Origin: Naegleria gruberi
Lineage: Eukaryota
NCBI GenBank assembly: GCA_000004985.1
Contig: GG739458.1
Length of the DNA stretch: 1,282 bases
Reading direction: 5' to 3' (one strand)
The notes below the pieces were generated by a model. That model was not told the origin of the DNA. It made no database searches and saw only the letters and a list, made by a program, of their open reading frames with translations. The translations under genes were made by a program, and so were the position numbers. This document shows positions 1 to 1,282 of this stretch, one piece after another. Each line of letters begins with the position of its first letter. The stretch's first letter is position 1.

Positions 1-519
1 AAATTCAACACAGTAATTATGCAAATATTCAAGAATATAATTTTTTAAGTGCAATTCATTTGTGCATTGAGATAAATACAGTTCAATTTCTTCCCATTTC
101 TTGGAAAGATTTTGAATGGTCAGAGATTGAATAAATTGGAATACACACAACTTTTTCAATTCTATAAATTCATTATTCTGGAATAATCCTAAAATGAATA
201 ATACATTCAAAATTTCGTCATCATTAAATTTCAATTTAATCTCATTATAAAGTTGCGAGTCAATTAATTTTTGAATAATTTGCTGTTGAGTTGAATTCAG
301 AGATGAAATTAGTGGCTCGTTCTTTAAAATCAATTTAGAAAATAATGGTGATAATATTTCAATGAGAGGAATGAATGCATAAATTGAGGTTTCGAATAGT
401 AAATCTCTTGAATGTTTTTTTAACTTGATTTCAAGTTTTTGTGGATATTTAAATCCACCAATATGAGGATTTTTTGATATATCAAAAGTAGAATCACCTC
501 CATGTCCTCGTTTCCATTT
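1..519 (-). CDS. C-terminal continuation of the same gene in the -1 frame (codon starts p=1 mod 3), 3'-partial. Degenerate final NHL blade followed by a non-NHL, probably helical region
   Basis: Every codon from 517-519 down to 1-3 was translated by hand: 173 sense codons, no TAA/TAG/TGA. The peptide starts KWKRGHGGDSTFDISKNPHIGGFKYPQKLEIKLKKHSRDLLFETSIYAFIPLIEILSPLFSKLILKNEPLISSLNSTQQQIIQKLIDSQLYNEIKLKFNDDEILNVLFILGLFQNNEFIELKKLCVFQFIQSLTIQNLSKKWEEIELYLSQCTNELHLKNYILEYLHNYCVEF. The same frame has a TGA at 580-582 (plus 'tca'), so it opens only downstream of the frameshift. There is no ATG in this frame, which argues against an independent gene. Confidence 0.7.
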
Positions 520-551
520 CCAGCAATTGTTATAATATTTCCATTCTCCAA
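420..551 (-). repeat. Frameshifted, degenerate last NHL blade in the window (unit 5)
   Basis: Starts LENGNIITIAGNG, a perfect match to the blade start, then loses frame at 511-513. In the -1 frame it continues (K)RGHGGDSTFDISKNPHIGGFKYPQKL, a degenerate match to GYGGDNGLATSAQLNYPSGVF. Confidence 0.6.
505..516 (-). other. Frameshift point: apparent 1-nt deletion in an A3 homopolymer (plus TTT at 511-513) that breaks the NHL reading frame
   Basis: Minus strand here reads ggaaatggaaacgaggacatggaggtgat. The intact blade 1 reads ggaaatggaaagcagggatatggtggtgat. One extra A would give gga aat gga aaa cga gga cat gga ggt gat, i.e. G N G K R G H G G D, matching the blade consensus GNGKQGYGGD. As it stands the frame gives GNGNEDMEVILLL, which has no NHL character, and reaches TAA at 420-422. 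Confidence 0.75.
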
Positions 552-1282
552 TATTTTTCTCGTTGTGTGATTGTTCGTTTCAGTAATATAAATTTCATAA
601 TTTGTTGAAATAAAAACACCTGATGGATGATTGAGCTGTGCATTTGTTGCATAGCCACCATCACCACCATATCCTGGCTGTTCATTTCCAGCAATTGTTT
701 CAATATTTCCACTCTCATCTATTTTTCTAATACTATGATTGAAAGTGTCTGCAATATATACTTCATTATTTGCTGAAACAAACACGCTGTATGGACGATG
801 GAGCTGTGCAGTTGTTGCAGGACCATTATCACCACTATACCCTGGCTGTCCATTTCCAGCAATTGTTACAATCCTTCCATTCTCTATTTTTCTAATTCTA
901 TGATTGAAAGTGTCAGCAATACAAATTTCATTATTTGTTGAAACAAAGACACTTTGAGGATAATAGAGTTGTGAGCTAGTTGCTGATCCATTATCACCTC
1001 CACATCCTGTCTGTCCATTTCCAGCAATTAATACAATATTTCCATTCTTCACTATTTTTCTAATTCTATTATTATTTTTGTCGGCAATAAAAACTTCATT
1101 GTTTGTTGAAACAAAGACACCCGATGGATAATTGAGTTGTGCACTTGTTGCAAGACCATTATCACCACCATATCCCTGCTTTCCATTTCCTGCAATTGTT
1201 ACAATATTTCCATTCTTCAATATTTTTCTAATTTTATGATTGTTAAAGTCGGCGATGTATACTTCATTATTTGTTGCTGAAA
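510..1282 (-). CDS. NHL-repeat beta-propeller domain, 5'-partial (runs off window end at 1282). Frame with codon starts p=0 mod 3. The ORF-track ORF 420..1220 is the same frame cut short by start/stop rules
   Basis: Five consecutive 55-56 aa units with the NHL pattern I.TIAGNG.(Q/K).GY(G/S)GDNG.AT.AQL..P.(G/S)VFVS(T/A)NNE(V/I)(F/Y/C)IAD...H.IRKI. Codon 1218-1220 is TTG (Leu), not ATG. Hand translation of 1221-1280 gives SATNNEVYIADFNNHKIRKI with no stop, so the gene continues beyond the window. Confidence 0.9.
552..719 (-). repeat. NHL blade-coding tandem repeat unit 4 (168 bp, 56 aa), more diverged
   Basis: Encodes DESGNIETIAGNEQPGYGGDGGYATNAQLNHPSGVFISTNYEIYITETNNHTTRKI. Confidence 0.85.
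720..884 (-). repeat. NHL blade-coding tandem repeat unit 3 (165 bp, 55 aa)
   Basis: Encodes ENGRIVTIAGNGQPGYSGDNGPATTAQLHRPYSVFVSANNEVYIADTFNHSIRKI. One codon shorter at the unit junction. Confidence 0.9.
885..1052 (-). repeat. NHL blade-coding tandem repeat unit 2 (168 bp, 56 aa)
   Basis: Encodes VKNGNIVLIAGNGQTGCGGDNGSATSSQLYYPQSVFVSTNNEICIADTFNHRIRKI. Shares long DNA-level identity with neighbouring units, e.g. 'tatttttctaattctat' and 'ttgttgaaacaaagacac'. Confidence 0.9.
1053..1220 (-). repeat. NHL blade-coding tandem repeat unit 1 (168 bp, 56 aa)
   Basis: Encodes LKNGNIVTIAGNGKQGYGGDNGLATSAQLNYPSGVFVSTNNEVFIADKNNNRIRKI. The DNA core 'catttcc(a/t)gcaattg' recurs at plus 515, 683, 851, 1016 and 1184 (spacing 168, 168, 165, 168). 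Confidence 0.9.
1221..1282 (-). repeat. 3' part of a further upstream NHL blade (unit 0), cut by the window edge
   Basis: Hand translation gives (F)SATNNEVYIADFNNHKIRKI, matching the VFVS(T/A)NNE..IAD...H.IRKI half of the blade consensus. Confidence 0.8.

What the first reader, a model, noticed from the sequence alone, without database searches (positions are those of the whole stretch)
1..1282. One NHL-propeller gene spans the whole window, and the listed ORF boundaries are artefacts of a single-base frameshift
The 420..1220 ORF looks like a complete 266-aa protein but is not. Its 5' 'start' is an in-frame TTG, with the frame open to base 1282. Its 3' end is produced by loss of frame at an A3 run (plus 511-513). 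After that point the frame-A tail EDMEVILLLIYQKILILVDLNIHKNLKSS has no NHL character. The -1 frame continues the blade instead (GHGGD...), and a TAA then falls at 420-422 in the original frame. Reading across the shift gives one ORF of at least 426 codons, open at both window edges. Any gene model, domain call or expression construct built on the listed ORF would be wrong.
Basis: seen in the sequence. Interest (0 to 1): 0.6.

Follow-up and report, generated by a model that had tools for sequence, protein, structure and literature searches.

The report
Frameshifted gene fragment on orphan contig
The window is a tiny unplaced contig of the Naegleria gruberi draft genome carrying the middle of one ordinary NHL-propeller/BTB gene whose frame is broken by one missing base, so the 266-codon ORF is an artefact and nothing new is hidden here.

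Summary
On the minus strand the NHL frame runs from 1280 to 513. The next frame (-1) then carries the protein on to base 1 with no stop in 169 codons. The old frame drifts 30 codons to TAA at 420-422. Six full-length Naegleria paralogues (about 700 aa: six NHL blades, a 170-aa helical region, then a BTB domain) align across the break, switching frame between 513 and 507. There, 5 nt stand in for two codons.

The window is the whole 1282-bp contig that carries the public partial model XP_002668012.1 of N. gruberi NEG-M, a Sanger draft. A near-identical gene in the same assembly, XP_002670676.1 on a 236-kb scaffold, matches 169 of 171 residues after the break. It reads straight through as GNG-KR-GHGGDS, which is what one extra A in the A3 run at 511-513 would give.

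So there is one gene, cut at both contig ends and one base short. The 3' 500 bases are not NHL. They encode a Naegleria-restricted region that is possibly BTB-like and precedes the BTB domain.

The sequence cannot say whether the missing base is a draft-sequence error (my preference, about 0.6) or a real allele- or copy-specific mutation (about 0.3). This is an ordinary finding of low interest.

The parts
513..1280 (-). NHL-repeat coding segment: 256 codons, about 4.6 blades of 56 aa, with the 5' end cut by the contig edge. It corresponds to residues 73-328 of the 727-aa paralogue P0014.
   Evidence: Pfam NHL PF01436 scores 85.8 bits (cut-off 20) in 5 stretches, and TEN_NHL PF25021 scores 89.1 bits. 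tblastn frame -3 HSPs cover 1277..513 at 62-68% identity to the paralogues.
493..1276 (.). DNA-level tandem repeat underlying the blades: period 168 nt, 4.7 copies, 79% matches.
   Evidence: Tandem Repeats Finder.
508..513 (-). Frame break. The coding strand has GG A AAC GA where relatives need GGN AAR CGN (Gly-Lys-Arg), so one base is missing. The most economical reading is A3 in place of A4 at 511-513.
   Evidence: The last blade has 5 nt where blades 1-4 have 6 nt. Two paralogue residues face 5 nt. XP_002670676.1 reads GNGKRGHGGDS.
430..507 (-). Continuation of the protein in the -1 frame: GHGGDSTFDISKNPHIGGFKYPQKLE. This is the last GxGGD motif plus a linker, and is disordered in the model.
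   Evidence: It aligns from its first residue with the paralogues; G1, G4, D5, S6 and P14 are invariant. It is identical in P0121. pLDDT is below 50 for residues 1-26.
1..429 (-). Helical, possibly BTB-like region: 143 codons, with the 3' end cut by the contig edge. In relatives it lies between the propeller and the Pfam BTB domain.
420..512 (-). Out-of-frame tail of the mechanical ORF (NEDMEVILLLIYQKILILVDLNIHKNLKSS, then TAA at 420-422). Not part of the real protein.
   Evidence: Nothing similar is seen in any relative.
1218..1220 (-). TTG listed as the ORF start. It is an internal Leu codon (KI-L-KNGN) in a frame that is open up to 1280.
   Evidence: The organism is eukaryotic.
498..1226 (-). 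Extent of the public partial model XP_002668012.1 / EFC35268.1 (243 aa). It runs five residues (NEDME) into the wrong frame and stops just before a GT.
   Evidence: The P0103 sequence mapped on the translation; accessions and the 1282-bp contig length.
424..497 (-). Formally possible 74-nt GT-AG interval (length 3n+2) that would also restore the frame. Rejected as an intron.
   Evidence: Enumeration. The interval encodes residues that are conserved in all paralogues and identical in P0121.

Best explanation
The window is an orphan 1282-bp contig of the Sanger draft genome of Naegleria gruberi NEG-M. It holds an internal part of one gene from a Naegleria-specific family. Full-length members have six NHL beta-propeller blades, a helical region of about 170 aa (possibly BTB-like), and a BTB/POZ domain, about 700 aa in all.

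The coding strand is the minus strand. Compared with every paralogue, and with a 99%-identical copy on a 236-kb scaffold (NAEGRDRAFT_74363), the contig lacks one base in GG(A) AA(A) CGA at 508-513. The mechanical ORF therefore leaves the real frame there and ends 30 codons later. Its TTG start is just an internal codon.

Shown: one gene, one missing base, the break placed within six bases, and continuity of the protein in relatives.

Inferred: the missing base is most likely a base-calling or consensus error, one A too few, in a low-coverage contig from a gene family that assembled poorly. The encoded protein probably acts as a substrate adaptor of a cullin-3 ubiquitin ligase, with the propeller binding the substrate and the BTB domain binding the cullin. 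That last point rests on the established roles of BTB domains in SPOP and KLHL proteins. It was not tested here.
For: - Source: P0103 is 100% identical, is named 'predicted protein, partial [Naegleria gruberi]', and sits on a contig of 1282 bp. The assembly is Sanger, 40.9 Mb, in 1,977 pieces (PMC9928731 Table 1).
- Frame switch between 513 and 507 in tblastn of six paralogues.
- Gap-free protein alignment across the break.
- 5 nt against 6 nt in the repeat units.
- Zero stops in 169 downstream codons, P about 3e-7.
- XP_002670676.1 reads ...TIAGNGKRGHGGDSTFDISKNPHIGG... and matches 169 of 171 residues from 513 to base 1.
- Truncated models and other orphan contigs are common in this family: P0149 starts right after the NHL part, and P0148 is a partial model on a 2086-bp contig.
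- Architecture: NHL and BTB Pfam hits in the relatives.
Against: - No reads, quality values or transcripts could be examined, so the preference for 'error' over a real mutation is a judgement.
- The contig is not simply a bad copy of the main-scaffold sequence. At one of the two differing residues (IIQ-K-LIDS, 268-270) the window keeps the family consensus while XP_002670676.1 departs from it. The two also differ by 672 nt (four blades) upstream. The contig is therefore probably a second allele or a recent duplicate, in which a real deletion is possible.
- The window departs from the family at 15 of 154 otherwise invariant positions. Its closest full-length paralogue departs at 7. This is a weak hint of relaxed constraint.
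- The cullin-adaptor function is inferred from domain content only.
Confidence: 0.6

Rival explanations
1. The one-base deletion is real. The contig would then represent a second allele or a very recent duplicate of NAEGRDRAFT_74363 that has just been inactivated. At most it would give a propeller-only protein with a 30-residue nonsense tail.
For: - The window and XP_002670676.1 differ at sites where the window, not the main scaffold, has the family-consensus residue. They also differ by four blade units. They are therefore distinct sequences rather than one sequence plus errors.
- Heterozygosity is reported for N. gruberi (PMC9928731).
- The window has 15 private departures at family-invariant columns against 7 in its sister. 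These include an in-frame codon loss (RKI-ENG) and G to E in a GNG motif.
- Large lineage-specific families usually contain pseudogenes (general knowledge).
Against: - The 169 downstream codons hold no stop in sequence of 26% G+C and stay 99% identical to the intact copy. Any inactivation would be extremely recent.
- Small orphan contigs of a Sanger draft have low coverage, so single-base indels are expected there. This rests on general knowledge and was not tested.
Confidence: 0.33
2. A 74-nt GT-AG intron (497-424, length 3n+2) restores the frame, giving ...GNGNEDME|LKKHSRDLLF... The sequence would then be correct and the gene intact.
For: This interval is the shortest GT-AG pair of length 3n+2 that starts at 497 and gives an open reading. 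The public model XP_002668012.1 ends exactly at 498, just before that GT.
Against: - In the other frame the supposed intron encodes GHGGDSTFDISKNPHIGGFKYPQKLEIK. This aligns residue for residue with all paralogues, with invariant G, G, D, S and P.
- That stretch is coding and 100% identical in XP_002670676.1.
- The spliced product would replace the conserved GxGGD motif with NEDME.
- No relative has a gap at this position.
Confidence: 0.03
3. The ribosome slips back one base at U GGA AAC (programmed -1 frameshift) and so makes the full-length protein from the sequence as it stands.
For: The shift needed is -1, and the site resembles the GGAAAC part of known slippery heptamers such as G GGA AAC. 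That comparison is from my own knowledge and was not tested.
Against: - The heptamer is not of the X XXY YYZ form, because its first base is U.
- RNA folding downstream is unremarkable: z = -1.9, with 7 of 200 shuffles folding as well.
- All paralogues and the 99%-identical copy encode the protein in one frame, so no conserved recoding site exists.
Confidence: 0.01

Closest known systems
XP_002670676.1 / EFC37932.1 (NAEGRDRAFT_74363), predicted protein of N. gruberi on a 236,320-bp scaffold
   Same: It matches 169 of 171 residues from the break to the end of the window. It also matches the first blade of the window and continues into a BTB domain. It is the same locus, an allele of it, or a very recent duplicate.
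   Different: It reads through the break (GNGKRGH). It has two amino-acid differences. It lacks four of the window's blade units (672 nt). It starts with MKYTLPT, which lies in a different frame in the window. Its DNA could not be fetched.
N. gruberi NHL-BTB paralogues XP_002668936.1 (P0014), P0029, P0032, P0040 and P0091, and N. lovaniensis C9374_011121 (P0016)
   Same: The order of parts is the same: NHL blades, GxxGDS closing motif, helical region, BTB. Identity over the whole repaired window is 50-68% with 100% coverage.
   Different: They are complete, at 679-738 aa, and lie in a single frame. The window is cut at both ends and is one base short.
Cullin-3 substrate adaptors with a BTB domain plus a substrate-binding domain (SPOP MATH-BTB; KLHL/KBTBD BTB-BACK-Kelch)
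   Different: The propeller is of the NHL type, not Kelch, and lies N-terminal to the BTB. No sequence-level match of the window region to BTB was found. Foldseek found nothing significant. Cullin binding was not tested.
Bacterial and eukaryotic NHL-repeat / teneurin-type NHL proteins (Pfam PF01436, PF25021)
   Same: The repeat motif is the same and the scores are above Pfam's cut-offs. Thousands of hits were found at 40-50% identity.
   Different: Those proteins lack the helical region and the BTB domain. The helical region has only 24 representative clusters among 1.84 billion proteins. Every named one of the 10 looked up is N. gruberi.

Membership tests
NHL repeat proteins (Pfam PF01436 / PF25021) | Repeat units scoring above Pfam's gathering threshold | tested here: met
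   PF01436 scores 85.8 bits against a cut-off of 20, in five stretches. PF25021 scores 89.1 bits against 27.1.
NHL repeat proteins (Pfam PF01436 / PF25021) | A closed propeller of six blades | tested here: inconclusive
   The window holds 4.6 units of 56 aa plus the closing GxGGD motif. Full-length paralogues have six. The 5' end is cut by the contig edge.
Naegleria NHL-BTB family (this gene's paralogues) | Colinear alignment through the blades, the GxxGDS..PHIG motif and the helical region | tested here: met
   100% query coverage and 50-68% identity. There are 40 invariant columns in the post-break part.
Naegleria NHL-BTB family (this gene's paralogues) | BTB/POZ domain (PF00651) C-terminal to the helical region | not testable with these tools
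   The window ends before this domain. The 99%-identical XP_002670676.1 has it, at 29.3 bits against a cut-off of 20.5, although only profile positions 2-42 match.
BTB/POZ fold, for window region 1-429 | Sequence match to the BTB profile | tested here: not met
   No Pfam hit at E <= 1. hhalign against the BTB domains of the same paralogues gives probability 0.8%.
BTB/POZ fold, for window region 1-429 | Structural superposition on solved BTB domains | tested here: inconclusive
Programmed -1 ribosomal frameshift site | Slippery heptamer X XXY YYZ at the shift point | tested here: not met
   The sequence is U GGA AAC.
Programmed -1 ribosomal frameshift site | Stable downstream RNA structure, and conservation of the two-frame arrangement in relatives | tested here: not met
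   z = -1.9. All relatives are in one frame.
Spliceosomal intron | GT-AG interval whose removal restores the frame without deleting conserved coding sequence | tested here: not met
   A GT-AG interval of 74 nt exists, but it covers residues that are conserved in all paralogues and identical in P0121.
Processed or decayed pseudogene | Several disabling lesions and loss of coding constraint | tested here: not met
   There is a single lesion. No stop occurs in 256 + 169 codons. Private departures at invariant sites are only mildly in excess, 15 against 7.

The most novel reading that the evidence does not exclude
Both assembled versions of this locus may be genuinely different haplotypes or recent duplicates, each damaged in its own way. 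The window keeps all its blades but has lost one base at the propeller/linker boundary. The main-scaffold version keeps the frame there but lacks four 168-nt blade units, joined within a shared AATGGAAATATT, and changes frame at its start. That would show unequal crossing-over between blade repeats and ongoing gene death inside a Naegleria-specific family of NHL-BTB proteins.
Probability: 0.25. Interest if true: 0.25.

Novelty: already known. Interest (0 to 1): 0.08.

Why it matters
It matters only for bookkeeping.

- The 266-aa ORF must not be used as a gene model, a domain boundary or an expression construct.
- Neither public model gives the full protein. XP_002668012.1 (243 aa) runs five residues into the wrong frame. 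XP_002670676.1 (392 aa) has almost no propeller.
- A better model joins window 1280-513 to 513-1 with one base added, then continues with the C-terminal 191 residues of XP_002670676.1.
- The case shows that orphan contigs of repeat-rich gene families in Sanger drafts carry frame errors that a mechanical ORF list turns into complete-looking proteins.

Tried and rejected
- **Complete 266-aa gene.** Rejected. The frame is open upstream of the TTG, the tail resembles nothing, and all relatives continue.
- **Intron 497-424.** Rejected on conservation.
- **Programmed frameshift.** No canonical slippery site, no notable RNA structure and no conservation.
- **Word-index homologue searches.** The search with the junction plus linker returned only the window's own model. 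The search with P0121 returned nine proteins. Both missed P0014. One search also missed the 99%-identical P0121, which the exhaustive search later found. These negatives are therefore weak, including the apparent lack of an ENA or Logan copy.
- **DNA of the paralogues and of NAEGRDRAFT_74363.** Not on record. No dN/dS could be computed and the A-run could not be read directly in the second copy.
- **Metagenome scan with a 32-mer next to the break.** No hit.
- **Literature.** Nothing on Naegleria NHL or BTB proteins. The 2010 genome paper is not held.
- **Relative-rate comparison.** The window is 2-9 points less identical to the outgroup paralogues than its sister P0014. The difference is too small to decide on relaxed constraint.

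Full report
**What is in the sequence**

The minus strand carries all the signal. The frame starting at 1280 reads NHL-type repeats (...YIAD..NHRIRKI..NGNI.TIAGNG..GYGGDNG.AT.AQL..P.GVFVS...) down to ...TIAGNG at 515-513. It then turns into NEDMEVILLLIYQKILILVDLNIHKNLKSS and stops at TAA 420-422.

The listed ORF 420..1220 begins at a TTG that is simply the Leu of KILKNGN, and the frame is open above it to 1280. The adjacent minus frame reads KRGHGGDSTFDISKNPHIGGFKYPQKLEIKLKKHSRDLLF... from 513 to base 1.

That stretch has no stop in 169 codons. The other five frames of 1-507 have 10-20 stops each. At this composition (26% G+C) the chance of such an open frame is about 3e-7, and none of 200,000 shuffles gave one. 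Plus 511-513 is ttt. Adding one A on the coding strand gives a continuous 427-codon reading.

**Where the base is missing**

The blades are also a DNA repeat: period 168 nt, 4.7 copies, 79% matches, 493-1276. Lining up the units gives GC(T/A)GGAAATG(G/A)A + 6 nt + GGxxxxxxxGGTGAT in blades 1-4. The last unit has only 5 nt (AACGA).

tblastn of six full-length relatives against the window gives a frame -3 HSP ending at 513 (507 in some). It gives a frame -2 HSP starting at 507 (510 in one) and running to base 1. For P0014, residues 329-330 face the 5 nt in between.

The missing base is thus confined to 508-513. The A run (GGAAAC, 511-513) is the simplest place, because relatives need GGN AAR CGN.

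**Source**

The repaired protein finds a 243-aa entry that is 100% identical, 'predicted protein, partial [Naegleria gruberi]'. This is EFC35268.1 / XP_002668012.1, and its contig is 1282 bp long. The window is therefore a whole unplaced contig of the N. gruberi NEG-M assembly.

That assembly is a Sanger draft of 40.9 Mb, 35% G+C, in 1,977 pieces with an N50 of 160 kb (PMC9928731, Table 1). The public model covers 498-1226. It includes five wrong-frame residues (NEDME) and stops exactly before a GT.

The organism is a eukaryote, so bacterial start codons and the mechanical ORF list have no bearing on the gene.

**Relatives**

Five N. gruberi proteins and one N. lovaniensis protein of 679-738 aa cover 100% of the repaired window at 50-68% identity. 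They have six NHL units, then G.GF/Y.GDS.F....PHIG, then about 170 residues with no Pfam match, then a BTB/POZ domain (PF00651, 28-46 bits against a cut-off of 20.5), and a C-terminal tail.

The post-break translation of the window aligns with them from its first to its last residue. It is 74% identical to P0014 and has 40 invariant columns. No relative ends after the blades.

**A second copy in the same assembly**

An exhaustive HMMER search of 1.84 billion representative proteins with the 169 post-break residues found P0121 at 7.5e-102 and 99% identity. P0121 is XP_002670676.1 / EFC37932.1, NAEGRDRAFT_74363, 392 aa, on a 236,320-bp scaffold.

Its sequence reads ...KILKNGNIITIAGNGKRGHGGDSTFDISKNPHIGGFKYPQKLEIKLKKHSRDLLF.... 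This is a single frame through the break, with Lys-Arg exactly where the window has AA-CGA. tblastn gives 169 of 171 identities from 513 to base 1.

**Is the missing base an error or a mutation?**

This cannot be settled here, because reads, qualities and transcripts are out of reach.

For an error:
- The contig is a tiny orphan piece of a Sanger draft.
- The family assembled badly. Other members sit on 2-kb contigs or have models that begin only after the repeats (P0148, P0149).
- Everything downstream is intact and 99% identical to the intact copy.

For a real deletion:
- The contig is not just a noisy copy of the main scaffold. At IIQ-K-LIDS it keeps the residue that all N. gruberi paralogues share, while XP_002670676.1 has N.
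- XP_002670676.1 joins the window's first blade directly to its last, a difference of 672 nt = 4 x 168.
- The window departs at 15 of 154 otherwise invariant family positions. Its sister P0014 departs at 7.
- Heterozygosity is reported for N. gruberi (PMC9928731).

I put error at about 0.6 and a real allele- or copy-specific deletion at about 0.33.

**Other readings**

Intron: a GT-AG interval of 74 nt (497-424, length 3n+2) would also restore an open frame. It may explain where the public model stops. However, it would remove GHGGDSTFDISKNPHIGGFKYPQKLEIK, which is conserved in all paralogues and identical and coding in XP_002670676.1. I reject it.

Programmed -1 frameshift: U GGA AAC is not a canonical slippery heptamer. 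The downstream RNA folds unremarkably (z = -1.9). No relative shares a two-frame layout.

**What the 3' part encodes**

Pfam finds nothing in the 169 residues. An AlphaFold model built on seven sequences is confident for residues 27-169 (mean pLDDT 80, pTM 0.72) and mostly helical. Foldseek against the PDB gives nothing significant.

The region is rare. Only 24 representative clusters match it. Of the 10 looked up, the named ones are all N. gruberi and the rest are unnamed metagenome contigs. Nine of the 10 scanned against Pfam have a BTB domain downstream.

**Likely function**

By domain content, the family looks like substrate adaptors for cullin-3 ubiquitin ligases, with an N-terminal NHL propeller in place of MATH (as in SPOP) or Kelch (as in KLHL proteins). 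This is an inference from established knowledge of BTB proteins and was not tested.

**Verdict**

The finding is correct and useful as a caution about annotation. What it describes is an ordinary gene fragment with a one-base frame break in a draft contig. The gene, its family and its partial status are already in the public record. Interest is low.

Noticed in passing
window 1182-1267 and 513-535, compared with P0121 residues 1-33: XP_002670676.1 starts with MKYTLPT, which in the window is a different frame (MKYTSPT, 1267-1247). It then continues with the window's first blade (DFNNHKIRKILKNGNI) fused to the last blade (ITIAGNGKR). It therefore skips exactly 672 nt = 4 x 168 and needs a frame change of its own, for example a 4-nt GACT duplication. 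Possible causes are a real deletion by unequal crossing-over, a scaffold gap, or a forced gene model.
   Followed up: partly
window 1-429 (minus): The region between the propeller and the BTB domain has no Pfam family. Its predicted fold superposes moderately on BTB/3-box domains. It seems restricted to Naegleria-like sequences (24 clusters in 1.84 billion proteins). The family may therefore carry a cryptic second BTB-like domain.
   Followed up: partly
window 868-885 (minus; RKI-ENGR): The third blade lacks one codon relative to all paralogues: RKIENG instead of RKILENG. This is an in-frame 3-nt loss.
   Followed up: no
window 681-683 (minus; AGNEQPG): The invariant GNG motif reads GNE in the fourth complete blade (GGA to GAA). 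The following blade has YITETNNHTTRKI in place of the family's YIAD..NHRIRKI. These may be private substitutions or further base errors.
   Followed up: partly
(tool behaviour): The word-index protein search missed both a 99%-identical protein (P0121) and a 74%-identical one (P0014) when queried with the non-NHL part. The exhaustive search found them. Negative results from that tool are unreliable for this kind of sequence.
   Followed up: yes
P0131/P0147, P0146/P0126 and P0145/P0124: Unnamed ENA contigs of 3-5 kb encode proteins that fall in the same 90%-identity clusters as N. gruberi family members. N. gruberi-like DNA is therefore present in public ENA metagenome assemblies. No such copy of the window's own gene was found.
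   Followed up: partly
P0121 and P0149, same 236,320-bp scaffold: Two family members lie on the same scaffold. Both have gene models of about 390 aa that lack the propeller part. P0149 starts at MYPHIG, just after the blades. This suggests the blade repeats are systematically mis-modelled or mis-assembled in this family.
   Followed up: no
window 1-500 versus 501-1282: G+C is 25.6% in the helical-region part and 34.1% in the NHL part. Third codon positions are about 18-21% G+C in both parts. The difference therefore reflects amino-acid content rather than a change of origin.
   Followed up: yes
window plus strand, 627-1280: The many 27-54-aa plus-strand ORFs, some His-rich such as HLLHSHHHHHIL, recur with the 168-nt period. 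They are mirror images of the blade repeats, not genes.
   Followed up: yes
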